In this document: one piece after another, positions 1-64,000 of the stretch | Layout: every line of letters starts with the position of its first letter | How positions within the stretch are numbered: the stretch's first letter is position 1 | From: Escherichia coli | GTDB taxonomy: Bacteria > Pseudomonadota > Gammaproteobacteria > Enterobacterales > Enterobacteriaceae | NCBI RefSeq assembly: GCF_046105845.1 | Contig: NZ_CP151004.1 | DNA: 64,000 nt | Direction: 5' to 3' (one strand) | Position numbers and translations under genes: made by a program | The notes under the pieces: generated by a model | The model's database searches: none | What the model was told of the DNA's origin: nothing | Seen by the model: the letters and a program-made list of their open reading frames with translations, nothing else

Positions 1-476
1 GTACCTTCGGTATCCGTAATGATTTGATACAGCTCTTCATCGCTCTGGGCTGCGCGTAAACGGCGGCAGATGGTTTTGTCCGCCAGACGTTTCGCCACCA
101 GCGACAGAGTATGCAGGTGCGTTTTGGTTTGGTCAGCCGGCACCAGCAGGGCAAAAAGTAAATCCACCGGTTGGTTGTCGATGGCATCGAAAGCTATAGG
201 CGTTTCGAGCTGAACGAAAACGCCAACGGCGCGCAGAGTATCTTCTTCCAGTTTGCCATGCGGAATAGCAATACCATTGCCGATACCGGTACTGCCCATT
301 TTTTCCCGCGTCAGGATAGCTTCAAAAACCACCTGAGGCGGCAGGCTAAGTTGTTTCGCCGCCAGCTCGCTGATGATTTCCAGGGCGCGTTTTTTGCTCT
401 GACAGTGGACGCGGCTTCGCGTACATTCCCTGTTAAGAACACTGCTAAGCTGTAGAGTTGTATCATTATTTGTCAT
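1..476 (-). CDS. ptsN: Nitrogen-regulatory PTS EIIA(Ntr) PtsN; C-terminal end lies beyond the window start
   Basis: Minus-strand ATG at 474-476; translation begins MTNNDTTLQLSSVLNRECTRSR and runs off the window edge; lies downstream of hpf as in the rpoN-hpf-ptsN operon. Confidence 0.85.
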   Translation of the reverse strand, partial: MTNNDTTLQLSSVLNRECTRSRVHCQSKKRALEIISELAAKQLSLPPQVVFEAILTREKMGSTGIGNGIAIPHGKLEEDTLRAVGVFVQLETPIAFDAIDNQPVDLLFALLVPADQTKTHLHTLSLVAKRLADKTICRRLRAAQSDEELYQIITDTEG

Positions 477-593
477 AATTTCACCTAAGAACCTGCCCAC
501 TCAAACAGTGGAACAGGCTCGGAGCATTAACCGTACAAATGGCCCGTTGTGCCGCACAACAGGCCGCCATGCACATGCTAATTGCCCGGACAA

Positions 594-881
594 TTAGTGT
601 TGTTTCAGTTTATCTTTATGTTTGGTCAACTGGCGTGCCAGCTTATCAATTAAGCCATCAATGGCAGCGTACATGTCCTGACCTTCCGCGCTGGCATGAA
701 TTTCACCACCGTTTACATGCAGTGTTGCATCTGAGGTGTGGGTGACTTTCTCCACTTTCAGAACAACATAGACCTGGTTGATTCGGTCAAAATATTGCTC
801 AAGTTTGGCAAATTTGGCTGTAACAAATTCGCGCAGTGCCTCGGTGATCTCGACGTTATTTCCGGTAATGTTGAGCTGCAT
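594..881 (-). CDS. hpf: Ribosome hibernation promoting factor (YhbH), 95 aa
   Basis: ORF 594..965 contains the conserved start MQLNITGNNVEITEALREF 28 codons in; CAT (ATG on minus) at 879-881. Confidence 0.9.
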   Translation of the reverse strand: MQLNITGNNVEITEALREFVTAKFAKLEQYFDRINQVYVVLKVEKVTHTSDATLHVNGGEIHASAEGQDMYAAIDGLIDKLARQLTKHKDKLKQH

Positions 882-903
882 AGTGTCTTCCTTATCGGTT
901 GGG

Positions 904-2337
904 TCAAACGAGCTGTTTACGCTGGTTTGACGGCGGAATGGATAAAGACTCTCGGTACTTCGCAACAGTGCGGCGTGCCACCATGATACCTTGTTCCGAC
1001 AGCAAAGAGGTTAACTTGCTGTCGCTCAACGGCTTCGCTGGGTTTTCCGCCGCGATTAATTTCTTCACCAGTGCACGAATCGCCGTGGAGGAGGCTTCGC
1101 CGCCGCCCTCGGTATTGACGTGACTGGAAAAGAAATACTTCAGTTCAAAAATGCCTCGTGGACTATGCAGGTATTTTTGCGTGGTCACGCGAGATATCGT
1201 CGATTCATGCATTTCGACAGCCTGGGCGATATCGGCCAGTACCATCGGTTTCATATATTCTTCGCCTTGCTCAAAGAAGGCTTGCTGCTGTTCAACGATA
1301 CAGCGACTCACGCGCAGTAGCGTATCGTTACGGCTTTCCAGACTCTTGATCAACCATTTGGCATCCTGCAGATTGCTGCGGATAAACTGGCTGTCACCAT
1401 CGTTGCGCGCGTTATTGCACATCGAGGCGTAGTGCTGGTTGATTTGCAGACGCGGAATGCTGTCACTGTTGAGTTCTACCGTCCAGTGACCGTTATGCTT
1501 ACGCACCAGCACATCTGGAATGACATACTCAGGTTCGCCAGTCTGGATCGACTGCCCGGGGCGCGGATCGAGCGACTGGATCAGATTGACGGCTTCTTTC
1601 AGCACATCTTCTTTCAGACGCGTGACGCGCATTAAAGTGCGGAAGTCGTGATTGGCTAACAGATCGAGATGATCGCTAATAATCAGTCTGGCCTCTTCCA
1701 GCCACGGCGTGGTCTTATCGAATTGGGAGAGTTGGATCAGCAGACAGTCACGCAGATCTTTTGCCGCCACACCGACCGGATCAAACCGTTGGATCCGCTT
1801 AAGGACGGCTTCAACTTCGTCGATGTCGATCTCTTCATCGCCCATACTTTCGAGAATATCTTCCAGCGGGACAGTCAGATAACCGGTGTCATCAACGGCA
1901 TCGACGATAGAGGTAGCAATAGCGCGGTCAGTGTCAGAAAACGGTGTCAACTCGACCTGCCACATCAGGTAATCCTGCAAGGTCTGCGTCGTTTCGCCCT
2001 GATAGACCGGCAGCTCGTCGTCAATGTAGTCACCGCTGGTGCCGGATGGTGTACCAGCGGTGTAAATGGTGTCCCAACTGGCATCGAGCGGCAGCTCTTC
2101 CGGCATCTCTTTTTGTTCGAGCGCGTCGGCGGTGTCCAGCGTTTCACTGTCTTGCGTTTCGCGGGTGTCGATTTCTTCATGAGTGTCGATTTGCTCAAGC
2201 AGCGGATTACTCTCCAGCGCCTGCTGTAGCTCCTGCTGAAGTTCCAGCGTCGACAACTGCAACAGACGAATTGCCTGTTGGAGCTGTGGCGTCATCGCCA
2301 GTTGTTGGCTAAGCCTGAGTTGCAAACCTTGCTTCAT
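904..2337 (-). CDS. rpoN: RNA polymerase sigma-54 factor, 477 aa
   Basis: ORF-track protein [27 protein letters not shown] with Gln/Leu-rich region I and C-terminal RpoN-box region [10 protein letters not shown]. Confidence 0.95.
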
Positions 2338-2384
2338 GTTCAGAATCGTACTCTCCTGCTAAAACGTCGCAAACTTCTACCCTA

Positions 2385-3110
2385 TCAGAGTCTGAAGTCT
2401 TCCCCAAGGTATACACGCTTAACGTGTTCGTCTTGTAAGATTTCTGTAGGCGTGCCGTGGGCGATCAAATGCCCCTGACTGACGATATAAGCGCGTTCAC
2501 AAACCGCCAGTGTTTCACGCACGTTGTGGTCAGTGATCAGTACGCCCAAGCCGCTGTCGCGCAGGTGTTCAATGATGCGTTTAATGTCGATAACCGAGAT
2601 CGGGTCAACCCCGGCAAACGGTTCGTCGAGCAGAATAAATTTCGGATTCGCAGCCAGTGCGCGGGCAATTTCTACACGGCGACGTTCACCCCCGGAGAGT
2701 GACTGCCCCATGCTGTCACGCAGGTGCTCAATGTGAAACTCTTCCATCAGCTCGTTCGCGCGGTCTTCACGTTGTTCAGCAGACAAGTCGTCACGAATTT
2801 GCAGTACCGCCATCAGGTTATCGTAAACGCTGAGGCGACGGAAAATGGAGGCTTCCTGTGGCAGATAGCCGATACCGCGGCGCGCGCGTGCATGCAGAGG
2901 CAGCAGACTGATATCGTCATCATCAATAATGATGTTGCCCGCATCGCGCGGCACAATGCCTACAACCATGTAGAAAGTGGTGGTCTTACCGGCACCGTTT
3001 GGCCCCAGCAGACCGACAATTTCCCCGGAGTTGACGGTCAGGCTGACGTCTTCTACCACGCGACGGCCTTTATAGGCTTTTGCAAGGTTCTTTGCAGTTA
3101 ATGTTGCCAT
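2385..3110 (-). CDS. lptB: LPS export ABC transporter ATPase, 241 aa
   Basis: [24 protein letters not shown]; Walker [10 protein letters not shown]; ABC signature LSGGERRR. Confidence 0.95.
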
Positions 3111-3116
3111 AACGAA

Positions 3117-3674
3117 TTAATTACCCTTCTTCTGTGCCGGGGTCTGGCCTTTGTTGTTTTTGTCCTGCAGCTGCGACGGCACCAGAACGGTGGTTACGCG
3201 CTTACCTTTGTCGCTGAAAGCCTGCATTTTCTGCTCTTTCACCAGGTAAGTGATCTTATCGCCCTTAATGTTGCTATCGACCTGCTGCAGATAAGCATTA
3301 CCCGTCAGAACGACAAAATCTTTTGCCAGTTCGTAGTGCATCTGGGAAGCGTGACCTTCAACGGGTTTACCATTGTCCTGCATCTGGTAGAACGTTGCCG
3401 GTTTACCGTAGCCGTCAATCACTTCTTTACCTTGTTCGCCGCCCGGACGGGTAACGACCACTTTGTCGGCATTAATTTTGATGGTGCCCTGGGTGACGAT
3501 GACATTACCGGTAAAGGTAACCACGTTGCCTTGCATATCAAGAGATTGCTGGTCCGATTCAATGTGGATCGGCTGATCAGTGTCTCCGGTTACGGCAAAT
3601 GCCGGAATGCTGGCGGCCAGAAGTGAGCTGGCAAGCACAAGATTAAGGCTGAGTTTGTTTGTTTTGAATTTCAT
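3117..3674 (-). CDS. lptA: Periplasmic LPS transport protein LptA
   Basis: ORF 3117..3695 with conserved start MKFKTNKLSLNLVLASSLLAASIPAFA (signal peptide) 7 codons in; ATG at 3672-3674 on minus strand. Confidence 0.93.
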   Translation of the reverse strand: MKFKTNKLSLNLVLASSLLAASIPAFAVTGDTDQPIHIESDQQSLDMQGNVVTFTGNVIVTQGTIKINADKVVVTRPGGEQGKEVIDGYGKPATFYQMQDNGKPVEGHASQMHYELAKDFVVLTGNAYLQQVDSNIKGDKITYLVKEQKMQAFSDKGKRVTTVLVPSQLQDKNNKGQTPAQKKGN

Positions 3675-4218
3675 AGGATGTTCTAACCTTTTCAATCAGC
3701 TCGGCGTTCTTGCTGCGTAAGTTGCCGCGCATTTTCAGACCGCTGGAGTTAAATGTTGTTCCGTATAACGTGACGAGGTCTTCAGAGGTAACATCCTGCG
3801 TCACCAGATTGATCTGCGCGTTATCCGTCGTGATTCTGCGAAGTTGAGAGTCCGGCACAAGTGCGTTGACTTCAACGTGTCCATATAAATAGAGCATCCG
3901 GTCATTGGTCAGCTTGGCTTTATCTGCTTTTACGGACCATGTCGGGATTTTATCCTTATCAAACGTGGTAAGTACCGGCTGCGTAAACCACGAAACGGCC
4001 TGATCGGAATAATATTCAACATGTTGAGCAATCAATCGATAGCTTAGTGCCCCTTCTGGGTTATAGACGAGCGTGTCCGTATGCTCGCTTTTATAGGTGG
4101 GATCATTGTTGTTGACGACCACCTGGGCGGTATCGTCTTTTTCGGCCATATTAATGCCGATCATCACCAGAACCGCCAGTGATAGCACAATGATAACCCA
4201 ACGTCTGGCTTTACTCAT
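3643..4218 (-). CDS. lptC: Inner-membrane LPS transport protein LptC, 191 aa
   Basis: MSKARRWVIIVLSLAVLVMIGINMAEK N-terminal membrane anchor; 3' end overlaps the lptA start by about 32 nt. Confidence 0.93.
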   Translation of the reverse strand: MSKARRWVIIVLSLAVLVMIGINMAEKDDTAQVVVNNNDPTYKSEHTDTLVYNPEGALSYRLIAQHVEYYSDQAVSWFTQPVLTTFDKDKIPTWSVKADKAKLTNDRMLYLYGHVEVNALVPDSQLRRITTDNAQINLVTQDVTSEDLVTLYGTTFNSSGLKMRGNLRSKNAELIEKVRTSYEIQNKQTQP

Positions 4219-4781
4219 ATCGATTGCCCTTTGGCTTCATCCAGTTTGCCCTGCGCCAGGAGTAATAAGTCGCAAACTTCACGCACTGCACCACGACCGC
4301 CAGCAATGCGCGTCACGTAATCGGCGCGCGGGAGCAACAGTGGATGCGCATCGGCCACGGCGACGCTTAAACCCACTTTTTCCATTACCGGCCAGTCGAT
4401 GAGATCATCGCCGACATAAGCCACATTTTCCGGGGCAATCGCCAGTTTTTCCAGCAAATCGCTAAAGGCGATCAGTTTGTTTGACTGCCCCTGATACAAG
4501 TGAGTGATCCCCAATGTGGCACAACGATCTTCTACCAGTTTAGCCTTTCGCCCGGTAATGATAGCGACTTCAATATCAGAGGTGAGCGCACAACGAATGC
4601 CATAACCGTCACGAACATTGAACGCTTTCAGCTCTTCGCCGTTATTGCCCATATAAATCAGGCCATCTGACAGTACGCCATCGACATCGAGGATCAGCAG
4701 ACGAATGTTCTCTGCTTTTGCTATAACGTCGGCGCTGACAGGGCCGTAACAGGTCGCAAGCGACGCACCTGCTTTGCTCAT
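4215..4781 (-). CDS. kdsC: 3-deoxy-D-manno-octulosonate 8-phosphate phosphatase, 188 aa
   Basis: MSKAGASLATCYGPVSADVIAKAENIRLLILDVDGVLSDG (HAD motif DVDGV); stop overlaps the lptC start. Confidence 0.93.
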   Translation of the reverse strand: MSKAGASLATCYGPVSADVIAKAENIRLLILDVDGVLSDGLIYMGNNGEELKAFNVRDGYGIRCALTSDIEVAIITGRKAKLVEDRCATLGITHLYQGQSNKLIAFSDLLEKLAIAPENVAYVGDDLIDWPVMEKVGLSVAVADAHPLLLPRADYVTRIAGGRGAVREVCDLLLLAQGKLDEAKGQSI

Positions 4782-4801
4782 TGTTGTTTATCCTTGAATC
4801 T

Positions 4802-5788
4802 TTACACTACGCCTGCACGCAGTAAATCATGCATATGTAACACACCGAGTAAATGGTCGCCATCGGCAACCATCACGGAGGTGATATGGCGGGACTGCAT
4901 TAAGTTCAGTGCCTCAACGGCCAGAATGCCAGGGCGCACGCGTATTCCCCCCGGCGTCATAACATCGGCAATACTTAACTGACGAACATCCACGCCCATA
5001 TCGAAGACACGGCGTAAATCACCGTCGGTAAAGATGCCTTCAATCATCATATTGTCATCGCAAATGACAGTCATACCAAGATTTTTGCGGGTAACTTCCA
5101 GCAATGCGTCACGCAGACTGGCCGTTTTCTTAACATGCGGGATCTCATCGCCCGTATGCATAATATCGTTTACGCGCAGCAGAAGTTTACGACCCAGTGC
5201 GCCGCCTGGGTGTGAGAGCGCAAAATCTTCAGCAGTAAAGCCGCGTGCTTTTAACAGAGCGACAGCGAGGGCATCGCCCATAACCAGCGTGGCGGTGGTG
5301 CTGCTGGTCGGTGCCAGCCCTAACGGACAGGCTTCTTTCGCTACTTTAACACACAGATGCACATCTGCGGCGCGCGCCATGCTGCTCTCCGGGCGACCGG
5401 TGATGCAGATTAACGGTACGTGAAGACGCTTAAGCACTGGAATTAAGGCCGTGATTTCGCTGGATTCACCTGAGTTAGAGATAGCAATCACCACATCCTG
5501 TGGGGTGACCATGCCTAAATCACCATGCGCGGCTTCACCAGGATGGACGAAAAATGAAGGTGTACCGGTGCTGGCAAACGTTGCCGCCATTTTGCGCCCA
5601 ATATGCCCCGATTTCCCCATCCCCATGACGACAACTTTCCCTTTACACCAGAACATCTTTTCACAGGCAAGCGTGAAATTCTGATTGATGTATTGATCAA
5701 GCTCCGCCAGGCATTCACGTTCAATCGCCAGGACTTCTTTACCTGCTTGCTGAAAGTCAAAACCCGGTTGTAACTCTACGTGCGACAT
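4802..5788 (-). CDS. kdsD: D-arabinose 5-phosphate isomerase (SIS + CBS domains)
   Basis: ORF 4802..5809; conserved start MSHVELQPGFDFQQAGKEVL 7 codons in; ATG at 5786-5788 on minus strand. Confidence 0.93.
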   Translation of the reverse strand: MSHVELQPGFDFQQAGKEVLAIERECLAELDQYINQNFTLACEKMFWCKGKVVVMGMGKSGHIGRKMAATFASTGTPSFFVHPGEAAHGDLGMVTPQDVVIAISNSGESSEITALIPVLKRLHVPLICITGRPESSMARAADVHLCVKVAKEACPLGLAPTSSTTATLVMGDALAVALLKARGFTAEDFALSHPGGALGRKLLLRVNDIMHTGDEIPHVKKTASLRDALLEVTRKNLGMTVICDDNMMIEGIFTDGDLRRVFDMGVDVRQLSIADVMTPGGIRVRPGILAVEALNLMQSRHITSVMVADGDHLLGVLHMHDLLRAGVV

Positions 5789-5801
5789 AATGCGTTTCCA
5801 G

Positions 5802-6779
5802 TTATTCAACGAGTATTGGCGATAACCAGTACAACATCGCCAGCCATACGATAAATCCGCCAGTTAATAATACCCCTACACCACGGCCCGATTGCGGGGA
5901 GCGCCGCCAGCACAGCAACGCAAAAATAATGCTCACCAGCAACATCACGCTGTAGTCACGACTGTACGCCAGTGGATCAATCTCTCCTGGCGTTATCAGC
6001 GCGGGTAAACCCAACACGATGACAATATTAAAAATGTTTGCGCCAATGATATTTCCGACCGCAATGTCGTTTTCACCTTTGCGAACCCCCGCTATTGCGG
6101 TTGCCAGTTCCGGCAGGCTGGTTCCGATAGCAATTGCCGTCAGACCCATCGTCAACTCGCTGATGGCAAAGTAATTCGCCAGCACCGTGGCGTTATCAAC
6201 CACCATCCGCGTGGCCACTGGCATGATGATAAGCGCAATGCCGAGCCATAAAAACGCGACGGGCAATCCGCCGTCACGCGGCAGCTCTGCAAGCTGCTCT
6301 CTGGTCAGGCTGTCAGTCCCCTGACGTTCAGCCTGACGTGCAAGTTTAACAATGAACAGCAGCCATAGCACAGCCAGAAAGAGGAGAAAGATACCATCGC
6401 TGCGACTAAGTTGTCCGTCATAGAGTACGGAACCGGCCACCACGCTGACCAACAACATTAAGGGTAATTCACGGCGTAGAACATCAGAATGGACGGTAAA
6501 AGGACGAACCAGCGCAGCCAGACCGAGGATCAGCAATATATTGATAATGTTTGAGCCGAGGGCTGTACCAACGGCTAAATTGCGTTGTTCGTGCAGTGAC
6601 GCGGCAAGCGAGACGATGATTTCTGGTAACGATGTACCAATACTGACCACCGTCATGCCGATGATCAGCGGCGGGATGCCAAAGGTTCGGCAAAGAATGG
6701 ACGCGGCAAAAACCAGGCGGTCGGCACTGTAAACGACCAAAAGTAAACCAACAATTAACAGTGCCGTAGCTAAAAGCAT
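5802..6779 (-). CDS. yrbG: Na+/Ca2+ exchanger family inner-membrane protein, 325 aa
   Basis: MLLATALLIVGLLLVVYSADRLVFAASILCRTFGIPPLIIGMTVVSIGTSLPE; duplicated GTSLPE motifs. Confidence 0.9.
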   Translation of the reverse strand: MLLATALLIVGLLLVVYSADRLVFAASILCRTFGIPPLIIGMTVVSIGTSLPEIIVSLAASLHEQRNLAVGTALGSNIINILLILGLAALVRPFTVHSDVLRRELPLMLLVSVVAGSVLYDGQLSRSDGIFLLFLAVLWLLFIVKLARQAERQGTDSLTREQLAELPRDGGLPVAFLWLGIALIIMPVATRMVVDNATVLANYFAISELTMGLTAIAIGTSLPELATAIAGVRKGENDIAVGNIIGANIFNIVIVLGLPALITPGEIDPLAYSRDYSVMLLVSIIFALLCWRRSPQSGRGVGVLLTGGFIVWLAMLYWLSPILVE

Positions 6780-6988
6780 CTAACGTCCTTTCTTCAGGTA
6801 TACTCGCCGGTCCGCTGAAGATTTTCAGAAAGCCGTAACGGATTCTTAATTTTGACTTTATGCGGCTAAAAAGTAAAACAAATGCCAGCTTTCGCTAACC
6901 ACGGCGGGTAATATTCTGTAAATATGTTGGGTTCAAGGTTAAATTGAGCGCCATGCTTAGAAAATCAACGCAAGACGAAGGGTGAATT

Positions 6989-8588
<1,600 letters not shown>

Positions 8589-8592
8589 GTTC

Positions 8593-9144
8593 ATGCAAAC
8601 GAAAAAAAATGAAATTTGGGTGGGTATCTTTTTATTAGCAGCACTACTGGCGGCGCTGTTTGTTTGCCTGAAGGCGGCGAACGTGACGTCCATACGTACT
8701 GAACCGACCTACACGCTTTATGCGACGTTCGATAACATTGGCGGCCTGAAAGCGCGCTCTCCGGTCAGCATTGGTGGTGTTGTTGTGGGCCGGGTGGCGG
8801 ATATTACGCTGGACCCGAAAACATATCTGCCGCGCGTAACGCTGGAAATTGAACAACGTTATAACCACATTCCTGATACCAGTTCGCTGAGCATTCGTAC
8901 TTCCGGCCTGCTGGGGGAACAATATCTGGCATTAAACGTCGGTTTTGAAGACCCGGAACTGGGGACTGCTATCCTGAAGGATGGCGATACAATTCAGGAC
9001 ACCAAGTCTGCGATGGTGCTGGAAGATCTTATTGGTCAGTTCCTTTACGGTAGTAAAGGCGATGACAATAAGAATAGTGGCGATGCGCCAGCTGCTGCGC
9101 CAGGTAATAATGAAACCACTGAACCTGTGGGTACAACGAAATAA
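8593..9144 (+). CDS. mlaD: MCE-domain periplasmic phospholipid-binding protein MlaD
   Basis: ORF 8578..9144; conserved start MQTKKNEIWVGIFLLAALLAALFV at ATG 8593. Confidence 0.93.
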   Translation: MQTKKNEIWVGIFLLAALLAALFVCLKAANVTSIRTEPTYTLYATFDNIGGLKARSPVSIGGVVVGRVADITLDPKTYLPRVTLEIEQRYNHIPDTSSLSIRTSGLLGEQYLALNVGFEDPELGTAILKDGDTIQDTKSAMVLEDLIGQFLYGSKGDDNKNSGDAPAAAPGNNETTEPVGTTK

Positions 9145-9797
<653 letters not shown>

Positions 9798-9798
<1 letters not shown>

Positions 9799-10091
9799 TG
9801 AGCGAGTCACTGAGCTGGATGCAGACGGGTGACACGCTGGCGCTATCCGGAGAGCTGGATCAGGACGTTCTGCTACCGCTTTGGGAAATGCGTGAGGAAG
9901 CGGTGAAGGGGATTACCTGCATCGATCTTAGCCGTGTGTCCCGCGTGGATACGGGTGGACTGGCACTGCTGCTCCATCTTATCGATCTGGCGAAAAAGCA
10001 GGGCAACAACGTGACGCTTCAGGGGGTAAACGATAAAGTGTATACCCTGGCGAAATTGTATAATTTGCCTGCTGATGTTCTGCCTCGTTAA
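9798..10091 (+). CDS. mlaB: STAS-domain protein MlaB, 97 aa
   Basis: Start ATG 9798-9800 overlaps the mlaC stop (TAATG); MSESLSWMQTGDTLALSGELDQDVLLPLWEMREE. Confidence 0.9.
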
Positions 10092-10250
10092 ATTTTTTCA
10101 GGCCGGATATGGCGTTAACCGCCGGTCCGGCAAACCTGCCTGCAAGTCGAGCCTTGTCTGATTTATCAGCGAGGCTTTTTGCTTATTTATGCCAGCGCAA
10201 CTTTGCTCTAAGATGTTTCGCTGGTTTATTAACTGATGATTGAAGATCCC

Positions 10251-10505
10251 ATGGAAAATAATGAAATTCAGAGCGTGTTGATGAACGCTCTCTCCCTCCA
10301 GGAAGTCCACGTTTCCGGCGATGGCAGCCACTTTCAGGTTATTGCCGTGGGTGAGTTGTTTGACGGCATGAGTCGGGTTAAAAAACAGCAGACGGTCTAT
10401 GGCCCGCTGATGGAATATATTGCGGATAACCGCATTCATGCTGTGTCGATCAAAGCGTATACCCCTGCGGAGTGGGCGCGCGATCGCAAACTGAACGGCT
10501 TTTGA
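10251..10505 (+). CDS. ibaG: BolA-family acid-stress protein IbaG (YrbA), 84 aa
   Basis: ORF 10236..10505; conserved start [33 protein letters not shown] at ATG 10251. Confidence 0.9.
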
Positions 10506-10559
10506 GCTATGGGCGATTCGCCGGTAGCGGATATGAATTGTTAACTGAGAACAAACTAA

Positions 10560-11819
<1,260 letters not shown>

Positions 11820-11866
11820 TCGTCTGAGAGCTGGCAGCCCCGTTCGCGGGGCTACCGCCAGACCAC

Positions 11867-12145
11867 TCATTTTTTCGGTTTAGTGTAGCTACGCATCAAC
11901 TGCGTTCTGTCGATAAACTCATGGGTCTGCGGATCATGGTAGCGTGATGGCCATATAACCCAGGGGTCAGTTCCCAGGGCTTTCGCAATAATCATCTCTC
12001 CTTTCGGCCAGGGGCGCGATAATGCGTTCGCCAGCGTTGAGGAACTCAAACCATTTCTGCGAGATTCCGCCGCCATTGACGTTCCCTTCTTGCGCAAACC
12101 CGCAATGATGTCAGCGGGATGCCAGTCAATGAAATTACTTTCCAT
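11867..12145 (-). CDS. sfsB: Ner-like DNA-binding transcriptional regulator SfsB (Nlp), 92 aa
   Basis: MESNFIDWHPADIIAGLRKKGTSMAAESRRNGLSSSTLANAL. Confidence 0.88.
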   Translation of the reverse strand: MESNFIDWHPADIIAGLRKKGTSMAAESRRNGLSSSTLANALSRPWPKGEMIIAKALGTDPWVIWPSRYHDPQTHEFIDRTQLMRSYTKPKK

Positions 12146-12339
12146 CTTTCCTCACTCCTTAAGTTAGTCGCTTTCATTCAGAACACTTCTTCTGTCGAGC
12201 ATCACTATACTCCTGATGGCCTATTGTTCTAAAAAGTTCCTGTAAAGAGTGTGAATATTCAGAATATATAAAGATACATACACTGGTTTTTCAGGCGTTA
12301 TTGCGCTGAATAAGTGTTTTTATGGAACATATTGGAATC

Positions 12340-12364
12340 ATCCCGCGCACTGCGCGGGATGAGG
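12340..12364 (-). terminator. Perfect palindrome just downstream of the ispB stop; possible terminator or REP-like hairpin
   Basis: catcccgcgcactgcgcgggatg palindrome about 10 bp past ispB 3' end; no clean U-tract. Confidence 0.35.
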
Positions 12365-12373
12365 GGGAGGGGA

Positions 12374-13345
12374 TTAACGATCGCGTTGAACAGCGATGTG
12401 CGCGAGGCCGATGAGTGCTTCTCGCCACGGGGTGTCCGGGAGCACCTGTAACGCTGCGATGGCTTTGTCTGCTTCTTCCTCGGCACGCTGACGCGTCCAT
12501 TCAAGAGATCCACAAGCGTTCATTGCTTCCAGAACCGGTTCCAGAAGATGGCGACCGTTACCCTGTTCGATGGCGGTACGAATCATCTGTGCCTGTTCTG
12601 GTGTGCCATGATGCATTGCATGCAGCAGCGGCAGCGTCGGTTTACCTTCGTTCAGATCGTCGCCGACGTTTTTACCTAACTGTTCGCCATCGGCATTGTA
12701 ATCGAGTAAATCGTCGATCAACTGGAAAGCAGTGCCGAGATAGCGCCCATAATCCTGCAGGCCTTTCTCCTCCTCCGGCGTACAGCCAGCCAGAATCCCG
12801 GAACACTGCGCGGCAGCCTCAAACAGACGCGCGGTTTTGCTATAGATAACGCGCATGTAGTTTTCTTCAGTGATGTCCGGATCGTTAACGTTCATCAGTT
12901 GCAGAACTTCACCTTCTGCGATGACGTTTACGGCTTCTGACATGACTTCCAGCACTTTGAGCGAACCGAGGCTGGTCATCATCTGGAACGCGCGGGTATA
13001 AATAAAATCGCCTACCAGCACGCTGGCGGCATTGCCAAATGCGGCGTTGGCGGTAGCTTTACCCCTGCGCATATCTGATTCATCCACAACGTCGTCGTGC
13101 AGCAGAGTCGCCGTGTGGATAAACTCGATCAGGGCAGCAATGGTGACATGCGCATTTCCCTCATAGCCAACAGCTCGTGCAGCCAGTACAGCAATCATCG
13201 GACGAATACGTTTACCGCCGCCGCTGACGATGTAATAGCCTAACTGATTGATCAGTTGGACGTCGGAATTAAGCTGCTCAAGGATTGCCGCATTAACACC
13301 CGCCATATCTTGCGCGGTTAACTCATTGATTTTTTCTAAATTCAT
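12374..13345 (-). CDS. ispB: Octaprenyl diphosphate synthase, 323 aa
   Basis: MNLEKINELTAQDMAGVNAAILEQL; polyprenyl synthase Asp-rich motifs LLHDDVVDESDMRRG and FQLIDDLLD. Confidence 0.95.
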   Translation of the reverse strand: MNLEKINELTAQDMAGVNAAILEQLNSDVQLINQLGYYIVSGGGKRIRPMIAVLAARAVGYEGNAHVTIAALIEFIHTATLLHDDVVDESDMRRGKATANAAFGNAASVLVGDFIYTRAFQMMTSLGSLKVLEVMSEAVNVIAEGEVLQLMNVNDPDITEENYMRVIYSKTARLFEAAAQCSGILAGCTPEEEKGLQDYGRYLGTAFQLIDDLLDYNADGEQLGKNVGDDLNEGKPTLPLLHAMHHGTPEQAQMIRTAIEQGNGRHLLEPVLEAMNACGSLEWTRQRAEEEADKAIAALQVLPDTPWREALIGLAHIAVQRDR

Positions 13346-13489
13346 CGCAAAAGCCGGGCTTTTCGCCCCGATTACCTTACTGTGAACAAAGGCAACTTAG
13401 GGTTTATGGTTAGGAATATAGGGTGATTGTACTGAAAAAATGGCACAGATAAACGTTACCGTACAAGTTGTGTTTTTTTTCTTCGTGTA

Positions 13490-13531
13490 TTGACTGTAGC
13501 ACTTGTCAAAGGCGTGCGTTTTGCGTAATAT
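13490..13531 (+). promoter_or_regulatory. Candidate sigma70 promoter for rplU-rpmA
   Basis: TTGTCA (13503-13508), 17-bp spacer, TAATAT (13526-13531), followed by GC-rich discriminator tcgcgccc; T-tract upstream. Confidence 0.5.
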
Positions 13532-13567
13532 TCGCGCCCTATTGTGAATATTTATAGCGCACTCTGA

Positions 13568-14193
<626 letters not shown>

Positions 14194-14218
14194 GTTTTTC
14201 GCGTCCCGGTAACGGATG

Positions 14219-14250
14219 AAAGCCCCGCAACACGTTGCGGGGCTTTTTAC
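14219..14250 (+). terminator. Rho-independent terminator after rpmA
   Basis: aaagccccgcaacacgttgcggggcttttta: GC stem plus T-run. Confidence 0.8.
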
Positions 14251-14319
14251 ATTCGATAACCGGTAAAAATGCGCATGGTGCGACGTTAATTCGCAAATGC
14301 GCTTTGCAGGGAATACGGT

Positions 14320-15285
14320 ATGAAGCAGCAGGCAGGCATTGGCATTCTTTTGGCGCTCACCACAGCAATTTGCTGGGGGGCGTTGCCAATCGCAATGAAG
14401 CAGGTGCTGGAGGTGATGGAACCTCCGACAATCGTGTTTTACCGTTTCTTGATGGCGAGTATTGGCCTGGGTGCCATTCTTGCGGTGAAGAAGAGGTTGC
14501 CGCCATTACGCGTGTTTCGTAAGCCACGCTGGTTGATTTTGTTGGCAGTGGCGACCGCCGGGCTGTTTGGGAACTTCATCCTGTTCAGCTCATCCTTGCA
14601 ATACCTGAGTCCGACCGCTTCGCAGGTGATTGGGCAACTCTCGCCAGTTGGCATGATGGTTGCCAGCGTATTTATCCTGAAAGAGAAAATGCGCAGCACT
14701 CAGGTTGTAGGGGCATTGATGCTCCTGAGCGGCCTGGTGATGTTTTTTAACACCAGTCTGGTCGAGATATTTACAAAGCTCACCGATTACACCTGGGGAG
14801 TTATCTTTGGGGTCGGTGCTGCGACGGTTTGGGTGAGTTATGGCGTGGCGCAAAAGGTTTTATTGCGTCGGCTGGCCTCACCGCAGATTCTGTTTTTACT
14901 GTACACTTTATGTACAATTGCGCTCTTCCCTCTGGCAAAGCCTGGAGTGATAGCGCAGCTTAGCCACTGGCAGCTCGCATGTTTAATTTTTTGCGGACTG
15001 AATACATTGGTAGGATATGGCGCCCTGGCGGAAGCGATGGCTCGCTGGCAGGCAGCGCAGGTGAGCGCGATCATTACGCTCACCCCACTGTTTACGCTGT
15101 TTTTTTCAGATCTTTTATCACTGGCCTGGCCCGATTTCTTCGCCAGACCGATGTTAAACCTTTTAGGTTATCTCGGTGCGTTTGTCGTGGTTGCGGGCGC
15201 GATGTATTCCGCCATTGGTCATCGTATTTGGGGCGGATTACGTAAGCATACAACGGTGGTATCGCAACCCCGCGCAGGCGAATGA
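14320..15285 (+). CDS. yhbE: EamA/DMT-family inner-membrane transporter, 321 aa
   Basis: MKQQAGIGILLALTTAICWGALPIAMKQVLEVMEPPTIVFYRF; highly hydrophobic multi-pass protein. Confidence 0.88.
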   Translation: MKQQAGIGILLALTTAICWGALPIAMKQVLEVMEPPTIVFYRFLMASIGLGAILAVKKRLPPLRVFRKPRWLILLAVATAGLFGNFILFSSSLQYLSPTASQVIGQLSPVGMMVASVFILKEKMRSTQVVGALMLLSGLVMFFNTSLVEIFTKLTDYTWGVIFGVGAATVWVSYGVAQKVLLRRLASPQILFLLYTLCTIALFPLAKPGVIAQLSHWQLACLIFCGLNTLVGYGALAEAMARWQAAQVSAIITLTPLFTLFFSDLLSLAWPDFFARPMLNLLGYLGAFVVVAGAMYSAIGHRIWGGLRKHTTVVSQPRAGE

Positions 15286-16473
<1,188 letters not shown>

Positions 16474-16478
16474 TCAGC

Positions 16479-16510
16479 AAAACCCCGGCCATGCGCCGGG
16501 GTTTCTTTTT
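16479..16510. terminator. Bidirectional intrinsic terminator between convergent obgE and dacB
   Basis: aaaaccccggccatgcgccggggtttcttttt: A-run, GC stem, T-run. Confidence 0.8.
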
Positions 16511-16512
16511 GA

Positions 16513-17946
16513 CTAATTGTTCTGATAAATATCTTTGTACAAACGGCTTTCAAAACGCACTAACGGAATACGGCGATTACGCTGATCCGCGGGTTCTACT
16601 GCATAGCCGGAAAGATATTGCACAAACGCCATTCGTTGCCCGCTCGCCGTGGTAATGAATCCCGCCAGGTTATATACCCCCTGCAACGAGCCGGTTTTCG
16701 CTGAGACTTTGCCATCCACGCCCGCCTGATGCAGACCTGCACGGTACTGCAAAGAGCCGTCATAGCCCGCCAGCGGCAGCATAGAGATAAAGTTAAGTTC
16801 ATTGTCGTGTTGGGCTATGTATTGCAGCACCTGCATCATGGTGGCGGGGGCAATCAGGTTATGCCGCGAAAGCCCTGAACCATCGGCAATAATGGTGTTA
16901 CCAATATCGACACCGGCTTGCTGGCGCAGGATCTGACGCACGGCGTCCGACCCGGCCCGCCATGTTCCAGGCACATTGAAGCGCGCATGGCCTATCATGC
17001 GGAAAACCGTATCGGCAATCATGTTGTCCGACTTTTTCAGCATAATCTTAAGCAGATCGTGCAGCGGGGCCGACTGTTTACTGGCAACTACCGTTCCAGG
17101 TTCGTTAACCTGCGTCTGACGCAGCAGTGTTCCGCTCCAGGTGATACCTGCCTGTTTTAACTCATCTTTCAGAATTGCTCCGGCATAGCTGGCTCCATCC
17201 TGCACGGCAAAAGCCAACGGGAGCGGCTCAGAACGTTGTGGCAGGCATCCGGTCAGCGTAAAGCGGTTCAGGTCGCCTGGCACCACATCCAGCTCGCAAT
17301 ATTGCGCTTCGGCAGAACCACGGGGGAGGGTGCGTACCTGGCTGAACATCGTAACGGGGTAATAAGATGCCACGCGTATAAAAGCCATATCACCAGGTTT
17401 TGGGGCACTGTAGAGCGAGACGGAGAAACAGTTGCGGTCAACTATGGCGGCAGCAGGCGGAGCGCTAAAGCATTGTGTCATGTCATTCCATGGCCAGCCG
17501 GGGGCTTTATCGTGGCTGGCGAAAATGGAGGTATCTATCAACACATTGCCATCGATTTGGTTGACGCCAGATTTTTTCAAAGTCGCGACCATATTGCGAA
17601 TATCCTGACGTTTTAACGTCGGATCGGCACCAAATCGCGCCACTAAGTCACCCTTAAGTACGCCGTTTTCCACATTACCTTTGGTTTCAAGCGTCGTGGT
17701 AAAACGAAAATCGGGGCCGAGTTGAATCAACGCCGCCAGTGCAGTAATCACTTTCTGCGTACTGGCGGGCAGCGCCATCTGCTGACTGTGGTAATCAATA
17801 GCGGGGGCCGACGCGCCGACTTTTTGCACCATCAGGGCAAGGTTGGCACCAGCGGGGAGTTGAGTAATGTACTCATCAACATTTGCGGCCTGAACACTGA
17901 ACGCTATACAGCTGGTCAATCCGATGATAAATCTGGAAAATCGCAT
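16513..17946 (-). CDS. dacB: D-alanyl-D-alanine carboxypeptidase/endopeptidase PBP4, 477 aa
   Basis: MRFSRFIIGLTSCIAFSVQAANVDEYITQLPAGANLALMVQKVGA; active-site STQK within PASTQKVITALAAL. Confidence 0.95.
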   Translation of the reverse strand: MRFSRFIIGLTSCIAFSVQAANVDEYITQLPAGANLALMVQKVGASAPAIDYHSQQMALPASTQKVITALAALIQLGPDFRFTTTLETKGNVENGVLKGDLVARFGADPTLKRQDIRNMVATLKKSGVNQIDGNVLIDTSIFASHDKAPGWPWNDMTQCFSAPPAAAIVDRNCFSVSLYSAPKPGDMAFIRVASYYPVTMFSQVRTLPRGSAEAQYCELDVVPGDLNRFTLTGCLPQRSEPLPLAFAVQDGASYAGAILKDELKQAGITWSGTLLRQTQVNEPGTVVASKQSAPLHDLLKIMLKKSDNMIADTVFRMIGHARFNVPGTWRAGSDAVRQILRQQAGVDIGNTIIADGSGLSRHNLIAPATMMQVLQYIAQHDNELNFISMLPLAGYDGSLQYRAGLHQAGVDGKVSAKTGSLQGVYNLAGFITTASGQRMAFVQYLSGYAVEPADQRNRRIPLVRFESRLYKDIYQNN

Positions 17947-18065
17947 AATCTCGCGCTAACAACCTGGAATCGAGCCGTCATACTACGGCGCAACGCCCTA
18001 TAAAGTAAACGATGACCCTTCGGGAACTTCAGGGTAAAATGACTATCAAAATGTGAATTGTAGCT

Positions 18066-18099
18066 GACCTGGGACTTGTACCCGGGTCGGTATTTTTTT
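18066..18099 (+). promoter_or_regulatory. greA leader hairpin plus U-tract (attenuator; likely 3' end of the GraL leader RNA)
   Basis: gacctggg...cccgggtc inverted repeat followed by ggta ttttttt (18093-18099), about 95 nt upstream of the greA ATG. Confidence 0.5.
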
Positions 18100-18193
18100 G
18101 CTTCTGGTCCCGGTGAGGAGTTATGCCGGGCAGGCCGAACAGCCGGGGTGGGTGAAGACTTGCCCCATCAGGAATATTCAAGAGGTATAACAA

Positions 18194-18670
<477 letters not shown>

Positions 18671-18713
18671 GAATTACCCAATACTCAAGATGTTGATGTA
18701 TTGTAAAGAAAGG

Positions 18714-18738
18714 AAAAAGGCCGCTATGCGGCCTTTTA
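18714..18738. terminator. Bidirectional intrinsic terminator between greA and yhbY
   Basis: aaaaaggccgctatgcggcctttta. Confidence 0.75.
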
Positions 18739-18825
18739 TCAACGAACAGAGCGTGGCATTTTGCTCTCCTGCCTGCGGAAAACCCCTCGTTTTACACAGC
18801 AAATGTGTGTAACTTTAGGATAATC

Positions 18826-19119
18826 TTAGCGTGGCAGCGAGATTTTACGTTCTTTAGTTGGGCGATAAAGCACCAGCGTTTTACCGATGACCTGTACATT
18901 ACAGGCGCCGGTTTCGCGCACGATAGCTTCCACGATCAAGGTTTTAGTTTCGCGATCTTCGGTGGCGATTTTCACCTTGATGAGTTCATGGTGCTCTAAC
19001 GCTTGTTCAATCTCGGCCAGCACCCCTTCGGTCAAACCATTACTGCCAAGCAGAACAACTGGCTTGAGCGGATGTGCCAGACCTTTCAGGTGCTGTTTTT
19101 GTTTAGTACTCAGATTCAT
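18826..19119 (-). CDS. yhbY: CRS1/YhbY-family RNA-binding ribosome assembly protein, 97 aa
   Basis: MNLSTKQKQHLKGLAHPLKPVVLLGSNGLTEGVLAEIEQALEHHELIKVKI. Confidence 0.9.
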   Translation of the reverse strand: MNLSTKQKQHLKGLAHPLKPVVLLGSNGLTEGVLAEIEQALEHHELIKVKIATEDRETKTLIVEAIVRETGACNVQVIGKTLVLYRPTKERKISLPR

Positions 19120-19244
19120 CGTATTTTTTGCTTACGTTGGGATTGAAAACGGGTCATTCTACCGCCATCTCCCATATATCACCAAATAGGCGCGTAAAAA
19201 TTTACGCAATTGGTTACGATGAGTTATCCCCATGGGAAAGTTAA

Positions 19245-19874
19245 ATGACAGGTAAGAAGCGTTCTGCCAGCTCCAGCCGCTGGCTTCAGGAACACTTTAG
19301 CGATAAATATGTTCAACAGGCACAGAAAAAGGGGTTACGTTCCCGTGCCTGGTTTAAACTTGATGAAATACAGCAAAGTGACAAACTCTTTAAACCGGGA
19401 ATGACGGTTGTCGACCTTGGTGCTGCCCCGGGTGGTTGGTCACAATATGTGGTCACCCAAATTGGCGGCAAAGGCCGCATCATCGCTTGCGATCTTTTAC
19501 CTATGGATCCTATCGTTGGTGTGGACTTTCTTCAGGGCGATTTTCGTGATGAACTGGTGATGAAAGCACTGCTGGAGCGCGTTGGCGACAGCAAAGTCCA
19601 GGTTGTCATGTCCGATATGGCACCAAACATGAGCGGAACACCGGCGGTGGATATCCCCCGTGCCATGTATCTGGTGGAACTGGCGCTAGAAATGTGTCGT
19701 GATGTATTAGCGCCAGGTGGCAGTTTTGTAGTGAAGGTGTTCCAGGGCGAAGGTTTCGATGAGTATCTAAGGGAAATTCGCTCCCTGTTTACGAAGGTCA
19801 AAGTTCGTAAGCCGGACTCTTCTCGTGCACGTTCGCGGGAAGTGTATATTGTAGCGACCGGGCGTAAACCCTAA
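19245..19874 (+). CDS. rlmE: 23S rRNA 2'-O-ribose U2552 methyltransferase RlmE (FtsJ/RrmJ), 209 aa
   Basis: [44 protein letters not shown]; SAM motif [13 protein letters not shown]. Confidence 0.95.
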
Positions 19875-19973
19875 CCGGGAGATTTCAGACGAAAGTTTGA
19901 AAGATGCTGGATATAGAGTATCCTGACGCTGTTTTTAACACAGTTGTAATAAGAGGTTAATCCCTTGAGTGAC

Positions 19974-21908
19974 ATGGCGAAAAACCTAATACTCTGGCTG
20001 GTCATTGCCGTTGTGCTGATGTCAGTATTCCAGAGCTTTGGGCCCAGCGAGTCTAATGGCCGTAAGGTGGATTACTCTACCTTCCTACAAGAGGTCAATA
20101 ACGACCAGGTTCGTGAAGCGCGTATCAACGGACGTGAAATCAACGTTACCAAGAAAGATAGTAACCGTTATACCACTTACATTCCGGTTCAGGATCCGAA
20201 ATTACTGGATAACCTGTTGACCAAGAACGTCAAGGTTGTCGGTGAACCGCCTGAAGAACCAAGCCTGCTGGCTTCTATCTTCATCTCCTGGTTCCCGATG
20301 CTGTTGCTGATTGGTGTCTGGATCTTCTTCATGCGTCAAATGCAGGGCGGCGGTGGCAAAGGTGCCATGTCGTTTGGTAAGAGCAAAGCGCGCATGCTGA
20401 CGGAAGATCAGATCAAAACGACCTTTGCTGACGTTGCGGGCTGCGACGAAGCAAAAGAAGAAGTTGCTGAACTGGTTGAGTATCTGCGCGAGCCGAGCCG
20501 CTTCCAGAAACTCGGCGGTAAGATCCCAAAAGGCGTCCTGATGGTCGGTCCTCCGGGTACCGGTAAAACGCTGCTGGCGAAAGCGATTGCAGGCGAAGCG
20601 AAAGTTCCGTTCTTTACTATCTCCGGTTCTGACTTCGTAGAAATGTTCGTCGGTGTGGGTGCATCCCGTGTTCGTGACATGTTCGAACAGGCGAAGAAAG
20701 CGGCACCGTGCATCATCTTTATCGATGAAATCGACGCCGTAGGCCGCCAGCGTGGCGCTGGTCTGGGCGGTGGTCACGATGAACGTGAACAGACTCTGAA
20801 CCAGATGCTGGTTGAGATGGATGGCTTCGAAGGTAACGAAGGTATCATCGTTATCGCCGCGACTAACCGTCCGGACGTTCTTGACCCGGCGCTGCTGCGT
20901 CCTGGCCGTTTCGACCGTCAGGTTGTGGTTGGCTTGCCAGATGTTCGCGGTCGTGAGCAGATCCTGAAAGTTCACATGCGTCGCGTACCATTGGCACCCG
21001 ATATCGACGCGGCAATCATTGCCCGTGGTACTCCTGGTTTCTCCGGTGCTGACCTGGCGAACCTGGTGAACGAAGCGGCACTGTTCGCTGCTCGTGGCAA
21101 CAAACGCGTTGTGTCGATGGTTGAGTTCGAGAAAGCGAAAGACAAAATCATGATGGGTGCGGAACGTCGCTCCATGGTGATGACGGAAGCGCAGAAAGAA
21201 TCGACGGCTTACCACGAAGCGGGTCACGCGATTATCGGTCGCCTGGTGCCGGAACACGATCCGGTGCACAAAGTGACGATTATCCCACGCGGTCGTGCGC
21301 TGGGTGTAACTTTCTTCTTGCCTGAGGGCGACGCAATCAGCGCCAGCCGTCAGAAACTGGAAAGCCAGATTTCTACGCTGTACGGTGGTCGTCTGGCAGA
21401 AGAGATCATCTACGGGCCGGAACATGTTTCTACCGGTGCGTCCAACGATATTAAAGTTGCGACCAACCTGGCACGTAACATGGTGACTCAGTGGGGCTTC
21501 TCTGAGAAATTGGGTCCACTGCTGTACGCGGAAGAAGAAGGTGAAGTGTTCCTCGGCCGTAGCGTAGCGAAAGCGAAACATATGTCTGATGAAACTGCAC
21601 GTATCATCGACCAGGAAGTGAAAGCACTGATTGAGCGTAACTATAATCGTGCGCGTCAGCTTCTGACCGACAATATGGATATTCTGCATGCGATGAAAGA
21701 TGCTCTCATGAAATATGAGACTATCGACGCACCGCAGATTGATGACCTGATGGCACGTCGCGATGTACGTCCGCCAGCGGGCTGGGAAGAACCAGGCGCT
21801 TCTAACAATTCTGGCGACAATGGTAGTCCAAAGGCTCCTCGTCCGGTTGATGAACCGCGTACGCCGAACCCGGGTAACACCATGTCAGAGCAGTTAGGCG
21901 ACAAGTAA
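19974..21908 (+). CDS. ftsH: ATP-dependent zinc metalloprotease FtsH, 644 aa
   Basis: Conserved start [22 protein letters not shown] at ATG 19974 (ORF track begins 3 codons upstream at TTG); Walker A GPPGTGKT; zinc motif HEAGH. Confidence 0.95.
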
Positions 21909-21938
21909 GTTCCCGCATCAGATGACTGTATTTGTACC

Positions 21939-21970
21939 AAAAACCCCGGGGCGTGCTCCGGGGTTTTTTC
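21939..21970 (+). terminator. Rho-independent terminator after ftsH
   Basis: aaaaaccccggggcgtgctccggggttttttc. Confidence 0.8.
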
Positions 21971-21997
21971 TTATCAATTCATACCAGGGATAACATT

Positions 21998-22846
21998 ATG
22001 AAACTCTTTGCCCAGGGTACTTCACTGGACCTTAGCCATCCTCACGTAATGGGGATCCTCAACGTCACGCCTGATTCCTTTTCGGATGGTGGCACGCATA
22101 ACTCGCTGATAGATGCGGTGAAACATGCGAATCTGATGATCAACGCTGGCGCGACGATCATTGACGTTGGTGGCGAGTCCACACGTCCAGGGGCGGCGGA
22201 AGTTAGCGTTGAAGAAGAGTTACAACGTGTTATTCCTGTGGTTGAGGCAATTGCTCAACGCTTCGAAGTCTGGATCTCGGTAGATACATCCAAACCAGAA
22301 GTCATCCGTGAGTCAGCGAAAGTTGGCGCTCACATTATTAACGATATCCGCTCCCTTTCCGAACCTGGCGCTCTGGAGGCGGCTGCAGAAACCGGTTTAC
22401 CGGTTTGTCTGATGCATATGCAGGGAAATCCAAAAACTATGCAGGAAGCCCCGAAGTATGACGATGTCTTTGCAGAAGTGAATCGCTACTTTATTGAGCA
22501 AATAGCACGTTGCGAGCAGGCGGGTATCGCAAAAGAGAAATTGTTGCTCGACCCCGGATTCGGTTTCGGTAAAAATCTCTCCCATAACTATTCATTACTG
22601 GCGCGCCTGGCTGAATTTCACCATTTCAACCTGCCGCTGTTGGTGGGTATGTCACGAAAATCGATGATTGGGCAGCTGCTGAACGTGGGGCCGTCCGAGC
22701 GCCTGAGCGGTAGTCTGGCCTGTGCGGTCATTGCCGCAATGCAAGGCGCGCACATCATTCGTGTTCATGACGTCAAAGAAACCGTAGAAGCGATGCGGGT
22801 GGTGGAAGCCACTCTGTCTGCAAAGGAAAACAAACGCTATGAGTAA
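21998..22846 (+). CDS. folP: Dihydropteroate synthase, 282 aa
   Basis: ORF 21932..22846; conserved start [32 protein letters not shown] at ATG 21998. Confidence 0.93.
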
Positions 22847-24176
22847 TCGTAAATATTTCGGTACCGATGGGATTCGTGGTCGTGTAGGGGATGCGCCGAT
22901 CACACCTGATTTTGTGCTTAAGCTGGGTTGGGCCGCGGGTAAAGTGTTGGCGCGCCACGGCTCCCGTAAGATCATTATTGGTAAAGACACGCGTATTTCT
23001 GGCTATATGCTGGAGTCAGCACTGGAAGCGGGTCTGGCGGCTGCCGGTCTTTCCGCGCTCTTCACTGGCCCGATGCCAACACCGGCCGTGGCTTATCTGA
23101 CGCGGACTTTCCGCGCAGAGGCTGGGATTGTGATATCTGCATCGCATAACCCGTTCTACGATAATGGCATTAAATTTTTCTCTATCGACGGCACCAAACT
23201 GCCGGATGCAGTTGAAGAGGCCATCGAAGCGGAAATGGAAAAAGAGATCAGCTGCGTTGATTCGGCAGAACTGGGTAAAGCCAGCCGTATCGTTGATGCT
23301 GCGGGTCGCTATATCGAGTTTTGCAAAGCCACGTTCCCGAACGAACTTAGCCTCAGTGAACTGAAGATTGTGGTGGATTGTGCAAACGGTGCGACTTATC
23401 ACATCGCGCCGAACGTGCTGCGTGAACTGGGGGCGAACGTTATCGCTATCGGTTGTGAGCCGAACGGTGTAAACATCAATGCCGAAGTGGGGGCTACCGA
23501 CGTTCGCGCTCTCCAGGCTCGTGTGCTGGCTGAAAAAGCGGATCTCGGTATTGCCTTCGACGGCGACGGCGATCGCGTGATTATGGTTGACCATGAAGGC
23601 AATAAAGTCGATGGCGATCAGATCATGTATATCATCGCGCGTGAAGGTCTTCGTCAGGGCCAGCTGCGTGGTGGCGCTGTGGGTACATTGATGAGCAACA
23701 TGGGGCTTGAACTGGCGCTGAAACAGTTAGGAATTCCATTTGCGCGCGCGAAAGTGGGTGACCGCTACGTACTGGAAAAAATGCAGGAGAAAGGCTGGCG
23801 TATCGGTGCAGAGAATTCCGGTCATGTGATCCTGCTGGATAAAACCACTACCGGTGACGGCATCGTTGCTGGCTTGCAGGTGCTGGCGGCGATGGCACGT
23901 AACCATATGAGCCTGCACGACCTTTGCAGCGGCATGAAAATGTTCCCGCAGATTCTGGTTAACGTGCGTTACACCGCAGGTAGCGGCGATCCGCTTGAGC
24001 ATGAGTCAGTTAAAGCCGTGACCGCAGAGGTTGAAGCTGCGCTGGGCAACCGTGGACGCGTTTTGCTGCGTAAATCTGGCACCGAGCCGTTAATTCGCGT
24101 GATGGTAGAAGGTGAAGACGAAGCGCAGGTAACTGAATTTGCACACCGTATCGCCGATGCAGTAAAAGCCGTTTAA
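22839..24176 (+). CDS. glmM: Phosphoglucosamine mutase, 445 aa
   Basis: [34 protein letters not shown]; active-site SASHNP; start overlaps the folP stop. Confidence 0.96.
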
Positions 24177-24195
24177 AGCGTTAGATAACTGGCTA

Positions 24196-24224
24196 AAAAG
24201 GCGGCGATTGTCGCCTTTTTTCTC
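24196..24224 (+). terminator. Rho-independent terminator after glmM
   Basis: aaaaaggcggcgattgtcgccttttttct. Confidence 0.8.
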
Positions 24225-24403
24225 GGCGAACACATCTATTTTGCTGTTTTTTTCCGCAGTTGATACAATGTGATAAAATTGCCCTTGCGAAGGTCATTCG
24301 CTTTGGTTAGTATTCACACCCGCTTCAGTGGGAAAGATTAAAAACTCCCGCTTTATTGGTTGAAGCATTGGTACGCGGCAACTCCGCAAGGAACAGGTTG
24401 ATT

Positions 24404-24736
24404 ATGTACGAAGCTCTTTTGGTAGTTTTCCTTATTGTGGCAATTGGCCTTGTTGGTCTGATCATGCTGCAGCAAGGTAAAGGCGCTGATATGGGAGCCT
24501 CCTTCGGAGCAGGCGCTTCCGCTACGCTGTTTGGTTCAAGTGGTTCTGGTAACTTCATGACCCGCATGACGGCGCTGCTGGCAACGTTATTCTTCATCAT
24601 CAGTCTGGTGCTGGGTAACATCAATAGCAACAAAACCAATAAAGGTAGCGAATGGGAAAACCTGAGTGCGCCGGCCAAAACCGAACAAACTCAGCCAGCT
24701 GCTCCGGCTAAGCCGACCAGCGATATCCCGAACTAA
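24404..24736 (+). CDS. secG: Protein translocase subunit SecG, 110 aa
   Basis: ORF 24356..24736; conserved start MYEALLVVFLIVAIGLVGLIMLQQGKGADMGASFGAG at ATG 24404. Confidence 0.93.
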   Translation: MYEALLVVFLIVAIGLVGLIMLQQGKGADMGASFGAGASATLFGSSGSGNFMTRMTALLATLFFIISLVLGNINSNKTNKGSEWENLSAPAKTEQTQPAAPAKPTSDIPN

Positions 24737-24750
24737 AAAGTAGTATCCGT

Positions 24751-24837
24751 GCCGAGGTGGTGGAATTGGTAGACACGCTACCTTGAGGTGGTAGTGCCCA
24801 ATAGGGCTTACGGGTTCAAGTCCCGTCCTCGGTACCA
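24751..24837 (+). tRNA. leuU: tRNA-Leu (GAG anticodon), 87 nt with encoded CCA
   Basis: gccgaggtggtggaattggtagacacgctaccttgaggtggtagtgcccaatagggcttacgggttcaagtcccgtcctcggtacca: long variable arm, T-loop GTTCAAGTC. Confidence 0.95.
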
Positions 24838-24845
24838 AATTCCAG

Positions 24846-24876
24846 AAAAGAGACGCTGAAAAGCGTCTTTTTTCGT
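24846..24876 (+). terminator. Rho-independent terminator after leuU
   Basis: aaaagagacgctgaaaagcgtcttttttcg. Confidence 0.8.
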
Positions 24877-25293
24877 TTTGGTCCTGGTCTGAGGAATGGT
24901 TGTCAGGTATCTGTATCTCGTCCAGTTGCTTTACTCGTAGCTGGTACTTTGAAACGATGGTGCCGGTACGCCTTAGTTATAAACTTTTCCCTTCTGCTGA
25001 CATAATTGGCACTTTATTGTGTCAACTCCAGTTCCGGTACGAATACGGATATGTTTACTTCTCGATAAACCATCCTGCTCCTGTCAGTATAACTACTGAT
25101 GGCTACGTTCTGCGTAATGTTTAGAGACGCATTGATAATGTTATTTAATTACTGAGAACAATGGCCGCATCATTTAAAAAGAAAAAACTAACAGTGTTTC
25201 GGTCTGATATGGATCAGAGTTGAAAAACATGTCTGATATAAAATTGAACATTGTTGATAATTGTTTATATTGGTTGTGAACTTGGATTTCTGG

Positions 25294-26919
25294 ATGACAG
25301 TATTCAACAAATTTGTTAGAAGTTTTAAATCTCATTGGTTGTTGTATCTTTGTGTTATTGTTTTTGGTATTACGAACTTAGTCGCCTCTTCCGGAGCGCA
25401 TATGGTTCAGCGATTGCTGTTCTTCGTTCTGACCATCCTGGTTGTTAAACGTATATCATCCCTTCCGCTTCGCCTGCTTGTTGCCGCACCATTTGTGTTA
25501 CTGACAGCGGCAGACATGAGTATTAGCCTCTATTCATGGTGTACCTTTGGTACAACTTTCAATGATGGATTTGCGATTAGCGTGCTGCAGAGTGATCCGG
25601 ATGAAGTTGTCAAAATGCTGGGGATGTATATCCCTTATCTATGTGCTTTTGCCTTTTTATCCCTTCTTTTTTTTGCAGTAATAATAAAATATGATGTTTC
25701 CTTGCCGACGAAAAAAGTGACAGGAATATTATTGCTGATTGTCATTTCGGGCAGTTTATTTTCCGCTTGTCAATTTGCTTATAAAGATGCAAAAAATAAA
25801 AAAGCGTTCAGTCCATATATACTAGCGTCGCGATTTGCTACCTATACACCGTTTTTCAATCTCAATTATTTTGCTTTAGCAGCGAAAGAGCATCAAAGAT
25901 TACTCTCAATTGCAAACACGGTGCCGTATTTTCAATTATCAGTCAGGGATACAGGTATTGATACCTACGTGTTGATTGTGGGGGAGTCTGTACGTGTCGA
26001 CAATATGTCTTTGTATGGATATACACGCTCTACGACACCGCAAGTCGAAGCACAAAGAAAACAGATCAAACTGTTTAATCAAGCAATAAGCGGTGCACCT
26101 TACACTGCGCTGTCGGTTCCCCTTTCTTTAACTGCTGATTCTGTTTTGAGTCATGACATTCATAATTACCCGGACAACATTATTAATATGGCTAATCAAG
26201 CAGGATTTCAGACTTTCTGGCTAAGCTCGCAATCCGCTTTTCGGCAGAATGGTACAGCAGTTTCCAGTATCGCCATGCGCGCCATGGAAACAGTCTATGT
26301 CAGAGGATTTGATGAATTGTTGTTGCCGCATTTATCGCAAGCGTTACAGCAAAAGACGCAGCAAAAGAAATTGATTGTTCTTCATTTAAATGGAAGCCAT
26401 GAACCGGCTTGTAGCGCCTATCCGCAATCCAGCGCCGTGTTTCAACCGCAGGACGATCAGGATGCCTGCTATGACAACTCCATTCATTACACAGATAGTT
26501 TGCTAGGTCAGGTTTTTGAATTATTAAAAGATCGCCGCGCCTCGGTCATGTATTTTGCCGATCACGGCCTGGAACGCGACCCTACGAAGAAGAACGTCTA
26601 TTTTCATGGAGGCAGGGAGGCCAGCCAGCAGGCATATCATGTCCCGATGTTTATCTGGTATAGCCCCGTTCTTGGGGATGGCGTTGATCGTACAACGGAA
26701 AACGATATCTTTTCCACTGCGTACAATAATTACCTTATTAATGCGTGGATGGGGGTAACAAAGCCGGAACAGCCGCAAACGCTGGAGGAAGTGATTGCAC
26801 ACTATAAAGGAGACTCACGGGTTGTAGATGCAAACCATGATGTTTTCGATTTTGTGATGCTAAGAAAGGAGTTTACTGAGGATATGCAAGGTAACCCCAC
26901 CCCTGAAGGGCAGGGTTGA
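25294..26919 (+). CDS. yhbX: Putative phosphoethanolamine transferase (EptA/sulfatase-fold family), 541 aa
   Basis: ORF 25261..26919; likely start MTVFNKFVRSFKSHWLLYLCVIVFG at ATG 25294; N-terminal multi-TM region then sulfatase-like domain (VLIVGESVRVDNMSLYGYTR ... HLNGSHEPA); visibly AT-rich. Confidence 0.85.
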   Translation: MTVFNKFVRSFKSHWLLYLCVIVFGITNLVASSGAHMVQRLLFFVLTILVVKRISSLPLRLLVAAPFVLLTAADMSISLYSWCTFGTTFNDGFAISVLQSDPDEVVKMLGMYIPYLCAFAFLSLLFFAVIIKYDVSLPTKKVTGILLLIVISGSLFSACQFAYKDAKNKKAFSPYILASRFATYTPFFNLNYFALAAKEHQRLLSIANTVPYFQLSVRDTGIDTYVLIVGESVRVDNMSLYGYTRSTTPQVEAQRKQIKLFNQAISGAPYTALSVPLSLTADSVLSHDIHNYPDNIINMANQAGFQTFWLSSQSAFRQNGTAVSSIAMRAMETVYVRGFDELLLPHLSQALQQKTQQKKLIVLHLNGSHEPACSAYPQSSAVFQPQDDQDACYDNSIHYTDSLLGQVFELLKDRRASVMYFADHGLERDPTKKNVYFHGGREASQQAYHVPMFIWYSPVLGDGVDRTTENDIFSTAYNNYLINAWMGVTKPEQPQTLEEVIAHYKGDSRVVDANHDVFDFVMLRKEFTEDMQGNPTPEGQG

Positions 26920-26926
26920 TGTCGAA

Positions 26927-28285
<1,359 letters not shown>

Positions 28286-28321
28286 TTAATTAACTGATGA
28301 TGAGCCTGGATTTCCGCTCTC

Positions 28322-28360
28322 ACTGAATTTTTATGCAAAATAAATGAGTTTTCATTTAAT
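28322..28360. promoter_or_regulatory. Candidate tandem ARG boxes (ArgR operator) upstream of argG
   Basis: ctgaatttttatgcaaaa and aaatgagttttcattt each approximate TGAAT-w4-ATTCA; about 50-90 bp upstream of the argG start. Confidence 0.45.
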
Positions 28361-28495
28361 CATCTTTTATCGGAGACAGGAAGAGTTTAGTGTGTTTTTT
28401 GTAAAATAATGCGCTTAAGGGAGAGCAGGAGAAGGCAAAAGTATTCAACAAATGAAAGTGAACTGGATATTCATTCACGTGATTAGCAATAAACG

Positions 28496-28525
28496 TTGAC
28501 AAAATGTGGCATGGATCACTATAAT
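28496..28525 (+). promoter_or_regulatory. Candidate distal sigma70 promoter of the metY operon
   Basis: TTGACA (28496-28501), 18-bp spacer, TATAAT (28520-28525). Confidence 0.55.
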
Positions 28526-28573
28526 GCCTGCAGATTTTACGTCCCGTCTCGGTACACCAAATCCCAGCAGTAT

Positions 28574-28602
28574 TTGCATTTTTTACCCAAAACGAGTAGA
28601 AT
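28574..28602 (+). promoter_or_regulatory. Candidate proximal sigma70 promoter of metY
   Basis: TTGCAT (28574-28579), 17-bp spacer, TAGAAT (28597-28602); about 15 nt upstream of the mature tRNA 5' end. Confidence 0.55.
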
Positions 28603-28617
28603 TTGCCACGTTTCAGG

Positions 28618-28694
<77 letters not shown>

Positions 28695-28816
28695 CTTTCC
28701 CTTAGAGTCCTTTTTCAAATATACTGTGAAGACTTCGGCCTTCGTAGTGGGATTTGAAAAAATCCTTCTGGAAAGTGCTCCAGACCGCAGTTGCGGTTAT
28801 AGGGTTCAGTTATATA

Positions 28817-28842
28817 AAGCCCCGATTTATCGGGGTTTTTTG
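28817..28842 (+). terminator. Intrinsic terminator/attenuator between metY and rimP
   Basis: aaagccccgatttatcggggttttttg; a second weaker hairpin gggctttaggcccttttttt at 28864-28883. Confidence 0.65.
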
Positions 28843-28900
28843 TTATCTGACTACAGAATAACTGGGCTTTAGGCCCTTTTTTTATGTCTTGGGGGTGGGC

Positions 28901-29353
28901 TTGTCCACATTAGAGCAAAAATTAACAGAGATGATTACTGCGCCAGTTGAGGCCCTGGGTTTTGAACTGGTTGGCATCGAATTTATTCGCGGTCGCACAT
29001 CCACACTGCGCATCTATATTGATAGTGAAGATGGCATCAATGTTGATGATTGTGCTGATGTGAGCCACCAGGTAAGTGCTGTGCTGGATGTTGAAGATCC
29101 CATCACCGTTGCTTATAACCTGGAAGTCTCCTCACCGGGTCTCGATCGCCCACTGTTCACGGCTGAACACTACGCCCGTTTCGTCGGAGAAGAGGTGACT
29201 CTGGTTCTCCGCATGGCGGTACAAAACCGTCGTAAATGGCAGGGCGTTATCAAAGCGGTAGACGGTGAAATGATCACAGTTACCGTCGAAGGTAAAGATG
29301 AAGTGTTCGCGCTGAGTAATATCCAGAAGGCGAACCTGGTTCCCCACTTTTAA
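28901..29353 (+). CDS. rimP: Ribosome maturation factor RimP (YhbC), 150 aa
   Basis: ORF 28889..29353; conserved N-terminus [27 protein letters not shown], likely TTG start at 28901. Confidence 0.88.
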
Positions 29354-29380
29354 TAGTCTGGATGAGGTGAAAAGCCCGCG

Positions 29381-30868
<1,488 letters not shown>

Positions 30869-30892
30869 TAAACTGTAGCAGGAAGGAACAGC

Positions 30893-33565
30893 ATGACAGA
30901 TGTAACGATTAAAACGCTGGCCGCAGAGCGACAGACCTCCGTGGAACGCCTGGTACAGCAATTTGCTGATGCAGGTATCCGGAAGTCTGCTGACGACTCT
31001 GTGTCTGCACAAGAGAAACAGACTTTGATTGACCACCTGAATCAGAAAAATTCAGGCCCGGACAAATTGACGCTGCAACGTAAAACACGCAGCACCCTTA
31101 ACATTCCTGGTACCGGTGGAAAAAGCAAATCGGTACAAATCGAAGTCCGCAAGAAACGCACCTTTGTGAAACGCGATCCGCAAGAGGCTGAACGCCTTGC
31201 TGCGGAAGAGCAAGCGCAGCGTGAAGCGGAAGAGCAAGCCCGTCGTGAGGCAGAAGAATCGGCTAAACGCGAGGCGCAACAAAAAGCTGAACGTGAGGCC
31301 GCAGAACAAGCTAAGCGTGAAGCTGCTGAACAAGCGAAACGTGAAGCTGCGGAAAAAGACAAAGTGAGCAATCAACAAGACGATATGACTAAAAACGCCC
31401 AGGCTGAAAAAGCCCGCCGTGAGCAGGAAGCTGCAGAGCTCAAGCGTAAAGCCGAAGAAGAAGCGCGTCGTAAACTCGAAGAAGAAGCACGTCGCGTTGC
31501 TGAAGAAGCACGTCGTATGGCGGAAGAAAACAAATGGACTGATAACGCGGAACCGACTGAAGATTCCAGCGATTATCACGTCACTACTTCTCAACATGCT
31601 CGCCAGGCAGAAGACGAAAGCGATCGTGAAGTCGAAGGCGGCCGTGGCCGTGGTCGTAACGCGAAAGCTGCGCGTCCGAAGAAAGGCAACAAACACGCTG
31701 AATCAAAAGCTGATCGTGAAGAAGCACGCGCAGCAGTACGTGGCGGTAAGGGCGGAAAACGTAAAGGTTCTTCGCTGCAGCAAGGCTTCCAGAAGCCTGC
31801 TCAGGCCGTTAACCGTGACGTTGTGATCGGCGAAACCATCACCGTTGGCGAACTGGCGAACAAGATGGCGGTTAAAGGCTCTCAGGTCATCAAAGCGATG
31901 ATGAAACTGGGCGCAATGGCAACCATCAACCAGGTTATCGATCAGGAAACCGCACAGCTGGTTGCTGAAGAGATGGGCCACAAAGTTATCCTGCGTCGTG
32001 AAAACGAGCTGGAAGAAGCGGTAATGAGCGACCGTGACACGGGTGCAGCGGCTGAACCGCGCGCGCCGGTTGTGACCATCATGGGTCACGTTGACCACGG
32101 TAAAACCTCTCTACTGGACTACATTCGTTCAACGAAAGTGGCCTCTGGCGAAGCGGGCGGCATTACCCAGCACATTGGTGCATACCACGTTGAAACTGAA
32201 AACGGCATGATCACCTTCCTGGACACCCCGGGGCACGCCGCGTTTACTTCAATGCGTGCTCGTGGTGCGCAGGCAACGGACATCGTAGTCCTGGTTGTTG
32301 CTGCCGACGACGGCGTAATGCCGCAGACCATCGAAGCAATCCAGCACGCGAAAGCGGCGCAGGTTCCGGTGGTCGTTGCAGTGAACAAGATCGATAAACC
32401 AGAAGCCGATCCGGATCGCGTTAAGAACGAACTCTCCCAGTACGGCATCCTGCCGGAAGAGTGGGGCGGTGAAAGCCAGTTCGTACATGTGTCTGCGAAA
32501 GCGGGTACTGGTATCGATGAGCTGCTGGACGCTATCCTGCTGCAGGCGGAAGTTCTGGAACTGAAAGCGGTACGTAAAGGCATGGCGAGCGGTGCGGTTA
32601 TCGAATCCTTCCTCGATAAAGGTCGTGGTCCGGTTGCTACCGTTCTGGTACGTGAAGGTACTCTGCACAAGGGCGATATCGTTCTGTGTGGCTTCGAATA
32701 CGGTCGTGTTCGTGCGATGCGTAACGAACTGGGTCAGGAAGTGCTGGAAGCGGGTCCGTCCATTCCGGTGGAAATCCTCGGCCTGTCCGGCGTTCCGGCT
32801 GCGGGTGATGAAGTTACCGTTGTACGTGACGAGAAGAAAGCGCGTGAAGTTGCACTCTATCGTCAGGGTAAATTCCGCGAAGTTAAACTGGCGCGTCAGC
32901 AGAAATCTAAACTCGAGAACATGTTCGCCAACATGACCGAAGGCGAAGTTCACGAAGTGAATATCGTCCTGAAGGCAGACGTACAGGGTTCCGTGGAAGC
33001 TATCTCCGACTCCTTGCTGAAACTGTCTACTGACGAAGTTAAAGTGAAGATCATCGGTTCTGGCGTAGGTGGTATCACCGAAACCGACGCTACCCTGGCT
33101 GCGGCGTCCAACGCCATCCTGGTTGGCTTCAACGTACGTGCTGATGCCTCTGCACGTAAAGTAATTGAAGCGGAAAGCCTGGATCTGCGTTACTACTCCG
33201 TCATCTATAACCTGATCGACGAAGTGAAAGCGGCAATGAGCGGTATGCTGTCTCCGGAACTGAAACAACAGATTATCGGTCTGGCGGAAGTTCGTGACGT
33301 ATTCAAATCACCGAAATTTGGTGCCATCGCAGGTTGTATGGTTACCGAAGGTGTGGTTAAACGTCACAACCCGATCCGCGTTCTGCGCGACAACGTGGTT
33401 ATCTACGAAGGCGAGCTGGAGTCCCTGCGCCGCTTCAAAGATGACGTTAACGAAGTCCGTAACGGTATGGAATGTGGTATCGGCGTTAAGAACTACAACG
33501 ACGTCCGCACTGGTGATGTGATCGAAGTATTCGAAATCATCGAAATCCAACGTACCATCGCTTAA
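30893..33565 (+). CDS. infB: Translation initiation factor IF-2, 890 aa
   Basis: [31 protein letters not shown]; G domain GHVDHGKTS; in-frame internal GTG (31364) and ATG (31385) at codons 158 and 165. Confidence 0.97.
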
Positions 33566-33578
33566 GGTTGTCTGGGTT

Positions 33579-33656
33579 GTAGGCCGGATAAGGCTTTTAC
33601 GCCGCATCCGGCAGCCGTTGCCTGATGCGACGCTCGCGCGTCTTATCAGGCCTACA
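33579..33656. repeat. REP/BIME element (two inverted REP units) in the infB-rbfA spacer
   Basis: gtaggccggataaggcttttacgccgcatccggca and gcctgatgcgacgctcgcgcgtcttatcaggcctaca match the REP palindromic unit consensus. Confidence 0.8.
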
Positions 33657-33683
33657 CAGCCCTTTCCACCTGAGATTAATTTT

Positions 33684-33708
33684 AAAAGGGGCTATGGCCC
33701 CTTTTTTG
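33684..33708 (+). terminator. Hairpin plus T-run immediately upstream of the rbfA RBS (partial terminator/attenuator)
   Basis: aaaaggggctatggccccttttttg, followed by aggag RBS and rbfA ATG. Confidence 0.6.
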
Positions 33709-33723
33709 TCAGGAGAATTTATT

Positions 33724-34125
33724 ATGGCGAAAGAATTTGGTCGCCCGCAGCGCGTAGCGCAGGAAATGCAAAAAGAGATCGCTCTCATCCTGCAGCGTGA
33801 AATTAAAGATCCTCGTCTGGGCATGATGACCACCGTTTCCGGTGTCGAAATGTCTCGCGACCTGGCGTATGCCAAAGTATATGTAACGTTCCTCAACGAC
33901 AAAGATGAAGACGCGGTTAAAGCGGGCATCAAAGCGCTGCAGGAAGCTTCTGGTTTCATCCGCAGCCTGCTGGGGAAAGCGATGCGCCTGCGTATCGTGC
34001 CGGAACTGACCTTCTTCTACGACAACTCGCTGGTTGAAGGGATGCGCATGTCAAACCTGGTGACCAGCGTGGTCAAACATGACGAAGAACGTCGTGTTAA
34101 CCCGGACGACAGCAAGGAGGACTAA
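33724..34125 (+). CDS. rbfA: Ribosome-binding factor A, 133 aa
   Basis: ORF 33625..34125; conserved start [36 protein letters not shown] at ATG 33724. Confidence 0.93.
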
Positions 34126-35069
34126 TGAGTCGTCCTCGTCGTCGCGGTCGCGACATTAACGGTGTTTTGTTGCTGGATAAACCGCAGGGTATGTCCAGCA
34201 ACGATGCGCTGCAAAAAGTGAAACGTATATATAACGCCAACCGTGCCGGGCATACCGGTGCGCTGGACCCGCTGGCGACCGGCATGTTGCCGATTTGCCT
34301 CGGGGAAGCGACGAAGTTTTCCCAGTATCTGTTGGACTCCGACAAACGCTATCGGGTCATTGCGCGTCTTGGACAGCGTACCGATACTTCTGATGCCGAC
34401 GGACAAATCGTTGAAGAACGTCCGGTAACCTTTAGCGCAGAGCAACTGGCGGCGGCACTGGATACTTTCCGTGGCGATATCGAACAGATCCCATCGATGT
34501 ATTCAGCACTGAAATACCAGGGCAAAAAACTGTACGAATATGCACGTCAGGGCATTGAAGTTCCGCGTGAAGCGCGTCCGATTACCGTTTATGAACTGCT
34601 GTTTATTCGCCATGAAGGCAATGAGCTGGAGCTGGAAATTCACTGCTCAAAAGGCACTTATATCCGCACCATCATTGATGACCTGGGTGAAAAACTCGGT
34701 TGTGGCGCGCATGTTATTTACCTGCGTCGTCTGGCGGTAAGTAAATATCCGGTTGAACGGATGGTGACCCTGGAACATCTGCGTGAACTGGTTGAGCAAG
34801 CCGAACAGCAGGATATTCCGGCTGCGGAGTTACTTGATCCATTACTGATGCCAATGGACAGTCCAGCTTCGGACTACCCGGTGGTGAATCTTCCGTTAAC
34901 GTCTTCTGTTTACTTCAAAAATGGTAACCCGGTTCGTACATCCGGTGCGCCGCTGGAAGGACTGGTTCGCGTTACAGAAGGTGAGAACGGCAAGTTTATC
35001 GGTATGGGCGAAATTGACGATGAAGGCCGCGTCGCGCCTCGTCGGCTGGTGGTTGAATACCCGGCGTAA
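34125..35069 (+). CDS. truB: tRNA pseudouridine-55 synthase, 314 aa
   Basis: [64 protein letters not shown] (catalytic Asp in GALDPLATG). Confidence 0.96.
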
Positions 35070-35081
35070 TGTTAACCGTCT

Positions 35082-35110
35082 TGCGATAACAGGTCGCTAC
35101 GAGTAGAATA
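35082..35110 (+). promoter_or_regulatory. Candidate sigma70 promoter for rpsO
   Basis: TTGCGA (35082-35087), 17-bp spacer, TAGAAT (35105-35110), just downstream of the truB stop. Confidence 0.55.
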
Positions 35111-35121
35111 CTGCCGCTTAA

Positions 35122-35487
<366 letters not shown>

Positions 35488-35502
35488 TTCTTGCGAGTTT
35501 CA

Positions 35503-35531
35503 GAAAAGGGGGCCTGAGTGGCCCCTTTTTT
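35503..35531 (+). terminator. Rho-independent terminator after rpsO
   Basis: aaaagggggcctgagtggccccttttttc. Confidence 0.8.
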
Positions 35532-35733
35532 CAAGCTGACGGCAGCAATTCACTGGAAACTAATGTATTGTTGCTATGAATGATCTTCCGTTGCAGAGGT
35601 TCGCGCGGCTAATGAGAGGCTTTACCCACATTGGGCTGGGTTAGGGTTGTCATTAGTCGCGAGGATGCGCAGAAGATCGGGTATTAACACCAGTGCCGTA
35701 AGGTACTGTCTAAGAAAGAGAAAGGATATTACA

Positions 35734-37869
35734 TTGCTTAATCCGATCGTTCGTAAATTCCAGTACGGCCAACACACCGTGACTCTGGAAACCGGCATGA
35801 TGGCTCGTCAGGCTACTGCCGCTGTTATGGTTAGCATGGATGACACCGCGGTATTCGTTACCGTTGTTGGCCAGAAAAAAGCCAAACCAGGTCAGGACTT
35901 CTTCCCACTGACCGTTAACTATCAGGAGCGTACCTACGCTGCTGGTCGTATCCCGGGTAGCTTCTTCCGTCGTGAAGGCCGCCCAAGCGAAGGCGAAACC
36001 CTGATCGCGCGTCTGATTGACCGCCCGATTCGCCCGCTGTTCCCGGAAGGCTTCGTCAACGAAGTTCAGGTTATCGCCACCGTGGTTTCTGTTAACCCGC
36101 AGGTTAACCCGGATATCGTCGCGATGATTGGTGCTTCCGCAGCACTGTCTCTGTCTGGTATTCCGTTCAATGGTCCGATTGGTGCTGCCCGCGTAGGTTA
36201 CATCAATGACCAGTACGTACTGAACCCGACTCAGGACGAACTGAAAGAGAGCAAACTGGATCTGGTTGTTGCGGGTACTGAAGCCGCTGTACTGATGGTT
36301 GAATCTGAAGCTGAACTGCTGAGCGAAGACCAGATGCTGGGCGCAGTAGTGTTCGGTCATGAACAACAGCAGGTTGTTATTCAGAACATCAATGAACTGG
36401 TGAAAGAAGCCGGTAAACCGCGTTGGGACTGGCAGCCGGAGCCGGTAAACGAAGCGCTGAACGCGCGCGTTGCTGCACTGGCTGAAGCTCGTCTGAGCGA
36501 TGCTTACCGTATCACCGACAAACAAGAGCGTTATGCGCAGGTTGATGTCATCAAATCTGAAACCATCGCGACGCTGCTTGCTGAAGACGAAACCCTGGAC
36601 GAAAACGAACTGGGTGAAATTCTGCACGCTATCGAGAAAAACGTTGTTCGTAGCCGCGTACTGGCAGGCGAACCGCGTATCGACGGTCGTGAAAAAGATA
36701 TGATCCGTGGTCTGGATGTGCGTACTGGCGTGCTGCCGCGTACTCACGGTTCTGCGCTGTTCACCCGTGGTGAAACGCAGGCACTGGTTACTGCAACGCT
36801 GGGTACCGCTCGTGACGCACAGGTTCTTGATGAACTGATGGGCGAACGTACCGACACCTTCCTGTTCCACTACAACTTCCCTCCGTACTCCGTAGGCGAA
36901 ACCGGCATGGTCGGTTCTCCGAAGCGTCGTGAAATTGGTCACGGTCGTCTGGCGAAGCGCGGCGTGCTGGCAGTAATGCCGGATATGGACAAATTCCCGT
37001 ATACCGTACGTGTGGTGTCTGAAATCACTGAATCCAACGGTTCTTCTTCTATGGCTTCCGTGTGCGGCGCGTCTCTGGCGCTGATGGACGCAGGTGTGCC
37101 AATCAAAGCTGCCGTTGCGGGTATCGCAATGGGTCTGGTGAAAGAAGGCGACAACTACGTTGTACTGTCTGACATTTTGGGTGACGAAGATCACCTGGGC
37201 GATATGGACTTCAAAGTTGCGGGTTCCCGCGACGGTATCTCTGCATTGCAGATGGATATCAAAATTGAAGGTATCACCAAAGAGATCATGCAGGTTGCGC
37301 TGAACCAGGCTAAAGGTGCGCGTCTGCATATCCTGGGCGTAATGGAACAGGCGATCAACGCGCCGCGTGGCGATATCTCTGAGTTCGCACCGCGTATCCA
37401 TACCATCAAGATCAACCCGGACAAGATCAAAGATGTTATCGGTAAAGGCGGTTCTGTAATCCGTGCTCTGACCGAAGAAACTGGCACCACCATCGAAATC
37501 GAAGATGACGGTACTGTGAAGATCGCAGCGACCGACGGCGAGAAAGCGAAACATGCTATTCGTCGTATCGAAGAGATCACTGCAGAAATCGAAGTGGGCC
37601 GCGTCTACAATGGTAAAGTGACCCGTATCGTTGACTTTGGCGCATTTGTTGCCATCGGTGGCGGTAAAGAAGGTTTGGTACACATCTCTCAGATCGCTGA
37701 CAAACGCGTTGAGAAAGTGACCGATTACCTGCAGATGGGTCAGGAAGTACCGGTGAAAGTTCTGGAAGTTGATCGCCAGGGCCGTATCCGTCTGAGCATT
37801 AAAGAAGCGACTGAGCAGTCTCAACCTGCTGCAGCACCGGAAGCTCCGGCTGCTGAACAGGGCGAGTAA
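35734..37869 (+). CDS. pnp: Polynucleotide phosphorylase, 711 aa, TTG start
   Basis: ORF 35647..37869; conserved N-terminus [30 protein letters not shown] from TTG at 35734; KH and S1 domains at C-terminus. Confidence 0.95.
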
Positions 37870-37878
37870 GGTTGCCAT

Positions 37879-37907
37879 TTGCCCTCCGCTGCGGCGGGGG
37901 GCTTTTA
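37879..37907 (+). terminator. Candidate terminator hairpin after pnp
   Basis: gccctccgctgcggcggggggctttt (imperfect stem, short T-run). Confidence 0.45.
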
Positions 37908-37977
37908 ACCGGGCAGGACGCCTTGTTAGCAACCGGGAACAGGACGTTCATTCAACCGTGGTCTTCGGGAGTGGGAA

Positions 37978-38862
37978 ATGAAGCCTTTTTTGCGCTGGTG
38001 TTTCGTTGCGACAGCACTTACGCTTGCAGGATGCAGTAATACTTCCTGGCGTAAAAGTGAAGTCCTCGCGGTACCATTGCAACCGACTTTACAGCAGGAA
38101 GTGATTCTGGCACGTATGGAACAAATCCTTGCCAGTCGGGCTTTAACCGATGACGAACGCGCACAGCTTTTATATGAGCGCGGAGTGTTGTATGATAGTC
38201 TCGGTCTGAGGGCATTAGCGCGTAACGATTTTTCGCAAGCGCTGGCAATCCGACCGGATATGCCTGAAGTATTCAATTACTTAGGCATATATTTAACGCA
38301 GGCAGGCAATTTTGATGCTGCCTATGAAGCGTTTGATTCTGTACTTGAGCTTGATCCAACTTACAACTACGCGCACTTGAATCGCGGGATCGCATTATAT
38401 TACGGCGGTCGTGACAAGTTAGCGCAAGATGATCTGCTGGCGTTTTATCAAGACGATCCCAATGATCCTTTCCGTAGTCTGTGGCTTTATCTCGCCGAGC
38501 AGAAGCTCGATGAGAAGCAGGCTAAAGAAGTGTTGAAACAGCACTTCGAAAAATCGGATAAGGAACAGTGGGGATGGAACATTGTCGAGTTCTACCTGGG
38601 CAACATTAGCGAACAAACGTTAATGGAAAGGCTCAAGGCGGACGCAACGGATAACACCTCGCTCGCTGAGCATCTCAGTGAAACCAACTTCTATTTAGGT
38701 AAGTACTACCTAAGTCTGGGGGATTTGGACAGCGCCACGGCACTGTTCAAACTGGCGGTTGCCAACAACGTTCATAACTTTGTTGAGCACCGATACGCAT
38801 TGTTGGAATTATCGCTCCTGGGCCAGGACCAAGATGACCTGGCAGAATCGGACCAGCAATAG
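37978..38862 (+). CDS. nlpI: TPR-repeat outer-membrane lipoprotein NlpI, 294 aa
   Basis: [28 protein letters not shown] (lipobox LAGC); TPR-like repeats. Confidence 0.95.
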
Positions 38863-39041
38863 CTGACGTACACATCAGCCCGTAATCTTTTTTGATTGCC
38901 ATCACCTTAACGGGTGAGGGCGTTGTTGTTCGTTAATACACCTACTTTGAGCCGGTTCACACTTTTCAATGAAAATTGCTGATCAATTTCATGATGAGTT
39001 ATGTAGACTGGCCGCCATTAATTTTGAGGCACACGTACTAC

Positions 39042-40943
39042 ATGGCTGAATTCGAAACCACTTTTGCAGATCTGGGCCTGAAGGCTCCTATCCTTGAAGC
39101 CCTTAACGATCTGGGTTACGAAAAACCATCTCCAATTCAGGCAGAGTGTATTCCACATCTGCTGAATGGCCGCGACGTCCTGGGTATGGCCCAGACGGGG
39201 AGCGGAAAAACTGCAGCATTCTCTTTACCTCTGCTGCAGAATCTTGATCCTGAGCTGAAAGCACCACAGATTCTGGTGCTGGCACCGACCCGCGAACTGG
39301 CGGTACAGGTTGCTGAGGCAATGACGGATTTCTCTAAACACATGCGCGGCGTAAACGTGGTTGCCCTGTACGGCGGCCAGCGTTATGACGTGCAATTACG
39401 CGCCCTGCGTCAGGGGCCGCAGATCGTTGTCGGTACTCCGGGCCGTCTGCTGGATCACCTGAAACGTGGCACTCTGGACCTTTCTAAACTGAGCGGTCTG
39501 GTTCTGGATGAAGCTGACGAAATGCTGCGCATGGGCTTCATCGAAGACGTTGAAACCATTATGGCGCAGATCCCGGAAGGTCATCAGACCGCTCTGTTCT
39601 CTGCAACCATGCCGGAAGCGATTCGTCGCATTACCCGCCGCTTTATGAAAGAGCCGCAGGAAGTGCGCATTCAGTCCAGCGTGACTACCCGTCCTGACAT
39701 CAGCCAGAGCTACTGGACTGTCTGGGGTATGCGTAAAAACGAAGCACTGGTACGTTTCCTGGAAGCGGAAGATTTTGATGCGGCGATTATCTTCGTTCGT
39801 ACCAAAAATGCGACTCTGGAAGTGGCTGAAGCTCTTGAGCGTAACGGCTACAACAGCGCCGCGCTAAACGGTGACATGAACCAGGCGCTGCGTGAGCAGA
39901 CACTGGAACGCCTGAAAGATGGTCGTCTGGACATCCTGATTGCGACCGACGTTGCGGCCCGTGGCCTGGACGTTGAGCGTATCAGCCTGGTAGTTAACTA
40001 CGATATCCCGATGGATTCTGAGTCTTACGTTCACCGTATCGGTCGTACTGGTCGTGCGGGCCGTGCTGGCCGTGCGCTGCTGTTCGTTGAGAACCGTGAG
40101 CGTCGTCTGCTGCGCAACATTGAACGCACCATGAAGCTGACCATTCCGGAAGTTGAACTGCCGAACGCAGAACTGCTGGGCAAACGTCGTCTGGAAAAAT
40201 TCGCCGCTAAAGTACAGCAGCAGCTGGAAAGCAGCGATCTGGATCAATACCGTGCACTGCTGAGCAAAATTCAGCCGACTGCCGAAGGCGAAGAGCTGGA
40301 TCTCGAAACTCTGGCCGCCGCACTGCTGAAAATGGCACAGGGTGAACGTACTCTGATTGTTCCGCCAGATGCGCCGATGCGTCCGAAACGTGAATTCCGT
40401 GACCGTGATGACCGTGGTCCGCGCGATCGTAACGACCGTGGCCCGCGTGGTGACCGTGAAGATCGTCCGCGTCGTGAACGTCGTGATGTTGGCGATATGC
40501 AGCTGTACCGCATTGAAGTGGGCCGCGATGATGGTGTTGAAGTTCGTCATATCGTTGGCGCGATTGCTAACGAAGGTGACATCAGCAGCCGTTACATTGG
40601 TAACATCAAGCTGTTTGCTTCTCACTCCACCATCGAACTGCCAAAAGGTATGCCGGGTGAAGTGCTGCAACACTTTACGCGTACTCGCATTCTCAACAAG
40701 CCGATGAACATGCAGTTACTGGGCGATGCACAGCCGCATACTGGCGGTGAGCGTCGTGGCGGTGGTCGTGGTTTCGGTGGCGAACGTCGTGAAGGTGGTC
40801 GTGAAGGCGGTCGTAACTTCAGCGGTGAACGCCGTGAAGGTGGTCGTGGTGATGGTCGTCGTTTTAGCGGCGAACGTCGTGAAGGCCGCGCTCCGCGTCG
40901 TGATGACTCTACCGGTCGTCGTCGTTTCGGTGGTGATGCGTAA
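39042..40943 (+). CDS. deaD: Cold-shock DEAD-box RNA helicase DeaD/CsdA
   Basis: ORF 38976..40943; conserved start [33 protein letters not shown] at ATG 39042; Walker [13 protein letters not shown] motif [11 protein letters not shown]; RGG/RE-rich C-terminal tail. Confidence 0.95.
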
Positions 40944-40969
40944 TCATCGCTGAACAGCGAACACAATCT

Positions 40970-40987
40970 GTAAAATAATATATACAG
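40970..40987. promoter_or_regulatory. TyrR-box-like sequence upstream of mtr
   Basis: TGTAAAataataTATACA versus consensus TGTAAA-N6-TTTACA (one mismatch); overlaps the deaD terminator. Confidence 0.45.
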
Positions 40988-41018
40988 CCCCGATTTTTAC
41001 CATCGGGGCTTTTTTTCT
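40986..41018 (+). terminator. Rho-independent terminator after deaD
   Basis: cagccccgatttttaccatcggggctttttttct. Confidence 0.8.
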
Positions 41019-41026
41019 GTCTTTTG

Positions 41027-41047
41027 TACTCGTGTACTGGTACAGTG
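41027..41047. promoter_or_regulatory. TrpR operator-like palindrome in the mtr promoter region
   Basis: gtACTcGTgtACTgGTACagt resembles the trp operator half-sites ACTAGT..ACTAGTAC; about 50 bp upstream of the mtr ATG. Confidence 0.5.
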
Positions 41048-41096
41048 CAATGCATAACAACGCAGTCGCACTATTTTTCACTGGAGAAAAGCCCTC

Positions 41097-42341
41097 ATGG
41101 CAACACTAACCACCACCCAAACGTCACCGTCGCTGCTTGGCGGCGTGGTGATCATCGGCGGCACCATTATTGGCGCAGGGATGTTTTCTCTGCCAGTGGT
41201 TATGTCCGGGGCGTGGTTCTTCTGGTCAATGGCGGCGCTGATCTTTACCTGGTTCTGTATGCTGCATTCCGGCTTGATGATTCTGGAAGCTAACCTGAAT
41301 TATCGAATCGGTTCTAGCTTTGACACCATCACCAAAGATTTGCTGGGCAAAGGCTGGAACGTAGTCAACGGCATTTCCATTGCCTTTGTGCTCTATATCC
41401 TGACTTACGCCTATATTTCTGCCAGCGGTTCGATTCTGCATCACACCTTCGCGGAGATGTCGCTGAACGTCCCTGCACGGGCAGCTGGATTTGGTTTTGC
41501 ACTGCTGGTAGCGTTCGTGGTGTGGTTGAGTACGAAAGCTGTCAGCCGGATGACAGCAATTGTGCTGGGGGCGAAAGTCATTACTTTCTTCCTCACCTTC
41601 GGCAGCCTGCTGGGGCATGTACAGCCAACGACCTTGTTCAACGTTGCCGAAAGCAATGCGTCTTATGCGCCGTATCTGCTGATGACACTGCCATTCTGTC
41701 TGGCATCGTTTGGTTATCACGGTAACGTGCCGAGCCTGATGAAGTATTACGGCAAAGATCCGAAAACCATCGTGAAATGCCTGGTGTACGGTACGCTGAT
41801 GGCGCTGGCGCTGTATACCATCTGGTTGCTGGCGACGATGGGCAACATCCCTCGTCCGGAGTTTATCGGCATTGCCGAGAAGGGCGGTAACATTGATGTG
41901 CTGGTACAGGCATTAAGCGGCGTGCTGAACAGCCGTAGCCTGGATCTGCTGCTGGTCGTGTTCTCAAACTTTGCGGTAGCGAGTTCGTTCCTCGGCGTTA
42001 CGCTGGGTTTGTTTGACTATCTGGCAGATCTGTTTGGTTTCGATGACTCGGCTATGGGCCGCTTGAAAACAGCATTGTTGACCTTTGCACCGCCTGTTGT
42101 GGGTGGTCTGCTGTTCCCGAATGGATTCCTGTACGCCATTGGCTATGCTGGCTTAGCAGCTACCATCTGGGCGGCAATTGTACCGGCGCTGTTGGCCCGC
42201 GCATCGCGTAAACGCTTTGGCAGCCCGAAATTCCGCGTCTGGGGCGGTAAGCCGATGATTGCGCTGATTCTGGTGTTTGGCGTCGGCAACGCACTGGTGC
42301 ATATTTTATCGAGCTTTAATTTGCTGCCGGTGTATCAGTAA
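41097..42341 (+). CDS. mtr: Tryptophan-specific permease Mtr, 414 aa
   Basis: [50 protein letters not shown]. Confidence 0.95.
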
Positions 42342-42349
42342 TTGAACGA

Positions 42350-42374
42350 GCCGGATGAGCAGTTTTCATCCGGC
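42350..42374. other. Stem-loop just past the mtr stop (weak terminator or junction hairpin)
   Basis: gccggatgagcagttttcatccggc: 8-bp stem, no U-tract. Confidence 0.35.
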
Positions 42375-42401
42375 AATAATTCACAAGTACACGAGATGGT
42401 A

Positions 42402-42932
42402 TCAAATAAACCCCTGTTTATTATAAAGTTCTTCAGCGAGAGCTTCCCCGTGCTCATCGAAAAAAGCATCGGCGATAGTTAAATTTTCTGCCTTAGGATT
42501 TGCCGTTATTTTGCTACCATTGGCATCAAATTCGAGCGCGATAGCGGTCTCCGAACCCCACCAGTAATAATAAATTAGCGCAAAATTATTTTCCCCTGGC
42601 GTAATAAACTTCTCGATTCCCCGCACACAGGCCATGAGTGGCATGAAGATTTCATAGCTCTCTGAGAGAAATATGTGATCCATCGTGACTATCTGTGTTT
42701 CTTTATTAAAGTTGATATGTTCGGCATAAATATTCTTTTCACTTTCACCAGAATTACAAGCTGCAAGATTGTTAAGCATTTTTGCAGGATCGCCGTACAA
42801 CCGCTGCTTCTCGATAAACCATGGCAACCAGTCGTCATGGTCTTTGATATTTGTTGCTGGTGAATGGAAAAACTTCTCGAGGTTACTCTCGGTAATATGT
42901 GCATGAAGAAAAAAGGAAGCCGGTTCACTCAT
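42402..42932 (-). CDS. Hypothetical acidic cytoplasmic protein, 176 aa, no recognizable family
   Basis: ATG at 42930-42932 (minus); MSEPASFFLHAHITESNLEKFFHSPATNIKDHDDW...IYYYWWGSETAIALEF; no signal peptide or TM segment; AT-rich; lies between mtr and yhbW, which I recall as adjacent in K-12. Confidence 0.6.
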   Translation of the reverse strand: MSEPASFFLHAHITESNLEKFFHSPATNIKDHDDWLPWFIEKQRLYGDPAKMLNNLAACNSGESEKNIYAEHINFNKETQIVTMDHIFLSESYEIFMPLMACVRGIEKFITPGENNFALIYYYWWGSETAIALEFDANGSKITANPKAENLTIADAFFDEHGEALAEELYNKQGFI

Positions 42933-43089
42933 AATGATTTTCTCTGGTAATAAGTCGATTTGTTCATTTCTCTGTTTGGCGATGATAAAACGATGACTAT
43001 TTTATAAAAGTACAGAACTGGACCTTTTATCTATTTCATATCATAAGAAAATATATACAAGAACTGGCTCAGAATAAGCGGAATACGAA

Positions 43090-43809
43090 ATGGGGCGTAA
43101 AGGACTACTTGCTATTGTATTGTTGAGCCTGTTTATCGCCATGATTTTTCAATTTTTCTGGCCTGCCCCACACGATGAACACGTTTTCCTGCCAGTTGAA
43201 AAACCTGTCGCACCGTCTTTAAAAATCATTCATCCTGGTGACCAGTTATTTATCCGCATTCTGAAAGCGGAAGATAAGCTGGAACTGTGGGCAAGCACCA
43301 ACAACAAGCCTTACGAACTCTATAAAACCTGGACTATATGCGCGTGGTCTGGTGGCTTAGGGCCAAAACACAAACAGGGGGATGGTAAAAGCCCGGAAGG
43401 TTTTTATGCCACCAACAAAGGGTTGCTTAACCCAAACAGCCGCTATCATCTGGCATTTAATATTGGTTACCCGAATGCTTACGATCGGGCAAACGGCTAC
43501 ACCGGTGATTTCATTATGGTTCACGGGAACTGCGTTTCAGCGGGCTGCTATGCCATGACCGATGCTGGTATTGAAGAGATTTATCAACTGGTGGCGCAGG
43601 CGCTGAATAGCGGGCAGAAGAGCGTGCCGGTGCATATCTTCCCGTTTGCGATGAACGAAGAAAATATGCGCCAGGCGCAGGTATGGCCGGAATATAATTT
43701 CTGGCGTATGTTGAAGCCCGGCTATGATTACTTTGAAAAAAATCGCCGATTGCCAACCATCACCGTTGAAAACCGGCGTTATAAAATCAGCCCAACAATT
43801 CTTCCTTAA
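43090..43809 (+). CDS. YafK/DpaA-like L,D-transpeptidase-fold (YkuD domain) protein, 239 aa
   Basis: [24 protein letters not shown] hydrophobic N-terminus; [19 protein letters not shown]; catalytic-type motif [15 protein letters not shown] (His...Ser-x-Gly-Cys); LKPGYDYFE; 3' end overlaps the yhbW 3' end by 23 bp. Confidence 0.8.
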
Positions 43810-44794
43810 CATCCATCGCCAGTTCAAACGAATGCAGGCGCGCCTGGTGATCGAAAATCTGCCCGTTAACCATAATCTCATCGGCGTCGGTTTCGCGCAG
43901 GATCGACTGCAAGCCATGACGCACTTTCGCTTTATCACCCACCAGCGACATACTCAGCGCCTGCTGCACGCCATACTGCTCGGACGGTGACCAGAACTGA
44001 TCCATATTTTGAATCGGCGGCGGTAGTTGCCCGGTTTCGCCACGGCGCAGCTTCACAAAGGCTTGCTGCATTGAGGTAAAGAGAAATTCAGCGTCGCGGT
44101 TGCTGTCGGCGGCGATAATATTGATGCACACCATCGCATACGGTTTTTCCAGCCGTGCCGACGGTTTGAAGTTGCTGCGATAAAGATGCAGCGCCTGGAA
44201 CAACATATCCGGCGCGAAGTGTGAGGCAAACGCAAACGGCAGACCAAGCTGCGCCGCCAGTTGCGCGCTGTAAAGGCTGGAGCCTAACAACCACACGGGG
44301 ATTTTCTCGCCATAGCCCGGTACCGGGCGCACATGCGGATTGGGATCGCGGGCGTCAAACCAGTCCACCAGCTCCGCGACATCGCGGGGGAAATTATCAA
44401 TATCGCCGCTCATATGACGACGTAGAGCCATCATGGTTCGCTGGTCACTACCCGGAGCACGGCCCAGCCCCAAATCGATTCGCCCCGGATAGAGCGTATT
44501 AAGCGTGCCGAACTGTTCGGCGATCACCAATGGTGAGTGATTAGGCAACATCACGCCGCCAGACCCCAGATGCAGCGTAGTGGTATTCGCCGCCAGATAG
44601 CCAATCAAAACTGATGTTGCAGCACTGGCAATGCCGGTCATATTGTGGTGTTCTGCCAGCCAGTAGCGATGATAGCCGCGCTTTTCAGCCAGACGGGCGA
44701 GCTCGAGAGAGTGGGAGAACGCTTCCCGCGCTGAAGAGCCTTCGGGAATGGGGGCCAGATCGAGTAGCGAAAACGCAATGGTTTTATCAGTCAT
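43787..44794 (-). CDS. yhbW: Luciferase-like (LLM-class) flavin monooxygenase, 335 aa
   Basis: [62 protein letters not shown]. Confidence 0.9.
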
Positions 44795-44874
44795 AACAGC
44801 TCACTTTGTTACCGATTAATCTTTAATACTGCATTAAAGAGTAGTTAAAGTTGTTAACAAAGTGAGCTATTTAC

Positions 44875-45753
44875 TTAGGCTTGCAGCTCCAGCCCAGCCA
44901 GCCGCCGCCAGTAGCCGTTACAGTCGCTGTTTGCCGTCAACGGCAGTGGCGCAGCGCCATTTTCATTGGCGCGGAAGGCGTCGAGCATAGCGAAAGTGTC
45001 AGTCCCCTGCGGTGACAGACGAACCACATCAACCAGTCCCTGCATGGATGCCAGCTCGTTACCGAGGTTGTAAACGTAGCCGCTCATGGTCTGAATGCCG
45101 TTGAGTACAAACACTTGTTGGTTTTCCTGCGACAGCACGTTGCGCCCGTTCGGATACTTAATGCAGCAGGTTTCGCACTCATCTTTCGGGCGGTCTTCCG
45201 AACGCGCGGTAAAGCAGCGGGCGGAGTAGGCCAGCGGCAGATGACCGTAGCTCAGGACTTCCACTTCAAACTGGTTGCGAATGCCCAGCTCATCGCACTG
45301 ATTAAGCAGATTCACCAGCCAGTCGCGGGAAAGCTCCACCGGCATACACCAGCGCATCATGCCCTGTTTGAGCAATATTTTCAGCGTCACCGCGTTGTAG
45401 CAGTTCAGCGCGTGTCCGGCGACGAACGGTAGTTTGCGCTCAGCGCACATATTCACCACGCCGAGATCGCTGGCTTCAATCAGAAACTCACCGTTCTCAA
45501 CATAGCGTTTCAGTTCGCCCAGTTCAGAGGATGCCTGCACCAGCGCCAGCGTGGAGAGCACAATCTGCTTACCACTTCCGGCGAGTGATTTTGCCATCTC
45601 CAGCCAGTCGCCAACTTTGGTTGCCCGGCGCTTGCTGCATACCGCTTCACCAAGATAAATCACGTCGGCGCTGCTGGCGGCGGCCTGCTGATAAAATTCT
45701 TCCAGCGTCTCTTTTGGCCAGTACCACAGCACTGGCCCTAAGGAATATTTCAT
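44875..45753 (-). CDS. ubiV: U32-peptidase-family protein UbiV (YhbV), O2-independent ubiquinone biosynthesis
   Basis: ORF 44875..45771; conserved start MKYSLGPVLWYWPKETLEEFYQQAA at ATG 45751-45753; Cys cluster PKDECETCC. Confidence 0.88.
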   Translation of the reverse strand: MKYSLGPVLWYWPKETLEEFYQQAAASSADVIYLGEAVCSKRRATKVGDWLEMAKSLAGSGKQIVLSTLALVQASSELGELKRYVENGEFLIEASDLGVVNMCAERKLPFVAGHALNCYNAVTLKILLKQGMMRWCMPVELSRDWLVNLLNQCDELGIRNQFEVEVLSYGHLPLAYSARCFTARSEDRPKDECETCCIKYPNGRNVLSQENQQVFVLNGIQTMSGYVYNLGNELASMQGLVDVVRLSPQGTDTFAMLDAFRANENGAAPLPLTANSDCNGYWRRLAGLELQA

Positions 45754-45761
45754 TGCTTTTC

Positions 45762-46757
45762 TCACTGCCATTTACGGTGATACGCGCCAAGGGTGGTCTG
45801 CGTGCCTTCGGACATCGACCCGAGCGTCTCCATCCACGCGCTTTGCGGTATGAAGTTTTGCGGATCGGCCTTACAACGGTCGATAGCCTGACGCCAGACT
45901 TTCGCCACCTGGCTGACATACGCCGGGCTACGCTGGCGGCCTTCAATTTTCACCGAAGCAATATTCGCTGCCATTAACTCCGGCAGCAGTTCCAGGGTAT
46001 TGAGACTGGTGGGTTCTTCCAGCGCGTGATAGCGCTCGCCGTCCACCAGATAACGCCCTTTACACAGCGTCGGATAACCTGCGTTTTCGCCATCCTGATA
46101 ACGGTCGATCAGCACTTCGTTCAGGCGAGATTCCAGCCCCTGCGGCGTTTGCTGCCAGCGCACGAAACGGGCCGGAGAACACGCACCCACAGTGTTGGGC
46201 GACTCACCCGTCAGATACGACGACAGATAGCAACGCCCTTCCGACATAATGCACAGGCTGCCGAAAGCAAACACTTCCAGCGGGACAGGTGTGACCCGTG
46301 CCAGTTGTTTCACCTGATGAATCGACAACACGCGCGGCAGCACCACGCGGGCAACGTCAAAATGGCGATGATAAAAGTTAATCGCCTCTTCATTGGTCGC
46401 CGAAGCCTGCACTGACACATGACGCTCAATATGCGGGTAACGCTCGGCGGCGTACTCCAGCATGGCGAGGTCGGCGAGGATCAGCGCGTCGGCACCCAGC
46501 TGCGCCGCCATATCCACGGCGCGCTGCCAGCGGGCGTAACCGTCCGGGTGCGCAAAAGTGTTAATCGCGATGTGAAGTTTGCGGCGATGTTGATGGACAA
46601 AACTCACCGCTTCCTGCAATTTTTTCTCGGTAAAGTTAAGGCCGGCGAAGTGACGGGCATTGGTATCATCTTTTAGCCCGATATAAACAGCATCTGCGCC
46701 GTTTTCGATGGCCGCCTTAAGCGCCGGGAGATTTCCGGCAGGGCAGAGCAGCTCCAT
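45762..46757 (-). CDS. ubiU: U32-peptidase-family protein UbiU (YhbU)
   Basis: ORF 45762..46784; conserved start MELLCPAGNLPALKAAIENGADAVYIGL at ATG 46755-46757; Cys-rich FGSLCIMSEGRCYLSSYLTGESPNTVGACSPA. Confidence 0.88.
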   Translation of the reverse strand: MELLCPAGNLPALKAAIENGADAVYIGLKDDTNARHFAGLNFTEKKLQEAVSFVHQHRRKLHIAINTFAHPDGYARWQRAVDMAAQLGADALILADLAMLEYAAERYPHIERHVSVQASATNEEAINFYHRHFDVARVVLPRVLSIHQVKQLARVTPVPLEVFAFGSLCIMSEGRCYLSSYLTGESPNTVGACSPARFVRWQQTPQGLESRLNEVLIDRYQDGENAGYPTLCKGRYLVDGERYHALEEPTSLNTLELLPELMAANIASVKIEGRQRSPAYVSQVAKVWRQAIDRCKADPQNFIPQSAWMETLGSMSEGTQTTLGAYHRKWQ

Positions 46758-46965
46758 AATTTTTCCTGAAGGTTGCGCTATCAAAACGCAAAAATGTTAA
46801 CGAACTGGGATTTTAGTTAACCTTGCTGCGACAATTTTTGATTTAAGGCAGTTAAAGTTGTATTGGTGGTAGCAGCAATTTCATATGGAATTGTTGATTT
46901 ATACCGCTATGTTATTTTTCTGATATGGCAAAATAGGATGATTGTTGAAACAGGGAGTAAAACTC

Positions 46966-47490
46966 GTGTTGGATAAACTGCGTTCCCGTATTGTGCATTT
47001 GGGGCCATCTCTGTTGAGTGTACCGGTAAAACTGACGCCATTTGCGCTAAAACGTCAGGTTCTTGAGCAGGTCCTAAGCTGGCAATTCCGTCAGGCGCTG
47101 GATGATGGCGAGCTGGAGTTTCTTGAAGGCCGCTGGTTAAGTATTCATGTGCGTGATATTGACCTGCAATGGTTTACCTCGGTGGTGAATGGCAAACTGG
47201 TCGTTAGCCAGAACGCGCAAGCTGATGTGAGTTTTAGTGCCGACGCCAGCGATCTGCTGATGATTGCGGCGCGTAAACAAGATCCGGATACGCTCTTCTT
47301 CCAGCGTCGGCTGGTGATTGAAGGCGATACGGAGCTGGGGCTGTATGTGAAAAACCTGATGGACGCCATTGAACTGGAGCAAATGCCGAAAGCCTTACGC
47401 ATGATGCTGCTGCAACTGGCGGATTTTGTTGAGGCGGGAATGAAAACCGCGCCTGAAACCAAACAGACATCGGTAGGTGAACCATGCTAA
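46966..47490 (+). CDS. ubiT: SCP2-domain lipid-binding protein UbiT (YhbT), GTG start
   Basis: ORF 46942..47490; conserved N-terminus LDKLRSRIVHLGPSLLSVPVKLTPFALKRQVLEQ from GTG at 46966; divergent from ubiUV. Confidence 0.85.
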   Translation: MLDKLRSRIVHLGPSLLSVPVKLTPFALKRQVLEQVLSWQFRQALDDGELEFLEGRWLSIHVRDIDLQWFTSVVNGKLVVSQNAQADVSFSADASDLLMIAARKQDPDTLFFQRRLVIEGDTELGLYVKNLMDAIELEQMPKALRMMLLQLADFVEAGMKTAPETKQTSVGEPC

Positions 47491-47987
47491 TTCGAGTAGA
47501 AATTCCCATTGATGCGCCGGGTATTGATGCCCTGCTGCGTCGTTCATTCGAAAGTGATGCGGAAGCGAAGCTGGTTCACGATCTGCGTGAAGATGGCTTT
47601 CTGACGTTGGGGCTGGTGGCGACAGATGACGAAGGTCAGGTCATTGGCTATGTGGCATTTAGTCCGGTTGATGTGCAGGGCGAAGACCTGCAATGGGTCG
47701 GCATGGCACCGCTGGCGGTAGATGAAAAATACCGTGGACAGGGGCTGGCACGCCAACTGGTCTATGAAGGACTCGATTCGCTCAATGAGTTCGGCTATGC
47801 CGCAGTGGTGACGCTGGGCGATCCGGCGCTGTACAGTCGTTTCGGCTTTGAACTGGCGGCGCATCACGATCTGCGTTGCCGCTGGCCGGGCACTGAAAGC
47901 GCCTTCCAGGTACATCGTTTAGCGGATGACGCGCTGAACGGCGTAACCGGTCTGGTTGAGTATCACGAGCATTTCAATCGCTTTTAA
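47484..47987 (+). CDS. yhbS: GNAT-family N-acetyltransferase, 167 aa
   Basis: [62 protein letters not shown]; acetyl-CoA motif RGQGLARQL. Confidence 0.88.
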
Positions 47988-48276
47988 TCTCCGGGGGTTG
48001 CAGGCTGCTCAACAGCTCTGCAAACCCTGCGCCTTCCGCTACCAGACGCTCTTTTTGCCGTTTGGTCAGTTGCTTAACGCGATATTCCGCCCGTAGTGCC
48101 AGCGAACGATCGCCCACTGGCGCGGAAAACGCCAGCGTTAGTTCTCCTTTCCCGCGCAGTGCTTTCGCCCCTTTGCCGCTTTGGTGCTGCTGATAGCGGC
48201 GTTCGACATCTGTGGTGATCCCGGTATAAAGCTTATTGTCGGCGGTACGGATCAAGTAAAGAAACCAGGGTGTCAT
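47974..48276 (-). CDS. yhbQ: GIY-YIG domain protein, 100 aa
   Basis: [44 protein letters not shown] (YLIR...LYTGIT...R..H core). Confidence 0.88.
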
Positions 48277-48326
48277 CGTCTGCGTCGCATGTTAAGGTCA
48301 GGCCCACAGTATAAAAGAGAACAGCA

Positions 48327-48749
48327 ATGGAAACACTCACCGCCATCAGCCGTTGGCTGGCAAAACAACATGTTGTCACCTGGTGTGTGCAGCAGGAAGG
48401 GGAACTCTGGTGCGCTAATGCCTTTTATCTTTTTGATGCGCAGAAAGTCGCCTTCTACATTTTGACGGAAGAAAAAACGCGCCACGCGCAGATGAGTGGG
48501 CCGCAGGCGGCAGTTGCCGGAACGGTAAACGGTCAGCCGAAAACGGTAGCGTTAATTCGCGGCGTGCAATTTAAAGGCGAGATCCGCAGGCTTGAAGGTG
48601 AGGAAAGCGACCTCGCACGCAAGGCGTACAACTGTCGCTTTCCGGTTGCCAGAATGCTGTCGGCCCCGGTATGGGAAATCCGGCTCGATGAAATCAAATT
48701 CACCGACAACACGCTGGGCTTTGGTAAAAAAATGATTTGGCTACGTAAC

Positions 48750-48770
<21 letters not shown>
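48327..48770 (+). CDS. yhbP: Pyridoxamine 5'-phosphate oxidase-like FMN-binding protein, 147 aa
   Basis: [55 protein letters not shown]. Confidence 0.85.
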
Positions 48771-49280
<510 letters not shown>

Positions 49281-49281
49281 A

Positions 49282-50031
<750 letters not shown>

Positions 50032-50103
50032 TTATTCCCAAGAATTGATAGTGAGCGTAATATTCACGCGCTCAATTATCATAACTTATTCCTGGGGAAT
50101 GCT

Positions 50104-51144
50104 ATGACTGGTCAGTCTTCATCTCAGGCGGCAACGCCCATTCAGTGGTGGAAACCCGCGCTTTTCTTTCTCGTTGTCATTGCTGGTCTCTGGTATGTGA
50201 AATGGCAACCTTACTACGGCAAAGCGTTTACTGCTGCCGAAACCCACAGTATCGGTAAATCTATCCTTGCGCAGGCGGATGCTAATCCGTGGCAGGCGGC
50301 GTTGGATTACGCGATGATCTATTTCCTCGCGGTATGGAAAGCGGCGGTGCTGGGCGTACTGCTCGGGTCGTTGATTCAGGTGCTGATTCCGCGTGACTGG
50401 TTGCTGCGTACGCTTGGGCAATCGCGCTTTCGCGGCACGCTGCTGGGAACGCTGTTTTCGCTGCCGGGCATGATGTGTACCTGCTGTGCGGCTCCGGTCG
50501 CGGCGGGAATGCGTCGCCAACAGGTATCGATGGGCGGGGCGCTGGCATTCTGGATGGGGAATCCGTTGTTAAACCCGGCGACGCTGGTGTTTATGGGGTT
50601 TGTCCTCGGCTGGGGGTTTGCGGCGATTCGTCTGGTGGCGGGGCTGGTGATGGTGTTGCTGATTGCGACGCTGGTGCAAAAATGGGTACGTGAAACACCG
50701 CTAACGCAGGCACCGGTCGAAATTGACATACCGGAAGCGCAGGGCGGATTTTTTAGCCGCTGGGGCAGGGCGCTATGGACGCTTTTCTGGAGTACGATCC
50801 CGGTTTATATCCTTGCCGTACTGGTGTTGGGTGCCGCTCGCGTCTGGTTATTCCCCCATGCTGATGGTGCTGTCGATAACAGCCTGATGTGGGTGATTGC
50901 GATGGCGGTAGCGGGATGCTTGTTTGTCATTCCAACGGCAGCAGAAATTCCAATTGTACAAACGATGATGCTGGCAGGCATGGGAACCGCTCCGGCGCTG
51001 GCATTGTTGATGACGCTCCCGGCGGTGAGTTTGCCGTCACTGATTATGCTGCGCAAAGCGTTCCCGGCGAAAGCCTTATGGCTGACGGGGGCGATGGTGG
51101 CAGTGTCAGGTGTGATTGTCGGCGGGTTGGCGCTGTTGGCCTAA
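50104..51144 (+). CDS. yraQ: Predicted permease, 346 aa
   Basis: MTGQSSSQAATPIQWWKPALFFLVVIAGLWYVKWQPYYGK; multi-pass membrane protein with Cys cluster GMMCTCCAAP. Confidence 0.88.
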   Translation: MTGQSSSQAATPIQWWKPALFFLVVIAGLWYVKWQPYYGKAFTAAETHSIGKSILAQADANPWQAALDYAMIYFLAVWKAAVLGVLLGSLIQVLIPRDWLLRTLGQSRFRGTLLGTLFSLPGMMCTCCAAPVAAGMRRQQVSMGGALAFWMGNPLLNPATLVFMGFVLGWGFAAIRLVAGLVMVLLIATLVQKWVRETPLTQAPVEIDIPEAQGGFFSRWGRALWTLFWSTIPVYILAVLVLGAARVWLFPHADGAVDNSLMWVIAMAVAGCLFVIPTAAEIPIVQTMMLAGMGTAPALALLMTLPAVSLPSLIMLRKAFPAKALWLTGAMVAVSGVIVGGLALLA

Positions 51145-51178
51145 GATGTTGGATGCTCCTGAATACAGCACTGGACGG

Positions 51179-51215
51179 TCCCCTCTCCCCTTTGGGGAGA
51201 GGGTTAGGGTGAGGG
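51179..51215. repeat. GC-rich perfect hairpin plus canonical G-quadruplex motif between convergent yraQ and dolP
   Basis: ccctctcccc ttt ggggagaggg (10-bp perfect stem) then GGGG-aga-GGG-tta-GGG-tga-GGGG on the + strand; no U-tract. Confidence 0.6.
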
Positions 51216-51265
51216 GAACAGGTCGGCTAAGGTGTGAATATTTACTTCAACGACCGATCAATGGC

Positions 51266-51841
51266 TTATTTAATAAACGTAAACGCCGTGGTTACCCGCT
51301 TCACGCCGCTTACCCGGCTGGCAATATCTGCCGCCGCTTTCGCTTCACGTTCAGTCACTAGCCCCATCAGGAACACTTCACCGTTTTCGGTGGTCACTTT
51401 CACGTTGGACGATTTCACCAGGTCGCTGGTTAAGAGCTGCGAACGCACTTTGGTGGTGATCCACGTATCGTTAGACGCTTCGCCCAGACCAATCGGCTGG
51501 CCCTGACGAATCTCGTTATACACTTCGTTGGCACCGTCTACGCCCATAGCAATCTGTTTGGCGCGAGCCGAAAGTTCAGCGTTTGGTGACTGCCCAACCA
51601 GCAGCACTTTGCCCTGATACGCCGTGACATTAATACGGGTTTCTTTCTTAATCTGTTCGTCTTTCGACAATGCGCTGTTTACGCGCACTTCCAGGGTACC
51701 ATCGTCCACCTGGGTGCCGACACTGCGTGGGTCAGTTGCGGCTTTGGTACCTACAGCAGCGGTACCCACTACGGCAGCGGCAACACAACCTTGCAACAGC
51801 AGCGCGGAAAGAAGGACTGCGATTGGCGATAATGCCTTCAT
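51266..51841 (-). CDS. dolP: Dual-BON-domain outer-membrane lipoprotein DolP (YraP), 191 aa
   Basis: MKALSPIAVLLSALLLQGCVAAAVVGTAAVGTKAATDPRSVGTQVDDGTLEVRVNSAL (lipobox LQGC). Confidence 0.93.
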   Translation of the reverse strand: MKALSPIAVLLSALLLQGCVAAAVVGTAAVGTKAATDPRSVGTQVDDGTLEVRVNSALSKDEQIKKETRINVTAYQGKVLLVGQSPNAELSARAKQIAMGVDGANEVYNEIRQGQPIGLGEASNDTWITTKVRSQLLTSDLVKSSNVKVTTENGEVFLMGLVTEREAKAAADIASRVSGVKRVTTAFTFIK

Positions 51842-51850
51842 GTATTCTCC

Positions 51851-52441
51851 TTAAACATCCTGGTGAGGGAAAAGCGTGTTATCGATCAGATCGCACAGGC
51901 AATTTACCGTCAGCATATGCATTTCCTGAATGCGAGCACTACGATGCGAAGGAATGCGGATCTCCACATCCTGTGGCCCTAACAAACCTGCAAGTTCACC
52001 GCCGTCATAGCCGGTTAATGCCACAATGGTCATATCACGCGTAACGGCAGCTTCTACCGCTTTTACAATATCGCGGCTGTTGCCACGGGTGGAAATGGCT
52101 AACAATACATCCCCCGCATGACCCAGCGCCCGCACCTGTTTTGCATACACTTCATCATGTAAGCGATCGTTGGCAATCGCCGTTAAGACAACATTATCAG
52201 TATTTAGTGCAATGGCAGGTAAGCTGGGCCGCTCCGTTTCGAAACGGTTGATCATGCTGGCAGCAAAATGCTGTGCATTGGCAGCGGAAGTTCCATTACC
52301 ACAACAGAGGATTTTGTTGCCATTGAGCAGAGACTGAACCAGCGTCATGGCTGCACGGGAGATGGCATCCGGAAGCGCCTCTGCCGCCGCAATTTGAGTT
52401 TGAATGCTTTCAGTGAAGCAAGCTTTAATTCTTTCTTGCAC
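51851..52441 (-). CDS. diaA: DnaA initiator-associating protein DiaA (SIS domain), 196 aa
   Basis: [63 protein letters not shown]. Confidence 0.95.
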
Positions 52442-52460
52442 GCTAATCCTTAAACCTTAA

Positions 52461-52856
52461 TTATGAGTGGTCATTAAAGGCATCCTTAATCCACTCAACC
52501 TCATTCCCGGTGAAGGCTACCACATCGAACCGGCAATCCACAGTATCAAAACTCCCATTATGACGCGCGAGCCACAAGCGGGCAGTCTGTAATAATTTGT
52601 GTTGTTTGCTGCGGGTCACACTGGCTGCCGCGCCGCCATAAAGCGCAGAGCGGCGGTAACGCACCTCAACAAAAACGGTGGTCCGGCCTTCACGCATTAT
52701 CAGATCGATCTCGCCGCCACGCTCGTTCACGTTAGCGGCGATAAACCGCAGTCCTTTGCCTTCCAGCCAGCGACGCGCTTGTGCTTCCCACGCATCGCCG
52801 GTCTGTTTGGTGGTTAACTGGCGGGGACTACCTGACCTTGTTGGTACTGTAGCCAT
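52461..52856 (-). CDS. yraN: UPF0102 family protein YraN, 131 aa
   Basis: [57 protein letters not shown]; start lies about 43 nt inside the lpoA 3' end. Confidence 0.88.
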
Positions 52857-54850
52857 GATAACTTCCTGTTAATCACGCAATCCGGGTTAGCCGTCAGACT
52901 TCCGGTATTACCGTTGATTTCAAAACCCTGAACCTGGCGCATTTGTGAGAAATGATTTGTCAACGACCAGGCATCGACGCCCATCGCATACATGCGAGCC
53001 AGCGAATAATCGTTGTTCACCGCGCTGAGCGCCTGCTGCATTAACGGCAGATTACCGCCTGCCAGCATCGGGATTTCGCTGTACTGCAAGCCTTCCATCT
53101 CCAGACGGAAATCCGGGCCTGCGGTGCCTTGTGCGCTGCGGGAACTGGCGTACAGCGTTGCACCGCTCTGGCTACCGTTACGCATGGCGATCATCGGTTT
53201 GATAAAAGCGATTTCACCCGGCGTTGCCACAATGTAGACCGCATCGACACGACCGCCATTATTGGTGAACTGGTCATCGGTTGGCGTGGTTTGCAGCGTT
53301 GGATTGTTGGTCGTCATGCCGGAGTCGGTTGTCGCTCTGGGAGTAATCGGGCTACCCGTTAAAGCAATACCAGAACCGCCGTTAACACCCGCGCGTAATT
53401 CGCTGGTGGAACCAAATTTTTGTTGCAGAACGGTGCCGCCACCCAGTTTCTGCCACTCTTGCGCAAACGCATTGGCTACGCGATCGCCCAATGAACTACG
53501 TGGGATCAGCACCAGCGGCGCTTGTTTACCCTGGTCACGAATATGACGCGCAGCATCGCGCGCTTCGTCTTCTGGTGAAAGCGCGAAGTAACAAATATTG
53601 ACGCGGTTTTCGATATTCTCCGGCTGGTTCAGTGCCAGCACGTTCAGCGGGGTGTTGCTCTTCAGCAACTCTTCAACGTTATTTTTCAGCAACGGGCCGA
53701 CCACAATACTCGCGCCATCCTGTTGAACCTGGTTGAGGATCTGGCTAAGTGGTTGTGATGATGTATCGTAGATTTTCAGCTCTGCGGATGGATTCGCAGG
53801 TGCGCTTACCGCTGCGGTGGTTGCCGCCGGGGCGTTTACAGGCACCGGCTGGGCCGCAGGTTGTTCACCGGTCAGATCGCTAACCGAGGCTTGTGCCGGG
53901 CTGGCAACGCCATCCACGGTTTGCGGCTGAGGTTGTTCTGCTACGTCTGCGGCAGGTGCGGCAGCTACCTGAGTCGCCACTGGCTGAGTGCCGATATTTT
54001 TCGCCGCTTCAAAGCCTTGCTGAATAGTGCGACCAAATACCGCTGCCTGGCCATTCAGTGGCAACAGCAGGGCGATTTTGTTGGTCGATGCGGGTTTAAA
54101 CGCTTTTACGTTAACCAACTGCGTTGGCAGCATTTTCGCGCCCGGGTTGTTCGGATAACGTTTCTGCCAGTCGGCGATCCCGGCTTTCATCATGTCGGGA
54201 TCGTTACGGTTATCAAACCAGATGCGCTGCAGATCCAGCCAGCCTTGCAGAATATTTTCGTCGGCATTGATCACCAGCGTATTCGCCTGTTCCTGAGTCA
54301 TGGAGGAGAGCGCCTGCCAGGTGGCGTCAATATTCTGCTGCTTTTCTTTCGCGCCGAGCAGCGGTTCCTGAGCAATTAACGCGCGCAGTAAATCAATGGA
54401 AGGACGCCCCTGGCTGGCATCGATTTTTGCCTGCCAGTAACGCGCTTGCTGGTTTTGTTCTAAATCTGCAGGTGTGATTTTCGCCAGCAAGTTTTGCGCG
54501 CCAGCAAAATCTTTCTGCGCCAGTTTAATCTCTGCCGCCAGCAGTGTTTTCTCGCGACGCTGAGAATCGTTCAGTTCTTGCGGTAGTTGGTTAAACAACT
54601 CCACCGCCTGTCCGGTTTTACCTTCTTTCACCAGTGCACGAATGGCGAGTAATTGCCAGTTGATCCTGGTATCATCAGAACTTTGCTGCATCTGTTGCAG
54701 GTAAAAGGCAGAATCAGCCTGCGCCGTGCCCTGCATATAGGCAGTGGACTGATCGGGAGTATGGGTGCCACAACCGGCGAAAATCAGGGCTGCCAGAACA
54801 ACAGGCAGACAACGCGCGGCTTTCAAACGAGAAAATGTTGAGGGTACCAT
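52814..54850 (-). CDS. lpoA: PBP1A activator lipoprotein LpoA, 678 aa
   Basis: ORF 52814..54880; conserved start [28 protein letters not shown] (lipobox) at ATG 54848-54850. Confidence 0.93.
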
Positions 54851-54914
54851 AATGTATCCAGTGATATTTTTTTTACGCAATGCTCAATATTAAATCGGCA
54901 ATACGGACGACACA

Positions 54915-55775
54915 ATGAAACAACACCAATCGGCGGATAATTCTCAGGGCCAGCTTTACATTGTACCGACGCCAATCGGCAATCTGGCGGATATCACCCA
55001 GCGTGCGTTGGAGGTATTACAGGCCGTTGATCTGATTGCCGCCGAGGATACGCGTCACACCGGTTTATTGCTGCAACATTTTGGGATTAATGCTCGGTTG
55101 TTTGCGCTGCACGACCATAACGAACAACAAAAAGCCGAAACGCTGCTGGCGAAGCTGCAAGAGGGGCAAAACATTGCGCTGGTTTCCGATGCCGGAACGC
55201 CGCTAATTAACGATCCTGGCTACCATCTGGTGCGTACCTGCCGTGAAGCGGGGATTCGCGTGGTGCCGCTACCCGGGCCGTGTGCTGCTATCACTGCGTT
55301 AAGCGCCGCGGGTTTACCATCCGATCGTTTTTGTTATGAAGGCTTTTTACCTGCCAAATCAAAAGGCCGCCGTGATGCGCTAAAAGCCATTGAAGCGGAG
55401 CCGCGCACGCTGATTTTTTATGAATCTACCCACCGTCTGTTAGATAGCCTGGAAGATATCGTTGCGGTATTAGGCGAATCCCGCTACGTGGTTCTGGCGC
55501 GTGAGCTGACCAAAACCTGGGAAACCATTCACGGCGCGCCCGTTGGCGAGCTGCTGGCGTGGGTCAAAGAAGATGAAAACCGTCGCAAAGGCGAAATGGT
55601 ACTGATTGTCGAAGGCCATAAAGCACAGGAAGAAGACTTACCCGCCGATGCCCTGCGCACGCTGGCGCTGCTACAGGCAGAACTGCCGCTGAAAAAAGCG
55701 GCGGCGCTGGCGGCAGAAATTCACGGCGTGAAGAAAAATGCGCTATATAAGTATGCGCTGGAGCAGCAGGGGTAA
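54915..55775 (+). CDS. rsmI: 16S rRNA C1402 2'-O-methyltransferase RsmI, 286 aa
   Basis: [58 protein letters not shown]. Confidence 0.95.
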
Positions 55776-55790
55776 GCCTGCTGCTGGAAA

Positions 55791-56885
55791 TTACCTGACA
55801 ATAACCGTAATGGTAGCTGATGCTTTAAAAGGTCCGGTCGACAATACTCCACCGACCAGATTTACAGGATAAGCCTGAAAGTGTGTTGTTCCTGCTCCGG
55901 TTTTATCTAGCAGAATGATGCCTGGATTAAATGGAACATCTACTTGCCCTTTAGTCACATCCATAAGGCGGATACCAACATCAGGGACATCATCACTTTC
56001 ACGGCGTCTTGCGACTAAATTATATTGATTAACATAATCTGAACCTTCAATTTTCATATACAAGCTATTGTTAATTTGGGACATATCACCGCAATCATAG
56101 GTAATATCAAAGCTTACTGGAGTGTAACCTGTTGGCATCTGATTTTGTAGGGTGAAACGTTGAGCGCTAATAAATCCAAGATTTACATTAATGGTATCAC
56201 CTTGATTTATTTTGCAACTTTGAGGTACCGTAATTCGGCCTTGAATATAGATTTTAGCAATATCCTTAATGGGACGTGGTGCAGCAGAAGTACTTGTCCA
56301 CGCAGCCTGGACTGAAGCAATATGTGTTTCAGGGATATTCAGTTCACCCAAAAATGGCGTAGTGACGTATAGTGTAATCGTTGTATTTTTACCAATAGAA
56401 AAGTCTGATCCCCGAACATTGGCTGGGTCGGCCATGCACACACTATTGTTTTTGTTAGCATGGTAAGTACCAGTACCGTCTCTAAGCGGTGTATATGAAT
56501 TGCTTGGAACCATAACAGATGGATTACCAGGAATGTCGTTTATTTGGGTTTTAATATCCAGATTAGAATTCAGTCGATAGAAATCTCGTTCTTTACCTTG
56601 AGTTATTAATGCAGATGTTACTGTATAATACAGGTTAACTTTACTACCTGCCGGACAAGAGCAGTTTAAGGTGTAATTGCTCCCAATAGCTGAATTCTTT
56701 ACCACATAATCTTTGCCGGCAACATTATTATCTTGTGTCCAGTCCTCAGAAGCATCTGTCCGAAATTCACCTGTTCCTTCACAATCACCTGTTGCTGCCT
56801 TTACCGATGGGCTAAGTAACAGGGGGGAGACCACGGCAGCAATAGACAATAGTTGTTTAATCATTTTGAAACTCCCTAAAGACAC
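55791..56885 (-). CDS. yraK: Putative fimbrial adhesin/tip protein of the yra chaperone-usher operon
   Basis: MSLGSFKMIKQLLSIAAVVSPLLLSPSVKAATGDCEGTGEF (signal peptide; start could be the internal MIKQ); last gene of the usher operon. Confidence 0.85.
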   Translation of the reverse strand: MSLGSFKMIKQLLSIAAVVSPLLLSPSVKAATGDCEGTGEFRTDASEDWTQDNNVAGKDYVVKNSAIGSNYTLNCSCPAGSKVNLYYTVTSALITQGKERDFYRLNSNLDIKTQINDIPGNPSVMVPSNSYTPLRDGTGTYHANKNNSVCMADPANVRGSDFSIGKNTTITLYVTTPFLGELNIPETHIASVQAAWTSTSAAPRPIKDIAKIYIQGRITVPQSCKINQGDTINVNLGFISAQRFTLQNQMPTGYTPVSFDITYDCGDMSQINNSLYMKIEGSDYVNQYNLVARRRESDDVPDVGIRLMDVTKGQVDVPFNPGIILLDKTGAGTTHFQAYPVNLVGGVLSTGPFKASATITVIVR

Positions 56886-59398
56886 TTTGCCGAATCACGA
56901 ATAATGGGGGTAGTGATGTTCGCGCTATCGTTCAGACTAAACGTAAACTGGCATTGTTGGTTTATTCCACTTCCCCAGCGAACCTTCCAGGTTTGTGGTT
57001 TTTTATTAATGCCGGAGAGATAAATAACTCCAGCTTCATCGACAATACTTTGTTGGAATTGGCCTTCATTACTGGCAACAGCACCAAAAGGAATGGGCTT
57101 ACCTTGGACGTCAGTTAGTGCTAATAGCACTCTGTGACCGGTTTGGGCATTAAAATTTGCAACGACAGCGGCGCCCTGTCCTGGCACGACAATCTTTGCA
57201 GTCTCCTGGACATCTACATTATCCGGCATTGTAGTAGTGTCTAAGGCAATACGATTTTCCTGATAAGCCGTTAAATAAGGGATGACGGCGTAACCAAAGT
57301 AATCGGTGGCAATACCAGGGTAATTTTTAACCCGAATATTAGATGCACCCTGGGTATCAATTACGGCAAATGTATTACCCAGCGGTTGTGAGAGAGTCAC
57401 CCCATGGGGGTGTGCGACAATTCCACCTGAAAGACCATAGCTGAACTGGCGACTGTTTGACGTGTAATCATAGTTGGCGTTAACAGTGCCATAAGCAGAG
57501 CGGTAACTACCAGAAAGCGTACTGCCGTTATTATTATTTTCCTGGTCCATTCGTTGTTTAAAGCTGTAACTTAATCGGTTGTCATCAAGGAAAGAACCGG
57601 TAATGCCAGTCTCATATTGAGTTGAACGGTATTTTTCATCAGTGACACGAAACGTAGCTTGTGCATTAGGTAACCAACGATCCAGAGGCAGACTAATACT
57701 AAAAAAGATTGCCCTATCACTATCGCGATCGGAATAATCTGTGAATTGTCCACTCACGCTGTAGCTGATGCCGGCAAGATAGCCGTTCAGTCCGGCAGAA
57801 TAATTGCGATCATTTTGTTCTGCTCCCCAGTATTCTCGTTGTGCACCTGAAATATAAAAACTGAGATTATCAGTCAGCGTTTGGTTAACGTTGAAAATCG
57901 CTTCGCTGCGTTGGCGATTGTTTACATTAATATCACGTTGGTTTGCGTCGGCAAAGGTAAAAAAAACTGAGTTGGAATAGCGCGAGTAACTAAGAGAAAG
58001 GCTTGTTCCTGTTTCGGGTATATCTTTAATATATTGAAAACGTAAACCTTCCCCGGTAAATTTTTCTTTATTTTCTAACTTCGTTTTGGCATAAGTTAAA
58101 TCAACGGAAAGTGCGCCCAAAATACTCAATGTGCTACCGATGCCTAATGCTGCTGCTTGATAATCCTTGGATCCAGTTACCCCACCATAAAGAGTGAAAA
58201 TATTAGTAAGGCCGTAAAATGCTGTGCCTTCGATGAACTCTGGTTCTTTACTATTAGATGACGGGTCTGCACGAAATCGCCCTGCTGTCATGCTATATAA
58301 AAGATGGCCTGGCCGTTGCATAACAGGAAGTGCTGAAAACGGCTGAGTAAATTGGCGAACGGTACCATCGGCTTCTTCAATTGTAACGTCTAAATCACCG
58401 CTAAATGAGGATGGATAGAGATCGTTGATTTCGAATGCTCCCGCCGGGACATTGCTTTGATAAATTGTATAGCCATTCTGGCGGATGGTGACTATTGCGC
58501 TGGTATTGGCAATCCCACGGATAATCGGTGCAAAACCTCGTAAGCTATTCGGTAACATGTTCTCGTCAGAATAAATTCTGGCACCCGTAAACTGAACGCT
58601 GGAAAAAATTGTGCCATCAGTGGCGCTTTCACCAAGCACTAATTGCGACTTTAAACTCTTAATATCACGCTGCAACCAACTATTAATACTATCCCAGCGA
58701 GTCTCATTACTGCTATGTGTCCACGTGGAGTAATTACGCAACCGCCATGGGCCGATATTGACTCCATTTTGCATATTGAGATAAAACCTTTCATTCTTTT
58801 CGCTGTTACTATAATAACTGTTCGAGCCACTAAAACTGTAATTGGTAAACAATACTGGAATACCATGATCCCACCTGGCGGGATCAACATAACCAGAAGG
58901 GTCACGCCGCAGGGCAATTTGTGGAATGTCCAGGATGAGAGTGCTATGGTTGAGGTCTATCTTTGTTTTGCTTCCAGGTACGGTTTTGGATAAATCTGTT
59001 ATCAGGGCGTTGTCATCAAGAGTATTTAGTGAATTTATTTCGTCAACTTTAAAACCCAATTCGCGTAAAAGACCAACGGTAAGCTGTGGGCGAATTTCTC
59101 CATTATCATCTATAGCAAAAGTGATTTTTCTCTGAGTCACCTTTTTTTTATTGATAACGATCTCAACATCATAATCACCGGGACTATGAGTATTTTTACC
59201 GGAGAAAGCAGATAAATCGCTTGCCTTTTGACCACTCTTTGTTGTTTCCAGCAATGAGGGATCAAAATAGTAATTGTCAGCAATGGCATGAAGAGGGGAC
59301 AGAACTCCACCAGTAATAAGAACAGGTAATACTGTTTTTAACCAGCAGGAAAGTGGTTTCATAACAGGTAAAGAGATGCATTTTATTTTGGTTTTCAT
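56876..59398 (-). CDS. yraJ: Fimbrial outer-membrane usher protein, 840 aa
   Basis: MKTKIKCISLPVMKPLSCWLKTVLPVLITGGVLSPLHAIADNYYFDPSLLE; usher-size beta-barrel protein; C-terminal Cys pair. Confidence 0.92.
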   Translation of the reverse strand: MKTKIKCISLPVMKPLSCWLKTVLPVLITGGVLSPLHAIADNYYFDPSLLETTKSGQKASDLSAFSGKNTHSPGDYDVEIVINKKKVTQRKITFAIDDNGEIRPQLTVGLLRELGFKVDEINSLNTLDDNALITDLSKTVPGSKTKIDLNHSTLILDIPQIALRRDPSGYVDPARWDHGIPVLFTNYSFSGSNSYYSNSEKNERFYLNMQNGVNIGPWRLRNYSTWTHSSNETRWDSINSWLQRDIKSLKSQLVLGESATDGTIFSSVQFTGARIYSDENMLPNSLRGFAPIIRGIANTSAIVTIRQNGYTIYQSNVPAGAFEINDLYPSSFSGDLDVTIEEADGTVRQFTQPFSALPVMQRPGHLLYSMTAGRFRADPSSNSKEPEFIEGTAFYGLTNIFTLYGGVTGSKDYQAAALGIGSTLSILGALSVDLTYAKTKLENKEKFTGEGLRFQYIKDIPETGTSLSLSYSRYSNSVFFTFADANQRDINVNNRQRSEAIFNVNQTLTDNLSFYISGAQREYWGAEQNDRNYSAGLNGYLAGISYSVSGQFTDYSDRDSDRAIFFSISLPLDRWLPNAQATFRVTDEKYRSTQYETGITGSFLDDNRLSYSFKQRMDQENNNNGSTLSGSYRSAYGTVNANYDYTSNSRQFSYGLSGGIVAHPHGVTLSQPLGNTFAVIDTQGASNIRVKNYPGIATDYFGYAVIPYLTAYQENRIALDTTTMPDNVDVQETAKIVVPGQGAAVVANFNAQTGHRVLLALTDVQGKPIPFGAVASNEGQFQQSIVDEAGVIYLSGINKKPQTWKVRWGSGINQQCQFTFSLNDSANITTPIIRDSAKCL

Positions 59399-59450
59399 TA
59401 TTCCCTTATTTCCTTATTCCCTGTCATATGTATAAGTTTTGTATAAATAA

Positions 59451-60143
59451 TTATGGCAAAGTAGATGTATATGTATCCGTATTACCGCCATAGTCATTAA
59501 TGGCTGCCCATTTCACGATGTTTTCTGAAACTAATGGCAATGGTAATTGCTTATGTTCACCCGGTGCAATAAATTCTATTTTATCGGTAAAGTCGGTTTT
59601 TCCTACAGCCAGTCCTGAAAAAACAACGTAATATGCCGAAGGATTATATATCTCCAGTTGGTTGTTCTTCCTTGAGAATTTTAGGCCTTTATAGGCATCT
59701 GAAGGTCTACCGTCCATTTCTGATGGTCTGTAAAAGAGTTTAATGCGTGTTTTAAATACTAAAGTAAGTAGGTTCTTATCTTGCGTTTCTTTTTTATCGA
59801 CAGCAGGAATTGCACGGACGTTAATATAAAAAAGTGATTCTTTATCTCTCGGTAGATTGCCATCGGTTTTAATGATACGCAATGAAGAGTTGTCTCCGGC
59901 ATCAAGACGAAATAGCGGAGGGGTAATAATAAAAGGGCCGCGAGAAGAGTCATAGATATTTTCAACCCACGATTGTAATAAATATGGTGGTTTATCACTT
60001 CGATTAGTGACCGGCAATGCAGCTTCTTTTTTACTACCATCATAAACTACACGCGTTCTTTCCAGAAGGATTCCACCAGCCAGACTCTGGTTCACCCAGC
60101 CAGCTAATAGAAAAAGTATTGCAAACGATTTTTTAATCTTCAT
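59451..60143 (-). CDS. yraI: PapD-like periplasmic fimbrial chaperone, 230 aa
   Basis: [62 protein letters not shown]. Confidence 0.92.
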
Positions 60144-60232
60144 CTTCTGTTACCGCTACGAAATAAAATTGTCTCTTTAACAGCAGACCGCTAAAGAGAC
60201 AAAATAAAGGATTATGAACTAATGACTAGTTA

Positions 60233-60805
60233 TCAACGATAATCAAGAGTTACATCCACAGTAGCATTAGCTTCACCGGGTTTGATTTTATCGGCTGTTG
60301 TGGTTGACACATAGTAAGCCGCTAAATCTAAATTCATCGTGGAACCAGTAATTGGGAAAGATATCTTTGGAACACTAAGTTTGTTAATTGCCATAGGTGT
60401 TTGAGCATCTTTTTCAATCCGAATACCAACACCTGTAGCCGCGGTATCTGGGTCCATACTTGTAACAGCAACTAACTCATTGTTATCACCGGTAGTTGCT
60501 CCGTTACGCGTTTCCAGCCATAACTGGAAAGACGCATCTTTAGTACCATCAATGTGATCCCAGGCTACCGTTGGGCAGTTTTTCAACGGAATAGTGAAAG
60601 GGATCGTAGGGGATTTATCCCCTTTAAACTTAAACTGATTAGCGGCATAGTGACCTAATTCAACATAAACTGTATCACCATTCGCAAATTCACAGACAGT
60701 GCCAAGAATTTCACCCGTGAATTCAATTTTTCCATCGGTTGCGGAGGCGCTACCGGCAAAAAGCGCCAGCAGGCCAGCGGCAACTGTCTTAGCTACTTTA
60801 CTCAT
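60233..60805 (-). CDS. yraH: Fimbrial major subunit (pilin), 190 aa
   Basis: MSKVAKTVAAGLLALFAGSASATDGKIEFTGEILGTVCEF (signal peptide, conserved Cys pair); first gene of the usher operon. Confidence 0.9.
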   Translation of the reverse strand: MSKVAKTVAAGLLALFAGSASATDGKIEFTGEILGTVCEFANGDTVYVELGHYAANQFKFKGDKSPTIPFTIPLKNCPTVAWDHIDGTKDASFQLWLETRNGATTGDNNELVAVTSMDPDTAATGVGIRIEKDAQTPMAINKLSVPKISFPITGSTMNLDLAAYYVSTTTADKIKPGEANATVDVTLDYR

Positions 60806-61285
60806 AAGATAACCTTAGTCCTTGTAACTAGTACTTCGAATAAATATGAAATGTAAGATTCTTTTCAACAACAGAAACGATTATACCTACTGAAGCATGG
60901 AGTGGATAAAAAATAGTCATTTTTAAGAATATATTTATATTTCCTGAAGCTATTTAAAAACCATATATATTAGTATTGATTATGTTATGATGTGAATGTA
61001 GTAAGACTAAAAGGGTAATTATAAGTATAATTCAATGGGTTGATAGCAGTTATTGTAATGATAATCACTAATATTGACTTTTGTAGTTATGAGTTGTGAA
61101 CTGTAAGAATAAAATGTAATATGTTATGACGTTTAATAGTTGATGTTGTTAAATATAAGCTTAATTAAACTATATGATATTGAAAAAGTGGGGATGGATA
61201 ACTAAAACTATTTTGCCTGTATATACGAGCAGTGGAAGGGGTTTGCACAGGAAGCCCTTTCTTCTGTTGAACAGGCCTCCCCTAC
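60806..61285 (-). promoter_or_regulatory. Extremely AT-rich upstream/regulatory region of the yraHIJK fimbrial operon
   Basis: About 480 bp of long A/T tracts (e.g. atatatattagtattgattatgttatgatgtgaatg); no convincing ORF; typical of nucleoid-protein-silenced fimbrial promoters. Confidence 0.45.
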
Positions 61286-61403
61286 GATGGTTGCAGAACG
61301 GGCGTTCTTCTGCGAGTGCTCTGACACGTTATCGATAGCCTTCACTGGCCGTGAATCAGACGATTATCAATACGAGTTAAGAGAATATTTGACAATGTCA
61401 TGT
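61286..61403 (-). pseudogene. Relic of a mannose-family PTS operon: EIIB start (19 codons) joined out of frame to an EIID-like fragment
   Basis: Minus strand from ATG 61401-61403 reads MTLSNILLTRIDNRLIHGQ* (EIIB-Man hallmark RIDxRLIHGQ); the next frame reads VKAIDNVSEHSQKNARSATI, about 80 percent nucleotide-identical to agaD 62874-62950 (VKAIDKVRENSQMIARSATI). Confidence 0.6.
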
Positions 61404-61451
61404 TTTTATTTCCTATCATCCATTTCACCTTTATTTGGTTTATCAGAGGGC

Positions 61452-61482
61452 AATAAAAAAGGCAGATAATTAATTATCTGCC
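61452..61482 (-). terminator. Intrinsic terminator on the minus strand about 370 nt downstream of agaI
   Basis: Perfect palindrome ggcagataattaattatctgcc (61461-61482) followed on the minus strand by a U-run (complement of aaaaaa 61455-61460). Confidence 0.6.
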
Positions 61483-61852
61483 TGATGTGTCATGCTTTTT
61501 TTGCATCCGTTCTCATGTTTTTACCAGAAAATATCTTTGTGTGCCGAAGTTAAAACGTAAGTAATTTCACCGTTTTGCACATAGTGGCAGCAACCTTCAA
61601 TAATGATTCTGGCATTGCAAGCAAAATGATTGACCCATTCGGTCGCTGTGTGTCCGCTTTTTTCGTTGGCGGGTTTTGTTCTGATTACTGAACAACGTAA
61701 CGTGTTTATCTATAAATTAAACAGTGAACATAATTTCATTTTTAAGTGAAATTATGTTCAAGTTGATTACAGATTACTTAACTTAAAATATAGTTAATGA
61801 AGTTAAAGTATTGGTTTTGGCGTATTAGTCGTATTTCTGATAAAGAAAGTGG

Positions 61853-62617
61853 TTATGCTTTGCTTCTCTCTATTAAACAAATAAAGTTACTGTGCAGCCA
61901 TAAAAACGAAGCCGGGATAGCGGTGGAGACTTTAGCCGTGAGAAAACGTTCTGTCGCATCCTGCTTTCCTTCGCCAGTCACCAGTAACAAAACTTCGCGG
62001 GCACTGAGAATATCCTTCAGGCCTAAGGTGATCCCACGAATCACGGGACGGCCCGCGGTTTTTAACATCTCATGTTGCTGTGTTCTGGCATCAAGTTGAC
62101 TGATATGGCAGGCCGGTTGCAGGCTTTCTCCCGGTTCGTTCAGCCCAAGATGACCGTTTTTCCCCAACCCGAGAACGCATAAATCCAGACCGCCTTTGCG
62201 CGCAATCAGGTTCGTTACCCGTTCGCACTCTGTCTCATTTATCTCTTCGGAGCGAAAGCTGATGAGCTGGTCTTCACGCAGCCCCAGCGGCTGCACGATA
62301 TGCTGTTGTAGGAAAGTTTCGCAGGTGCCAGGCATCGTTAATGGCAGATCCACCCATTCGTCGAGCTTCACGAAGGTGAGCTGGCTGACATCAACCTGCT
62401 GCTGGTGGATTTTTTCTACCAGATAATGATACGTCAGTAATGGCGTGGCTCCGGTCGCCAGGCAAATCACGGCATCCGGTTTGCTACGGATCACGGCCAA
62501 TAAATATTCGCTGGCACGTTCACTTAACGCCGTATAGTTTTCAACTTGTTGAAGGGTTTGCACAGGATGAAATTCCTTAAGTAAAGAGGCACCGCCAGAC
62601 GCGGTGCCTCGTTCCAT
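61853..62617 (-). CDS. agaI: Galactosamine-6-phosphate deaminase/isomerase-like protein (NagB family), 254 aa
   Basis: MERGTASGGASLLKEFHPVQTLQQVENYTALSERASEYLLAVIRSKPDAVICLATGATPLLTYHYLVEK. Confidence 0.9.
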   Translation of the reverse strand: MERGTASGGASLLKEFHPVQTLQQVENYTALSERASEYLLAVIRSKPDAVICLATGATPLLTYHYLVEKIHQQQVDVSQLTFVKLDEWVDLPLTMPGTCETFLQQHIVQPLGLREDQLISFRSEEINETECERVTNLIARKGGLDLCVLGLGKNGHLGLNEPGESLQPACHISQLDARTQQHEMLKTAGRPVIRGITLGLKDILSAREVLLLVTGEGKQDATERFLTAKVSTAIPASFLWLHSNFICLIERSKA

Positions 62618-63409
62618 TTACAAAATGCCGAATGCGGAACAAACAATAGAGAGCACAAAAGTCACGCCGATTAACAGCACCGGATGCGCTTTTTTCACCC
62701 GCAGGAAGTAATACATCAGCAGGGTGTAGGCCATCGGTAAAATGTTCGGGAAGACTTTATCGAAGAAATCCTGTTGCAGCGCGACGCTGTGGGTACTGTC
62801 GATGGCAAACGATGTCACCACGTTAATATGCACATACGAAGCGATCAGCCCGCCGATTACCGTGATCCCGAGGATGGTTGCCGAACGAGCAATCATCTGC
62901 GAGTTCTCTCGCACTTTATCGATCGCCTTCACGCCGACTGAATAACCGACGTGGGTCCAGCCGACGCGCAGGAAGAAGATAAGCAGGTAAACGGCGAAAA
63001 ATAGAATCGGCCCCAGCAAGTTTCCCTGGCTGGCAAATGATGAGCAAATTCCCGCCATAATCGGCAATAAGGTAAACCAGAAAATCGCATCGCCAATCCC
63101 GGCGATTGGGCCAAACAGTGCCACTTTGAGGCCTTTAATGGTGTCGCGGTTTTCTCCTTTTTCTTCCATCGAAATTAATAACCCCATCAGGAATCCGACC
63201 AGATTCGGGTGGGTATTAATAAATTCGAGGTTATCTTTCATCGCCGCGCTTAGGCCCGGTTTGTCGTCCTTATAAATCTTTTTCAGGATCGGCAACATCG
63301 CCCAGGTAAAACCGCCCGCCTGCATCCTTTCGTAGTTAAAGCTTGCTTGTAGCAGTGACGAACGAAAGCCCAGACGGGTGATATCTTTTTTACTGATTTC
63401 AGATCCCAT
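62618..63409 (-). CDS. agaD: PTS N-acetylgalactosamine/galactosamine EIID component, 263 aa
   Basis: ORF 62618..63571; conserved start MGSEISKKDITRLGFRSSLLQASFNYERMQAGGFTWAM at ATG 63407-63409. Confidence 0.9.
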   Translation of the reverse strand: MGSEISKKDITRLGFRSSLLQASFNYERMQAGGFTWAMLPILKKIYKDDKPGLSAAMKDNLEFINTHPNLVGFLMGLLISMEEKGENRDTIKGLKVALFGPIAGIGDAIFWFTLLPIMAGICSSFASQGNLLGPILFFAVYLLIFFLRVGWTHVGYSVGVKAIDKVRENSQMIARSATILGITVIGGLIASYVHINVVTSFAIDSTHSVALQQDFFDKVFPNILPMAYTLLMYYFLRVKKAHPVLLIGVTFVLSIVCSAFGIL

Positions 63410-64000
63410 TGCTGTAGTCCTCTTCTTCATTTTTACTGGCAACGGGCTGCGGTTGCGCTTGCTGCCGGGATTTCGCATTGAAAAACTCATACACCGCAAA
63501 GCCTGCGCCCAGTACGGCAACCGGCAACAGGTTGCTGACCTGGATGTAGCAAACAAACAGGAAGCCGGCAATCAGGTAAGGGATATATTGCGCTTTGAAC
63601 ATCACGCGCAGCAGCAAGCCAAAACCAACGGCAGGCAGAATACCGCCAGCCACTTCAAAGCCGTGGGTCAGCCAGGCGGGCATCGCTTTCACCAGCGCCT
63701 GCATCGCCCCTTGTGCCAGGTAAGTACAGAGGAAAGCAATCACCGCATACGCTGAAGCAACGATGAGCATCGTTGTCCAGTTAAGTCGGGAAAACGCTGC
63801 CGTATCCGCTTCTTTCGCGCATTTATCGGCTTTGGTCATAAATAATGAGAAAGCAGAATAGAAGAACAGAATGACATACTGCATTAACAAACTAAACGGC
63901 AGGCCAAGACCAATTGCTGTTTTGGCATCAACGCCCGTAGACCATGCAATGACGGTGGTCATCAGACCCGCCATAATCGGGTTGGGCGGCTGAACACCAC
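63399..64000 (-). CDS. agaC: PTS EIIC component AgaC; N-terminus lies beyond the window end
   Basis: Hydrophobic multi-pass ORF running to the window edge, ending ...AKSRQQAQPQPVASKNEEEDYSNGI; stop overlaps the agaD start by about 11 nt. Confidence 0.85.
   Translation of the reverse strand, partial: GVQPPNPIMAGLMTTVIAWSTGVDAKTAIGLGLPFSLLMQYVILFFYSAFSLFMTKADKCAKEADTAAFSRLNWTTMLIVASAYAVIAFLCTYLAQGAMQALVKAMPAWLTHGFEVAGGILPAVGFGLLLRVMFKAQYIPYLIAGFLFVCYIQVSNLLPVAVLGAGFAVYEFFNAKSRQQAQPQPVASKNEEEDYSNGI

Follow-up and report, generated by a model that had tools for sequence, protein, structure and literature searches.

The GraL intrinsic terminator within the leader of Escherichia coli greA and the conservation of its arrangement across Enterobacterales

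Background

Transcription of greA in Escherichia coli is known to end prematurely at a terminator located in the leader of the gene, from which short RNAs named GraL are released. The GraL element, its promoters, the imprecise termination and the feedback exerted by GreA are already known, having been published in 2010 (Potrykus et al., PMC2836576) and 2019 (Dylewski et al., PMC6829880), and the leader has its own Rfam family. The terminator has been described as a stem of 11 bp followed by AU7GCU2, and this stem is unusually long, as 11-bp stems account for 12% of the 148 natural terminators surveyed (PMC2836576). It is transcribed from two overlapping promoters, P1 and P2, the P2 start being 11 bp downstream of the P1 start (PMC2836576), and the AUG of greA lies at +150 relative to P1 (PMC6829880). 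Termination amounts to approximately 66% in vivo and 60% in vitro, and it is constant with growth (PMC2836576). On immobilised templates, with no added factors, the short transcripts were physically released and were insensitive to GreA and GreB (PMC2836576), so the process is intrinsic termination rather than pausing. The 3' ends of GraL differ by 1 nt over a 10-nt range (PMC2836576), and the RNAs measure 49-59 nt when they start from P1 and 37-47 nt when they start from P2 (PMC6829880). In the first Northern blots, a single chromosomal copy gave a GraL signal that could hardly be detected (PMC2836576).

The relation between GreA and its own leader has been described genetically. When greA is deleted, a leader fusion is derepressed about 3-fold and GraL is about 4-fold lower (PMC6829880). 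The effect of GreA needs the terminator and the GraL sequence, but not the native promoters, and it is lost with the catalytically dead variant GreA D41A; the 5' segment upstream of the hairpin is needed, along with the hairpin, for full autoregulation, while Nus factors, Hfq and sigma-E are dispensable (PMC6829880). No purified system has ever reproduced autoregulation by GreA (PMC2836576, PMC6829880), and the lack of an in vitro effect therefore points to another factor or to an indirect route. Overexpression of GraL improved competitive fitness, a scrambled control having no effect, and changed more than 100 transcripts (PMC2836576); in the later article, nudE is cited as the likeliest target in trans (PMC6829880).

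Two classes of better-known elements are close to this system. Classical attenuators and riboswitches, such as the trp and his attenuators, T-boxes and metabolite-sensing leaders, share with GraL a Rho-independent terminator in the 5' UTR which sets how many transcripts reach the coding sequence. Unlike them, GraL is devoid of an antiterminator, a conserved leader peptide or an aptamer, its default state is approximately 66% termination, and its effector, GreA, increases termination. Moreover, the prematurely terminated leader transcript, which has no ligand-binding domain, is also reported to act on other mRNAs. Since the effector enhances termination instead of relieving it, the authors of the system concluded that it fits neither an attenuator nor a riboswitch (PMC6829880). 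Canonical terminators at the 3' end of genes have in common with GraL a G+C-rich stem-loop followed by a U-tract and factor-independent release in vitro. Unlike these, of which the hairpin at 18715-18737 of the sequence analysed here is an example, GraL sits in a leader, the first base of its tract is A, and release occurs across about 10 positions as opposed to 1-3.

In this study, the greA leader was analysed in a window of E. coli DNA, meaning the whole stretch of 64,000 nucleotides that was available, and the terminator was compared with the published system and with its counterparts in other Enterobacterales.

Results and discussion

Identification of the element

The element in the E. 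coli greA 5' UTR is almost certainly the GraL terminator, which is of the intrinsic (Rho-independent) type. A search against Rfam returned RF01769 ('Enterobacteria greA leader') at 17977-18098 with a score of 127.5 bits, against a gathering score of 60 (E = 1.8e-24), and the match was full-length, covering model positions 1-124 of 124. The location is the one expected of this family, with greA directly downstream of the terminator and on the same strand of an enterobacterial genome. The sequence from 18045 to 18106 is identical to that of K-12 MG1655, the strain in which GraL was characterised, and the published 11-bp stem with its A-U7-GCUU tract is literally the sequence of the window. Because this identity extends from 18045 past 18106, the published experiments were made on exactly this sequence, and the present strain would be expected to behave like K-12. 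Position, P1 and P2 elements, stem and tract all agree with the described GraL (PMC2836576, PMC6829880, RF01769), and none of the evidence gathered contradicted the identification. The element itself does not differ from the K-12 locus; the whole dacB-greA intergenic region holds only two differences, G for A at 18115 and C for T at 18166, and these lie further downstream, in the read-through leader.

The window derives from E. coli, and the 351 nt between 17900 and 18250 are 100% identical to many complete genomes. Used as a query, this segment had at least 99% identity in 5423 of the 5425 matching E. coli records. The locus is single-copy, with a median of one place per genome (5425 of 5426 E. 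coli genomes), and an origin of the GraL locus from a repeat element, which was also considered, was ruled out on these grounds. The RefSeq annotation of K-12 carries no RNA feature at the GraL site, and the literature search for Term-seq evidence on GraL yielded only incidental citations.

The surrounding genes follow the order obgE-dacB-greA-yhbY-rlmE-ftsH, which is the same as in K-12:

15301-16473, plus strand: obgE
16513-17946, minus strand: dacB, annotated along with greA in matching E. coli genomes
18194-18670, plus strand: coding sequence of greA (158 aa), whose expression the terminator controls, recognised from its open reading frame and from greA in matching E. coli genomes
18826-19119, minus strand: yhbY
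19245-19874, plus strand: rlmE
19965-21908, plus strand: ftsH

Promoters

The elements of both published promoters were recognised in the dacB-greA intergenic region:

18012-18045, plus strand: greA P1 promoter (sigma-70), scoring 9/12 in the promoter scan, with the published +1 at A 18045
18012-18017 and 18035-18040, plus strand: P1 -35 element ATGACC and -10 element TAAAAT, separated by a 17-nt spacer
18023-18056, plus strand: greA P2 promoter (sigma-E), an exact match to the consensus GGAACTT N16 TCNAA (PMC2836576)
18023-18029 and 18046-18050, plus strand: P2 -35 element GGAACTT and -10 element TCAAA, separated by a 16-nt spacer, with +1 at A 18056

Given that the AUG of greA is +150 relative to P1, the P1 start falls at 18194-149 = 18045. 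This agrees with ApU-primed initiation, as AT occupies 18045-18046, and the P2 start at 18056 agrees in the same way with ApA priming (AA at 18056-18057). Judged by their sequence elements, the predicted P1 and P2 overlap, 11 bp apart, at the published positions just upstream of the stem.

Anatomy and stability of the terminator

The preliminary description had reported, at 18066-18099, an inverted repeat and seven T about 95 nt upstream of the greA start codon. In the sequence of this interval, GACCTGGGACTTGTACCCGGGTCGGTATTTTTTT, an inverted repeat precedes exactly seven T at 18093-18099, and the distance proved exact, as the A of the ATG (18194) is 95 nt downstream of the last T. The location was thus correct and the extent was short at both ends, with the stem beginning at 18063 and the published termination zone reaching 18103. 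The parts of the short RNA are as follows:

18045-18062, plus strand: unpaired 5' segment of GraL ahead of the stem, 18 nt from P1 and 7 nt from P2, according to sequence and folds
18063-18091, plus strand: terminator hairpin of 11 bp, G.U pairs included, supported by the shuffle z-score, by covariation and by the published 11-bp stem
18092-18103, plus strand: A-U7-GCUU tract with sequence ATTTTTTTGCTT, the published termination zone

In the hairpin, the 5' arm GCTGACCTGGG (18063-18073) and the 3' arm CCCGGGTCGGT (18081-18091) enclose a 7-nt loop, ACTTGTA (18074-18080), and 7 of the 11 pairs are G-C. By our own arithmetic, the published GraL lengths map to 3' ends at 18093-18103. The description of this terminator as the source of the GraL leader RNA was likewise confirmed by the RF01769 match, the identity with K-12 and the published account. 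The short leader RNA that it would predict has been seen in published work, both as Northern clusters of about 45 and 55 nt and as released short transcripts in vitro.

The folding energy of a 61-nt stretch containing the terminator is -21.4 kcal/mol, compared with -11.2 +/- 2.6 kcal/mol in 200 dinucleotide shuffles (z = -3.97), and none of the 200 shuffles folds as stably. A strict scan for terminators, requiring a stem of at least 8 bp, dG <= -15 and at least 6 T directly after the stem, was applied to both strands of the window and returned three sites in 64 kb, the GraL terminator among them, as opposed to an average of 0.55 in 20 shuffles. A stable G+C-rich hairpin, an adjoining U-rich tract and a conserved structure are what characterise an intrinsic (Rho-independent) terminator, and all three are present here. 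The other two sites found by the strict scan lie at approximately 11825-11875 on the plus strand (dG -24.2) and 43742-43790 on the minus strand (dG -16.5).

Conservation across Enterobacterales

One genome per species was searched for counterparts with a pattern built solely from the two conserved blocks that lie upstream of the promoters, which leaves the terminator out of the selection. The search returned 109-110 loci, ranging from Escherichia, Salmonella, Citrobacter, Klebsiella and Enterobacter to Yersinia, Serratia, Pectobacterium, Brenneria, Sodalis, Erwinia and Pantoea. For the comparison of hairpins, 97 distinct sequences were taken from the position equivalent to the P1 +1, and they contain 91 different hairpin sequences. 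Folded individually, the 97 leaders have medians of 12 pairs, of -18.6 kcal/mol for dG and of 7 T among the 9 nt that follow the stem.

When the E. coli stem was laid on a MAFFT alignment of the 97 sequences, standard pairs were found in 88% of the cells and 8 of the 11 pairs were changed on both sides. Double-changed cells numbered 65, compared with 18 +/- 3.8 in shuffles, and in none of 500 shuffles was the percentage of paired cells, the covariation score or the number of double-changed cells as high as observed. Pairing was register-specific, falling to 21-58% when the 3' partners were slid by 1-3 columns. RNAalifold, applied to the plain MAFFT alignment of the 97 leaders, recovered only 4 central pairs, because differences in loop length and bulges misalign the arms; for this reason pairs were counted directly on the E. 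coli stem and each sequence was folded separately. In the original comparison of four species, 17 of 18 stem changes preserved pairing (PMC2836576), and the compensatory changes observed here in about 100 Enterobacterales species widen that result.

The promoters are conserved as well. Among 98 unique Enterobacterales sequences, the P1 -35 and -10 hexamers are invariant or nearly so, and the same applies across Enterobacterales to GAACT, in the sigma-E -35 element, and to ATCAAA. The start of greA could be located in 87 loci, and in 86 of these its distance from the P1 +1 equivalent is 136-166 nt. The arrangement of promoters, short 5' tail, hairpin, U-tract, leader of about 90 nt and greA is conserved across the order.

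Some details of the E. coli terminator are less general. The G.U pair with which the stem begins at its base, which was called conserved in the 2010 article, is G.U in 50 of the 97 sequences and C-G in 19. Only the group of Escherichia, Citrobacter and Salmonella has an A followed by an unbroken U7, and in most other genera the U-tract is interrupted, as in UUUUCUUUU, which is found in many Enterobacteriaceae.

The sequence 5' of the stem has a pairing potential of its own. In E. coli, GUGAA (18053-18057) can pair with the end of the U-tract, UUUGC (18097-18101), and in many other genera GCAAAA at the same place can pair with CUUUUGC (loci L013, L031, L050, L053 and others). In per-sequence folds, the pairing between this A-rich run and the U-tract lengthens the hairpin to at most 20 pairs.

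The 5' part of the RF01769 model

The Rfam model extends 68 nt upstream of the P1 start, to 17977. The survey behind it took as candidates up to 200 nt, or the sequence as far as the upstream gene, without start-site data (PMC2965389). The segment 17977-18044 contains the P1 -35 element and its upstream region. The first and largest of the 5' hairpins of the model pairs within the blocks GTCATACTACGGnGCAA (17977-17993) and AAAGTAAACGATGACCC (18002-18018), which are invariant in all 109-110 loci and are separated by a spacer of variable sequence and constant length (8 nt); being invariant, they provide no covariation in support of this hairpin. As a test of covariation this is weak, given that the search pattern itself fixes most of the block columns, and the flanking columns that were not selected are invariant too. 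The other two 5' hairpins, which are smaller, lie over the sigma-E -35 region and the -10 region. It is simpler to read the part of RF01769 between 17977 and 18044, the 5' two thirds of the match, as promoter DNA rather than RNA structure. Both the model and the idea of an antiterminator include about 68 nt of promoter DNA which is untranscribed from the mapped starts, and this calls for caution when RNA structure is inferred from them.

The read-through leader

Chains that pass the terminator carry a leader for which the minimum free energy (MFE) fold predicts a three-way junction:

18104-18193, plus strand: read-through greA 5' UTR, including the Shine-Dalgarno sequence AAGAGG at 18180-18185
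18102-18108/18167-18173, plus strand: predicted closing helix of the junction (MFE fold)
18109-18115/18124-18130, 18133-18135/18142-18144 and 18145-18153/18158-18166, plus strand: predicted helices of the junction (MFE fold)

The z-score of the whole leader is only -1.9. The predicted closing helix pairs GCUUCUGG, located just after the U-tract, with CAGGA (18169-18173), which is widely conserved and lies about 10 nt upstream of the Shine-Dalgarno sequence. Both differences from K-12 keep the predicted pairing, the one at 18115 giving G.U for A-U and the one at 18166 giving G-C for G.U. In an alignment of 85 leaders, inspected by eye within genus groups, the stems vary in sequence between genera and apparently remain paired. 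RNAalifold found no consensus for the read-through leader across all genera, because the region is too divergent for a single alignment.

Proposed mechanism and alternative explanations

Taken together with the published experiments, the features described above suggest the following course of events. Transcription would start at the two overlapping strong promoters, P1 (18045) and P2 (18056), and after 18 or 7 nt the nascent RNA would fold into the 11-bp G+C-rich hairpin (18063-18091). RNA polymerase would then release about two thirds of the chains within A-U7-GCUU, at about ten adjacent positions (18093-18103), the released products being the GraL RNAs of 49-59 nt (P1) or 37-47 nt (P2). The remaining third would read through the structured leader of about 90 nt into greA, the output of which would be set by the terminator. 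Catalytically active GreA, together with one further factor, would raise termination in vivo, amounting to negative autoregulation, and the released GraL RNA would also act in trans, as reported.

The least credible of the alternatives is that an inverted repeat happens to lie beside a T-run, or that the hairpin terminates another transcript, whether antisense to dacB or bidirectionally; the probability of this is close to nil. Generic terminator-like matches are admittedly common in the 3-kb region (8, as opposed to 3.8 +/- 2.0 in shuffles), but the z-score of -3.97 for this hairpin, the presence of only 3 comparably strong sites in 64 kb and the covariation in 97 sequences all argue against coincidence, which conservation and the published release of transcripts already refute. 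As for another transcript, no gene ends at this site, given that dacB and greA diverge, and what follows the stem on the minus strand is TACAATTCAC and not a T-run. It is also highly unlikely that the leader is a classical attenuator or riboswitch-like device, in which an upstream antiterminator competes with the terminator in response to a signal. The RF01769 consensus does have three hairpins 5' of the terminator, over 17977-18044, and antiterminator structures have been claimed for the greA and rnk leaders (Naville & Gautheret 2010, PMC2965389). Against this, transcription starts at 18045 and 18056, so that 17977-18044 is absent from the RNA, all three hairpins coincide with promoter DNA (-35, sigma-E -35 and -10), and published primer extension over the whole intergenic region suggests no transcript starting upstream of 17977. 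Ahead of the stem, the RNA has just 18 nt (P1) or 7 nt (P2), which leaves no room for an antiterminator; the terminator was kept in folds of 18045-18105, 18045-18200 and 17977-18105, none of which contained a competing antiterminator. The Rfam search gave no match to a riboswitch or T-box family, and neither a mutually exclusive antiterminator in the transcribed leader nor a leader peptide or other sensing module was found. Furthermore, GreA increases termination and does not relieve it. The term 'attenuator-like', used in the preliminary description, is therefore apt in so far as the terminator attenuates greA expression, and misleading in so far as the transcribed leader is without an antiterminator and GreA enhances termination.

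Another explanation, which we consider improbable, accepts the terminator as real and assigns it the role of a constitutive dampener scaling down two strong promoters, with the short RNAs as by-products and the effect of GreA as an indirect one. It would account for a termination efficiency that stays constant through growth, for the absence of a GreA effect in vitro and for the weak detection of GraL from a single copy; in addition, the 2010 study identified no direct target of GraL, and overexpression of GraL left greA expression unchanged (PMC2836576). However, autoregulation depends on the GraL sequence and disappears when GreA carries D41A, the abundance of GraL follows the level of GreA, and the fitness gain obtained by overexpressing GraL is not reproduced by the scrambled version. 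The order-wide architecture argues for selection beyond promoter strength, yet it fits a conserved dampener equally well. It is possible, though doubtful, that the terminator directly senses the activity of GreA on RNA polymerase or, as the smaller possibility, that the read-through leader carries a conserved regulatory structure of its own. In the case of a sensor, the long stem with its basal G.U, the tract beginning with A and the release over about 10 positions may be the relevant features, and GreA-stimulated cleavage, with one other factor, may decide how polymerases in the U-tract are divided between backtracking, on the one hand, and read-through or release, on the other. In the case of the leader, its structure would, if the idea is true, couple the termination decision to translation. 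Neither idea alters the identity of the element as the GraL terminator, and the fact that GreA raises termination in vivo yet not in vitro is not made more tractable by sequence analysis.

Further elements near the locus

A start-stop mini-ORF, ATG TGA, is present at 18051-18056, 6 nt from the P1 start. It contains the only start codon in GraL and is absent from most genera, and a leader peptide was therefore rejected. Leaders of the Yersinia type have ATG CAA AAT TGA at this site, those of the Enterobacter and Citrobacter types have no ATG, and the mini-ORF is probably coincidental with the sigma-E -10 region. A second candidate, an ORF of 50 aa starting with TTG at 18076-18228, runs out of frame over the greA start and was discarded as being without support.

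On the minus strand, 18009-17980 reads TTTACT, 18 nt and TAGTAT, approximately 35-60 nt upstream of the dacB ATG (17946). With 8/12, which is below the threshold of the scan, it is a plausible candidate for a divergent dacB promoter.

Two GGA motifs in the E. coli read-through leader are reminiscent of CsrA sites, and the literature searched yielded nothing on binding of CsrA to this leader. In a Yersinia- and Serratia-like group, which also includes Sodalis and Chimaeribacter, the read-through leader has a hairpin, CGUUAGGAUGACG, with GGA in the loop, followed by a U-run, GGUUUUUUG. This hairpin (loci L002, L020, L043, L047 and others) lies about 95-120 nt after the P1 +1 equivalent and is absent from E. 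coli; together with the U-run it could be a second weak terminator or a hairpin of the CsrA type.

Downstream, the region between greA and yhbY, which converge, contains a perfect hairpin of 10 bp, AAAAGGCCGCTATGCGGCCTTTT, at 18715-18737, with A-runs and T-runs on its two sides. It looks like a bidirectional terminator, and weak, sub-threshold Rfam matches to STnc540 and STnc420 fall on the same segment.

What the first reader, a model, noticed from the sequence alone, without database searches (positions are those of the whole stretch)
25294..26919. yhbX: low-GC EptA-family paralog wedged between tRNA-Leu and argG
The gene is visibly AT-rich against its high-GC neighbours and lies just downstream of leuU, with a 400-bp AT-rich leader (24877-25293), a classic signature of an old tRNA-adjacent acquisition. 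The product has an N-terminal multi-TM domain plus a sulfatase-fold domain like phosphoethanolamine transferases, but its substrate is, as far as I know, uncharacterised.
Basis: partly seen in the sequence, partly recalled or inferred. Interest (0 to 1): 0.4.

Follow-up and report, generated by a model that had tools for sequence, protein, structure and literature searches.

The report
yhbX: swappable envelope-enzyme cassette beside leuU
This is the known but still uncharacterised E. coli gene yhbX, an intact membrane enzyme of the phosphoethanolamine-transferase type; it is one of several alternative foreign cassettes that occupy the same small slot between a leucine tRNA gene and argG.

Summary
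The window is E. coli, and 25294-26919 is yhbX (541 aa). Its GC is 0.430 and GC3 0.421, against 0.53-0.54 and 0.55-0.59 for its neighbours. A 414-bp leader (GC 0.386) lies between the leuU terminator and the gene.

The protein has the full architecture of a phosphoethanolamine transferase: five membrane helices plus a periplasmic sulfatase-fold domain. The AlphaFold2 model has pLDDT 93 and best matches full-length N. meningitidis EptA (NmEptA) and MCR-1. The catalytic Thr271 and metal ligands E231, D423 and H424 are present. It falls below the curated cut-off of every named family (EptA, EptB, CptA, MCR) and forms its own narrow, patchily distributed subfamily.

New here is that leader plus gene (24880-26926) behaves as an exchangeable cassette:
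- 5178 of 5426 complete E. coli genomes carry it.
- 237 carry an unrelated helix-turn-helix (HTH) gene with the same breakpoints.
- 9 carry the E. fergusonii yhbX (69% aa identity, synonymous sites saturated while the flanks are near-identical).

Some Salmonella and Citrobacter have the slot empty. A third lineage (about 65% identity) sits next to a P4-type integrase in a tRNA-Phe island in 455 genomes, and on one plasmid. The acceptor substrate is still unknown. The gene itself is already known, so interest is modest.

The parts
24751..24837 (+). leuU, tRNA-Leu(GAG); conserved left anchor of the slot, not part of the cassette
   Evidence: ARAGORN and Rfam tRNA, 52.8 bits. The sequence is identical in Salmonella, Citrobacter, Edwardsiella and Hafnia loci.
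24845..24878 (+). Intrinsic terminator of secG-leuU, terminator-like on both strands; its T-run marks the left breakpoint of the cassette
   Evidence: Terminator scan on both strands. Homology with the HTH-allele strains and with E. fergusonii stops at 24879/24880.
24880..25293 (+). AT-rich leader (414 bp, GC 0.386), part of the cassette and presumably holding the yhbX promoter
   Evidence: GC. Two overlapping sigma-70-like matches span 25233-25271, but the count is not above shuffles. No Rfam family matches. Variation among E. coli alleles is similar to the coding sequence: 24 of 462 aligned columns vary. No similarity to the E. fergusonii leader or to the region upstream of the island copy. 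A genomic SELEX peak for a minor sigma factor is reported in the yhbX-leuU spacer (PMC5493296).
25294..26919 (+). yhbX coding sequence, 541 aa: inner-membrane transferase of the phosphoethanolamine-transferase superfamily, YhbX subfamily
25294..25803 (+). N-terminal membrane domain (residues 1-170): five TM helices plus a short periplasmic helix. Includes invariant Glu104 (25603-25605).
   Evidence: Hydropathy segments. AF2 helices at 15-31, 34-52, 57-85, 102-131 and 140-167, plus 91-98. E104 is invariant in 52 sequences. Full-length Foldseek matches to 5fgn and 9nww.
25804..25959 (+). Bridging helices linking the membrane and catalytic domains (residues 171-222)
   Evidence: AF2 helices 174-183 and 190-206.
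25960..26886 (+). Periplasmic sulfatase/alkaline-phosphatase-fold catalytic domain (residues 223-531). Holds E231 (25984-25986), T271 (26104-26106), H369 (26398-26400), D423 and H424 (26560-26565) and H449 (26638-26640).
   Evidence: Pfam PF00884. Residue-by-residue alignment to NmEptA, E. coli EptC and C. jejuni EptC. Invariance among the paralogs and in 52 subfamily members. Codon coordinates.
26887..26916 (+). E. coli-specific C-terminal tail of 10 residues (QGNPTPEGQG). It reads through a GC-rich hairpin (26895-26915) that lies after the stop codon in E. fergusonii.
   Evidence: Alignments of the cassette right ends and of the three proteins. pLDDT is below 50 for residues 537-541. The hairpin appears in the RNA fold; coordinates.
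26920..26926 (.). 7-bp spacer between the convergent yhbX and argG stop codons. No intrinsic terminator for either gene lies here. This is the right breakpoint of the cassette.
   Evidence: Salmonella and Citrobacter empty slots, and the HTH allele, keep a hairpin next to the argG stop.
26927..28270 (-). argG, the conserved right anchor of the slot. Its last few codons differ between the yhbX-type and HTH-type strains.

Best explanation
yhbX encodes a functional inner-membrane transferase of the phosphoethanolamine-transferase superfamily. It belongs to a distinct subfamily (YhbX), not to EptA, EptB, EptC/CptA, OpgE or MCR.

Inferred mechanism, by homology with NmEptA and MCR-1:
- The five-helix membrane domain takes up phosphatidylethanolamine at the periplasmic leaflet.
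- Thr271, activated at a Zn site formed by Glu231, Asp423 and His424 with His369 and His449 nearby, attacks the phosphate. This releases diacylglycerol and leaves a phosphoethanolamine-Thr intermediate.
- The phosphoethanolamine is then passed to a periplasm-exposed acceptor. That acceptor is unknown. It is most likely an envelope glycan rather than the lipid A phosphates.

The gene sits in a 2047-bp horizontally acquired single-gene cassette (leader plus gene, 24880-26926). The cassette fills a variable slot between the leuU terminator and the argG stop codon. It is now exchanged by homologous recombination in the conserved flanks, not by site-specific integration.

Shown here: architecture, catalytic residues, purifying selection, cassette boundaries, alternative alleles, and outgroup states. 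Inferred: chemistry, donor lipid and class of acceptor.
For: Enzyme class:
- Pfam Sulfatase, E 2.3e-56. The best NCBIfam hit is the generic phosphoethanolamine-transferase domain model.
- Sequence matches to E. coli EptC (5zzu), NmEptA (5fgn) and MCR-1. E231, T271, H369, D423, H424 and H449 align to the NmEptA motifs GETTR, STAHS, GSHGP, DHGE and THIP.
- E231, T271, H369, D423 and H424 are invariant in all five E. coli paralogs. E104, E231, T271 and H369 are invariant, and D423 and H424 at least 90% conserved, in 52 subfamily sequences.
- The AF2 model has pLDDT 93.2 and pTM 0.92. Its top Foldseek hits are full-length NmEptA (TM-score 0.62/0.63, E 4e-20), E. coli EptC (TM-score 0.76-0.77 normalised to the target) and full-length MCR-1.

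Functional maintenance:
- 5166 of the 5178 cassette-bearing genomes have it essentially full length.
- dN/dS is 0.146 among six alleles.
- No variable residue among five of those alleles falls on a catalytic position.

Foreign cassette:
- Composition.
- Breakpoints at 24879/24880 and at the argG stop are shared with the HTH allele.
- Slot census in complete E. coli genomes: 5178 yhbX, 237 HTH, 9 E. fergusonii-type.
- The slot is empty in S. enterica diarizonae, C. amalonaticus and Citrobacter MGH106.
- E. coli versus E. fergusonii: yhbX pS 0.744 and 69% aa identity, against flank dS 0.04-0.33 and 99-100% aa identity.
- The nearest non-Escherichia relatives are only 34-48% identical and scattered: Buttiauxella, Pectobacterium, Mixta, Microvirgula, Proteus, Providencia.
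Against: - No biochemical or genetic evidence for activity or acceptor exists in the papers searched.
- Pfam does not detect the EptA_B_N membrane-domain family, so the membrane domain is supported only by hydropathy and the predicted fold.
- Constraint is 15-35 times weaker than on the housekeeping neighbours: dN/dS 0.146 against 0.010 and 0.004.
- 4.4% of E. coli genomes do without the gene.
- The AT-rich leader, the weak promoter matches and the lack of a terminator before convergent argG suggest low or conditional expression.
- Related sulfatase-fold membrane enzymes also use a Thr nucleophile but transfer phosphoglycerol (LtaS, OpgB). The headgroup is therefore inferred, not shown.
Confidence: 0.78

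Rival explanations
1. yhbX is a silent or decaying remnant of foreign DNA with no present function.
For: Low GC and low codon adaptation. Only weak promoter matches. 237 genomes lack it, and a few carry IS1 insertions (H36 and H49). The locus is used as a neutral insertion site (PMC12421378; bioRxiv 10.1101/2023.02.03.527047). The C-terminal tail arose by read-through into a hairpin.
Against: The ORF is full length in 5166 of 5178 carriers. dN/dS is 0.146, not near 1. All catalytic residues are kept in three lineages that are saturated at synonymous sites. The model is confident and well packed. Two knockout screens report phenotypes (PMC4551910; PMC9765716).
Confidence: 0.08
2. It is a hydrolase (sulfatase or phosphatase), or it transfers a headgroup other than phosphoethanolamine, such as phosphoglycerol as LtaS and OpgB do. 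This matches the older annotation 'predicted hydrolase, inner membrane'.
For: The only Pfam hit is the generic Sulfatase family. LtaS-type (LtaP), YejM/PbgA and true sulfatases also appear in the fold search (ranks 23-50). Some sources name it arylsulfatase or hydrolase.
Against: The nucleophile motif is PYTALSVP with Thr, not the Cys/Ser-x-Pro-x-Arg motif of formylglycine sulfatases (sequence). Phosphoethanolamine transferases outrank LtaS-type and sulfatase structures by 8-10 orders of magnitude in E-value, and only they match across both domains with TM-score 0.62. Glu104 in the periplasmic part of the membrane domain is invariant. From memory, it corresponds to a conserved Glu of NmEptA implicated in binding the ethanolamine amine.
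Confidence: 0.1
3. yhbX is an ancient vertically inherited resident of the locus. Its odd composition merely reflects a membrane protein rich in Phe, Ile, Leu and Lys.
For: GC rises along the gene from the membrane domain to the soluble domain: 0.387, 0.440, 0.477. The gene is nearly universal in E. coli and sits in the same place in E. fergusonii.
Against: GC3, which is largely independent of amino-acid content, is also low (0.421), and the four paralogs of the same architecture have GC3 0.56-0.61. Salmonella and Citrobacter slots are empty. Synonymous sites between the E. coli and E. fergusonii copies are saturated while the flanks are not. The leaders are unrelated.
Confidence: 0.03
4. The cassette is the last remnant of a classical integrase-mediated island that integrated at leuU. 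Integrase and att sites have since been lost.
For: A sister lineage about 65% identical lies directly next to a P4-type integrase in a low-GC island at tRNA-Phe in 455 genomes. K-12 has leuX-intB-yjgX with the same layout, though yjgX belongs to another subfamily. PMC6174562 reports YjgX- or YhbX-like transferases in all pheU, pheV and selC islands it analysed. Other genera carry larger cargo downstream of leuU.
Against: There is no integrase and no repeat of the tRNA 3' end. The breakpoint lies after the terminator, outside the tRNA. Gene orientation relative to the tRNA is the opposite of that in the islands. All three Escherichia alleles share the same breakpoints, which fits exchange through the flanks.
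Confidence: 0.25

Closest known systems
EptC/CptA (E. coli YijP; adds phosphoethanolamine to phosphorylated heptose I of the LPS core) and OpgE (YbiP; adds phosphoethanolamine to osmoregulated periplasmic glucans)
   Same: Five-TM plus periplasmic sulfatase-fold architecture, the Thr nucleophile, and the Glu/Asp/His metal site. These are the best-scoring characterised relatives: OpgE 124 bits and EptC 110 bits, with the top PDB sequence hit 5zzu. All are stand-alone genes.
   Different: Only 24-29% identity. The NCBIfam CptA models score 141 and 123 bits against cut-offs of 404 and 900. YhbX forms a separate clade in the neighbour-joining tree. The acceptor is unknown. yhbX is low-GC, lies in a variable slot, and is absent from Salmonella LT2 (PMC4013655) and from the Salmonella and Citrobacter loci examined.
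EptA/PmrC, N. meningitidis EptA and MCR-1 (lipid A phosphoethanolamine transferases)
   Same: The fold matches over the full length (TM-score 0.62-0.63 to 5fgn and 9nww), and the catalytic residues align one to one.
   Different: 18-20% identity in the structural alignments. NCBIfam EptA and MCR scores are 32-123 bits against cut-offs of 561-1250. YhbX has two Cys in the catalytic domain (C373, C392) rather than the five disulfides described for EptA (PMC10285318).
Proteus mirabilis PMI3040 and similar uncharacterised transferases (Buttiauxella, Mixta, Microvirgula, Providencia)
   Same: They belong to the same subfamily, at 34-48% identity over nearly the full length (PMC4013655 reports 33% identity and 94% coverage for PMI3040). 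They are single genes without conserved neighbours.
   Different: None has a known function either. Their genomic contexts are all different, and none of the three loci examined (Buttiauxella, Mixta, Proteus) is the leuU-argG slot.
Lpt-O/Opt of Shigella flexneri (plasmid-borne phosphoethanolamine transferase that modifies O-antigen rhamnose and converts serotype)
   Same: A mobile phosphoethanolamine transferase with a sulfatase domain that acts on a surface glycan (PMC3458804). It sets a precedent for the island- and plasmid-borne YhbX-like copies.
   Different: It was not compared directly with YhbX here. The paper reports only 31-38% identity between Lpt-O and E. coli sulfatase-domain proteins. 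No O-antigen role has been shown for YhbX.
Variable chromosomal slots exchanged through conserved flanks (in the manner of the O-antigen locus between galF and gnd)
   Same: Conserved flanking genes, low-GC cargo, alternative non-homologous or deeply diverged alleles, and transfer between species. The comparison with the O-antigen locus rests on general knowledge.
   Different: The slot holds a single gene. One allele dominates at 95%. No phenotype is linked to the alleles.

Membership tests
[quoted passage not shown] | C-terminal periplasmic sulfatase/alkaline-phosphatase-fold domain | tested here: met
   Pfam PF00884, E 2.3e-56, residues 224-466. Foldseek TM-score 0.70-0.77 (normalised to the target) against the EptC, EptA and MCR catalytic domains.
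[quoted passage not shown] | N-terminal domain of five TM helices with periplasmic and bridging helices | tested here: met
   Hydropathy, AF2 helices, and full-length matches to 5fgn and 9nww. Caveat: Pfam PF08019 (EptA_B_N) gave no hit.
[quoted passage not shown] | Catalytic Thr nucleophile | tested here: met
   T271 aligns with the Thr of the NmEptA motif STAHS. It is invariant in the five paralogs and in 52 subfamily sequences.
[quoted passage not shown] | Zn ligands Glu, Asp and His, plus accessory His residues | tested here: met
   E231, D423, H424, H369 and H449 align to the NmEptA motifs and are conserved.
[quoted passage not shown] | Transfer of phosphoethanolamine from phosphatidylethanolamine to an envelope acceptor | not testable with these tools
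   Needs mass spectrometry or enzymology. No report was found in the papers searched.
EptA (lipid A phosphoethanolamine transferase, NCBIfam equivalogs NF008619 and NF007160) | Score at or above the curated whole-protein cut-off | tested here: not met
   93.6 bits against 660, and 122.6 against 561.
EptB (Kdo phosphoethanolamine transferase, NF008593) | Score at or above the curated cut-off | tested here: not met
   104.5 bits against 493.
CptA/EptC (heptose phosphoethanolamine transferase, NF007933 and NF012179) | Score at or above the curated cut-off | tested here: not met
   141 bits against 404, and 122.6 against 900.
MCR-1 to MCR-13 (mobile colistin resistance) | Score at or above the curated cut-off | tested here: not met
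   31-71 bits against cut-offs of 1075-1250.
OpgE (phosphoethanolamine transferase of periplasmic glucans) | Orthology with E. coli OpgE | tested here: not met
   29% identity over 308 aa, 124 bits. OpgE lies outside the YhbX clade, and both genes coexist in K-12.
Formylglycine (type I) sulfatases | Cys/Ser-x-Pro-x-Arg motif at the nucleophile position | tested here: not met
   The sequence at the nucleophile is A-P-Y-T271-A-L-S-V-P. Sulfatases rank far below the transferases in the fold search.
Classical tRNA-integrated genomic island | Integrase gene next to the tRNA | tested here: not met
   The only ORFs of 60 aa or more between leuU and argG are yhbX, two ORFs overlapping it, and one unsupported 74-aa ORF in the leader. 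The RefSeq annotation lists only yhbX there.
Classical tRNA-integrated genomic island | Direct repeat of the tRNA 3' end (attL/attR) bounding the insert | tested here: not met
   No such repeat in 24700-27100. The left boundary lies after the terminator, 42 bp beyond the tRNA.
Classical tRNA-integrated genomic island | Atypical composition and variable presence among relatives | tested here: met
Excludon (convergent genes with overlapping transcripts) | Overlapping antisense transcription between argG and yhbX | not testable with these tools
   The argG-yhbX pair is listed by ExcludonFinder from RNA-seq (PMC12288877). Consistent with this, the stops are 7 bp apart and no terminator lies between them. 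No transcript data were examined here.

The most novel reading that the evidence does not exclude
The YhbX subfamily may be a set of mobile surface-decorating enzymes. They would add phosphoethanolamine to an exposed envelope glycan that serves as a phage receptor or immune target, as Lpt-O does in Shigella. E. coli would keep anciently diverged specificities, plus a null (HTH) allele, at the leuU-argG slot through frequency-dependent selection. A further lineage would travel as integrase-proximal cargo of P4-type tRNA islands and on plasmids. The chromosomal yhbX would then be a domesticated receptor-masking or serotype-modifying gene, possibly switched off by antisense read-through from argG.
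Probability: 0.2. Interest if true: 0.6.

Novelty: already known. Interest (0 to 1): 0.33.

Why it matters
yhbX is the one intact member of E. coli's phosphoethanolamine-transferase set with no assigned acceptor. The others shape polymyxin and defensin resistance, LPS core charge and periplasmic glucans. Knowing what YhbX decorates would complete the map of phosphoethanolamine modifications in the model organism.

The comparative picture found here gives concrete handles for finding that acceptor:
- a precisely bounded cassette;
- three deeply diverged alleles with intact catalytic sites;
- natural null strains that carry an HTH gene instead;
- a sister lineage carried by integrase-bearing islands and a plasmid.

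It also suggests that the target is under the kind of selection that acts on surface structures. In practical terms, the locus is widely used as a 'neutral' insertion site, and users should know that it is convergent with argG with no terminator in between.

Tried and rejected
1. The first scan of genome contigs with YhbX peptide patterns returned no confirmed relative. I used the second scan for the leuU sequence instead. It returned only 16 loci and not E. coli itself, so that collection is clearly sampled incompletely. Absence from it means little.
2. Rfam found nothing in the leader, only the two tRNAs and the rimP leader.
3. PADLOC gave no defence-system hit for YhbX and only marginal HTH hits for the alternative gene.
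4. I searched for att-like direct repeats or flanking inverted repeats and found only short chance-level matches.
5. The 74-aa ORF in the leader (24900-25124) shows no similarity to the 65-aa hydrophobic ORF that precedes the island and plasmid copies. I treat it as spurious.
6. K-12 yjgX, next to leuX-intB, was considered as a sister of yhbX. It is only about 30% identical and belongs to a different subfamily.
7. Gene neighbourhoods of distant subfamily members (Buttiauxella, Mixta, Proteus) were checked for a conserved partner that might reveal the acceptor. There is none.
8. Fragment clusters at 68-99% identity in the representative search were checked as possible alleles from other Escherichia species. 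They are unnamed fragments and were uninformative.
9. Literature searches for yhbX and b3173 found no functional study.
10. The status of E. albertii, E. marmotae and E. ruysiae could not be established with the available collections.
Full report
**What is there.** The window is Escherichia coli, not K-12 (about 97.8% identical to MG1655 across this stretch). The local order is glmM (22839-24176), secG, leuU tRNA-Leu(GAG) (24751-24837), the leuU terminator (24845-24878), a 414-bp spacer, a 541-codon ORF at 25294-26919, and convergent argG at 26927-28270. Then come metY (tRNA-Met) and the rimP leader. RefSeq annotates the ORF as 'yhbX: phosphoethanolamine transferase (family protein)'.

**The composition claim is correct and not a chance effect.**
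- yhbX has GC 0.430 and GC3 0.421. glmM has 0.540/0.547 and argG 0.530/0.589. The GC3 deficit is 5.9-7.9 binomial SD.
- The leader has GC 0.386 and the whole 2047-bp unit 0.421.
- In the 64-kb window only this unit and a fimbrial cluster are this AT-rich.
- The codon-adaptation index relative to the window is 5th lowest of 50 genes.
- Membrane-protein amino-acid content does not explain it. The four K-12 paralogs with the same architecture (eptA, eptB, eptC, opgE) have GC 0.48-0.50 and GC3 0.56-0.61.

**The protein.**
- Pfam finds only the Sulfatase domain, at residues 224-466 (E 2.3e-56).
- NCBIfam gives hits to the generic phosphoethanolamine-transferase model and to the CptA, EptA, EptB and MCR models. 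Every one is far below its curated cut-off. The protein is therefore in the superfamily but in none of the named families.
- Sequence search of the PDB finds E. coli EptC, N. meningitidis EptA (NmEptA), C. jejuni EptC and MCR-1. The printed alignments place E231, T271, H369, D423/H424 and H449 opposite the NmEptA motifs that carry the zinc ligands and the Thr nucleophile.
- E231, T271, H369, D423 and H424 are invariant among the five E. coli paralogs. In a 52-sequence alignment, E104, E231, T271 and H369 are invariant, and D423 and H424 are at least 90% conserved.
- An AlphaFold2 model built on that alignment is confident (pLDDT 93.2, pTM 0.92). It shows five long membrane helices, a short periplasmic helix, two bridging helices and an alpha/beta domain. 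Only the last few residues are disordered.
- Foldseek against the PDB ranks full-length NmEptA first (TM-score 0.62/0.63). The E. coli EptC periplasmic domain and the full-length MCR-1 cryo-EM structure follow. LtaS-type enzymes, YejM and true sulfatases come 8-10 orders of magnitude lower in E-value.
- The nucleophile motif (PYTALSVP) is not a formylglycine-sulfatase motif.

**Is it maintained?**
- Of 5178 complete E. coli genomes with the cassette, 5166 have it essentially full length. A few carry IS1 insertions.
- Among six alleles, dN/dS is 0.146. That is clear purifying selection, but much weaker than on glmM (0.010) or argG (0.004).
- The amino-acid positions that vary among five of those alleles avoid the catalytic residues. 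They concentrate in the membrane domain and the C-terminal subdomain.

**The slot.** The most informative result came from strains that lack yhbX.
- In 237 of 5426 complete genomes, the stretch between the leuU terminator and the argG stop holds an unrelated 317-aa helix-turn-helix (HTH) gene on the other strand, with GC 0.37.
- Alignment shows the switch occurs exactly at 24879/24880 and at the argG stop codon. The last argG codons also differ. The yhbX unit is thus a 2047-bp cassette, 24880-26926, leader included.
- E. fergusonii has a yhbX in the same place and orientation. It is only 69% identical in protein, with synonymous sites saturated (pS 0.744). The flanking ftsH, folP, glmM, secG, argG and rimP are 99-100% identical in protein, with dS 0.04-0.33. 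The leaders are unrelated beyond the same terminator breakpoint.
- Nine E. coli genomes carry this E. fergusonii-type cassette at 99.1% nucleotide identity.
- The census is 5178 + 237 + 9 = 5424 of the 5425 genomes that have the flanks. The two yhbX versions therefore diverged long before the species did, and cassettes move between species by recombination in the flanks.

**Outgroups.** A scan for the leuU sequence gave 16 loci, which I mapped with tblastn.
- S. enterica diarizonae, C. amalonaticus and Citrobacter sp. MGH106 have leuU, about 180-210 bp, then argG. That spacer holds what looks like a REP-like element and an argG-proximal hairpin, and there is no yhbX.
- Edwardsiella, Hafnia and Tenebrionibacter have secG-leuU-rimP with no argG at all.
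- Another C. amalonaticus strain has an MFS transporter and an enolase-family gene downstream of leuU. Intestinirhabdus alba has a fimbrial operon and an ABC exporter there.
- The HTH gene occupies the same slot in some Salmonella enterica and in C. koseri, at 71-73% identity. Its synonymous divergence is roughly twice that of argG. This is compatible with an old resident of the slot but does not prove it.

yhbX is thus one of several alternative fillings of a recurrently variable site. Its presence there is specific to Escherichia among the genomes seen.

**Where the family lives.**
- An exhaustive profile-free search of 1.84 billion representatives found only 118 with E of 1e-30 or better, and many of those are E. 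coli fragments.
- The nearest full-length relatives outside Escherichia are at 34-48% identity. They are scattered across Buttiauxella, Pectobacterium, Mixta, Microvirgula, Paludibacterium, Proteus and Providencia.
- In the three loci examined (Buttiauxella, Mixta, Proteus) the gene is a lone gene in a different neighbourhood each time.
- A neighbour-joining tree puts all of these in one clade, apart from OpgE, EptC, EptA and EptB.
- A third Escherichia lineage (P0319, 557 aa, about 64-66% identical to both slot alleles) sits directly beside a P4-type integrase in a low-GC island at tRNA-Phe, next to yqgA-speC. It is present at 80% coverage or more in 455 of 5426 genomes, and also on plasmid pRHB40-C01_2.
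- K-12 itself has leuX-intB-yjgX with the same layout, though yjgX belongs to another subfamily.
- One paper notes that all the pheU, pheV and selC islands it analysed carry 'YjgX or YhbX' transferases (PMC6174562).

Phosphoethanolamine-transferase genes are therefore habitual island cargo. That supports a foreign origin for yhbX, even though the leuU cassette has no integrase and no att repeats.

**Details of the right end.**
- The E. fergusonii and island proteins end about ten residues before the E. coli one.
- In E. fergusonii the stop is followed by a hairpin (CCCTGCCC...GGGCAGGG) and a 43-bp spacer before argG.
- In E. coli the reading frame continues through the remains of that hairpin (26895-26915) and stops 7 bp from the argG stop. 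This tail is the only low-confidence part of the model.
- No terminator-like site lies between the two genes. The next one on the argG strand is the bidirectional leuU terminator. That fits the RNA-seq-based listing of argG-yhbX as an excludon (PMC12288877).

**Function.**
- No paper in the library assigns one. PMC4013655 states that none has been established.
- Other papers use the flanking intergenic regions as neutral insertion sites.
- A knockout appeared in a sigma-54 bypass screen. Five of the six knockouts followed up there were discounted, some for envelope changes affecting the assay; the passage found does not say which (PMC4551910).
- A knockout also appeared in a drug-tolerance screen (PMC9765716).
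- A genomic SELEX study of minor sigma factors reports a weak peak in the yhbX-leuU spacer (PMC5493296).

By homology, the most likely mechanism is phosphoethanolamine transfer from phosphatidylethanolamine through a Thr271 intermediate to a periplasm-exposed acceptor. The acceptor cannot be inferred from gene context. Distance from EptA and MCR, and the nearer OpgE and EptC, point weakly to a glycan rather than the lipid A phosphates.

**Verdict.** The gene is a known y-gene of a known enzyme class, so the novelty rating is 'already known'. What this analysis adds is the exact cassette, its alternative alleles with deep divergence, the empty outgroup slots and the island- and plasmid-borne sister lineage. 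These give a testable, still speculative idea that the subfamily decorates a surface structure under diversifying selection.

Noticed in passing
L011 1534-2487 (E. coli AMSHJX01); L001 12613-13567; L038 and L040 4001-4960: A 317-319-aa protein with only a weak N-terminal HTH match fills the leuU-argG slot in 237 E. coli genomes, some Salmonella enterica and Citrobacter koseri (71-73% identity between genera). It belongs to a widespread, well-conserved family (52-73% identity across Photorhabdus, Pseudomonas, Serratia and Acinetobacter) with no known function.
   Followed up: partly
L029 1-11306 (E. coli GCA_946062095.1) and L030; plasmid L028: A low-GC (0.44) island at tRNA-Phe next to yqgA-speC. 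It carries a P4-type integrase, a YhbX-like transferase, a 65-aa hydrophobic ORF just upstream of that transferase, WYL-domain and H-NS-like proteins, an OmpW/opacity-type beta-barrel and a P4 cII-like gene. The same transferase plus small ORF also occur on plasmid pRHB40-C01_2.
   Followed up: partly
L012, L016, L020, L022, L023, L025 compared with window 26927-28270: In Edwardsiella, Hafnia, Tenebrionibacter and one MAG, secG-leuU is followed within about 350-450 bp by rimP, with no argG. argG itself therefore looks like an older insertion between leuU and the metY-rimP-nusA operon in the Escherichia/Salmonella/Citrobacter group.
   Followed up: no
L026 1396-10804 (Intestinirhabdus alba); L019 1-1978 (Citrobacter amalonaticus ku-bf3): Other cargo lies directly downstream of leuU. 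In one it is a DUF4822 gene, a chaperone-usher fimbrial operon and a C39-peptidase ABC exporter. In the other it is an MFS transporter and an enolase-superfamily gene.
   Followed up: partly
L003 2117-3976 (K-12) and L032 906-5292 (K-12): Two other K-12 phosphoethanolamine-transferase genes also lie beside tRNA genes. eptB is next to proK. The yjgX pseudogene lies beyond leuX, the intB integrase pseudogene and an IS2.
   Followed up: partly
window 55791-60805 (-): A second strongly AT-rich block (GC 0.38-0.44, GC3 0.29-0.37) is a chaperone-usher fimbrial operon: fimbrial subunit, PapD-like chaperone, usher, and a 357-aa protein with a C-terminal Fimbrial domain, possibly the adhesin.
   Followed up: partly
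window 42402-42932 (-): A 176-aa ORF with low GC (0.412, GC3 0.424) and no Pfam match.
   Followed up: no
window 28783-28883 (+): The Rfam rimP leader (RF01770, 102 bits) lies downstream of metY (tRNA-Met, 28618-28694), as expected for the metY-rimP-nusA-infB operon.
   Followed up: no
window 25294-26919: GC and GC3 rise steadily along yhbX from 5' to 3': GC 0.387, 0.440, 0.477 and GC3 0.36, 0.43, 0.49. This could reflect domain composition, or partial amelioration or recombination from the argG side.
   Followed up: no

Follow-up and report, generated by a model that had tools for sequence, protein, structure and literature searches.

The infB gene carries, over a short distance, a stretch that encodes a highly repetitive part of IF2 and, directly after it, in-frame start-type codons. 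This raises the question of what the repeat is, as DNA and as protein, and whether the codons at its end are the internal initiation sites from which the shorter IF2 isoforms are made. Knowledge of the IF2 isoforms and of the codons at which they start dates from the 1980s and 1990s; that of the repetitive helix dates from 2004. Here, these features were analysed in a stretch of 64,000 nucleotides of Escherichia coli DNA (contig NZ_CP151004.1), referred to as the window. A reading of the window's letters and open reading frames, hereafter the sequence-only reading, had proposed an infB repeat of coiled-coil type together with internal starts for the short isoforms.

The infB gene and its octad repeat

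The assignment of the gene to infB in that reading is well founded: annotated E. coli infB and the open reading frame of the window match with 100% coverage and up to 99.7% identity, and a whole-length infB match is present in 5,423 of the 5,426 complete E. coli genomes. The Pfam families IF2_N (twice), IF2_assoc, GTP_EFTU, EF-G_D2, IF-2 and GTP_EFTU_D2 were all found in the encoded protein. The translational GTPase core is recognized by PF00009 at residues 393-549 (E 2e-39) and PF11987 at residues 665-779 (E 2e-43), with PF22042 and PF03144 also matched, while the N terminus contains two PF04760 matches, PF08364 at 56-94 and a match of PDB entry 1ND9 to residues 2-50. IF2 alpha starts at the ATG at 30893, behind a Shine-Dalgarno sequence, AGGAAGGA, at 30880-30887 with a pairing energy of -6.0 kcal/mol. 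The order of features around the gene is metY, rimP leader, rimP, nusA, infB, rbfA, truB, S15 leader, rpsO, SraG and pnp, with the metY tRNA-Met at 28618, the rimP leader at 28783 and nusA at 29381-30868. No family was found inside infB in an Rfam scan of the window. The gene and its repeats are located as follows.

30893..33565, plus strand: infB coding sequence (IF2 alpha, 890 aa), from the open reading frame list, the identity to annotated infB and Pfam
31178..31363, plus strand: octad (24-nt / 8-residue) repeat array, codons 96-157, from Tandem Repeats Finder, copy spacing, shuffles, AlphaFold2 and the NMR literature
31298..31345, plus strand: two peptide-identical AAEQAKRE units with 4 synonymous differences, the site of copy-number variation
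31394..31537, plus strand: second charged repeat block, codons 168-215, EEEARRK-type, period 7-8, from repeat statistics and AlphaFold2

In an 8-residue register, codons 96-159 read PQEAERLA/AEEQAQRE/AEEQARRE/AEESAKRE/AQQKAERE/AAEQAKRE/AAEQAKRE/AAEKDKVS, and the reiterated AEQAKREA units described in the sequence-only reading are indeed present. The near-tandem nucleotide repeat is also real, as two approaches agree on it: Tandem Repeats Finder reported period-24 arrays at 31202-31257 and 31244-31358 as well as period 24/21 arrays at 31445-31528, and a repeat search recovered six successive copies spaced 24 nt, starting from 31178. Within codons 96-159, the amino-acid identity at a lag of 8 is 0.61, compared with 0.19 +/- 0.05 in residue shuffles (z 8.6), and the nucleotide identity at a lag of 24 is 0.67, compared with 0.365 in codon shuffles (z 7.8). 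Over codons 100-210, the span indicated by the sequence-only reading, the corresponding z values are 8.9 and 7.7. Far from being insignificant, the repeat thus stands at z about 8 against shuffles. The second block, at codons 168-215, is a weaker repeat (z about 3.2-3.6); it is common to all three isoforms, whereas the octad helix is present only in IF2 alpha.

As A, E, K, R and Q account for 92% of the segment, the repeat could also be seen as mere low-complexity composition in which apparent tandem copies have arisen by chance, and the codon identity between units, which is no higher than the amino acids predict, would agree with such a view. However, none of 5000 composition-preserving shuffles equalled the observed identity at lag 8 or at lag 24, and the lag profile of codons 96-159 has sharp peaks at 8 and 16 residues only. 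In addition, natural variants of the array differ by exact units of 24 or 48 nt, and the same period recurs in related proteins. The shuffle tests in particular refute the chance reading, to which practically no probability is assigned.

The recurrence in other IF2s was observed in 63 of 96 gamma-proteobacterial N-termini, in which the best lag is 8 or 16 with z >4. These belong to Enterobacterales, Vibrionaceae, Aeromonadaceae and one Pasteurellaceae species, while the period was absent from Legionella, Rheinheimera and Arsukibacterium among the same 96 N-termini. The octad period is a family trait. Recent duplication of DNA was considered as a source of the array and was ruled out: codons are identical between units at 19 of 34 positions, which is not above the 15.9 +/- 2.6 expected from the shared amino acids (P = 0.16). 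The DNA repeat is therefore a consequence of an old peptide repeat that is maintained at the protein level. Rare population variants are an exception to this picture of an old array.

Within E. coli, 5,363 of 5,425 genomes (at least 98.9% of them) reach an identity of at least 99% over the region 31100-31600 (501 nt), which excludes any 24-nt insertion or deletion in those genomes, and at most 62 of the 5,425 fall below this identity. Variant alleles were found using queries from which one unit had been removed or to which one had been added. At least six genomes carry an allele shorter by 24 nt, about eight carry one longer by 24 nt and at least one carries one longer by 48 nt. All of these length variants are in frame and keep both the GTG and the ATG. 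The alleles, with example genomes for the variants, are the following.

AAEQAKRE x1: -24 nt, bR_120_Kylling
AAEQAKRE x2: no change, standard allele
AAEQAKRE x3: +24 nt, DETEC-S565
AAEQAKRE x4: +48 nt, OkiPb01695

These copy-number alleles are a mildly new item. Among Enterobacterales species, the segment between V92 and V158 is in most cases either equal in length or 8 residues longer.

Nature of the repeat-encoded helix

The helical state of residues 98-157 has been shown by others. In NMR work summarised in PMC4611024, these residues form a repetitive hydrophilic helix in IF2, and relaxation data indicate that this helix is more mobile than the N-terminal subdomain and that the domain tumbles independently (PMC4611024). 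In the window, residues 98-157 comprise 18 A, 18 E, 8 R, 7 Q, 6 K and a single leucine, and strongly hydrophobic residues amount to 1 in 60 (1.7%). Residues of opposite charge are frequently placed at i to i+3 and i to i+4. The octad block contains 25 such pairs, compared with 16.9 +/- 3.2 in shuffles, of which 18 of 2000 reach the observed number, and the second block contains 35, compared with 15.1 +/- 3.0, a number reached in none of 2000 shuffles. AlphaFold2, run on a 37-sequence alignment, placed one helix at residues 96-160 (pLDDT 85-91) and another at 166-216, separated by a break at 160-165 (pLDDT <50). This break between the two long predicted helices is thus bracketed by the internal start codons.

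The sequence-only reading had described the segment as a coiled coil, and on this point it could not be upheld. A canonical coiled coil, in which IF2 alpha would dimerise or pair with a partner helix, draws on the long unbroken helices of the AlphaFold2 prediction and on the second block, whose period is near 7 and which contains a small number of L, V and M residues. Sequences of such a charged kind are often flagged by coiled-coil predictors. The octad block, however, has a period of 8 instead of 7 and the single strongly hydrophobic residue mentioned above, and in a search for a heptad seam in residues 98-157 no register exceeded 6% hydrophobic a/d positions. The mobility of the helix in an independently tumbling domain, as observed by NMR relaxation (PMC4611024), also argues against it, and a coiled coil is considered very unlikely. 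A charged single helix of the SAH / ER-K-like type would fit this sequence better.

Internal start codons and the surrounding message

The end of the octad array and the break that follows it contain the elements listed below.

31349..31354, plus strand: GCGGAA (codons A153-E154) with a weak Shine-Dalgarno-like GGAA, from the nucleotide alignment
31350..31394, plus strand: A-rich, low-structure mRNA stretch around both internal starts, with A 0.47-0.53 and GC 0.37-0.40 (predicted)
31364..31366, plus strand: GTG, codon 158 (V), start of IF2 beta (IF2-2), from codon columns and the literature
31385..31387, plus strand: ATG, codon 165 (M), start of IF2 gamma (IF2-3, also beta'), from the codon table and the literature

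The coordinates given for both codons in the sequence-only reading are exact, and the codon numbers match the published initiation sites of the IF2 isoforms (PMC3334882, PMC13245402). In-frame codons of the start type are common, with nine ATG, GTG or TTG codons within the first 300 codons of infB. What identifies codons 158 and 165 is therefore their agreement with the published numbering together with the comparative evidence; their presence would not suffice.

The use of both codons has been shown by others. The changes g474c (codon 158, GUG to GUC) and t494c (codon 165, AUG to ACG) abolish IF2-2 and IF2-3 (PMC3334882), and three IF2 isoforms of 97.3, 79.9 and 78.8 kDa have been described (PMC12297416). 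The internal site of infB was also recovered by retapamulin ribosome profiling, Ribo-RET (bioRxiv 10.1101/520783), and a homologous proteoform pair has been seen in Salmonella (PMC11005335). The N-terminal proteomics that the sequence-only reading had suggested as a check already exists, as deformylation-assisted (formyl-dependent) N-terminomics detected N-termini at AUG1, GUG158 and AUG165 (PMC13245402). Given the sequence identity, ribosomes in the present organism probably use codons 158 and 165 as well.

The pairing with the anti-Shine-Dalgarno sequence is weak at GTG158 (-3.5 kcal/mol) and negligible at ATG165 (about -1.9). An equal or better upstream match than that of GTG158 is present at 27% of infB codons, and a strong Shine-Dalgarno sequence was found at neither internal codon, both lying within the background of infB codons. 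Since the internal sites are not separable from this background, the Shine-Dalgarno scan is not usable as evidence, and the internal starts would not be predictable from sequence alone. The published IF2 beta/gamma system does not require a strong Shine-Dalgarno sequence.

The highest predicted 25-nt unpaired probability of the whole infB gene is at 31370-31394, with codons 160-168 accounting for 9 of the 15 highest-ranking positions in the gene. At the protein level, the A-rich stretch at 31350-31394 corresponds to the break that separates the two predicted helices. Across 37 Enterobacterales species, the global maximum of the predicted unpaired probability overlaps an internal start in 29, and in the remaining species that retain the start codon, the internal site ranks in the top 11 of about 1000 positions. 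Local unpaired probability was used in place of the minimum-free-energy fold. The latter, for 31290-31460, resembles that of shuffles (z -0.35) and revealed no defined stable structure, which is compatible with an open region and is not positive evidence of a defined structure.

For the comparative analysis, a pattern scan of GTDB species genomes yielded 120 infB loci, from which 36 non-E. coli Enterobacterales species with a complete IF2 N terminus were aligned. In the codon-158 column, 32 species have GTG, 2 have TTG and the other 2 have a codon that is not a start codon, counts that are not independent events because the compared species are related. Every valine in this column is encoded by GTG (32/32), compared with 23.6% GTG across 18 other valine columns, although codon fixation alone is not unique to codon 158, as V4 (GTA in 34/35) and V85 (GTC in 34/36) are nearly fixed too. 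The codon-165 column holds ATG in 25 and GTG in 2 of the 36 species, and ATG165 is missing in 9. The minimum of the normalised synonymous-codon entropy over codons 1-354 falls at codons 150-162, with a value of 0.18 compared with a mean of 0.60; at infB's own start the value is 0.26, which is higher than in this internal segment. This minimum results from the conservation of GCGGAA-N9-GTG, which is kept in 32 of the 36 other Enterobacterales, without any change at the synonymous positions of GCGGAA, with GGAA itself kept in 34. Together, these patterns point to selection on the start codon and the upstream mRNA beyond the protein sequence.

A start at codon 158 is missing in two lineages, one of them an uncultured Enterobacterales MAG and the other the Nezara symbiont Pantoea sp. 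Nvir. Both also lack the GGAA, and in accessibility their sites rank only 64th and 88th. That these two symbiont-like lineages have lost the start codon, the GGAA and the accessibility together is mildly new.

The conservation at this site also bears on other origins of the short forms. If they were produced by proteolysis or through an internal promoter, the GTG and ATG in frame would be coincidental, an idea that finds some ground in the abundance of in-frame ATG, GTG and TTG codons and in the weak Shine-Dalgarno pairing at the internal starts. It is contradicted by the single-base changes of both codons that abolish the short forms (PMC3334882), by the retapamulin-arrested ribosomes that mark the internal site (bioRxiv 10.1101/520783) and by the detection of short-form N-termini through formyl-dependent N-terminomics (PMC13245402). 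Also, a scan of 30600-31700 for sigma-70-like promoters gave no match and hence no support for an internal transcript, and GTG158 is the centre of the conservation seen at the codon level and at synonymous sites. An origin from a promoter or proteolysis has already been refuted in the literature and is regarded as extremely improbable.

Two minus-strand open reading frames run across the repeat, at 31052-31696 (214 aa) and 31042-31371 (109 aa), and if these antisense frames encoded protein, the conservation could be that of an overlapping gene. In favour of this stands that both frames are open in the window. The reverse complement of a sequence rich in GAA, GCN and CGT is, however, naturally stop-free. 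In most of the 36 related species the corresponding antisense frames contain 1-8 stop codons, and the synonymous constraint is confined to codons 150-162 instead of spanning the antisense frames. As genes, these frames were rejected: they are not conserved and are by-products of the GAA/GCN/CGT-rich sense codons, and the chance that they explain the conservation is negligible.

Overall reading and comparison with known systems

The segment is almost certainly the boundary between domain I and domain II of infB in an Escherichia-type genome, consisting of the octad helix and the internal ribosome-binding site for IF2 beta and gamma. In the proposed mechanism, a charged protein repeat of the form (A/E)(A/E)EQAKRE underlies the 24-nt DNA repeats and forms a single long helix that is exposed to solvent and held stable by pairs of charges at i to i+3 and i to i+4. 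This helix joins the small N-terminal subdomain, which reportedly binds NusA, to the rest of IF2. At the mRNA level, the end of this helix and the short break would double as the internal ribosome-binding site. This site would comprise the weak conserved GGAA, a nine-base spacer, GTG158 and, 21 bases on, ATG165, all within the A-rich portion of the message in which structure is lowest. We infer that 30S subunits are brought to GUG158 and AUG165 by the accessibility together with GGAA. Initiation there produces IF2 beta and gamma, which lack the 157 or 164 N-terminal residues.

Domain I of IF2 binds NusA (PMC12297416), and the helix probably acts as a spacer. A more specific reading, which is held tentatively and seems rather doubtful, is that the octad array is a length-calibrated spacer which would set, in IF2 alpha, a tuned distance from the NusA-binding N1 subdomain to the core on the ribosome. 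Its basis is the length of the array, which is near fixed within E. coli and differs between species mostly by 0 or one octad. One octad corresponds to 8 residues, or about 1.2 nm of helix. If the array were such a calibrated spacer, its last octad would also supply the internal ribosome-binding site, so that both functions would reside in the same bases, and the natural alleles with -1, +1 and +2 octads would be ready-made test material.

The observation behind the sequence-only reading is confirmed, and its interpretation is supported except for the term coiled coil; the biology was already known, and the result carries little weight as a discovery. Laursen et al. in 2002 (Genes Cells 7:901, cited in PMC1780047) had probably already described the mRNA requirements that are rederived here. 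The present analysis contributes the coordinates, the repeat statistics, the conservation of codons and of synonymous sites, and the finding that the predicted accessibility is conserved. The comparative signals can serve as a worked example of how an internal start may be recognised without experiments: a fixed GTG/TTG, a minimum of synonymous-codon entropy and a conserved accessibility peak, which all vanish together in two symbiont-like lineages. In addition, the octad alleles could help in studying the link between IF2 alpha and NusA (PMC12297416).

Compared with infB of E. coli K-12, the gene in the window has an equal length (890 codons), the same AUG1, GUG158 and AUG165, and the same operon context. 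Residues 1-336 of its IF2 are identical in protein sequence to those of a K-12 derivative, and the first 1008 nt contain five third-position (synonymous) differences from strain TG1. As a whole, the window shares at most 99.1% identity over 24 kb with any complete RefSeq E. coli genome.

The helix can be compared with the SAH / ER-K domains of myosins, INCENP and the CAF-1 KER, which likewise have a very high content of E, K, R, A and Q (SAH definition, PMC5347031). The IF2 segment is of this type in further respects: opposite charges are densely paired at i to i+3 and i to i+4, a hydrophobic seam is absent, the helix is predicted to be long and unbroken, and it connects functional modules. 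It differs in its period of 8, whereas 7 is typical of designed or eukaryotic SAHs, and, unlike the reference SAHs, the octad block is alanine-rich with a net charge of -5, is bacterial and is reported by NMR to be mobile. Among the papers covered by a text search, none linked IF2 to single alpha-helix domains.

As a gene with an internal ribosome-binding site, infB resembles clpB, mrcB, cheA and speA, which also yield N-terminally nested proteins from such a site, and all of these are picked up by the same methods, Ribo-RET and N-terminomics. Unlike these four, infB has two close internal starts, the first of which is a GUG with only the GGAA as a Shine-Dalgarno-like element, and its internal site is located at the junction of two repeat-encoded helices.

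Copy number of the octad and the place of the lineage

The AAEQAKRE octad of infB (31298-31345), an eight-residue unit of the charged helical segment, shows rare in-frame copy-number variation among complete E. coli genomes (infB loci L001, L002 and L003), in which two copies are usual. The internal-start GTG and ATG are kept in all of these variants.

Copy-number alleles of the AAEQAKRE octad
1 copy, -24 nt: at least 6 genomes among the matches listed
3 copies, +24 nt: about 8 genomes among the matches listed
4 copies, +48 nt: at least 1 genome

The repeat segment is matched at one place in nearly all other genomes and at five separate places in the record of E. coli Nissle 1917 (NZ_CP007799.1), which probably reflects a quirk in how this record was assembled. 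Across 5,426 complete RefSeq E. coli genomes, identity to the 24 kb from 20000 to 44000 never exceeds 99.1% and mostly lies at 95-99%. The lineage of the window therefore lies outside this genome set, and is perhaps Shigella or a sparsely sampled branch of Escherichia. For infB alone, the top identity in complete E. coli genomes is 99.7%.

Other features of the window

Two long antisense ORFs span the repeat, and the wealth of GAA, GCN and CGT among the sense codons explains why their frames are open; the open reading of these frames is not conserved among related species. Rfam matches were also found in the window.

31052-31696, minus: antisense ORF, 214 aa
31042-31371, minus: antisense ORF, 109 aa
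17977-18098: greA leader
24751: tRNA-Leu
28618: tRNA-Met metY
28783-28883: rimP leader
33582-33652, plus: naRNA4 (nucleoid-associated ncRNA 4, REP-type element), 78.7 bits, in the infB-rbfA spacer
35160-35274: S15 leader
35504-35675, minus: SraG

Upstream of the repeat, the IF2_assoc region (PF08364; 31061-31171, residues 57-93) is predicted by AF2 as a long beta-hairpin, with strands at 57-72 and 78-93 and a pLDDT of about 69-87, whereas the part of an NMR summary that treats residues 51-97 describes them as without regular structure (PMC4611024).

The internal start in other species

In the Enterobacterales sample, the codon-158 column is without a start codon in just two loci, L014 (an uncultured Enterobacterales MAG) and L048 (Pantoea sp. 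Nvir, a symbiont of Nezara viridula), and both also have neither the GGAA motif nor the peak of mRNA accessibility. In L048, a GTG is present one codon 3' of this column, and infB carries a 16-residue repeat so regular (z 18.6) that it suggests a recent expansion.

Several Vibrio species (Vibrionaceae; loci L008, L011, L039, L051, L090 and L009) have in common an in-frame ATG within KKDMNAKNA, with TAAGGCTAAGAAAGAC ahead of it, at the equivalent helix break; an ATG in this context is missing from other Vibrio species. Its context KKDMNAKNA resembles DDMTKNAQA at AUG165 of E. coli. This ATG may be a counterpart of the internal start outside the Enterobacterales.

Follow-up and report, generated by a model that had tools for sequence, protein, structure and literature searches.

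We found that the 158-nt spacer between infB and rbfA (33566-33723) in a 64,000-nt stretch of Escherichia coli DNA, called the window here and numbered from its first letter, carries a short terminator hairpin, known as t3, directly before the rbfA ribosome binding site, and upstream of it a pair of REP sequences that form one BIME unit. The explanation that best accounts for the evidence, to which we give a probability of roughly 85%, is that transcription leaving infB undergoes partial, Rho-independent termination at t3, and that the BIME is a dispersed repeat that this termination does not require. Such a terminator would set the output of RbfA, which acts in ribosome maturation, and of TruB, a tRNA pseudouridine synthase, relative to the output of IF2 and NusA, and published work has linked t3 to NusA feedback and, more contentiously, to cold-shock regulation. 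That t3 and a BIME precede rbfA is already known, and a specialist learns nothing new from their presence. The comparison among spacers is of modest use, as it separates an ancient terminator from changeable repeats that accumulate upstream of it, and it corrects earlier reasoning in which conservation before rbfA was ascribed to the BIME.

Locus and spacer layout

The infB reading frame (30893-33565) and the rbfA reading frame (33724-34125) bound the spacer, and translating 33724-34122 yields RbfA with 133 aa. When 5426 complete E. coli genomes were queried with 501 nt from around the spacer, infB and rbfA were found in 5422, and the matching E. coli records annotate the two flanks as IF-2 and RbfA, with the rbfA start at 33724. 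A longer reading frame (33625-34125, 166 aa) was considered as a gene and rejected, being the in-frame extension of rbfA to an ATG within the Z2-type REP unit, while the annotated gene starts at 33724. The sequence from the rbfA ribosome binding site to the start codon (GTCTGGAGAATTTATT-ATG) is nearly invariant among genera. A search of 33566-33723 for a sigma-70-like promoter found none. The spacer as a whole folds with a z-score of -4.53, and none of 200 shuffled sequences was equally stable. Rfam models also match nearby, at the metY-locus tRNA, the rimP leader, the S15 leader and SraG. The features of the spacer are collected in Table 1.

Table 1. Features of the infB-rbfA spacer and its borders, in window coordinates
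Feature	Position	Strand	Evidence
infB stop codon TAA	33563..33565	+	end of ORF 30893-33565; annotated infB in matching records
REP unit 1, Y type, inverted relative to the operon	33579..33613	-	palindrome, outer arm, core GCCGGATGCGGCG, naRNA4 match
Linker GCCGT between the REP units	33614..33618	+	corresponds to the 'l' of the Y-l-Z2 REP325 unit (PMC4550694)
REP unit 2, Z2 type, direct	33619..33656	+	palindrome, outer arm, core GCCTGATGCGACG, naRNA4 match
3′ flank of the BIME (AGCCCUUUC region), candidate anti-terminator arm	33658..33666	+	RNA folds; speculative
A/U-rich segment, predicted single-stranded	33667..33683	+	unpaired in MFE and centroid folds
Intrinsic terminator t3, hairpin and T6	33684..33707	+	repeat search, folds, strict scan, 79/79 spacers, name from the literature
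rbfA ribosome binding site GGAG (33712-33715) and start codon ATG (33724-33726)	33712..33726	+	sequence, annotation

The terminator hairpin

Using an inverted-repeat search, we found a perfect hairpin, AAAAGGGGC-TATG-GCCCCTTTT, at 33684-33705 (9 bp, 100% complementary), which is followed by TTG. Its core stem joins GGGGC to GCCCC (33688-33692 and 33697-33701) around a 4-nt loop, TATG, and is lengthened by four A-U pairs (33684-33687 with 33702-33705). The T6 tract occupies 33702-33707, with T at seven of the eight positions past the core stem. The hairpin starts 119 nt past the infB stop on the + strand, which is the strand of infB and rbfA, and 16 nt lie between the last T of the T6 tract and the rbfA ATG, so that a preceding sequence-only reading of this spacer, which had placed a hairpin and T-run about 16 nt before the rbfA start, was accurate on this point. 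The predicted folding energy is -8.7 kcal/mol for the core stem and -13.1 kcal/mol with the A-U extension, and in the RNA ensemble the pairs form with a probability of about 1.0. With five G-C pairs and about -9 kcal/mol, a stem this short is what a leaky terminator would be expected to have, and not one that stops transcription completely. The element thus has the characteristics of an intrinsic terminator: a G/C stem-loop, an adjacent U tract, a place on the transcribed strand past a gene, and a structure that is kept in relatives.

Hairpins of this kind are rare in the window. A strict scan, which required five G-C pairs, a loop of 3-8 nt and six or more T among the 8 positions that follow, returned four sites in 64 kb when 0.03 were expected from first-order Markov simulations. 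Besides t3, the sites include t1 of the rimP leader and the rpsO terminator, which are known terminators of the same region. The fourth site (GGCCG-CATAG-CGGCC-TTTTT) lies at 18719-18733 on the - strand, about 620 nt past a match to the greA leader (17977-18098). A consensus terminator scan left the t3 hairpin unreported, even though the stricter scan detected it. The miss is an artefact of the consensus scan, presumably because extending the stem through the A-T pairs uses up the T-run, and terminators with flanking A and T tracts may be missed by the consensus scan systematically.

A single BIME unit upstream of the terminator

Two inverted REP units had also been claimed for this spacer from its letters, and a search for the REP consensus upholds the claim. 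Matches to the REP core pattern GCCKGATGCGRCG lie at 33600-33612 on the - strand and at 33620-33632 on the + strand (GCCGGATGCGGCG and GCCTGATGCGACG, respectively), and because the cores are on opposite strands, the two units are oppositely oriented. The inverted-repeat search found outer arms at 33578-33592 and 33642-33656 (15 nt, 93% complementary) and two internal palindromes, 33583-33594/33601-33612 and 33620-33633/33638-33651, which are the two REP hairpins; the ends of the units, of the GTAG/CTAC type, read TGTAGGCC and GGCCTACA. The Rfam model naRNA4 (RF02564) matches 33582-33652 over model positions 1-77, and its 78.7 bits exceed the gathering threshold of 59.5. The naRNA4 unit consists of 77 nt, in which a linker joins a Y palindrome to a Z2 palindrome (PMC4550694), and in practice any unit of the Y-l-Z2 form fits the model.

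The 84-nt segment that contains the BIME occurs at 40 or more places per genome in 5425 of 5426 E. coli genomes. The REP pair at 33579-33656 is a genuine single Y-l-Z2 BIME unit and a dispersed repeat, and it is wholly extragenic, lying between the infB stop and the rbfA start. Tandem amplification of the BIME-2 kind was looked for at the spacer, where a single unit was found. A third match to the REP pattern, at 11449, was discarded as a chance occurrence (0.43 expected), since it has no palindrome and falls in apparent coding sequence. From reading the surrounding sequence, we take that gene to be murA.

Conservation of the hairpin and turnover of the repeats

We surveyed 80 rbfA loci, one genome per Enterobacteriaceae species, from which 79 infB-rbfA spacers between 62 and 289 nt long were extracted. 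The hairpin is present in every one of the 79, ending either 21-23 nt before the rbfA ATG or, where a short insert is found, 27-30 nt before it, and its retention throughout supports a function. The 79 spacers contain 55 unique hairpin sequences with 32 different loops, across which the five core pairs (one C-G and four G-C) are invariant; being invariant, these pairs provide no covariation evidence. Pairs 6 and 7 are mostly A-T, are replaced by G-C in 13 and 9 of the 55 versions, with both sides of the stem changing together, and include one G-T and zero mismatches. When hairpins are compared by taxon, G/C stems of 7 bp come with a degenerate T tract (GTTTTGTC, GATTTGTC) and stems of 5-6 bp come with T5-T6, a trade-off that looks like compensation holding t3 at an intermediate strength.

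In many genera, an insert of 6-8 nt, resembling TCTTTAT, separates the T tract from the rbfA Shine-Dalgarno sequence and gives GTCTTTATTCTGGAG (loci L008, L010, L011, L013, L018, L036 and L049 are among those that bear it). The insert accounts for the shift of the hairpin from the nearer to the farther distance, and it resembles a short GTCT duplication.

The sequence upstream of the hairpin varies from genus to genus. The shortest spacers (62-69 nt; Cedecea, Buttiauxella, Atlantibacter and Shimwellia) have the hairpin and no REP at all, Klebsiella, Enterobacter, Leclercia and others have one REP of a different type (…GCCGGGTAAGCGAAGCGCCACCCGGCA), and some Salmonella, Citrobacter, Raoultella, Phytobacter and Intestinirhabdus have an additional element of about 127 nt. 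With repeats that are absent, replaced or variable, the stretch from the stop codon to the terminator is a permissive landing site for them. On this comparative evidence, the hairpin is the ancestral, conserved element of the spacer and the repeats upstream are its changeable part, the REP/BIME being a lineage-specific insert and not a conserved part of an attenuation device.

The same pattern is found between alleles of E. coli. The window and K-12 (locus L001) differ by 16.5% in the spacer and by 1.2-2.8% in infB, rbfA and truB, and the changes in the spacer are concentrated in and around the REPs. The window carries a minority haplotype: among about 5400 E. coli records, identity to it reaches 99% or more in 472. 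The spacer of W46 looks like a recombinant of window-like and K-12-like allele types. In E. albertii, the 5′ part of the spacer is window-like.

Spacers of the Escherichia type, which start with GGTTG…GGGTGTAGGCC, are also present in Pseudocitrobacter, Kluyvera georgiana and Citrobacter portucalensis (the loci compared are L022, L025, L031 and L055), whereas other Citrobacter and Kluyvera have a TCTTCGTC-type spacer. The Kluyvera georgiana and Citrobacter portucalensis spacers have a different second palindrome, presumably Z1-like. This patchy distribution of spacer types suggests exchange, or repeated re-invasion, of the spacer.

The element of about 127 nt is an imperfect palindrome found in Salmonella diarizonae, Raoultella, Intestinirhabdus, Phytobacter and Citrobacter braakii; it spans 983-1112 of locus L010 and is also present in the spacers of L016, L024, L042 and L054, with an extra internal insert in L016 and L024. 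In E. coli, it is a multi-copy sequence, with a median of 8 places per genome. We take it to resemble ERIC/IRU elements.

Published transcript evidence and a proposed mechanism

Transcripts of this operon are said to have been mapped with S1 nuclease by Sands and colleagues in 1988, and in 2001 Bylund and colleagues reportedly observed that deletions of the infB-rbfA terminator, as well as nusA mutations, raise rbfA expression. Brandi et al. (2019; PMC6511841) assign two operon terminators, t1 and t2, to positions before rimP and a third, t3, to a position 'upstream of rbfA'. Their northern blots contain an RNA of about 4.8 kb that lacks rbfA and 'likely' ends at t3, together with an RNA of about 6.7 kb that includes rbfA (PMC6511841). 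The mRNAs are ranked nusA > infB > rimP > rbfA, with infB about twofold above rbfA (PMC6511841), which is the comparison of infB and rbfA transcripts that the sequence-only reading had suggested. When NusA-dependent termination is reduced, transcript levels rise (PMC6511841). NusA and the Csp proteins have been proposed in the literature as trans-acting modulators; Csp proteins have been reported to cause antitermination within this operon, and a change of read-through during cold shock is disputed by Brandi et al. (PMC6511841). Naville and Gautheret (2010; PMC2965389) place the pre-rbfA element in their largest enterobacterial cluster, recognize a BIME in it and propose that it is an exapted attenuator.

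Together, the northern blots of t3 and the conservation of the hairpin in 79 of 79 spacers support the broader proposal made from the sequence, that read-through from infB must pass a terminator-like structure, implying attenuation or control of mRNA stability within the operon. Term-seq 3′ ends at the hairpin, which were expected on the same proposal, do not appear in the curated lists of Adams et al. (2021), where the interval 3311708-3318213 on the minus strand holds no 3′ end and one would be expected at about 3313195-3313200. The absent t3 end is weak evidence, since these lists also lack the attenuators described earlier in the rimP leader. In the SMRT-Cappable-seq tables, this long operon does not appear.

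On the favored explanation, RNA polymerase arriving from infB would transcribe the short G/C stem followed by the U6 tract, whereupon a fraction of the complexes would release at 33702-33708 to yield rimP-nusA-infB mRNAs, and the remaining complexes would read through to yield mRNAs that also carry rbfA and truB. Partial release would set rbfA and truB mRNA below infB mRNA, and termination factors could shift the ratio at this point. The BIME would have landed between the infB stop and t3 and would not be required for the terminator. It would be transcribed in either case, as the 3′ UTR of terminated RNAs and as an intercistronic segment of read-through RNAs, and its role, if any, would most likely be that of a secondary barrier to 3′ exonucleases or a weak pause site. 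Release of the polymerase at the t3 hairpin, as opposed to trimming of the RNA to it, stimulation of termination there by NusA and any stabilizing role of the REPs are inferences.

Alternative explanations

An unlikely alternative, though the one that survives best, is that the hairpin is mainly an element of RNA stability or processing. Cuts within 33667-33683, or 3′-to-5′ trimming to the hairpin or the REPs, would then leave the infB message with a stabilized 3′ end and give rbfA mRNA a protective hairpin at its 5′ end. The in vivo support for t3 ends rests on northern blots, and these do not discriminate between termination and processing or trimming (PMC6511841). REPs are also classical 3′ stabilizers, and operon-internal structures reshape E. 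coli operons through differential decay (PMC5927463); the infB/rbfA pair is not in the differential-decay table of that study, where the operon appears only among those analyzed. The distance from the hairpin to the rbfA Shine-Dalgarno sequence is fixed in all genera, as a processing role could explain, and the A/U-rich stretch at 33667-33683, predicted to be single-stranded, is a possible entry site for an endonuclease. A conserved U tract after the stem, however, is needed for termination and not for protection, and the trade-off between stem strength and U-tract quality is what one would expect of a terminator of intermediate strength. The rise in rbfA expression that terminator deletions reportedly caused (Bylund, 2001) also counts against processing.

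It is distinctly improbable that the BIME itself is the attenuator, with pausing at the REPs and partly Rho-dependent termination doing the work and the hairpin and T-run playing a secondary part. The idea has a precedent in the grouping of the pre-rbfA element with BIME-based candidate attenuators, for which attenuation linked to BIMEs was cited (Naville and Gautheret 2010, PMC2965389), and in a 2026 preprint in which REP325, an array of Y-Z2 units, holds back read-through into yjdN, partly by way of Rho. In the REP325 study, however, it is the full array of 12 hairpins that responds to bicyclomycin, whereas fragments of 2-4 hairpins, for example naRNA4, are without detectable response. The Rho-termination table of Adams et al. 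(2021) has no region at t3. The comparison among spacers argues in the same direction: several genera keep the hairpin without any REP in the spacer, and within E. coli no part of the spacer varies more than the REP region.

We regard as very unlikely a third possibility, that the REPs act on the translation of infB, the first stem stalling terminating ribosomes and lowering IF2. From the infB stop to the start of the first REP stem, at 33578-33579, the distance is 12-13 nt, and REPs less than 16 nt from a stop codon reportedly lower translation (Liang et al. 2015, cited through PMC12306157). In K-12, however, the outer REP stem is degenerate and stable pairing begins about 17 nt past the stop, the distance from stop to REP varies widely among genera, some of which have no REP, and infB is an abundant and essential gene that was not found in the RepRanger supplements.

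The remaining alternative turns t3 into a regulated attenuator and is highly improbable. A candidate anti-terminator arm, AGCCCUUU (33658-33666), is complementary to the 5′ arm of t3 (33685-33693) and would pair with it unless held by 33574-33580, a segment at the edge of the footprint of the ribosome terminating on infB, which would couple read-through into rbfA to infB translation. In the predicted folds, an alternative helix of about -9 kcal/mol forms when the 3′ arm is left out and engages all five G/C bases of the t3 5′ arm; it is predicted for the spacers of the window, K-12, O157, W46, E69, E. albertii and Pseudocitrobacter. In the full-length fold of the window allele, 33658-33666 pairs instead with the 5′ flank GGGUUGU (33574-33580), so that the flank helix is predicted to win in the window allele; in the K-12 allele, it is the anti-terminator that wins. 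'Possible anti-terminators' have also been drawn for the pre-rbfA element (Naville and Gautheret 2010, PMC2965389). Across the 79 spacers, however, the alternative helix is not conserved wherever the terminator is, being confined to the Escherichia type: no terminator-arm base is paired in spacers of the Klebsiella and Enterobacter type, and pairing is partial (three to four of the five bases) in the short spacers and in Salmonella arizonae. The helix is also weaker than the terminator (-9 versus -13 kcal/mol), closes a 20-nt loop and has no covariation, and the ribosome footprint reaches 33574-33580 only marginally. The sequence shows no evident sensor, be it a leader peptide, ligand, protein or tRNA. 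The most elaborate form of the idea, in which insertion of the BIME into Escherichia-type spacers would have created a three-way competition, with 33658-33666 pairing either with 33574-33580 or with the t3 5′ arm and the arrival of a ribosome at the infB stop freeing the anti-terminator, is the least credible of all the readings considered here. If it were true, read-through into rbfA-truB would be coupled to infB translation with a strength that differs between alleles.

Comparison with known systems

The element in the window corresponds to t3 of the E. coli metY-nusA-infB operon, with the same locus, the same genes and the same position directly upstream of the rbfA ribosome binding site. 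The K-12 hairpin is GGGGCT-AAC-AGCCCC and that of the window is GGGGC-TATG-GCCCC, and apart from the loop and the sixth pair they agree base for base. The outer stems of the window's REPs are more canonical than those of K-12, and the differences from the K-12 t3 locus are allelic only.

The REP pair has its counterpart in REP325/naRNA4 (yjdM-yjdN), which likewise joins Y and Z2 palindromes through a short linker and lies inside an operon between co-oriented genes. REP325 stabilizes the upstream gene and acts as a partial terminator (2026 preprint); the same preprint finds no measurable effect of REP325 on chromosome compaction and disputes HU binding and nucleoid roles. The two differ in that REP325 has six tandem units, whereas the infB-rbfA spacer has one unit that is followed by a separate intrinsic terminator.

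The BIME candidates that Naville and Gautheret (2010) list upstream of gatY, rbfA and cvpA include this very element. Their argument proceeded from conservation of the repeat's sequence and position, whereas in our survey of 79 spacers it is the hairpin that is conserved and not the repeat.

Within the same transcription unit, t1 and t2 of the rimP leader (Rfam RF01770) are likewise short G/C stems followed by U tracts. The similarity is close between t2 (GGGC-TTTAG-GCCC-T7, 28864-28883) and t3 (GGGGC-TATG-GCCCC-T6), and the rimP-leader attenuators are reported to be under NusA feedback (PMC6511841). Unlike t3, which is intergenic, t1 and t2 lie in a 5′ leader and have no REP. The motif GGGc…gCCC was considered as a signature specific to the rimP leader and rejected, since the rpsO terminator (35509-35525), which overlaps SraG on the opposite strand, shares the GGGGC/GCCCC stem of t3.

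The intercistronic REPs of malE-malF are also hairpins between genes of an operon and can protect the upstream message from 3′ exonucleases. The mal REPs have no intrinsic terminator after them, unlike the REPs between infB and rbfA.

The initiator tRNA at the metY locus of the window (28618-28694) differs by one base from K-12 metY, with G in place of A at position 47, which makes it a metZ-type (tRNA-fMet1) sequence at the metY locus. A metZ-type tRNA at metY has also been reported for MRE600 (PMC6511841).

Follow-up and report, generated by a model that had tools for sequence, protein, structure and literature searches.

The 246 bp that separate rpsO from pnp in this Escherichia coli genome are, we are highly confident, the rpsO-pnp operon's known post-transcriptional control region, nearly all of whose bases serve one strand or both. 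Through at least four layers, namely RNase III cleavage, feedback by PNPase, CsrA and the antisense RNA SraG (also known as PsrO), this short region sets the level of PNPase, a major enzyme of RNA degradation. As all of the spacer is explained by a textbook regulatory region, it is already known and well studied, and the finding is correct but ordinary. What we add is modest: the coordinates of the elements, the sense-strand bias of a long leader hairpin (hairpin R), a second hairpin (hairpin 2) kept in structure only, the observation that the pnp start is never ATG, and the extension of hairpin R to Gilliamella and Pasteurellaceae. Coordinates, folds, family membership, conservation and covariation, and strand asymmetry were established here, and the cleavage, binding and expression steps were taken from the literature.

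The window, that is, the whole stretch of 64,000 nucleotides that was analysed, contains rpsO at 35218–35487 on the plus strand (89 amino acids, ribosomal protein S15; stop codon TAA at 35485–35487), according to both the list of open reading frames and direct reading. With the end of rpsO and the first base of the pnp TTG codon both read directly, the spacer (35488–35733) is exactly 246 bp long, the length given in the preliminary description, and the RefSeq annotation of an identical genome and of K-12 agrees with the placement of both genes. The spacer annotated in K-12 MG1655 is likewise 246 bp, followed by a pnp gene of 2136 bp. In a sequence search, the 401 bp around the spacer were 100% identical to E. 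coli FDAARGOS_497, and this stretch was found in 5,425 of 5,426 complete E. coli genomes, in 5,411 of them at an identity of at least 99%. The K-12 locus (sraG, b4449, and the leader of pnp, b3164) has the same TTG, terminator, hairpin R, Shine-Dalgarno sequence and SraG promoter region. Between 35400 and 35800 the window and K-12 share 399 of 401 aligned bases, and the two substitutions both fall in the 8-nt apical loop of hairpin R, which reads CATTGGGC in the window and CATAGAGC in K-12 with the predicted pairing unaltered. A third version of this loop, CATCTGGC, occurs in E. albertii, also with unchanged predicted pairing. In the identical genome annotated by PGAP, SraG and the pnp leader elements are unannotated, whereas they are annotated in K-12; placing SraG (minus strand) and the leader elements is therefore of value for genome annotation (Table 1).

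Table 1 Features in and around the rpsO-pnp spacer, in window coordinates.
Feature	Position	Strand	Basis or remark
greA leader	17977–18098	+	Rfam
Two tRNAs, rimP leader and naRNA4	24751–24834, 28618–28691, 28783–28883, 33582–33652 (in the order reported)	+	Rfam
S15 leader (RF00114)	35160–35274	+	Rfam, 117.6 bits; upstream of rpsO
Invariant GTTTC block	35497–35501	+	Just 5' of the terminator; invariant in 27 aligned Enterobacterales spacers
Bidirectional Rho-independent terminator	35503–35531	both	T1 for rpsO (+), SraG terminator (-)
Predicted hairpin GCAGCAAU...AUUGUUGC	35542–35574	+	Between the terminator and the P2 start
Hairpin R, RNase III substrate	35599–35666	+	Fold, covariation, covariance model, published sites
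Differences from K-12	35632 (T; K-12 A), 35634 (G; K-12 A)		8-nt apical loop of hairpin R
GGA motif GAGGATG	35661–35667	+	3' arm of hairpin R
Hairpin 2, CAGUGCC-GUAA-GGUACUG	35691–35708	+	Between hairpin R and the Shine-Dalgarno sequence; -10.9 kcal/mol, z -3.8
SraG (PsrO), 216 nt	35719–35504	-	Rfam and mapping of K-12 sraG b4449
pnp Shine-Dalgarno sequence AAGGA	35722–35726	+	Direct reading; AAGG conserved; also the second GGA motif
Putative SraG promoter -10 element TAATAT	35726–35731	-	At -12 to -7 relative to the mapped start, in the interval from the Shine-Dalgarno sequence to TTG
pnp (PNPase, 711 aa)	35734–37869	+	Start TTG 35734–35736

The RNase III-processed leader hairpin which the preliminary description had named from K-12, without delimiting it, could be placed as hairpin R; it is conserved with covariation and has the published cuts inside it. 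Its basal helix of 12 bp pairs 35604–35615 with 35650–35661, and its apical stem pairs 35624–35628 with 35637–35641 around a loop at 35629–35636, the single-sequence fold having 26 pairs. Taken alone, 35597–35670 folds with -36.0 kcal/mol (z -5.3 in a comparison with shuffles). When the leader was folded as a whole, the plus strand from 35536 to 35760 reached -77.7 kcal/mol (z -4.2), and 0 of 200 shuffles were as stable. RNase III sites have been published at +39 and +77 from the P2 start of pnp (PMC5029454), and the strongest RNase III signal in RNA-seq of wild type versus an rnc mutant was reported at K-12 position 3311286 (PMC5371410), which maps to 35616 in the window, inside hairpin R. 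Both sites and the RNA-seq signal fall within the invariant helix. From +39 and +77, independently of the RNA-seq signal, we infer cuts near 35614 and 35652 (within 35612–35616 and 35650–35654), facing each other atop the 12-bp basal helix and about 2 nt or less away from the two-base stagger that is expected.

For the comparison across species, the N-terminal 150 residues of PNPase served as query against species-representative genomes and gave 80 loci, ranging from Escherichia albertii to Pasteurellaceae. The gene upstream of pnp is rpsO in 78 of the 80 loci, and the spacer measures 201–353 bp in 71 of 72 Enterobacterales loci and 689 bp in Moellerella. Erwiniaceae (L010, L011, L013, L016, L024–L026, L028, L029, L035, L039–L043, L063) have spacers of about 300–318 bp, compared with ~245 bp, and their extra ~60 bp lie between the rpsO stop codon and the 3' end of the match to the SraG model (in L010, stop at 588 and match from 671). 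Across Enterobacterales the arms of hairpin R, TTCGCGCGGCTAATGAGAG and TTGTCATTAGTCGCGAGGATG, are nearly invariant, and its apical part, which varies from 24 to 82 nt, folds into a stem in nearly every species. At 56–82 nt, this apical part is enlarged in Dickeya oryzae, Budvicia, Moellerella and a single MAG; the loci with an expanded apical part (L036, at 707–822, L045, L068, L069 and L074) retain the invariant basal arms.

In place of MAFFT, which misaligned the variable apical part as well as the segment from hairpin R to the Shine-Dalgarno sequence, we used anchor-based extraction, folding of each species separately and a covariance model. The consensus structure of a 44-species alignment has 25 pairs, with 95.1% of the cells paired compared with 37–51% when the partners were slid. 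Double changes were observed in 40 cells of hairpin R versus 12.5 expected, a number reached by 0 of 500 shuffles, although the sequences are related rather than independent, so that this shuffle figure, like the Wilcoxon figures and the counts over 76 sequences given below, overstates the number of evolutionary events. It is the apical stem that covaries; 11 pairs never vary within Enterobacterales, and the basal helix, being invariant there, therefore gives no covariation evidence within that order. The covariance model built from the plus-strand alignment (R1) matches the plus strand of the 64-kb window once only, at 35597–35670, and has one match upstream of pnp in each of the 72 Enterobacterales loci. 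Beyond Enterobacterales it scores 47 bits in Gilliamella and, weakly, 20–28 bits in Pasteurellaceae, where a diverged hairpin R has a basal helix with compensatory changes. The Gilliamella homologue, upstream of pnp, has the core CGCGRCUAAUGA / UCAUUAGUCGYG; in locus coordinates the Gilliamella and Pasteurellaceae hairpins lie at 716–778 (L078, L079, L082), 773–859 (L080) and 774–853 (L081). In Yersinia pseudotuberculosis the pnp mRNA was higher in an rnc mutant (PMC11361751), which agrees with the conservation of hairpin R.

Any 246-bp sequence folds to some extent, and one could therefore propose that the spacer consists of a terminator and a promoter only, the long hairpin being a chance fold with no function at the RNA level. 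We give this explanation practically no credence, given that no shuffle folds as well, that the hairpin has been kept in three orders, with compensatory changes, and that published RNase III cleavage and RNA-seq signals lie inside it (PMC5029454, PMC5371410). Judging from the sequence comparison, covariation and cross-order conservation of hairpin R already refute it.

A hairpin encoded in DNA is present on both transcripts, and G-U pairs on one strand correspond to A-C mismatches on the other. Among 76 distinct sequences, 94.7% of the cells are paired on the pnp strand versus 77.1% on the SraG strand, the mean folding energy is -34.6 versus -20.6 kcal/mol and stability favours the pnp strand in each of the 76, with 337 G-U cells versus 9 A-C cells for hairpin R on the pnp strand; as most of the G-U pairs lie in invariant columns, these strand counts reflect few evolutionary events. 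The hairpin of the window itself follows the same pattern (-36.0 kcal/mol on the plus strand versus -21.2 kcal/mol on the SraG strand). At pair 9:64, G-C has changed to G-U in three species, which keeps the pair on the pnp strand and breaks it in SraG. The region of hairpin 2 has the same bias, in weaker form, with the plus strand more stable in 51 of 67 sequences. The direction of these comparisons is consistent and points to the sense-strand leader as the better-kept structure.

The opposite view would be that the hairpin and its flanking blocks are kept mainly for the structure of SraG, the pnp leader hairpin being only a mirror image. In its favour, the only Rfam model for the region is SraG, on the minus strand, and this model reaches its threshold in 36 of the 40 loci tested; moreover, SraG alone is cut by RNase III in vitro at the mirror sites (PMC5029454). 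We consider it improbable, as the plus strand has the higher share of paired cells, G-U pairs becoming A-C in SraG, and the more favourable folding energy in 76 of 76 sequences, and as the substitutions at pair 9:64 preserve the pnp-strand pair only. In addition, the hairpin is present in Gilliamella, where the Rfam SraG score is below threshold, and the reported effect of SraG on pnp is small, a rise of about 1.3-fold in pnp mRNA and PNPase when its promoter is lost (PMC5029454). The other loci below threshold among the 40 tested were those of Thorsellia, Hartigia and Aeromonas; L078 (Gilliamella) was the only one of L078–L082 scanned against Rfam. The structured parts of RF00082 mirror the sense-strand elements hairpin R and T1 and, because it is the sense strand that is better kept, an Rfam SraG match in another species does not on its own show that SraG is made there.

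Keeping, then, to a leader conserved mainly on the sense strand, a broader interpretation is possible, which we offer tentatively and rate somewhat below an even chance. The cross-species signal of the "SraG family" may be mostly that of the sense strand (hairpin R, hairpin 2 and the rpsO terminator), the sense hairpin and the never-AUG start forming an autoregulatory module that predates SraG and is found across Enterobacterales, Orbales (Gilliamella) and Pasteurellales, with SraG arising later and in some lineages only. The invariant arms of 19–21 nt would then owe their constancy to recognition of their sequence (by RNase III, PNPase, CsrA) and not to pairing alone.

The small RNA SraG/PsrO, which the preliminary description had mentioned as reported from this region, is encoded in the spacer. 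Rfam family RF00082 matches the minus strand at 35675–35504 over its full length (model positions 1–177) with 162.2 bits (threshold 50; E = 1.5e-29), and alignment to the annotated sraG of K-12 (b4449, 3311183–3311398) gave 214 of 216 identical bases. The identity takes in the 42-nt 5' part needed for repression, the only differences being the two loop substitutions. Fontaine et al. (2016, PMC5029454) used cRT-PCR to map the 216-nt primary transcript of K-12; its start lies 42 nt upstream of that of an older 174-nt annotation and its end is the terminator common with rpsO (PMC5029454). The Rfam model follows the older annotation, so that the mapped transcript begins 42 nt further upstream than the model, at 35719 in the window (PMC5029454). 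SraG begins with a U (the complement of A35719), 3 nt short of AAGGA, and has its 3' end at the terminator. SraG is antisense to about 144 nt of the P2 transcripts and, in transcripts that read through from rpsO into pnp, to all of the intergenic part; it lies between the two genes and opposite to both, as in K-12, and its strand folds with z = -3.0. SraG runs antisense over 216 of the 246 bp, and hence is not a small separate gene within the spacer.

By our own reading of the sequence, the SraG -10 hexamer would be TAATAT; at a spacing of 16–18 bp from it we found no convincing -35 element. The promoter sequence is identical to that of K-12, where a -10 mutation abolishes SraG and the promoter was described as close to, not over, the Shine-Dalgarno sequence (PMC5029454). 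Expression of SraG has been shown only in K-12 strains (PMC5029454), and in the present strain SraG would likewise be made from a promoter in the interval between the Shine-Dalgarno sequence and TTG.

At the other end of the spacer, the terminator serves both genes. On the plus strand T1 reads GGGGCC-TGAGT-GGCCCC followed by six T, with a folding energy of -19.9 kcal/mol (z -3.7), and on the minus strand the SraG terminator, found by a terminator scan, reads GGGGCC-ACTCA-GGCCCC followed by CTTTT (-15.7 kcal/mol, z -2.7). The arms GGGGCC/GGCCCC are conserved in the aligned Enterobacterales spacers. Decay of the rpsO mRNA starts with RNase E cleavage upstream of T1 (PMC5029454), and the GTTTC block coincides with the published region of this cut, the exact position of which is putative.

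The start of the pnp promoter P2 was located through a published pnp RNA of 234–237 nt, which extends from the P2 start to a primer ending at nucleotide 79 of the ORF (PMC5029454); because of this end point, P2 transcripts should start at about 35576–35579 on the plus strand and have a 5' UTR of about 155–158 nt. The hairpin predicted at 35542–35574 on the plus strand, and more weakly in the SraG fold, overlaps TAATGTATTGTTGC, a conserved block in which the P2 -10 element probably lies. A scan with consensus promoters gave no sigma-70 match for P2 anywhere in the spacer, and reading by eye gave no convincing -35 element there. The -10 candidates considered by eye, TATTGT (35566–35571), TAATGT (35562–35567) and TGcTATGAA (35572–35580), are all weak.

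TTG is in general a rare start codon, and the preliminary description had called the TTG start of pnp unusual. The codon at 35734 is real and is followed by CTT AAT CCG ATC GTT (M-L-N-P-I-V), but it is not unusual for pnp, for which TTG is the established start: among 80 species (L003–L082, positions 898–903) the start codon is TTG in 74, GTG in six and ATG in none, which suggests selection for a weak start codon. RefSeq places the start at the same base in the identical genome and in K-12, and a 30S toe-print showed initiation at UUG (PMC5029454). The distance from AGG to the start codon is 8 nt in the window; it is also 8 nt in 61 of 72 species, and 9 nt in 10.

The frame of pnp is open for 50 codons upstream of TTG 35734, and the mechanical list of open reading frames begins the gene at TTG 35647, which would make a protein of 740 amino acids; a start at ATG 35665 would make one of 734, TTG 35734 being internal in either case. 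We rejected both candidates and hold an upstream start to be extremely unlikely. An in-frame stop codon closes the extension within 23 codons of TTG in 56 of 73 species, and the upstream frame is therefore not coding. Furthermore, between hairpin R and the Shine-Dalgarno sequence both length and sequence vary and the frame is not kept, the candidate upstream starts lie inside hairpin R, and a conserved AAGGA stands 8 nt before the conserved TTG, the codon to which both RefSeq and the toe-print (PMC5029454) assign the start. On the minus strand, the mechanical list also holds an open reading frame of 740 amino acids (35710–37932) that runs antisense across the whole of pnp with no stop codon. 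Its length equals that of the over-extended plus-strand pnp frame by coincidence, and codon usage is its probable origin.

Between hairpin R and the TTG start, a hairpin of at least 6 bp occurs at the site of hairpin 2 in 56 of 67 distinct species sequences, formed by 38 different stem hexamers, and hairpin 2 is, as judged from this comparison, conserved in structure and position and not in sequence. Its mirror image lies within the 42-nt 5' part of SraG that is required for repression. Across 73 sequences, the motifs GAGGATG and AAGGAT (35722–35727) are either invariant or conserved to more than 90%. Two CsrA sites in the pnp leader, one of them over the Shine-Dalgarno sequence, and repression of processed pnp transcripts by CsrA are attributed to Park et al. 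2015 as cited in PMC5029454. The two GGA motifs would be these CsrA sites, recognised here by the presence of the motif alone.

Taken together with the published work, these elements would act as follows. Transcripts of rpsO would end at T1, and read-through and P2 transcripts would carry the pnp leader (about 158 nt) with hairpin R, then hairpin 2, and finally the Shine-Dalgarno sequence 8 nt before the weak UUG start. RNase III would cut both arms of hairpin R, after which PNPase would remove the short 5' fragment, which stays base-paired with the 3' arm (PMC5029454). Removal of this fragment would expose the pnp message to decay by RNase E (PMC5029454) and, as outlined in the same paper, open the freed GGA motif and the Shine-Dalgarno sequence to CsrA; PNPase would thus limit its own synthesis. 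On the minus strand, the promoter between the pnp Shine-Dalgarno sequence and start codon would drive the 216-nt SraG, which would end at the T1 terminator read in the opposite direction. SraG would pair with the leader as far as 3 nt short of the Shine-Dalgarno sequence, thereby blocking 30S binding, and this pairing would create new RNase III sites (PMC5029454). Nothing that we found contradicts the reading of the spacer as this control region.

Among known systems, the rnc leader is similar in that cleavage of a 5' UTR hairpin by RNase III destabilises the downstream message (PMC5371410). It differs in being of unrelated sequence and gene, and the enzyme that feeds back is RNase III itself, whereas in pnp it is PNPase acting after the RNase III cut; pnp, unlike rnc, also has the additional layers of CsrA and the antisense RNA. 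RliD of Listeria and ref41 of Enterococcus are RNAs transcribed opposite pnp/pnpA or the region upstream of it (PMC5029454). They have been set beside SraG by published description, with no sequence homology to SraG reported (PMC5029454).

The wider surroundings of the spacer, with truB, rpsO, pnp and nlpI read from the list of open reading frames and the Rfam matches of Table 1, fit the known E. coli neighbourhood. In one of the 5,426 complete E. coli genomes (NZ_OZ040555.1, our locus L083) an IS4 element lies between rpsO and pnp, at 1141–2487. It is inserted inside the rpsO terminator and the 3' end of SraG, at approximately window position 35511, and would be expected to cut pnp off from the rpsO promoter and to deprive SraG of its terminator. 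Fontaine et al. (PMC5029454) mention that in Yersinia pestis, too, this intergenic region has an insertion element.

Follow-up and report, generated by a model that had tools for sequence, protein, structure and literature searches.

The C-terminal tail of the Escherichia coli RNA helicase DeaD differs in length among strains by whole codons, and this variation very probably follows from the way the tail is encoded: a periodic peptide in a predicted disordered region, written with biased codons, yields in-phase direct repeats, and misalignment of these repeats yields in-frame length alleles. The periodic peptide, spelled in CGT, GGT/GGC and GAA codons, fills the DNA with short direct repeats in codon phase. 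Misalignment between them would occasionally delete or duplicate whole blocks in frame, usually by replication slippage and possibly by other short-homology routes, and the outcome would be a series of length alleles. The DNA analysed here (the window, a stretch of 64,000 nt of contig NZ_CP151004.1) carries one such length allele, a 12-nt duplication encoding REGG. The gene and its tail domain are already known and annotated, and the feature itself is ordinary; a literature search for polymorphism of the deaD tail found nothing.

Gene Identity and Domain Organization

The gene is deaD, as had been stated in an earlier note made from the sequence alone. Its product scored 1392 bits against the NCBIfam DeaD/CsdA equivalog NF008642 (cutoff 989), with residues 1–633 covered. 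The Pfam domains DEAD, Helicase_C, DeaD_dimer, DbpA and DeaD_C follow one another in this order, all five above their cutoffs, and PDB entries 5gju, 5gi4 and 5b88 match the three folded parts of DeaD. According to the ORF list and the RefSeq features under a 5-kb match, nlpI/yrbN lie upstream of the gene and mtr downstream. The sole difference between the encoded protein and K-12 DeaD is the insertion of four residues, REGG (633 vs. 629 aa).

AlphaFold modelled the RNA-binding domain as a beta-alpha-beta-beta-alpha-beta fold with pLDDT values of 65–77. Chain A of 5b88 ends at ...LLGDAQ, which leaves the tail outside all solved DeaD structures. Downstream of the gene, the terminator-like hairpin itself spans positions 40986–41010. 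An Rfam search returned no RNA family match, the two sub-threshold matches both lying over the terminator.

Table 1. Coordinates of deaD, its tail-coding repeats and neighbouring features in the window.
Feature	Position	Strand	Support or remarks
deaD (csdA) CDS, 1,902 nt, 633 aa, cold-shock DEAD-box RNA helicase	39042..40943	+	NCBIfam NF008642, Pfam, RefSeq
RNA-binding domain (DbpA/RRM-like), directly preceding the tail	40482..40733	+	Identical to PDB 5b88 chain A
Antisense ORF, Pro/Arg/Ser-rich, 114 aa, spurious	40622..40966	−	Stop-free back-translations
Alternative-frame ORF, Val-rich, 75 aa, spurious	40726..40953	+	Stop-free back-translations
Coding region of the 66-aa disordered (predicted) Arg/Gly/Glu-rich C-terminal tail	40743..40940	+	Pfam PF12343 DeaD_C
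Unit 1, 12 aa, with the GGCGGTG direct repeats bounding the −15 nt allele	40743..40778	+	Codon layout
Unit 2, 15 aa in the window, 11 aa in K-12	40779..40823	+	Codon layout, strain alignment
Perfect 17-nt direct repeat GGCGAACGTCGTGAAGG, left copy	40779..40795	+	Bounds the −78 nt deletion and the reciprocal duplication
12-nt tandem duplication, CGTGAAGGTGGT followed by CGTGAAGGCGGT (REGG twice)	40788..40811	+	Derived, specific to a deaD haplogroup
Unit 3, 15 aa	40824..40868	+	Missing from the 614-aa allele and from the 618-aa allele on the window background
Unit 4 with the conserved terminal motif, 24 aa	40869..40940	+	(CGT)3 at 40917–40925
Perfect 17-nt direct repeat GGCGAACGTCGTGAAGG, right copy	40869..40885	+	
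Intrinsic terminator-like hairpin and T-run, 3′ of deaD	40986..41017	+	9-bp stem with 6 GC pairs, then TTTTTTTCTGT

Composition and Units of the Tail

The tail matched Pfam PF12343 DeaD_C, described as a "C-terminal disordered region", over the complete profile (positions 1–62 of 62; residues 568–633; 51.9 bits against a cutoff of 23.3). It contains 20 Arg, 22 Gly, 8 Glu, 4 Asp and 4 Phe residues, with Arg and Gly together making up 64% and a net charge of +8. The corresponding residues 91–157 of the AlphaFold model had pLDDT values below 50 and no secondary structure, and the tail is predicted to be an intrinsically disordered region.

Read in the deaD frame, the tail consists of four GERR(E/G)GGR-type units of 12, 15, 15 and 24 aa, the last including the terminal motif. 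All four follow the pattern GERR(E/G)GGR...F(G/S), with one Phe per unit; GGR occurs four times and GERRE three times. The extreme C-terminus, P..RR...RRR..DA, is conserved and is kept in every E. coli deletion allele, and P142, R143, R150–152, D156 and A157 at this end were invariant across 26 species.

The RGG/RG motif classes (tri-RGG, di-RGG, tri-RG and di-RG) are definitions from the eukaryotic literature. By these definitions the tail does not qualify as a canonical RGG box: RGG occurs once, and di-RG is the only one of the four patterns present. The earlier description of an "RGG/RE-rich tail" was loose about RGG.

DeaD is a dimer whose main RNA anchor is the RNA-binding domain and not the tail, and a construct without the C-terminal tail keeps activity (PMC11850223). 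The basic C-terminal domain has been proposed as an ATP-independent annealing site (PMC3590231), and full-length DeaD, when purified, undergoes phase separation in vitro and gives rise to dynamic foci in cells (PMC12758526). The tail may thus serve as a non-specific RNA tether or annealing surface. It may also drive DeaD condensation through multivalent interactions, and the gain or loss of units would then shift valence stepwise; a literature search found no tail-deletion test of DeaD phase separation.

Tandem Repeats in the Tail-Coding DNA

Tandem repeats encoding the DeaD tail had been placed at 40741–40925. The tandem-repeat finder (TRF) supported this placement, the coding tail being slightly longer, and reported a 45-nt period at 40779–40885 (2.4 copies, 80% matches, score 144) and a 12-nt period at 40786–40814 (2.4 copies, score 51). 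The repeat unit quoted in the earlier note is the 25-mer GGCGAACGTCGTGAAGGTGGTCGTG at 40779–40803. The 17-mer GGCGAACGTCGTGAAGG occurs in two exact copies and in one copy with two mismatches; with up to three mismatches allowed, it had four matches in the window against 0.2 expected, and 0 of 100 shuffles reached four. The 198-nt tail region contained 28 maximal direct repeats of at least 7 nt, compared with 0–5 in control blocks of the same size from deaD, and the spacing of all 28 is a multiple of three.

Arg, Gly and Glu in the tail are encoded almost exclusively by CGT, GGT/GGC and GAA. Shuffled peptides of equal composition gave TRF scores of 29 ± 23, with 0 of 1000 as high as the observed 144, whereas 1000 back-translations of the tail peptide with the codon usage of the gene gave 103 ± 49 (P = 0.17). 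The longest repeat was likewise within the range of the back-translations (17 vs. 14.8 ± 3.2 nt, P = 0.26). Shared 8-mers were the sole high metric (40 vs. 23 ± 7, P = 0.016), because the CGT/GGT preference is even stronger in the tail. Since the DNA is more repetitive than expected from shuffled peptides but not more than expected from back-translations, the periodicity is a property of the peptide, which codon bias carries over into the DNA as repeats.

Recent DNA duplication or gene conversion was rejected as the source of the 45-nt periodicity, the repetition being within the expectation from the peptide. A role of the region in mRNA structure was unsupported (folding z-score 0.06).

Overlapping Open Reading Frames

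The two overlapping ORFs listed in Table 1, which the earlier note had called spurious, were recovered at exactly its coordinates. All 2000 back-translations of the tail peptide left both frames free of stops, and uniform codon use made no difference; the two ORFs are open because of the R/G/E composition of the tail and are its by-products. That either is a real gene is virtually inconceivable: they do stay open for 75 and 114 codons, but so do these frames in all random back-translations of the DeaD tail, strain-variable sites sit at third-codon positions of deaD and leave the DeaD protein invariant, RefSeq annotates neither ORF, and the region has no RNA family match and no unusual RNA folding.

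Length Alleles among Complete Genomes

Junction-specific searches with strict E-value limits across 5,426 complete E. coli genomes revealed seven length alleles: the standard one, +12, two types of −12, −15, −78 and −132 nt (Table 2). The standard length was found in about 96.6% of the 5,423 matching genomes, followed by +12 at 2.9%, and each of the others stayed below 0.4%. Six of the seven complete-genome alleles have direct-repeat endpoints, the WP2-S18 type being the one with about 1 nt of exact homology. The −15 nt allele (ET776/ES9) is missing GAGCGTCGTGGCGGT.

Table 2. Non-standard tail length alleles in complete E. coli genomes.
Allele	Genomes	Endpoints
+12 nt (the window)	157	Tandem 12-nt unit
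−78 nt	21	Perfect 17-nt repeats (18 nt on the K-12 background)
−132 nt	2	GCGTCGTG (8 nt)
−15 nt	2	GGCGGTG (7 nt)
−12 nt, Ec1120 type	2	CGTG (4 nt)
−12 nt, WP2-S18 type	1	About 1 nt of exact homology

Every allele seen was in frame, because the direct repeats are spaced by multiples of three and lie in codon phase. With no frame shift among them, a phase-variable contingency locus was rejected. By protein length, alleles of 585, 603, 614, 618, 624, 625, 628, 629, 630, 633, 640 and 655 aa are known.

The earlier note had proposed running a tandem-repeat finder and comparing repeat number across strains. The former gave the significant scores of 144 and 51 and the latter showed length variation, so that neither of the outcomes it had named as counting against it, an invariant length or an insignificant score, was seen. 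Of what defines a VNTR (coding minisatellite), the tail has a significant tandem score and a copy number that varies among strains, but not the high variability of many common alleles, since one length dominates the complete genomes. The claim of a length-polymorphism hotspot stood as far as the seven alleles and their repeat-bounded endpoints go, although the word overstates the rate. "Hotspot" is a relative term here: the instability of the tail is modest, because one length accounts for about 96.6% of genomes and the duplication in the window has persisted through 0.7% flanking divergence.

The REGG Duplication

A 461-nt query was matched over its full length solely in the closest relatives of the window, and over 449 nt in most genomes, including those of K-12 type. 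The REGG duplication was absent from K-12, O157, E. albertii, E. whittamii, Escherichia sp. E1V33 and Salmonella. In the last four, unit 2 has 11 aa, and the duplication is therefore derived. It was present in 157 of the 5,426 complete genomes (about 2.9%), all identical across the junction, and 156 genomes were at least 99% identical to the window over 5 kb, which suggests that the duplication arose once, within one deaD haplogroup.

The nearest of these 156 genomes differs from the window by 0.7%, and a single synonymous base separates the two REGG copies of the window, GGT in the first and GGC in the second; the duplication therefore appears old and stably inherited. GGT and GGC are also the two single-copy states, found in O157-type and K-12-type alleles. 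This pattern would fit an old duplication or an unequal exchange between alleles as well as it fits slippage.

Recurrence of the −78 nt Deletion

The 21 genomes with the −78 nt allele were spread over four flanking haplotypes. The flanks of 1403KP differed from those of the other three haplotypes by 115–120 SNPs in 3,240 nt and matched non-deleted ST131-type genomes, e.g., O25b:H4 and JJ1887. The SCEC020001 group is a 14-genome clinical clone in which the allele is fixed, and its next-best matches were non-deleted genomes with the same flanks, ranked above other deletion carriers. Because 1403KP and SCEC020001 each have non-deleted relatives with matching flanks, the deletion, judged by these haplotypes, has at least two independent origins and probably three or four. 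The allele was also found in Shigella boydii.

Search for Predicted Slippage Products

Since the window protein equals K-12 DeaD apart from REGG, full-length DeaD variants could be built, and these hypothetical proteins were sought as exact matches in a collection of about 15 billion proteins (Table 3). Ten non-repeat control indels were placed in the same tail. They comprised deletions and duplications of 1, 11, 15 and 26 aa, whose endpoints had no more than 2 nt of microhomology and flanks of little similarity.

Table 3. Exact-sequence look-up of full-length DeaD variants in the protein collection.
Variant	Protein length	Result
Control, wild type	629 aa	At least 1000 contigs
Control, +REGG	633 aa	At least 1000 contigs
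Control, −78 nt	603 aa	687 contigs
Predicted, unit 2 deleted	618 aa	125 contigs
Predicted, unit 3 deleted	614 aa	16 contigs, including Shigella boydii
Predicted, unit 2 duplicated	640 aa	11 contigs
Predicted, units 2 and 3 duplicated (reciprocal +78)	655 aa	5 contigs
Predicted, RRR to RR	628 aa	22 contigs
Predicted, RRR to RRRR	630 aa	4 contigs
Predicted, unit 3 duplicated	644 aa	Not found

Six of the seven predicted products were found, compared with 0 of the 10 non-repeat controls as exact proteins in the same collection (one-sided Fisher's test, p about 6 × 10−4). Repeat-bounded indels are specifically enriched in the tail, where presence or absence in the database reflects selection and clonal sampling in addition to mutation. 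The +78 duplication, absent from the complete genomes, was present in this larger collection.

Further predictions were recovered at low counts: a parallel REGG duplication in unit 3 (2 contigs in the protein look-up), loss of unit 3 on the background of the window itself (2 contigs) and GGG to GG (1 contig). Among the complete-genome alleles, −15 was present on 43 contigs, the Ec1120-type −12 on 9 and −132 on 4, and the WP2-S18-type protein on the K-12 background had no exact match in the collection. Three expansions on the window background, namely a triple REGG, a 45-nt unit duplication and a second REGG duplication in unit 3, were not found.

Variation between Species

Across 80 Enterobacterales loci, no indels were detected in the stretch of the RNA-binding domain from YIGNIKLF to NMQL. 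The segment from YIGNIKLF to the stop ranged from 99 to 141 aa in full-length Enterobacterales sequences, because the number of tail units differs; other repeats, e.g., APRRDD, also expand. An alignment of 67 Enterobacterales showed 93 distinct gap runs in the tail (66 aa) against 6 in the much longer core (352 aa); the segment of the RNA-binding domain had 15, and the Arg/Asp-rich linker (42 aa) had 36.

Discussion

From the sequence pattern, we infer replication slippage as the mechanism of tail length change. Unequal exchange or gene conversion by RecA-dependent homologous recombination, acting between misaligned repeats or different alleles, has a small chance of being the source instead. 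It would account for the GGT and GGC of the two REGG copies, the exact single-copy states of the O157-type and K-12-type alleles, and for the existence of reciprocal products (−78/+78 and −33/+33). However, efficient RecA-dependent exchange in E. coli usually needs roughly 25–30 nt, and the repeats in the tail, at 4–18 nt, fall far below this; deletions also occurred on more contigs than duplications. That the variant lengths are sequencing or assembly artefacts of repeat collapse or expansion is very improbable overall. Several alleles are indeed singletons or single-study pairs (FXCREC004/035, ET776/ES9 and WP2-S18), and two further ones are known from 1–2 ENA contigs only, but +12 in 157 and −78 in 21 complete genomes come from many laboratories and platforms with consistent flanking haplotypes. 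Assembly k-mers are usually longer than these repeats of at most 18 nt, and reads are longer by far; artefacts would also sit poorly with the failure of all ten control indels to appear. An artefact is thus unlikely for the common alleles and conceivable for singletons.

It is also unlikely that tail length is adaptively tuned, with recurrent deletions such as −78 selected through the condensation or cold-shock function of DeaD. The −78 allele has at least two origins, is fixed in a 14-genome clinical clone and was found on 687 contigs; DeaD forms condensates (PMC12758526), and the number of tail units differs between genera. Yet the commonest deletion has the longest perfect repeats at its ends, which is what mutation bias by itself would predict, the contig counts for −78 reflect clonal sampling, and about 96.6% of genomes retain one length. 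Misalignment between the in-phase repeats remains the reading we prefer for the allele series.

The lacI hotspots are the classic E. coli case of deletions and duplications between short direct repeats by RecA-independent slipped misalignment. As in lacI, the endpoints in deaD lie in direct repeats of 4–18 nt, reciprocal duplications exist, and the longest and closest repeats give the commonest product; unlike in lacI, the events are seen as natural variants of an expressed housekeeping gene, and none of them shifts the frame. Coding minisatellites, such as those of yeast cell-wall genes, and bacterial VNTR loci share with deaD an in-frame tandem unit and a strain-variable copy number, but deaD has about 2.4 imperfect copies (80% match) and one dominant allele, and would be a poor typing marker.

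The DeaD_C region of K-12 (PF12343) is the same gene, domain and residues as in the window, except that its unit 2 has 11 aa where the window has 15 aa through the 12-nt tandem duplication. The intrinsically disordered regions of Pseudomonas RhlE1/RhlE2 (PMC11260450), LAF-1, Dhh1 and Ded1 are likewise basic low-complexity extensions on a DEAD-box core, tied to RNA binding and phase separation and evolving fast by indels. Unlike these, the DeaD tail follows folded dimerisation and RRM-like domains, its role in condensation is putative, and it consists of a mixed-charge GERREGGR repeat, each unit with one Phe, and not of an RGG box.

The repeat tail explains the two spurious ORFs and the annotation difference between 633 and 629 aa, which by itself matters little. 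Gene prediction and pan-genome software should allow for deaD 3′ ends that differ in length but stay in frame. We consider it doubtful that unit number is a selectable dial, with alleles of 585–655 aa changing condensate valence and −78 having spread by function; if it were, the −78 deletion would have altered cold-shock, ribosome-assembly or persistence-related condensate behaviour, beyond mutation bias and hitch-hiking. The locus offers a clean natural example of how a periodic disordered peptide and biased codons would give a predictable series of in-frame alleles, and its natural tails of 18 to 88 residues provide material on how disordered length relates to annealing, condensation and growth in the cold.

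Conservation of DeaD and sequences flanking its gene

The 5 kb surrounding deaD (window 38000-43000) was compared with 5,426 complete E. coli genomes, and the nearest of them, PCN033 among others, were only 99.3% identical over this length. Even so, the encoded DeaD protein is that of K-12 except for REGG, the four residues added by a 12-nt tandem duplication. The stretch probably derives from a lineage of Escherichia or Shigella that these complete genomes do not include. The -78 nt allele, an in-frame tail deletion between perfect 17-nt repeats, was carried by all four sequenced laboratory derivatives of E. coli EC0026B, the parent isolate lying outside the collection.

RefSeq places the DeaD start at the ATG at 39042, while the mechanically called ORF opens at a TTG 66 nt further 5′ and encodes 655 aa. 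A tiny RefSeq-annotated gene, yrbN, shares its last 8 nt with the start of deaD. A 650-aa "DeaD" in the protein cluster (P0012) from the exact-sequence look-ups of DeaD variants may stem from an older upstream start call.

Both strands of the hairpin 3′ of deaD are called terminator-like: the (+) side has a T-run and the (-) side a TA-rich tail. A possible role is bidirectional termination, separating deaD from anything reading in from the mtr side. In E. coli strain 98200, an IS200C-family transposase is annotated approximately 215 nt past the deaD stop (positions 888-1044 of the extracted deaD locus of that strain), instead of mtr; in other strains mtr starts approximately 150 nt past the stop.

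Features in and around deaD (window positions)
Feature	Position	Strand	Location or role	Source
deaD start region, including yrbN overlap	38976-39049			ORF listing and RefSeq annotation
Repeat of 9-nt period, 3.6 copies, CGTGCTGGC	40044-40075		within DeaD helicase core	TRF
Arg/Asp-rich linker (DeaD aa 441-482)	40362-40487		joins dimerisation and RNA-binding domains	
Terminator-like hairpin	40986-41010	both	3′ of deaD	

Repeats and length variation within DeaD

The helicase-core repeat encodes a GRAGRAGRA run located C-terminal to the HRIGRTGR motif. In principle, slippage could also affect this short tandem repeat, where the surrounding motif region is conserved. Another 9-nt period was detected by TRF at 40363-40386, at the Arg/Asp-rich linker. 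When 67 Enterobacterales were aligned, 36 distinct gap runs fell within the 42 aa of the linker, whose length ranged from 33 to 55 aa. Judged from this alignment, the linker is a second indel hotspot between species.

The DeaD tails of other genera also contained expanded repeats. An additional RFSGER, encoded by an 18-nt duplication, was found in Salmonella enterica subsp. arizonae, and APRRDD was present twice in many Klebsiella, Kluyvera, Citrobacter and Raoultella, with four APRR(E/D) units in Enterobacter sp. 10-1. Comparison of these tail sequences indicates that different repeat families have been expanded in the DeaD tails of different genera.
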